Origin: an uncultured Candidatus Poseidoniales archaeon
Lineage (GTDB): Archaea > Thermoplasmatota > Poseidoniia > Poseidoniales > Thalassarchaeaceae
DNA length: 13,579 nucleotides
Assembly: GCA_964645485.1 (NCBI GenBank)
Contig: CAZXZO010000035.1
Location: 1 to 13,579, forward strand
Direction of reading: 5' to 3'
Both the position numbers and the translations under genes were made by a program. Each line of letters starts with the position of its first letter. Positions within the stretch are counted from its first letter, which is position 1. Below the pieces are notes generated by a model. That model saw only the letters and a program-made list of their open reading frames with translations. It had not been told where the DNA came from and searched no databases. Below are positions 1 to 13,579 of the stretch, one piece after another.

Positions 1-2
1 GG

Positions 3-500
3 AAACAGAATTTTATTCGCAAGAACAGATTATTGTACAGCAATAATAGAAAGTTTATTGATAAATGGTTAAAGAAATGGAGAGTTTTGGAAGTCAATGA
101 AGGTGGAAAACCATTTATCCCAGTTAGCAGAACAAAATATGAATGGCAAGCAGGACCAAAAAGTCGGACTAATTGGGAAAATATCTTCCAATTCCGACCA
201 TCTGGTATCCGAGTCAAGCGAGGCGACTATTTTCCTGCATTAGTAGCAATAGCACAAATCCCAGTAGTTGGTTGGCTGAAAAGACACATCACTCCAAGAG
301 AGTGTGCCAGAATTCAAGATTTTGATGTTGATGGAGTTCATGGTGAACCCTTTGTTCTCGGAGATTCAGATCAACAAGCCTACAAGCAACTTGGGAACGC
401 GGTCAACGTCAGTATGATTCATCTGATTCAAGAAAGAATTGACATTTATCTTGCTGGAATAAAGGATACCACTGAGAACACTATTCAGGCTACTGTGTAA
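3..500 (+). CDS. DNA (cytosine-5)-methyltransferase, C-terminal part (5'-truncated by the window edge)
   Basis: Frame is open from the window edge (KQNFIRKNRLLYSN...), so the TTG at 33 is not the true start. HITPRECARIQDF and AYKQLGNAVNV match C5-MTase motifs IX and X. Stop TAA at 498-500. Confidence 0.9.
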   Translation, partial: KQNFIRKNRLLYSNNRKFIDKWLKKWRVLEVNEGGKPFIPVSRTKYEWQAGPKSRTNWENIFQFRPSGIRVKRGDYFPALVAIAQIPVVGWLKRHITPRECARIQDFDVDGVHGEPFVLGDSDQQAYKQLGNAVNVSMIHLIQERIDIYLAGIKDTTENTIQATV

Positions 501-574
501 TCCATTATATATCCATTGAAATGGGTGAAAAACACACTGAATGAAGGGGTCCGACTTAGAGGATTCTGGCAGAA

Positions 575-1519
575 TCATTTGATTTTGTTGAGTTGTCGAT
601 ATTTCCGCTCTTTCAAGTCATTCTGATATCGATTACCAAATTCACTCCCGTGCTCAGCAATCCATTCTGAGAATTTGAGCACCCCAAGCGGCTCTTCATC
701 GGATGCCATCAAGCCGCGTTTCAACCCCTTAATCTCCGCTCTTGTGATTACTAAATCTTGCAAAATCACCCCCAGGAATTTTCCAAACATCCAACCAACC
801 ATTGACGGTATTGGAACTATTAGCCGGCGCAAACCCATTGATTTCGCCATTAAGCCGATGTACTCTTTGTAGCGAAAAGTCTCAGGCCCTGTAACATCAA
901 TTGTCACGTTTTCTCGCAACTCTCCCTGCTCCACCGCAACCCTAGCAACATCCTTCACGTGCACCGGTTGGATTGGATAGTTACCCATGCCAAACACCCC
1001 GAACACCGGGAATTTTCTAAGCATCCACGCAATGTTGTTGATCAGCACATTTCTCCCCCCACCAAACAATACGGTTGGTCTGAGAATTGCGAACGAGTGA
1101 CTAGACTCGTTGAGGATTTTTTCCACCGCAACCTTGCCACGAAAGTAAGTCCAATCTGGTGCTTTATCCGGATGGGCTACCGAGAAATGAATGATTCTTT
1201 CAACTCCAGCCTCGGCCGCAGCATTGAACAATTTTCTACTATTCTCAACAGCAATTCCATGGTCAAAATTTCGGCTATGATGGTTGTACCTAACCCAGTA
1301 AGTGTTGTACAGAACTTCTGCTCCTCGTAATGATTCAACCAATGCCTCATGGTTTTCAAAATCAATCGGATGAACCTCAACCTTACCATCAAAAGGGTCA
1401 TCCCTGCCTATCGCGTTGGTCAGAGTTCTCACACGCACACCCTTCTCAAGAAGACGATGAGCAATCCATCTTCCAGAGTAACCAAAAGCGCCGGTCACGA
1501 CATGAAGTGCCTCAGTCAT
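575..1519 (-). CDS. Atypical SDR / NAD(P)-dependent epimerase-dehydratase family protein (NDUFA9-like)
   Basis: Rossmann motif VVTGAFGYSG, YFRGK (YxxxK), RPTVLFG, QPVHVKDVA, IDVTGPE. Start moved from 1843 to ATG 1519 (MTEALHVVTG): the upstream part overlaps the next gene's Pro-rich tail, and TTTAT lies 28 nt upstream of 1519. Confidence 0.88.
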   Translation of the reverse strand: MTEALHVVTGAFGYSGRWIAHRLLEKGVRVRTLTNAIGRDDPFDGKVEVHPIDFENHEALVESLRGAEVLYNTYWVRYNHHSRNFDHGIAVENSRKLFNAAAEAGVERIIHFSVAHPDKAPDWTYFRGKVAVEKILNESSHSFAILRPTVLFGGGRNVLINNIAWMLRKFPVFGVFGMGNYPIQPVHVKDVARVAVEQGELRENVTIDVTGPETFRYKEYIGLMAKSMGLRRLIVPIPSMVGWMFGKFLGVILQDLVITRAEIKGLKRGLMASDEEPLGVLKFSEWIAEHGSEFGNRYQNDLKERKYRQLNKIK

Positions 1520-1542
1520 TGAGACTGGCTCGATATCATTGG

Positions 1543-1547
1543 ATAAA
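1543..1547 (-). promoter_or_regulatory. TATA-like box of the SDR gene (probably leaderless mRNA)
   Basis: Minus-strand ACGGCTTTATCC, with TTTAT starting 28 nt before ATG 1519. Confidence 0.5.
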
Positions 1548-1568
1548 GCCGTGATGCCATATTCCGAA

Positions 1569-4550
1569 TCAGCTGTTGTTGTCAAGCCATTCTTGCCCGT
1601 AGTAATTCCATTGTTCCTGAGTCCACCCTGCTGGCAAACCTTCTGCTGGAATTGCTGGCGGGCCTTGTTGCACAGACTCTGCCACTGATGCTGGAGGCGG
1701 TGGTGCTTCCACCACCGGTGCAGGCGCTTGGAATGCTTCCGTGGATGGAGGCGGCGAAGTATCAAACACTTGTTCAGGTGAAGGTGCAAGCCCTGGTGGA
1801 GGCGGTGCTTCAAAGGCAGCCGCTGGTGGAGGCGGAGCCGCACCCATTGGTGGAGGCGGAGCCGTCATTAATTGACCAAGTGCTTGTGGAGAATCATCAG
1901 ATTTCCTACGCACAATCATAAGAGTCGACACACCAATTAAACCTGCAATCAACACAGAAATCAGAATAATCATTGGCAGATTACTTTTGACATGTCTTTC
2001 AGCATCATGAGGATAATAATCAGCCGCATCAGACCAACCATCCCCATCAGAGTCAACACATCCAAGTCTGTCTTTTGTCGAGGTGCCGGCTATTTCTGGA
2101 CAATCATCAGAAAGATTTGTCCCAGTTTGGTCAGAGTAATTATCCCCATCAACATCTGTCCACAGTAATTTGTGATTTGGATACGCATCTCCCGCATCAG
2201 ACCACCCATCACCGTCACTATCTACACAACCTAATCGGTCTAGAGTTGAGTTACCCCATATGTTCACACAATCGTCTGGAGTTGTCGCTGGCGCTAAATT
2301 GTCACCATATCCATCATCATCTGAATCCAACCATTGGGTCGGGTCGTATTCGAAGTCATCTCCTTCGTCAGACCACCCATCATCGTCTGAATCAAGGCAG
2401 CCGAGCCTATCCTCTGTGCTGGTACCATAATCTGTTGGACAAATGTCAGCCATATTTGCGGGTGCAGGATTATCACCATAACCATCGAAGTCAGAATCAT
2501 TCCACTGTGAGTCCTCACCGGGGAACGCATCAGCACCGTCATCCGTTGTCCAAACTGTTGAAGGATTGGAGTATCCATCTTCATCAAAATCAATGCAGCC
2601 TAGCCTGTCAATGGTTGAATATCCCTCTTGCAAAGGACACCAATCACCATCTGTGCCGTCAATATTGTCACCATAACCATCCTCGTCACTATCACGCCAT
2701 TGCGTTTGGTCTGTAGGATAGTCATCCTCTATGTCTGCCCAAGAATCTCCATCCCCGTCTGGGCAACCTTTGTTTTCACCTGAAGTCGCTGTACCAACCA
2801 AGTTGGAGCAACCATCCTCTGAGTCGCTGAATCCATCATCGTCATCATCGGTGTCTTCACCGTTGTCTTCGCAACCATCGCGGTCAGCGTCGTTTGAAGG
2901 TGATGAAGAGAATGAAAGAGGACTTGTGGGGCAGCGGTCAAATTGCGGCCAACCTACCACGCATCCTGGTTTGGCAGTTGCGCCGTCACAGATGAAATCA
3001 TCATCATCATCGAGGTCTTCTGATGCATCACGACAACCATCTGAGTCATAATCAGTTGAAGATGAATCACTAATCCATCCCAACTCTCCCTTTGCGCAAT
3101 CATCCATTCCATCACTGAGTCCATCGTTGTCATCATCAAGGTCTTCTGGACGGTCATCTTTGCAGCCGTCTCCATCATAATCAGTCACAGGGGTTGAAGT
3201 CCAACCTGTTTCCCCAAATGGGCAATCATCAGCATCTGTCGCATCAGACAGAATACCATCGTTGTCATCATCAGGGTCACAGACATCACCCATCGAATCG
3301 CCGTCATGGTTCTCCTGACCCGGATTTGCAATATCTGGACAGTTGTCAAGGCTATCACGAGTACCATCAGAATCAGTGTCCGGGAATGGATCTATTCTAA
3401 CCACTCTATTCAACGCTGCATCAACATACCACAATTTGTCATTAGGCCCGACTTCAAGACCCATTATTGAATTCGCATTGGTGTCAACTGTTTGCATCAA
3501 TGTTGCACTTTTACCATCTGTTGCTAAGTCAAAAGCACTAATTTTTCCATTTGAGTTTTGGGAAACAAAGAGAGTATCACCATGAAGGGCTATTCCTGAG
3601 GGAGATGAAAGACTAGTTGCAAGTACACCCCATTCAACATCTCTAATCTCGCTGTATTCTGCTAGTACAGAGTCCATCTGTGTACTAGAACCCATGATAT
3701 TTGTTGAAGTGGTAGTTGTGTCATCTGTATTGACCCAAAGAACTCGACCTGCACCTGTATCAGAGATATAGAGAATCCCATTAGCCTTGTCTAAAATCAT
3801 GTGCCCGGGAATATTTGCATTTCTAGTTGGTGTGATTTCCACATATCTGTGCACAACACCATCATCGTGGTCCTCCCCACCAGTATCATGGTCGTTATTG
3901 AAATCATAATACACTAACTCTTCATAATATCCGTCGTTGTACCAGTAAGCATTTCCAGAATCGTGTGCAATACCCACCCCATTAGGACTCTCATGTAGCA
4001 TGTCAAGGTGGCTACCCAAAGCCCCGCCTTGTTGCTGATTCTCCATGGCAAAGTGAGATAGCGAACCTGGCCACAATGCTGGCCCCATGAAATTATTTGG
4101 TGCTGCTTGACCATTGTAGGTGTTCCGAGTTTCCTGAGCAGTAGCAAAAATGTAATCAAATTCAGAATGAGATTGACCAAAAGCAAGGGCTGAAACCTCT
4201 TCCATGAAATGGTATCCATAAGCATCTTGCCTATTCTGGCTTGACTGGCTTGATAGCCCTGCATTTGAGATGATAGTAATACTATCAGTAGCCTGATTTA
4301 CAACCCATAATTCGTTCTGTCGCGCTGTATTTGGGTGGAACTCAAGATCCCGCGGGACATCTAATTGACTGCTTGCAGAAGCAATGATTGTCTCATCAAA
4401 ACCCGCTCCAAACTGTTCAACATATGTGTGTGAACTACGAGTGTCTACTTCTGCAATAGTAGTTGGTACTAATAACACCAAAATACTTGAAAACAACATC
4501 AAGAAAGTGAAACCTGTTGCCCATCTGATAGCCCTCAAATTTGTATTCAT
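1569..4550 (-). CDS. Secreted, membrane-anchored protein: signal peptide, beta-propeller-like domain, thrombospondin type 3-like Ca-binding repeats, TM helix, Pro-rich tail
   Basis: Hydrophobic N-terminus ending TTIA-E. NHL-like blades (PRDLEFHP, LYISDTGAGRV, PSGIALHG, GLEVGP). Many DxDxDG/C repeats. TM segment LPMIILISVLIAGLIGVSTLMIV followed by RRK. PPPP runs. C-terminal GLPAGWTQEQWNYYGQEWL. Confidence 0.9.
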   Translation of the reverse strand: MNTNLRAIRWATGFTFLMLFSSILVLLVPTTIAEVDTRSSHTYVEQFGAGFDETIIASASSQLDVPRDLEFHPNTARQNELWVVNQATDSITIISNAGLSSQSSQNRQDAYGYHFMEEVSALAFGQSHSEFDYIFATAQETRNTYNGQAAPNNFMGPALWPGSLSHFAMENQQQGGALGSHLDMLHESPNGVGIAHDSGNAYWYNDGYYEELVYYDFNNDHDTGGEDHDDGVVHRYVEITPTRNANIPGHMILDKANGILYISDTGAGRVLWVNTDDTTTTSTNIMGSSTQMDSVLAEYSEIRDVEWGVLATSLSSPSGIALHGDTLFVSQNSNGKISAFDLATDGKSATLMQTVDTNANSIMGLEVGPNDKLWYVDAALNRVVRIDPFPDTDSDGTRDSLDNCPDIANPGQENHDGDSMGDVCDPDDDNDGILSDATDADDCPFGETGWTSTPVTDYDGDGCKDDRPEDLDDDNDGLSDGMDDCAKGELGWISDSSSTDYDSDGCRDASEDLDDDDDFICDGATAKPGCVVGWPQFDRCPTSPLSFSSSPSNDADRDGCEDNGEDTDDDDDGFSDSEDGCSNLVGTATSGENKGCPDGDGDSWADIEDDYPTDQTQWRDSDEDGYGDNIDGTDGDWCPLQEGYSTIDRLGCIDFDEDGYSNPSTVWTTDDGADAFPGEDSQWNDSDFDGYGDNPAPANMADICPTDYGTSTEDRLGCLDSDDDGWSDEGDDFEYDPTQWLDSDDDGYGDNLAPATTPDDCVNIWGNSTLDRLGCVDSDGDGWSDAGDAYPNHKLLWTDVDGDNYSDQTGTNLSDDCPEIAGTSTKDRLGCVDSDGDGWSDAADYYPHDAERHVKSNLPMIILISVLIAGLIGVSTLMIVRRKSDDSPQALGQLMTAPPPPMGAAPPPPAAAFEAPPPPGLAPSPEQVFDTSPPPSTEAFQAPAPVVEAPPPPASVAESVQQGPPAIPAEGLPAGWTQEQWNYYGQEWLDNNS
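1996..3389 (-). repeat. Coding TSP3-like Asp/Cys-rich repeats
   Basis: Repeated units such as DRLGCxDSDGDGWSD..D.(F/Y)P.D..QW.D.D.DGYGDN. Homologous nucleotide points at 2026, 2194 and 2365 give 168 and 171 nt periods (56-57 aa). Confidence 0.85.
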
Positions 4551-4624
4551 ATATCCACCGCACCCCCCACCCCTTTATTGTGACTATGTATATTAGAATC
4601 AATGCTAGATGGAGGTGAAATTTT

Positions 4625-4720
4625 GTGATTGTTTTGGGAATGAAGCGATATGTGAGAACCTTCTCTCACACTCCAGAGCAAACAGCACCCTCGGCGGGCA
4701 TGAATCTAGAGGCGGGATAA
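4625..4720 (+). CDS. Possible 31-codon upstream ORF, in frame with and abutting uppS
   Basis: GGAGGTGA at 4611-4618, then 6 nt, then GTG 4625. Reads MIVLGMKRYVRTFSHTPEQTAPSAGMNLEAG with TAA 4718-4720 directly followed by the uppS ATG. Confidence 0.3.
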   Translation: MIVLGMKRYVRTFSHTPEQTAPSAGMNLEAG

Positions 4721-5590
4721 ATGGGGCGAATTGGGAGAGGAATAGACGCCACCGCGAAGTGGCTCCTCAAGTGGCGAATAATTCGCGGTCCAGCCCGCTT
4801 AATCGCCAACTCAAGATACGCTTACAGTTTCATCACACGCACGGACCGAGTCAGAACAAATCGCTTACGTGACCGCTTAAAACGCGGCACGGTTCCCGAG
4901 CACGTTTCAATCATTATGGATGGAAACCGACGCTTTGCGTGGTCACGGGACATGGAAAAAGAAGTGGGGCATAAACATGGCAAGGAGAAACTCAAGGAAG
5001 TGATGGACTGGGTGTTGGACCTTGGAATACCCTACCTTACTGTCTACGCACTTTCCACAGAGAATGTCACCGGTCGGGAAGGGGAAGAACTAGACTCTCT
5101 CTATGCCCTATATATTGCAGGGTTTGAGGAGATTCGCTCCGACCCTAAAATTCACCAGCGCGGTGTGAGGGTACAGGCTGTTGGCCGCATTGATTTGTTG
5201 CCTGAGGATGTTCAAGCGGCCATCAAAAGGGCTGAAGATGATACCAAAAATTATGACAAATTTCTCTTCACTGTCTGTCTTGCTTATGGCGGGCGTGAAG
5301 AGATTGTGGATGCTGTCAGAGAAGTTGCACGGGAGCATGCTGAAGGTGAGTTGAGCCTTGAGAATATTGACACAGAAGCGATTTCAAGCCGACTTTACAC
5401 AGCCGATTTACCCGACCCAGATTTAGTCATAAGAACAAGTGGAGAGGAACGGATTTCTAACTTTTTGTTGTGGCAAATCGCCTACTCAGAACTACATTTC
5501 ACCGATGTTCACTGGCCTTCATTTAGCCGCCAAGATTTGTATGAAGCGATAGATTCCTACCAGAAGCGCAAGCGCCGATTTGGAGGCTAA
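4721..5590 (+). CDS. uppS: cis-prenyltransferase (polyprenyl/undecaprenyl diphosphate synthase)
   Basis: HVSIIMDGNRRFA, LTVYALSTEN, CLAYGGREEI, DPDLVIRTSGEERISNFLLWQIAYSEL and RKRRFGG are the conserved cis-IPPS motifs. Confidence 0.97.
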   Translation: MGRIGRGIDATAKWLLKWRIIRGPARLIANSRYAYSFITRTDRVRTNRLRDRLKRGTVPEHVSIIMDGNRRFAWSRDMEKEVGHKHGKEKLKEVMDWVLDLGIPYLTVYALSTENVTGREGEELDSLYALYIAGFEEIRSDPKIHQRGVRVQAVGRIDLLPEDVQAAIKRAEDDTKNYDKFLFTVCLAYGGREEIVDAVREVAREHAEGELSLENIDTEAISSRLYTADLPDPDLVIRTSGEERISNFLLWQIAYSELHFTDVHWPSFSRQDLYEAIDSYQKRKRRFGG

Positions 5591-5609
5591 ACCTGTGATT
5601 TTGAGTCTC

Positions 5610-6737
5610 TCACTTTTTCAGCATTCGCCGGAATTTTGATGGCTTTACGCGGCGGGATTTGCTTTTCACTACCTTTTTTCTTGAAGGTCTAGGTCTTGAG
5701 AGAATACTTCTATTATACCATGGAAAGTGTCTTCTTGATTTTCGTTTCTTCGAATTTGGTTTCACTGACCTATATCTCGGTCTGTAGTTGCCTCTAATTT
5801 TGTTTTTTCGATTCTTAATTCTGGTCTTCCAACCCTTTTTAGCAGCGATGCTGTGTCTTTTCGATTGCCCGAACCAACCTGGACCGCGTCCTTTTCTGGT
5901 TGTTCTCTTTCTCATACTTCTAACCCTATATTTCCTCCCATCTTTCCATTCGAATAAACTACCTTCCCATCCCACCATTTTCCGAATATGGCGGAGTACC
6001 TTTGAGCCAGGTTTGCTCCTGACATGAATTCTACGACGGTCGCGCCTAGTGGTGTATTCAAAGAACCTATCAATAGCCTCATTCTGTCCTTTGTCAATTA
6101 AGGTTGAAATCTCTGAGCCGACAAAATGCTTCCTGGCACTCCGTGGTGCATCCTCCCCGAATTTGCCAGAATTTTGAAGTTGAATGTGATGTCGTGCACG
6201 AGGTTGTTCTGTGAATCGTTTTCGATCTTTGAACATCGCTTTTGAAGTCGCTTTTTGATTTGTGAATGCAGTCTTAGATTGACGTACTTTCCTTGTGATA
6301 TACCAATAATTTGGTTCATTCACATCAGACCAGTGATACGGATTGTAACGTGCAATTGTTTCTGCCTCTGTCATCGCCTCATCAAGATCTCGGTCAGCTC
6401 GAGAGTTGGGGAGGTCACGTAAAACCCCCCTACGACTTTTGTCAAATCTTCGCAGGTGATGAGTCAACTCATGTACTAAAATGGCAGGCTTGCGGTCTGT
6501 TGGATACGACTTGCTTAGTTCAATAGAACTTCGGCCGTCCTCAACCTCCCATGTCCCCGCAAGACCTGCTTCTAATTGCTTAGATTCTATCTTGAGACCA
6601 CGCATAGTTCTGCGTTCAGATTCCGAGAAGTTTCTTTTAATCATTCCATTAATTCGTCCAATTTGGTTCTTGGTAAAGCCAATGAACCGGATACCTTGAC
6701 GCCTAATCGTGGACCCATCCTTTCTATTCTTTGCCAT
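5610..6737 (-). CDS. Hypothetical zincin-like metalloprotease with a highly basic C-terminal region
   Basis: 375-aa ORF. ILVHELTHH (HExxH, residues 89-93, nt 6473-6459) plus downstream DEAMTEAE (candidate third ligand E120). SD-like GGAG at 6751-6748. Hand count about 105 K+R of 375. Confidence 0.75.
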   Translation of the reverse strand: MAKNRKDGSTIRRQGIRFIGFTKNQIGRINGMIKRNFSESERRTMRGLKIESKQLEAGLAGTWEVEDGRSSIELSKSYPTDRKPAILVHELTHHLRRFDKSRRGVLRDLPNSRADRDLDEAMTEAETIARYNPYHWSDVNEPNYWYITRKVRQSKTAFTNQKATSKAMFKDRKRFTEQPRARHHIQLQNSGKFGEDAPRSARKHFVGSEISTLIDKGQNEAIDRFFEYTTRRDRRRIHVRSKPGSKVLRHIRKMVGWEGSLFEWKDGRKYRVRSMRKRTTRKGRGPGWFGQSKRHSIAAKKGWKTRIKNRKNKIRGNYRPRYRSVKPNSKKRKSRRHFPWYNRSILSRPRPSRKKVVKSKSRRVKPSKFRRMLKK

Positions 6738-7227
6738 TTTACTAATTCTCCTGTTTTCTTATTGCATTATTAATTATAAGAGGGGTTTCAGATTTCTTGG
6801 TGATGTATGGTTTCTTATTGAGGAATTTCTCCGCACTCATCTCCAGAAAAGTTACCCCGAAGAGCCAATCTGTTATACGATTGAGCGAGATGGAATTCTC
6901 TTTGGCACTAAATTCCCGACAGATGATATGCCTCCTATCTCCGAAATTCATCATCTTGACTTCATCGGTGGCGAGGAACCCATCAGATTCGCTGTTGATG
7001 GTGTGCTTCAGACTGAAAAGATGGAACACTGCCCTAGGTGCGGGAATGCATTTGAGTACAGTGACACGCTTTGGGTAGAAGAATTGGAATATCCTCCGCC
7101 CCAATATGAACGGCCTTACCCGCCTAATGTTAAATTGACGAAGTTCCACCAATGCTGGGATTGTTATTCTGGAATTATCACACAATATGATACCACAATG
7201 AGAGGCGGTCCACTCGGACCTCGATAA
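6709..7227 (+). CDS. Hypothetical protein with CPRC...CWDC zinc-binding pair; start uncertain (first in-frame ATG is 6928)
   Basis: 172-codon open frame, acidic, with two CxxC motifs 39 residues apart. The GTG at 6709 overlaps the start of the divergent gene and is doubtful. Confidence 0.5.
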   Translation: MDPSFLFFAILLILLFSYCIINYKRGFRFLGDVWFLIEEFLRTHLQKSYPEEPICYTIERDGILFGTKFPTDDMPPISEIHHLDFIGGEEPIRFAVDGVLQTEKMEHCPRCGNAFEYSDTLWVEELEYPPPQYERPYPPNVKLTKFHQCWDCYSGIITQYDTTMRGGPLGPR

Positions 7228-7359
7228 TTTCATTCTCATTTTATTATTGGGACCGCGATTACATCTGCTATACTGCAATCTCCTCCTAAATTCGGGCACC
7301 CCACATTTACCGGACAAAGGGTATCTGAGCAATTCTTCCCAAGTCATTTGATACCACAT
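6742..7359 (-). CDS. Alternative or overlapping hypothetical ORF (205 aa), antiparallel and in register with 6709-7227
   Basis: ATG 7359 lies about 30 nt downstream of a minus-strand TTTATAT (7391-7385). Its TAG ends 4 nt before the zincin ATG, and its last codons contain that gene's SD. No recognisable motif, so it may be a shadow ORF. Confidence 0.25.
   Translation of the reverse strand: MWYQMTWEELLRYPLSGKCGVPEFRRRLQYSRCNRGPNNKMRMKLSRSEWTASHCGIILCDNSRITIPALVELRQFNIRRVRPFILGRRIFQFFYPKRVTVLKCIPAPRAVFHLFSLKHTINSESDGFLATDEVKMMNFGDRRHIICREFSAKENSISLNRITDWLFGVTFLEMSAEKFLNKKPYITKKSETPLIINNAIRKQEN
6768..6779. promoter_or_regulatory. AT-rich bidirectional TATA-like element (TATTAATTATAA)
   Basis: Palindromic TTATAA at 6774-6779 lies between the zincin start (42 nt away, minus strand) and plus-strand ATG 6803 (29 nt away). 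Confidence 0.45.
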
Positions 7360-7463
7360 TGATGTTCGGGGGGTTATTCAAACCATATAAATGCGTGGTA
7401 TTTACGTCACATATCCCATAAACCATTGGGTTTCAGTTAAATGTGACTAACACTTCGCATAAT
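7302..7463. promoter_or_regulatory. Divergent promoter region with an operator-like C(A/G)CAT array
   Basis: Boxes at 7302(+), 7355(+), 7388-7395(-), 7408(+), 7438-7445(-), 7456(+). 42-bp dyad at 7406-7447. TATA-like TTTATAT (minus, 7391-7385) and TTAAAT (plus, 7437-7442, 28 nt before ATG 7465). Confidence 0.55.
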
Positions 7464-7464
7464 T

Positions 7465-7926
7465 ATGGCAAAAGAAGACTGGACAACCGTTTCAATTCCT
7501 CGCGCCCTCATCAACCGAATTCAACACGCCATTGACAACGGGGTGCTTGACCACAGCAACCCATCTCAATTCATCGCTTATGCATCTCGTAAAACACTTG
7601 ACCAAGCAATAGATAGAGATTACAGACAACAATTACAGAATCAACAAACTTCTCAAGTGGAAATGGCTCAATTACTTAGTAAGGTGAAGGGGCAATTTAT
7701 TGAAAAATCAAGCGATGAAGATCTGAGTAAAGAAGCGGTAGAACTCTTGCTAAAGGGGGCTACTGATAACTCTAAGATGCAAATGGCAGAAGGATCTGTC
7801 ACACTAGAACAGGTCTTAGCATTAGTAGAAGAGTTAGCAGCAAATGAGATATTTGATTCAGATGAAATTGTTGCATTTCGCTCCGCTATCAAAGCAATGT
7901 ACACAAAATCTGAGGAAAATGCATGA
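7465..7926 (+). CDS. Ribbon-helix-helix (CopG/Arc/MetJ-like) DNA-binding protein with a ~100-aa acidic helical C-terminal extension
   Basis: WTTVSIPRALINRIQHAI...HSNPSQFIAYASRKTL fits the RHH strand-helix-helix pattern (TVSIP..L...I.......S.SEFIR.A). Stop overlaps the Nudix start (ATGA at 7923-7926). Confidence 0.72.
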   Translation: MAKEDWTTVSIPRALINRIQHAIDNGVLDHSNPSQFIAYASRKTLDQAIDRDYRQQLQNQQTSQVEMAQLLSKVKGQFIEKSSDEDLSKEAVELLLKGATDNSKMQMAEGSVTLEQVLALVEELAANEIFDSDEIVAFRSAIKAMYTKSEENA

Positions 7927-8393
7927 ATCAGGGACCATGCCCAACTTGTGGAACCTACCACAACCCTGCCCTGACCGTTGATGCGGTCGCAGTTCGAGGT
8001 TCTGGTGAAGGGAGGGAGGTTCTCTTGATTCGTAGAGGTCAAGAACCGTGGAAAGGCTGTTGGGCTTTTCCTGGTGGATTTGTTGATGTCGGTGAAAGAC
8101 CTGAAGATGCAGCGGCACGCGAATTGTTCGAAGAATGCAATATTGTTGGCACTGTCAGCAAGAGTGACCCAATCATTGCTGTGCGTGGTGACCCAAAACG
8201 TGACCCGCGTGGACATGTTGTTACTATTTTCTACCGGATAGAACTTGATGAGGAATCCAAGGGAACTGGTCTGGGGACAAACAACGAACCGGTAGCAGGT
8301 GATGATGCCGCTCATGCTGAATGGGTCAAACTTTCAGAAGTTGACCTTGAAAATATGGGTGCCGACCATGCTGAAATAATTCAGTTACTCTGA
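7923..8393 (+). CDS. Nudix hydrolase (ADP-ribose pyrophosphatase-like)
   Basis: Nudix box GGFVDVGERPEDAAARELFEECNI, preceded by VLLIRRGQEPWKGCWAFP. Also RDPRGHVVTIFY and AGDDA, plus an N-terminal CPTCG. Confidence 0.95.
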   Translation: MNQGPCPTCGTYHNPALTVDAVAVRGSGEGREVLLIRRGQEPWKGCWAFPGGFVDVGERPEDAAARELFEECNIVGTVSKSDPIIAVRGDPKRDPRGHVVTIFYRIELDEESKGTGLGTNNEPVAGDDAAHAEWVKLSEVDLENMGADHAEIIQLL

Positions 8394-8447
8394 CTAATGA
8401 ATAATACAGGGAAAAATCCTATATTCAAAAGTGGGTTAGCATTGGAT

Positions 8448-9011
8448 ATGAGCGCACTTTTTACGATGGATAGGTATTACATACAAACCAAATTTTTGAG
8501 AATATTTGGTGGTGCATTTTGGTTCAAAGACGCTAATGACCAAGTCATTGCTTACTCAAAACAAAAGCGATTCAAATTAAAAGAAGATATTGTTCTTTAT
8601 ACTGATGAAACATGTACTCAACCCTTACTTGCAATCAAAGCTAGAAGTGTCATCGATTTTGGTGCTACATACGATATTGTAGATGCAACTACTGGTGAAA
8701 ACCTTGGTGCTGCTCGCCGAAAAGGACTCAAGTCAATTTTCAAAGATACTTGGAAAATTCTCGACGCTAATGGAAACGAATATGCTGAACTTGTAGAAGA
8801 TAGCGTTGCAATTTTAAGGAGATTCGTCCCTTTTATTCCAGCAAAATATCACTTCAGTGTTCAAGGTCAGCATGACATTATGATGTATCAAAGATTCAAT
8901 CCAATTATCAAAAAGACTGACATTTTGATTCCGGAAGGACACCCACTAGATAGGAGAGTTATTGCAGCAGTCGCCTTACTAAATTCAGTGATAGAAGGCA
9001 GACAAGGTTGA
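8448..9011 (+). CDS. LURP-one-related / scramblase (tubby C-terminal-like) protein
   Basis: YYIQTKFLRIFGGAFWFKD, KQKRFKLKEDI, IKARSVIDFGATYDIVD, LGAARRKGLKSIFKDTWKI. Start 8448 preferred over 8397 because GAAAAATCC-TATATT (BRE/TATA-like, 8411-8425) places TATATT 28 nt upstream. Confidence 0.7.
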   Translation: MSALFTMDRYYIQTKFLRIFGGAFWFKDANDQVIAYSKQKRFKLKEDIVLYTDETCTQPLLAIKARSVIDFGATYDIVDATTGENLGAARRKGLKSIFKDTWKILDANGNEYAELVEDSVAILRRFVPFIPAKYHFSVQGQHDIMMYQRFNPIIKKTDILIPEGHPLDRRVIAAVALLNSVIEGRQG

Positions 9012-9013
9012 AT

Positions 9014-9092
9014 TTGATATCCTAGGATAATCAACAATTAATTAGAGATAAAACAGATATGAGTAAAAATTTGCTTTTTACTAAGGTATAAT
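9014..9092. promoter_or_regulatory. Two palindromes and a TATA-like box upstream of the Tudor/EF-hand gene
   Basis: TTGA-TATCCTAGGATA-a-TCAA at 9014-9034; AGTAAAAA-N5-TTTTTACT at 9062-9082; TATAAT at 9087-9092. Confidence 0.45.
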
Positions 9093-9119
9093 TGAAAAGA
9101 TACACCTCTTCATGGAGTT

Positions 9120-10421
9120 ATGGTTGACCCTACCTACAGCCCCGACGGAAAGTTCATGTGGACTGGAAGTGAATGGATACCAGCACCTCCAAAATCAGAA
9201 CCAGAGCCACCATCACCTAGTGAACAGGCCCTGAATATGCAAGATTCTGTCATCGGTGGCGATGTTGTTCACAGCACGGTCATCAATAATGACGCGACTG
9301 CTGTAACTACTGCAGTTATTACCGCTCTTCAACAACTGGGTATGGTTAATCAAGAACCCGCTGCTCCAGTAGCACCACCACCAATTGCAGAAGTTGAGTT
9401 ACCACCATCATTCGAAATCGGTGATCATGTTGAGTACCACAGCCCAACAAATGCTCGTTGGTTGGATCGCTGTACAGTAGTTGGCATCAATGATGACCGC
9501 ACCTATCGTATAGAGGTGCCAAAGTCATCTAGAATTGAAACAAAGCATGCGGTTGTCATTGGTTCTGCTCCAGGCACCATCCGGCCCGCAGCACCTCCAT
9601 ACAATGTTGGAGACCGCGTGTTGGTCAACTGGAAAAATTACGGAACTTACTTCCCCGGGAAAATTAGCGCTGAACATGATGACCACACATTCTTGATTAA
9701 CTTTGATGATGGTGATGTTGAAGACAATGTAGAGTGGAGTCGAATTGAATCTATGCCAGAAGAATCAGCAGAAGTTCAAGACTACCTCGATAATATGGGC
9801 GATAATGAAAGAGAGTTTGTTGAAGCATTCCAAGTTTTTGATGAAGACGGCAGTGGAACTATTTCGGCAATGATGTTTTTTGAAATCCTCACTGCAATGG
9901 GCGACGACCCACTTGAAGTTCAAGAGGCGATGGAGCAATTTGCAGAACTTGGAATAGAGATGGATAGCGAACTGGATTATCGTGAATTGGCCAAATACAT
10001 GGCTAGCACCGATGGTGATAATGAAGGAACACAATACAAAACCGAGGTCGTCATTCGTGATGCTGAAATCGTTGATGGCTGCCTGAGAGGCTATGCTTAT
10101 GCACATCCGAAACTCGGAGAAGGGCCAGTACGAACCTCTCAAATTATGGGTGTTCAATATGATGAACGAGCCACTGCTAGAGTAGAAACGAGAAATACGA
10201 TGTACGTAGTTGGGCCTACTGGATGGGCTAATCCACCTGCCGACCACCCATTCAATTCCGTTTATTCAATAGGTGAGCAAATCAAGGTAGAATGGAACGG
10301 AAGTTGGTGGGATGCTAGTATCATCAATATCTCCGATGATAAATATCAGATTCACTACACAGGATTTGATTCCAGTTGGGATGAGTTTGTCACTACTGAG
10401 CGAATGCGCAAACTTGGTTGA
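9120..10421 (+). CDS. Multidomain protein: three Tudor/Agenet-like SH3-fold domains, an EF-hand pair and a small unknown domain
   Basis: FEIGDHVEY...(98-157); YNVGDRVLVNWKNYGTYFPGKI...FLINFDDGD (161-211); EAFQVFDEDGSGTISA (EF-hand, 231-295); YSIGEQIKVEWNGSWWDASI...YQIHYTGFDSSWDEFV (382-432). Confidence 0.85.
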   Translation: MVDPTYSPDGKFMWTGSEWIPAPPKSEPEPPSPSEQALNMQDSVIGGDVVHSTVINNDATAVTTAVITALQQLGMVNQEPAAPVAPPPIAEVELPPSFEIGDHVEYHSPTNARWLDRCTVVGINDDRTYRIEVPKSSRIETKHAVVIGSAPGTIRPAAPPYNVGDRVLVNWKNYGTYFPGKISAEHDDHTFLINFDDGDVEDNVEWSRIESMPEESAEVQDYLDNMGDNEREFVEAFQVFDEDGSGTISAMMFFEILTAMGDDPLEVQEAMEQFAELGIEMDSELDYRELAKYMASTDGDNEGTQYKTEVVIRDAEIVDGCLRGYAYAHPKLGEGPVRTSQIMGVQYDERATARVETRNTMYVVGPTGWANPPADHPFNSVYSIGEQIKVEWNGSWWDASIINISDDKYQIHYTGFDSSWDEFVTTERMRKLG

Positions 10422-10430
10422 AGTGTCAAA

Positions 10431-11447
10431 TCATCTGAGGATTTGTTGCAACTCATTGTAGCAATCACTCCAACCAACTGCTAAACCATCTCCACGCCGC
10501 CGCATCTGTACTGCTTCGCGCCAGGCTGCGACCTCATTATTGAGTGCAGGTCCTTTCACAGTGGAGTCTATTCTAAACAACAATCCTCCACCCAAATGTT
10601 GGTCTAAAAACCCTCTTTGAGCCTTCGAAACAAGTAATGTTGGAACTCCTAGACTAACTGCTTCATGAGCCAAAGTCACCGATTCTGACAGCACCCCATG
10701 ATAATCTGAAATCGCTTGAGGGAGCCCCCAAGGGTCGTTGATTGATTGGTTTTCCCCAACCGTTGTGACCTCCATTCCTAAGTCGGAAATTAGTGGTTCA
10801 GCACTAACCAACTCATCCTTGTCATGTACCCCTCCACCCTGCAAAGAACGGTGTAAGATTCGTGGAACTGAGCCTTCCTTCAAATCTCTAATTGTACTTG
10901 GTTGAGCAAGATAAACATGAGGGAGTTCTCCAGTCAATCTGTGAACCCTGATGCCATTATTTTTACAATCATCAATAAATCCTCCATCGAGATCTTGCCG
11001 CCAATTTGGTGTAACAATAACTTCGGTTGCTGATGATAATGCAATTCCGTGGGCGAGATGATTTACCTCTGTATCTGTGATGTAAATTCGACGGGGGATT
11101 TTGGCTTTTTTAGCGGCGTTGAGTTCTAACGCCGCTCCCTTAACAACGACTTTTTCTATCGGTTTTCCAGTTATATTTCTACGCTTTAGAATTGATGTGA
11201 CTGAGTGAATTCTTCTCAAAGCACGTATTTCTCGCTGAATTGGTAATATTCGCTTACCGACTGGACGCTTGACTCTGAGGATATGTCGCTTAGGTAGTGG
11301 AGATGAGTTGCTCTCAATCATTGCATCTATTTCAGCCCGCTTAGTTGCTATAATAATGTCCACAGGACTGCCACTTTGAATGAACTTGTGAAACAGTTGC
11401 ATATGGGCTGGATGGTCGAGTACCCAACAGGTCGGACTCTCTACCAT
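10431..11447 (-). CDS. DUF354-like GT-B fold protein (putative glycosyltransferase / UDP-sugar-binding)
   Basis: N-terminal WVLDHPAHMQLF, IYITDTE, and C-terminal SESVTLAHEAVSLGVPTLLVS resemble DUF354-family motifs as I recall them. Confidence 0.7.
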   Translation of the reverse strand: MVESPTCWVLDHPAHMQLFHKFIQSGSPVDIIIATKRAEIDAMIESNSSPLPKRHILRVKRPVGKRILPIQREIRALRRIHSVTSILKRRNITGKPIEKVVVKGAALELNAAKKAKIPRRIYITDTEVNHLAHGIALSSATEVIVTPNWRQDLDGGFIDDCKNNGIRVHRLTGELPHVYLAQPSTIRDLKEGSVPRILHRSLQGGGVHDKDELVSAEPLISDLGMEVTTVGENQSINDPWGLPQAISDYHGVLSESVTLAHEAVSLGVPTLLVSKAQRGFLDQHLGGGLLFRIDSTVKGPALNNEVAAWREAVQMRRRGDGLAVGWSDCYNELQQILR

Positions 11448-11472
11448 GATTCTCGCTCATGCTCTAAGACCA

Positions 11473-11554
11473 TCAATAGAACGGTTATTTGAACCGGAAA
11501 AACATCACACACCCACAATCTGAATGGGCGTAAACCTCGTCAATAGAACGGTTA
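11473..11554 (+). repeat. Exact 15-bp direct repeat TCAATAGAACGGTTA in a divergent intergenic region
   Basis: Copies at 11473-11487 and 11540-11554, 67 nt apart. Confidence 0.9.
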
Positions 11555-11580
11555 ATGGCTCGCCATTACCTCTCGGCATC

Positions 11581-11955
11581 ATGGCAAAGGAACGAATTGA
11601 GGTAGAAGGTGGTAAGACATACGGTCCGTACTCACCGGGAGTGAAGTCTCATGGTGTAATTTGGTTGGCTGGACAGATTGCTCCAGAAGCGGGAGATGAC
11701 ATTGCTTCTCAGACTGCGGCAAGCCTTGAGAAAATTGATGCACTACTTGCTGCTGCTGGCGTTAGTAAAAATGAAGCCTGCTTTGCCCAGGTGTTACTTG
11801 ATGACATTAATGACTTCACAGCAATGAATGAGGTCTACTCGGCTTGGCTTGAGGGTGTTGAAATCCCACCCGCACGGGCTGCATTTGAAGCAGGTGCGCT
11901 ACCACGCGGGGCAAAAGTGGAAATCGTTGTTCAGGCTATTGATGAGAATTGCTGA
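11581..11955 (+). CDS. ridA: RidA/YjgF/YER057c/UK114 family enamine/imine deaminase
   Basis: GPYSPGV, WLAGQI, DFTAMNEVY, PPARAAF (catalytic Arg) and LPRGAKVEI. Start 11581 preferred because TTAAT lies 29 nt upstream. Confidence 0.9.
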   Translation: MAKERIEVEGGKTYGPYSPGVKSHGVIWLAGQIAPEAGDDIASQTAASLEKIDALLAAAGVSKNEACFAQVLLDDINDFTAMNEVYSAWLEGVEIPPARAAFEAGALPRGAKVEIVVQAIDENC

Positions 11956-12005
11956 TAACCTCTGCAACAGAGTCACTTTTAGCAAAAGGGGGCTCGGAAG
12001 GAATC

Positions 12006-13466
12006 ATGGAGAGCGTGGAATGGCCTGTCGGCCTTGACATAGAGAAGGCTTCTGCCGCCTTCAAAGCCTACGATATTCGAGGCATTGCTGGAGACCCACT
12101 AACTCCTGATTTCGCTTATCGTCTTGGCCGTACTCTAGCTACTTTCCTAGATTGTAACTCACTTGCAGTAGCCCGTGATATTCGTGAATCCGGCCCCGAA
12201 CTTCATGCCTCTTTTGTCAATGGACTTAACGATTCAGGAGTCGATGCCCACGACCTTGGCATCATGCCAACTGGTGCTCTTTATCACGCTACAGTTACTC
12301 TTCCAGTTGATGGTGGAGTCGTTATCACAGCAAGCCACAATCCACCCGAATACAATGGTTTCAAAATGTGTCGAGGATCAGCCGCAATGGCTGGCGACGA
12401 GTTGCAAGATTTATTGCAAGTTTTCCTTGCTGGTAACTTCAAAACTGGTTCAGGAAGCCACCTCATCATTGATGATTTTAAGCATCAATATTACGATGAC
12501 ATAATTGCTTCAACCGGCCTACCTAACAGACCAGTCAAAGTTGTGGTAGATTCAGGAAATGCAGTACCAGGACCATTCATGGTGGACATTCTGAAAATGT
12601 TGGGTGCAGATGACACCTGCATTTTATGCGAATGGGATAACTCATTCCCTATCCACCCTCCCGACCCAACACGCCCCTCAAACATGGAGTTACTCGGAAA
12701 AACCGTACGCGAAACAGGTGCCGAATTTGGTATAGGAGTTGATGGTGACGGAGACAGAATGGGAATGGTGGATGAAAAAGGTAATTTCATTCATCCAGAC
12801 AGATTACTTGCTTTGTTCGCTGCTGACATTCTTTCAAGAGTTTCAGATTCTGCTTCCGAAGCAGCCCGCACCGTTTTTTATGATGTAAAATGCTCAATCG
12901 CCTTAGAAGAAACAATCGCTGCCAACGGCGGAATTCCTTCAATGATGAGAACCGGACATTCGTTCCAAAAACTGGCGCTGAAAAACTCGCCGGAGACTCC
13001 ACTCGCTGGCGAAATGAGCGGCCATTTCTTCTTCAATGACAAGTGGCCTGGGTTTGACGATACGCTGTACTGCACCGCTAGAATGCTGGAGTTAGTAGGC
13101 CGTGACCCATCTCCTGAAAACGGTGGTCCTTCCTTTAGTGAGAGGCTCTCCATTATCCCAACTTACCCAAGTACTGGCGAAGCAAAAGTACCCTTAACCG
13201 GTGGTCGAGAAGAAACCATGGAAAATGTGGAGAATGCTTTTTCAGAATATGAAATGGTTACTGTTGATGGAGTTCGAATTCGGCTTGCTGGTGGCGAGGC
13301 AGAGTCCACATGGAAAGGCTGGTTCCTATGCCGACCATCTAACACTGAACCAATTTTAGTGATGCGAGCTGAGGCTACATCCGAGGATGGTTTGGCTGAA
13401 ATTCGTTCCCTCGTACATGATAAAATCGGCCAATTTATTGACCTGAAAAAATTTGATGAATCCTAA
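12006..13466 (+). CDS. Phosphomannomutase/phosphoglucomutase (alpha-D-phosphohexomutase)
   Basis: FKAYDIRG, ITASHNP (phosphoserine), DGDGDR (metal), GEMSGH (sugar), RPSNTEP. Start ATG 12006 has TTTTAG 29 nt upstream. Confidence 0.96.
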   Translation: MESVEWPVGLDIEKASAAFKAYDIRGIAGDPLTPDFAYRLGRTLATFLDCNSLAVARDIRESGPELHASFVNGLNDSGVDAHDLGIMPTGALYHATVTLPVDGGVVITASHNPPEYNGFKMCRGSAAMAGDELQDLLQVFLAGNFKTGSGSHLIIDDFKHQYYDDIIASTGLPNRPVKVVVDSGNAVPGPFMVDILKMLGADDTCILCEWDNSFPIHPPDPTRPSNMELLGKTVRETGAEFGIGVDGDGDRMGMVDEKGNFIHPDRLLALFAADILSRVSDSASEAARTVFYDVKCSIALEETIAANGGIPSMMRTGHSFQKLALKNSPETPLAGEMSGHFFFNDKWPGFDDTLYCTARMLELVGRDPSPENGGPSFSERLSIIPTYPSTGEAKVPLTGGREETMENVENAFSEYEMVTVDGVRIRLAGGEAESTWKGWFLCRPSNTEPILVMRAEATSEDGLAEIRSLVHDKIGQFIDLKKFDES

Positions 13467-13579
13467 GCCCAAGGGTCGTCATCATCAATTGGGTCTTGAG
13501 GCAACTCATCGTCATCTTTTGAGCCTTCGACTACCTCATCAGCATCTGTTGAGCCTTCAACTACCTCATCAACATCAAT
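13463..13579 (-). CDS. C-terminal acidic tail of a gene entering from the right edge (partial)
   Basis: Minus strand reads IDVDEVVEGSTDADEVVEGSKDDDELPQDPIDDDDPWA-TAG. The stop overlaps the PMM stop by 4 nt. Confidence 0.75.
   Translation of the reverse strand: MDVDEVVEGSTDADEVVEGSKDDDELPQDPIDDDDPWA
13505..13579 (-). repeat. Coding 30-bp tandem repeat (about 2.5 copies, DEVVEGS(T/K)D(A/D))
   Basis: gagccttc(g/a)actacctcatca(g/a)catc at 13521 and 13551, with a partial copy from 13505. Confidence 0.85.

Follow-up and report, generated by a model that had tools for sequence, protein, structure and literature searches.

How does a protein with a peptidase motif and a protamine-like tail come to be encoded in an archaeal genome with an acidic proteome, and what might it do there? 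The question is raised by an open reading frame, here called P0001, in 13,579 nucleotides of contig CAZXZO010000035.1 (the window), which belongs to the genome (G000) of an uncultured Candidatus Poseidoniales archaeon. In this genome, of 1.94 Mb, the SSU rRNA is full-length and archaeal, and the RNase P RNA is likewise of the archaeal type (212 bits). An initial annotation, made from the letters of the DNA, had described the product as a gluzincin-like domain fused to a tail rich in lysine and arginine, and had likened it to DNA-dependent proteases of the SprT/Wss1 type or to a self-processing viral core protein.

P0001 is a genuine gene for an exceptionally basic protein

At the coordinates given by the annotation there is indeed an ORF, which is read from the minus strand. 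The positions reported for its two motifs (HELTH at residues 89-93 and EAMTE at 120-124) were both confirmed, and the hand count of 47 K/R with no D/E in the last 108 residues proved exact, since 22 K and 25 R were counted. The features of the locus discussed below are the following.

5610-6737, minus strand: the whole ORF (P0001), 375 aa plus stop; dN/dS 0.218 against the ortholog in genome G011
6748-6780, minus strand: putative upstream signals read from the sequence, an AT-rich TATA-like box at about 6766-6780 and AGGAG at 6748-6752, 10 nt before the ATG
6108-6701, minus strand: predicted zincin-like catalytic core, residues ~13-210 (AF2 pLDDT, fold search, alignment A1)
6459-6473, minus strand: HELTH (H89, E90, H93), the HExxH motif, located on helix 84-98 and without variation in the 30 aligned members
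6348-6392, minus strand: predicted "glutamate helix", residues 116-130, with E120 and E126 invariant (alignment and AF2 model)
5925-6074, minus strand: small conserved beta-beta-alpha-beta-beta domain, residues 222-271, where most family members end (alignment and model)
5613-5936, minus strand: basic tail, residues 268-375, with 22 K, 25 R and no D/E (composition; dN/dS 0.211)
5829-5879, minus strand: GW motif module, residues 287-303, G-W-F-G-x4-H-x2-A-A-K-K-G-W (alignment A3)
5591-7922, no strand: inserted cassette of 2332 bp, from the uppS stop to the NUDIX start (comparison with genomes G005, G016 and G022)

The genome has 1053 ORFs that are 200 aa or longer, and when these were ranked by net charge per residue, P0001 came out as by far the most basic of them (+0.189, with the runner-up at +0.109 and the median at -0.044). 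The 267-residue core is basic as well, with 58 K/R against 34 D/E, and the final acidic residue of the protein is D266.

To estimate selection we compared P0001 with its ortholog P0060 from the sister species G011 (86% amino acid identity, 374 codons) by the Nei-Gojobori method. The dN/dS ratio was 0.218 in the P0001 frame. Of the five alternative frames, four gave 0.9-1.4, and the fifth, the antisense frame in codon register, gave 0.35. The low ratio in this frame relative to the others indicates that P0001 is a genuine gene rather than a chance frame. Selection on the ORF, which the annotation had left to be checked, is apparent in both parts of the protein: the ratio was 0.218 for the core (residues 1-267) and 0.211 for the tail (residues 268-375), so that, as judged from this pair of sequences, purifying selection acts on core and tail alike. 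The frame is also unbroken in three independent assemblies, namely the two genomes and a metagenome contig (L002).

A new sequence family within the zincin superfamily

In agreement with the annotation, which recognised no named family, searches of Pfam, NCBIfam, PHROGs, PADLOC and PDB sequences with P0001 gave no match, nor did family-library searches with the tail, the beta domain and a profile of the family. A word-indexed homolog search returned orthologs only, also when the tail region was used alone. Residues 1-270 were then compared with 1.84 billion cluster representatives in an exhaustive phmmer search, which retrieved 56 relatives (clusters at 50% identity) at E ≤ 1e-3, 20 of them at E ≤ 1e-10. 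The typical family member is 400-500 aa long, has a pI of 9-10 and stops right past the small beta domain. Most relatives bear about 150 additional N-terminal residues with conserved motifs of their own, which P0001 lacks; one of them (P0042, 923 aa) is fused at its N-terminus to a NUDIX domain.

The HExxH motif, on whose conservation in homologs the annotation had let its reading depend, is present in 56 of the 58 retrieved proteins, and the two exceptions are short fragments. Eleven residues are invariant in a 30-sequence alignment (A1): H89, E90, H93, R102, E120, E126, R130, Y144, D171, R172 and E220. The glutamate helix carries the signature D-L-[DE]-E-[AS]-x-T-E-A-E, about 29 residues past HExxH, and the gluzincin pattern suggests E120, 27 residues beyond H93, as a candidate third zinc ligand. 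In SprT/Wss1 and in metzincins the third metal ligand lies six residues past the second histidine. The corresponding position is D99 in P0001 and varies across the family (it is G in P0012, for example). Because this position is not conserved and E120 is invariant, we assigned the family to the gluzincin type, and a metzincin or SprT identity for P0001 was ruled out on the same ground. The gluzincin call of the annotation is thus supported by the invariance of HExxH and E120 in the 30 aligned members and by the zincin matches of the fold search described below, whereas its SprT/Wss1 analogy fails at the third metal ligand, which would be a glutamate and not a histidine at +6.

Among named families, Peptidase_M78 (PF06114) did not match P0001 at E ≤ 10 or any of 28 relatives at E ≤ 1, and SprT-like (PF10263) did not match P0001 at E ≤ 10, its best value being E = 0.11, in 3 of the 28 relatives. 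Pfam detected no ArdC-N domain in 10 relatives. Sub-threshold Pfam matches in family members were to zincin families throughout (Astacin, SprT-like, M13). The P0001 family is therefore an unnamed, new sequence family inside the well-known zincin superfamily, and membership of P0001 in ArdC, SprT/Wss1 or M78 is not supported at the sequence level.

The predicted fold is zincin-like

An AF2 model of P0001 built on the alignment had a pLDDT of 74 overall and mostly 80-95 in the core, with the HExxH helix and the glutamate helix following each other directly. We compared this model with 48,161 representative PDB chains using VIA-align. The top 50 chains were nearly all zincin peptidases, matched over model residues 10-209 with Z of 4.8-6.7. 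These scores are modest, as Z below 8 is the range that the tool calls common, and the assignment of a zincin fold is based on the uniformity of the match list and not on the height of the scores. Anthrax lethal factor headed the list (131 aa at 4.2 Å, Z 6.7), followed by PPEP-2 (6.2), M1 aminopeptidases (6.0-6.2) and BlaR1 (6.0). The archaeal minigluzincins selecase (4qhf; Z 5.9, 101 aa, 3.8 Å), jannalysin (5.1) and abylysin (4.9) were also found, as were Spartan (6mdx, 5.8), PprI (8sln, 5.2), ArdC (6sna, 4.9) and Wss1 (5ln5, 4.8). Non-peptidases in the list included YbeY-type proteins (1oz9, Z 5.9; 7y7o, Z 5.7) and the HExxH oxygenase domain of ChlB (8s5f, Z 5.0). The predicted fold of P0001 is thus zincin-like, and a model of the full-length relative P0019 (pLDDT 80) gave the same zincin match list; its N-terminal domain of about 150 aa had no clear fold match.

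Neighbours of P0001 in the ESM Atlas included IrrE-like and viral SprT-like clusters. Foldseek returned nothing at E ≤ 1e-3, either against PDB or, with the full-length homolog model, against BFVD. In the full-length model the small beta domain superposes on T4 Dmd (5hy3_B) with Z 5.2 and an rmsd of 2.3 Å over 53 residues, a likeness in the models that is a fold resemblance only.

An inherited GW module and a lineage-specific lengthening of the tail

In the AF2 model the tail is predicted to be disordered except for a helix at residues 293-314, just past the start of the GW motif. We traced the history of the tail on a FastTree phylogeny of the family core, in which the P0001 clade nests in a subclade together with P0010, a TARA group (P0014, P0065, P0069 and P0028), P0006, P0070 and the copy of another genome of the genus (G001). 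Most members of this subclade have about 28-45 further residues at the C-terminus, which form a basic extension with the motif G-W-[HFY]-G-x4-H-x2-A-A; the exception is P0010, with a 17-residue extension that lacks the GW motif. The extension measures 99-103 residues in P0001 and its orthologs, as compared to about 43 aa in the nearest subclade. The position in the tree and the tail lengths of the relatives indicate that the tail module was inherited and that the added length is lineage-specific. The annotation's protamine-like tail therefore stands in part: a basic tail with the same motif is found in homologs, where the short form is common to the nearest relatives, but the length of about 100 aa is a property of the orthologs only.

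The GW motif was found at the N- or C-terminus of about 11 family members. Its profile, which has no Pfam match, also finds small basic proteins, as well as proteins with hydrophobic segments (P0063, P0095) in which the motif is part of an Arg-rich N-terminus. In bacterial hemerythrin-domain proteins it forms 2-5 acidic tandem repeats of the type G-W-Y-G-D-P-E-G-H-S-E-A-A. Since it appears across these settings, we regard GW-G-x4-H-x2-AA as a short portable module. As for the tail of P0001, nucleic-acid binding is the most likely role, as judged from charge and composition alone.

P0001 is part of a 2.3 kb block inserted between uppS and a NUDIX gene

In genomes G005 and G016 the uppS stop codon is followed by 3 nt and the ATG of a NUDIX gene, and the two genes are adjacent also in G022, which belongs to another genus. 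In G000 and G011 the uppS stop and the NUDIX ATG are the exact borders of an intervening block of 2332 bp. The gene order of the window is shared by G011 and by the metagenome contig L002. This cassette contains P0001 on the minus strand, a fully overlapping antiparallel pair of ORFs (6709-7227 on the plus and 6742-7359 on the minus strand), and a gene for a 153-aa protein (7465-7926, plus strand) whose stop overlaps the NUDIX start. The N-terminus of the 153-aa protein resembles a ribbon-helix-helix (RHH) domain, which Pfam does not recognise in it. A complex prediction for this protein with the zincin core (residues 1-275) gave a score of 0.00, which has no bearing on binding either way.

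Of 61 related genomes, G000 and G011 were the only ones in which any of the three cassette genes was found; all three are present on L002 as well. Members of the P0001 family are somewhat more widespread, being present in three of the 21 species of the genus (G000, G011 and G001) and in none of the 40 other genomes of the order. The G001 copy is 314 aa long and acidic, lacks the N-terminal domain, and ends in a short tail with the GW motif. It adjoins a tRNA-Gly and what reads from the sequence, with no profile match, as a 3' remnant of an integrase.

Between the two species, dS is lower in the cassette (P0001 0.35, overlapping pair 0.13, RHH-like gene 0.59) than in the flanking genes (uppS 0.91, NUDIX 1.08). 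Such low values may fit a later arrival or an exchange of the cassette; other constraints could give the same. The divergent intergenic region of 105 bp is 95% identical between the species, as compared to 83-90% for the coding parts. Neither a target-site duplication nor terminal repeats were seen by eye in the junction sequences at the insertion borders. We also asked whether the gene might have been split, with an upstream ORF of 205 aa or of 172 aa as the lost N-terminal domain, and rejected this (hhalign probability 0.2% for both). P0001 is an N-terminally truncated derivative of its family, inside a 2.3 kb insertion.

Full-length relatives are encoded on virus- or plasmid-like contigs

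The contigs that carry most of the relatives are 24-105 kb long, rich in ORFans and virus- or plasmid-like, and they often encode a serine recombinase, in line with the link to viruses or mobile elements that the annotation had drawn. Contigs L003 (27 kb) and L006 (42 kb) consist of rows of co-directional ORFans, and on L006 the NUDIX-fused P0042 is followed by a resolvase. On L009, a contig of a Thermoplasmata MAG, the family gene is accompanied by genes for a beta-helix protein, an ATPase, a protein with a weak match to a primase zinc-ribbon domain, a CAAX/Rce1-like protein and a resolvase. Contigs of about 105 kb, recurring in 12 samples, have the family gene next to giant PKD-domain proteins. 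On TARA contigs of about 24 kb it is accompanied by a giant laminin-G protein, a MarR-like protein and a resolvase, and two genes there match PHROG families of unknown function.

An all-against-all comparison of the contigs showed the family gene to be the main gene that they share, followed by the resolvase and the CAAX-like protein. Scans of IMG/VR with A1, a second alignment (A2) and P0065 found no relatives, and a tblastn search with P0019 gave no match among the phages of INPHARED or the plasmids of PLSDB. No capsid, terminase, conjugation or packaging genes were recognised on the family-bearing contigs, and no RHH or HTH partner recurs beside the family gene in these contexts. We conclude that the contigs represent uncharacterised mobile elements, virus- or plasmid-like.

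Discussion

The reading that we favour, and consider on balance to be probable by a modest measure, is that P0001 is a putative zinc metallopeptidase of the gluzincin type, derived from a mobile element and equipped with a tail that would bind polyanions. The tail is unusual and lineage-specific, and the mobile-element history is clear; the function we infer. In the enzyme that we envisage, H89, H93 and E120 would hold the zinc and E90 would activate water. The K/R-rich tail and the GW-motif helix would tether the enzyme to DNA or RNA, where it might cut proteins bound to the nucleic acid, or itself. In the parent elements such an activity probably had a role in entry, establishment or particle maturation, as has been proposed for polyvalent zincins and ArdC. 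The tail arose from the C-terminal basic GW module, of about 43 aa, which was inherited from the closest mobile-element relatives and lengthened to about 100 aa, and the truncated chromosomal copy has been retained, possibly for the benefit of the host or of the cassette.

A close precedent is offered by the zincin (MPTase) domains of polyvalent proteins and by ArdC (6sna). These too are minimal zincins borne by mobile elements, with HExxH and a glutamate on the next helix, and they are joined to nucleic-acid-binding parts, as may also be the case in the P0001 family, where binding is deduced. The NUDIX fusion of P0042 echoes the polyvalent architecture. Zincin domains occur in phage and plasmid proteins (ArdC, P1 DdrB, N4 vRNAP) that are delivered or deployed early, and there they process themselves or attack host proteins (PMC5512222). 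The survey that described them covered bacteriophages and conjugative elements (PMC5512222), whereas the hosts of the P0001 family are seemingly archaeal or unknown. In addition, most members of the family are stand-alone proteins of 400-500 aa, and the family has no detectable sequence similarity to these domains; the structural match to ArdC reaches only Z 4.9, with no ArdC-N domain detected.

Other known systems resemble P0001 in single respects. SprT, Spartan and Wss1 likewise combine a small zincin core with a basic region, and viral SprT-like clusters turn up near P0001 in the Atlas. Besides having D99 at the +6 position and the invariant Glu120 as candidate ligand instead of their third histidine, P0001 differs from them in lacking a Zn-ribbon or a module of the SHP/UBZ type. 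The minigluzincins selecase, jannalysin and abylysin share with P0001 an archaeal origin and its predicted minimal gluzincin fold, but they are only about 110 aa long, have no extra domains or basic tails, and show no sequence match to it. The likeness of the tail (44% K/R, no acidic residue) to protamines and to DNA-condensing core proteins of viruses is one of composition only, since the tail contains the GW-G-x4-H-x2-AA motif as a defined element and is predicted to form a helix.

The main rival to our reading is a switch of the ImmA/IrrE type, in which the zincin would sense a signal such as ssDNA through its tail and cleave the RHH-like regulator encoded at 7465-7926, thereby derepressing the divergent promoters and NUDIX. 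Enzymes of the ImmA/IrrE family (PprI, Peptidase_M78/COG2856) are common on mobile elements and have HExxH with a glutamate about 27 residues downstream, a spacing that P0001 resembles, and PprI binds ssDNA; both PprI (8sln) and IrrE-like clusters were among the fold neighbours. The cassette, too, is arranged as one would expect, pairing the zincin with a divergent small protein of a DNA-binding type across the highly conserved 105-bp region, and the overlap of the regulator's stop with the NUDIX start means that NUDIX is now translationally coupled to it. Yet PF06114 gave no match even at E ≤ 10, P0001 lacks a GAF-like C-terminal domain, and its neighbour is RHH-like rather than the Xre-HTH regulator that accompanies ImmA/IrrE, and is itself not called RHH by Pfam. 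The pairing is, moreover, unseen in the other contexts of the family, where the gene adjoins giant PKD and laminin-G proteins and no lysogeny-switch module. We therefore regard such a switch as distinctly unlikely. We place at the same low level the idea of a packaged or co-transferred core protein, whose tail would neutralise or condense DNA and whose protease would process itself, the chromosomal copy being a relic with no function in the host. It would account for the basic character of the family throughout (pI 9-10 in most members), for the giant adhesin-like proteins beside the gene, which may form a structural module, and for the basic GW motif in the Arg-rich N-termini of P0063 and P0095, membrane-anchored proteins that resemble virion components; P1 DdrB and N4 vRNAP provide a precedent (PMC5512222). 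The fold matches in BFVD that point the same way (polyvalent, virion RNA polymerase and MuF-like proteins) are weak, all at E > 1e-3, no capsid or packaging gene was recognised on any contig, and purifying selection on core and tail is unexpected for a pure relic.

Selection also speaks against a further view, which we consider improbable, namely that P0001 now has no function and is what is left of an integrated element in decay. The loss of the N-terminal domain, the patchy distribution, the integrase fragment beside the G001 copy and a cassette dS (0.13-0.59) below that of the flanks (0.9-1.1), which could mean recent arrival, would all be compatible with decay, but a dN/dS of 0.22 over 374 codons, the retention of all invariant catalytic residues and a frame that is whole in G000, G011 and L002 are not what decay predicts. 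Very improbable, in our view, is a non-proteolytic chemistry of the HExxH site on nucleic acid bound by the tail, as in a metal-dependent RNase similar to YbeY or in an HExxH oxygenase. The extreme basicity would suit an enzyme acting on RNA or DNA, and YbeY-type proteins and the ChlB oxygenase domain are among the fold matches; against this, an invariant HExxH with a glutamate on the next helix is the signature of peptidase-type gluzincins, and the YbeY motif, H-x3-H-x5-H, is missing from the family.

Returning to the preferred reading of a nucleic-acid-tethered peptidase from a mobile element, a more far-reaching version of it can be formulated, which we hold to be rather unlikely. The family gene would be a hallmark of viruses or plasmids, archaeal or marine and 24-105 kb in size, that are as yet unclassified. 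The chromosomal copy would have been captured by the host as a protease tethered to nucleic acid, and its RHH-like neighbour would have been recruited along with it, to serve in regulation or in defence against the elements from which the copy came. Encoded on the elements in question are giant PKD or laminin-G proteins, together with a serine recombinase and a CAAX-like protein.

Within this set of very diverse and otherwise unannotatable mobile elements from marine and other metagenomes, no gene is shared more widely than that of the family, and it could therefore serve as a marker for finding and classifying such elements. The GW-G-x4-H-x2-AA module, which is basic on mobile-element proteins and forms acidic repeats on hemerythrin-domain proteins, merits a description of its own. 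The chromosomal copy presents a clean case of a small piece of mobile-element cargo whose insertion point falls precisely between two coupled housekeeping genes and which selection has since maintained. A zincin with a protamine-like tail of about 100 residues in a strongly acidic proteome is a practical candidate for studying nucleic-acid-guided proteolysis in archaea.

Replacement of the uppS-NUDIX junction by the cassette

In two related genomes in which uppS and NUDIX are adjacent (G005 and G016), the junction between the two genes is tight, consisting of a stop, 3 nt and an ATG. The insertion in the window took the place of this junction, with its own junctions at 7923-7926 and 5588-5593. 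Where the cassette now meets NUDIX, its 153-aa ribbon-helix-helix-like gene ends in a stop that overlaps the NUDIX ATG (ATGA), so that NUDIX translation has been coupled to this cassette gene since the insertion. The intergenic region at 7360-7464, where the two transcription directions of the cassette diverge, is 95% identical between the window's genome and its sister species G011, against 83-90% for the flanking coding regions; it may hold operator and promoter sequences. Repeated boxes had been seen there in the first reading of the sequence alone.

The cassette also carries two long ORFs that overlap each other almost totally:

6709-7227, plus strand: acidic ORF with CPRC and CWDC cysteine pairs
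6742-7359, minus strand: ORF antiparallel to the preceding one

Both frames are uninterrupted in G011 and in L002, a metagenome contig syntenic with the window. The plus ORF has a dN/dS ratio of 0.41 and the minus ORF one of 0.69, at a very low dS in both (0.13-0.14), and of the two the plus ORF seems a slightly better candidate for the expressed member of the pair. No family match was found for either ORF; the zincin-family N-terminal domain was considered as their identity and rejected, neither showing any resemblance to it.

Other genes in the window

9120-10421, plus strand: 433-aa protein with barrel and EF-hand matches
1569-4550, minus strand: 993-aa protein, secreted or anchored

The 433-aa protein has Pfam matches, sub-threshold to threshold, to Agenet, Tudor and chromo-like barrels in two regions, as well as matches to a pair of EF-hands, a combination that would be unusual for an archaeon. 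The gene was not found at the matching locus in G011, G005, G016 or G022 (another genus). The N-terminal part of the 993-aa protein is beta-propeller-like; the protein also contains numerous thrombospondin-type-3-like repeats that are rich in Asp, along with a TM segment and a tail rich in Pro. Since the listed ORF 575-1843 runs over the 3' end of its gene, this epimerase gene, which lies downstream, probably has its true start inside that ORF, at about residue 97.

Relatives of the zincin family and its tail

L015 7769-8020, in the congeneric genome G001: tRNA-Gly(TCC), then presumed tyrosine recombinase remnant on the opposite strand
L006 10001-12772: P0042, a 923-aa zincin-family member with NUDIX as its N-terminal domain (Pfam E 1e-10)

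In L015 the tRNA gene is followed by what appears to be a leftover C-terminal piece of a tyrosine recombinase, and then by an acidic 314-aa short form of the zincin family; the arrangement looks like a decayed integrated element.

Bacterial hemerythrin-domain proteins (P0061, P0062, P0064, P0066, P0067, P0079 and P0088; e.g. from Brevundimonas and Phenylobacterium) end C-terminally in 2-5 tandem acidic repeats with the consensus G-W-Y-G-D-[PS]-x-G-H-[AS]-E-A-[AS], for which there is no Pfam model. This repeat is clearly akin to the GW motif that the zincin tail carries in basic form.

Zincin-family genes also lie on JGI contigs of ~105 kb (L029/L030), which occur in near-identical form in 12 samples and encode giant proteins with PKD domains as well as dozens of ORFans, and on TARA contigs of 20-24 kb (L031/L032), where a giant laminin-G protein is encoded along with a resolvase and a MarR-like protein. 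IMG/VR, INPHARED and PLSDB yielded no relative of the family gene on these contigs, each of which may represent the whole genome of an unclassified element.

The 42 kb contig bearing the NUDIX-fused P0042 is mobile-element-like. The family gene in the window came to lie directly beside a host NUDIX gene on insertion; the recurrence of NUDIX in these two settings may be due to chance or may reflect a link in function.
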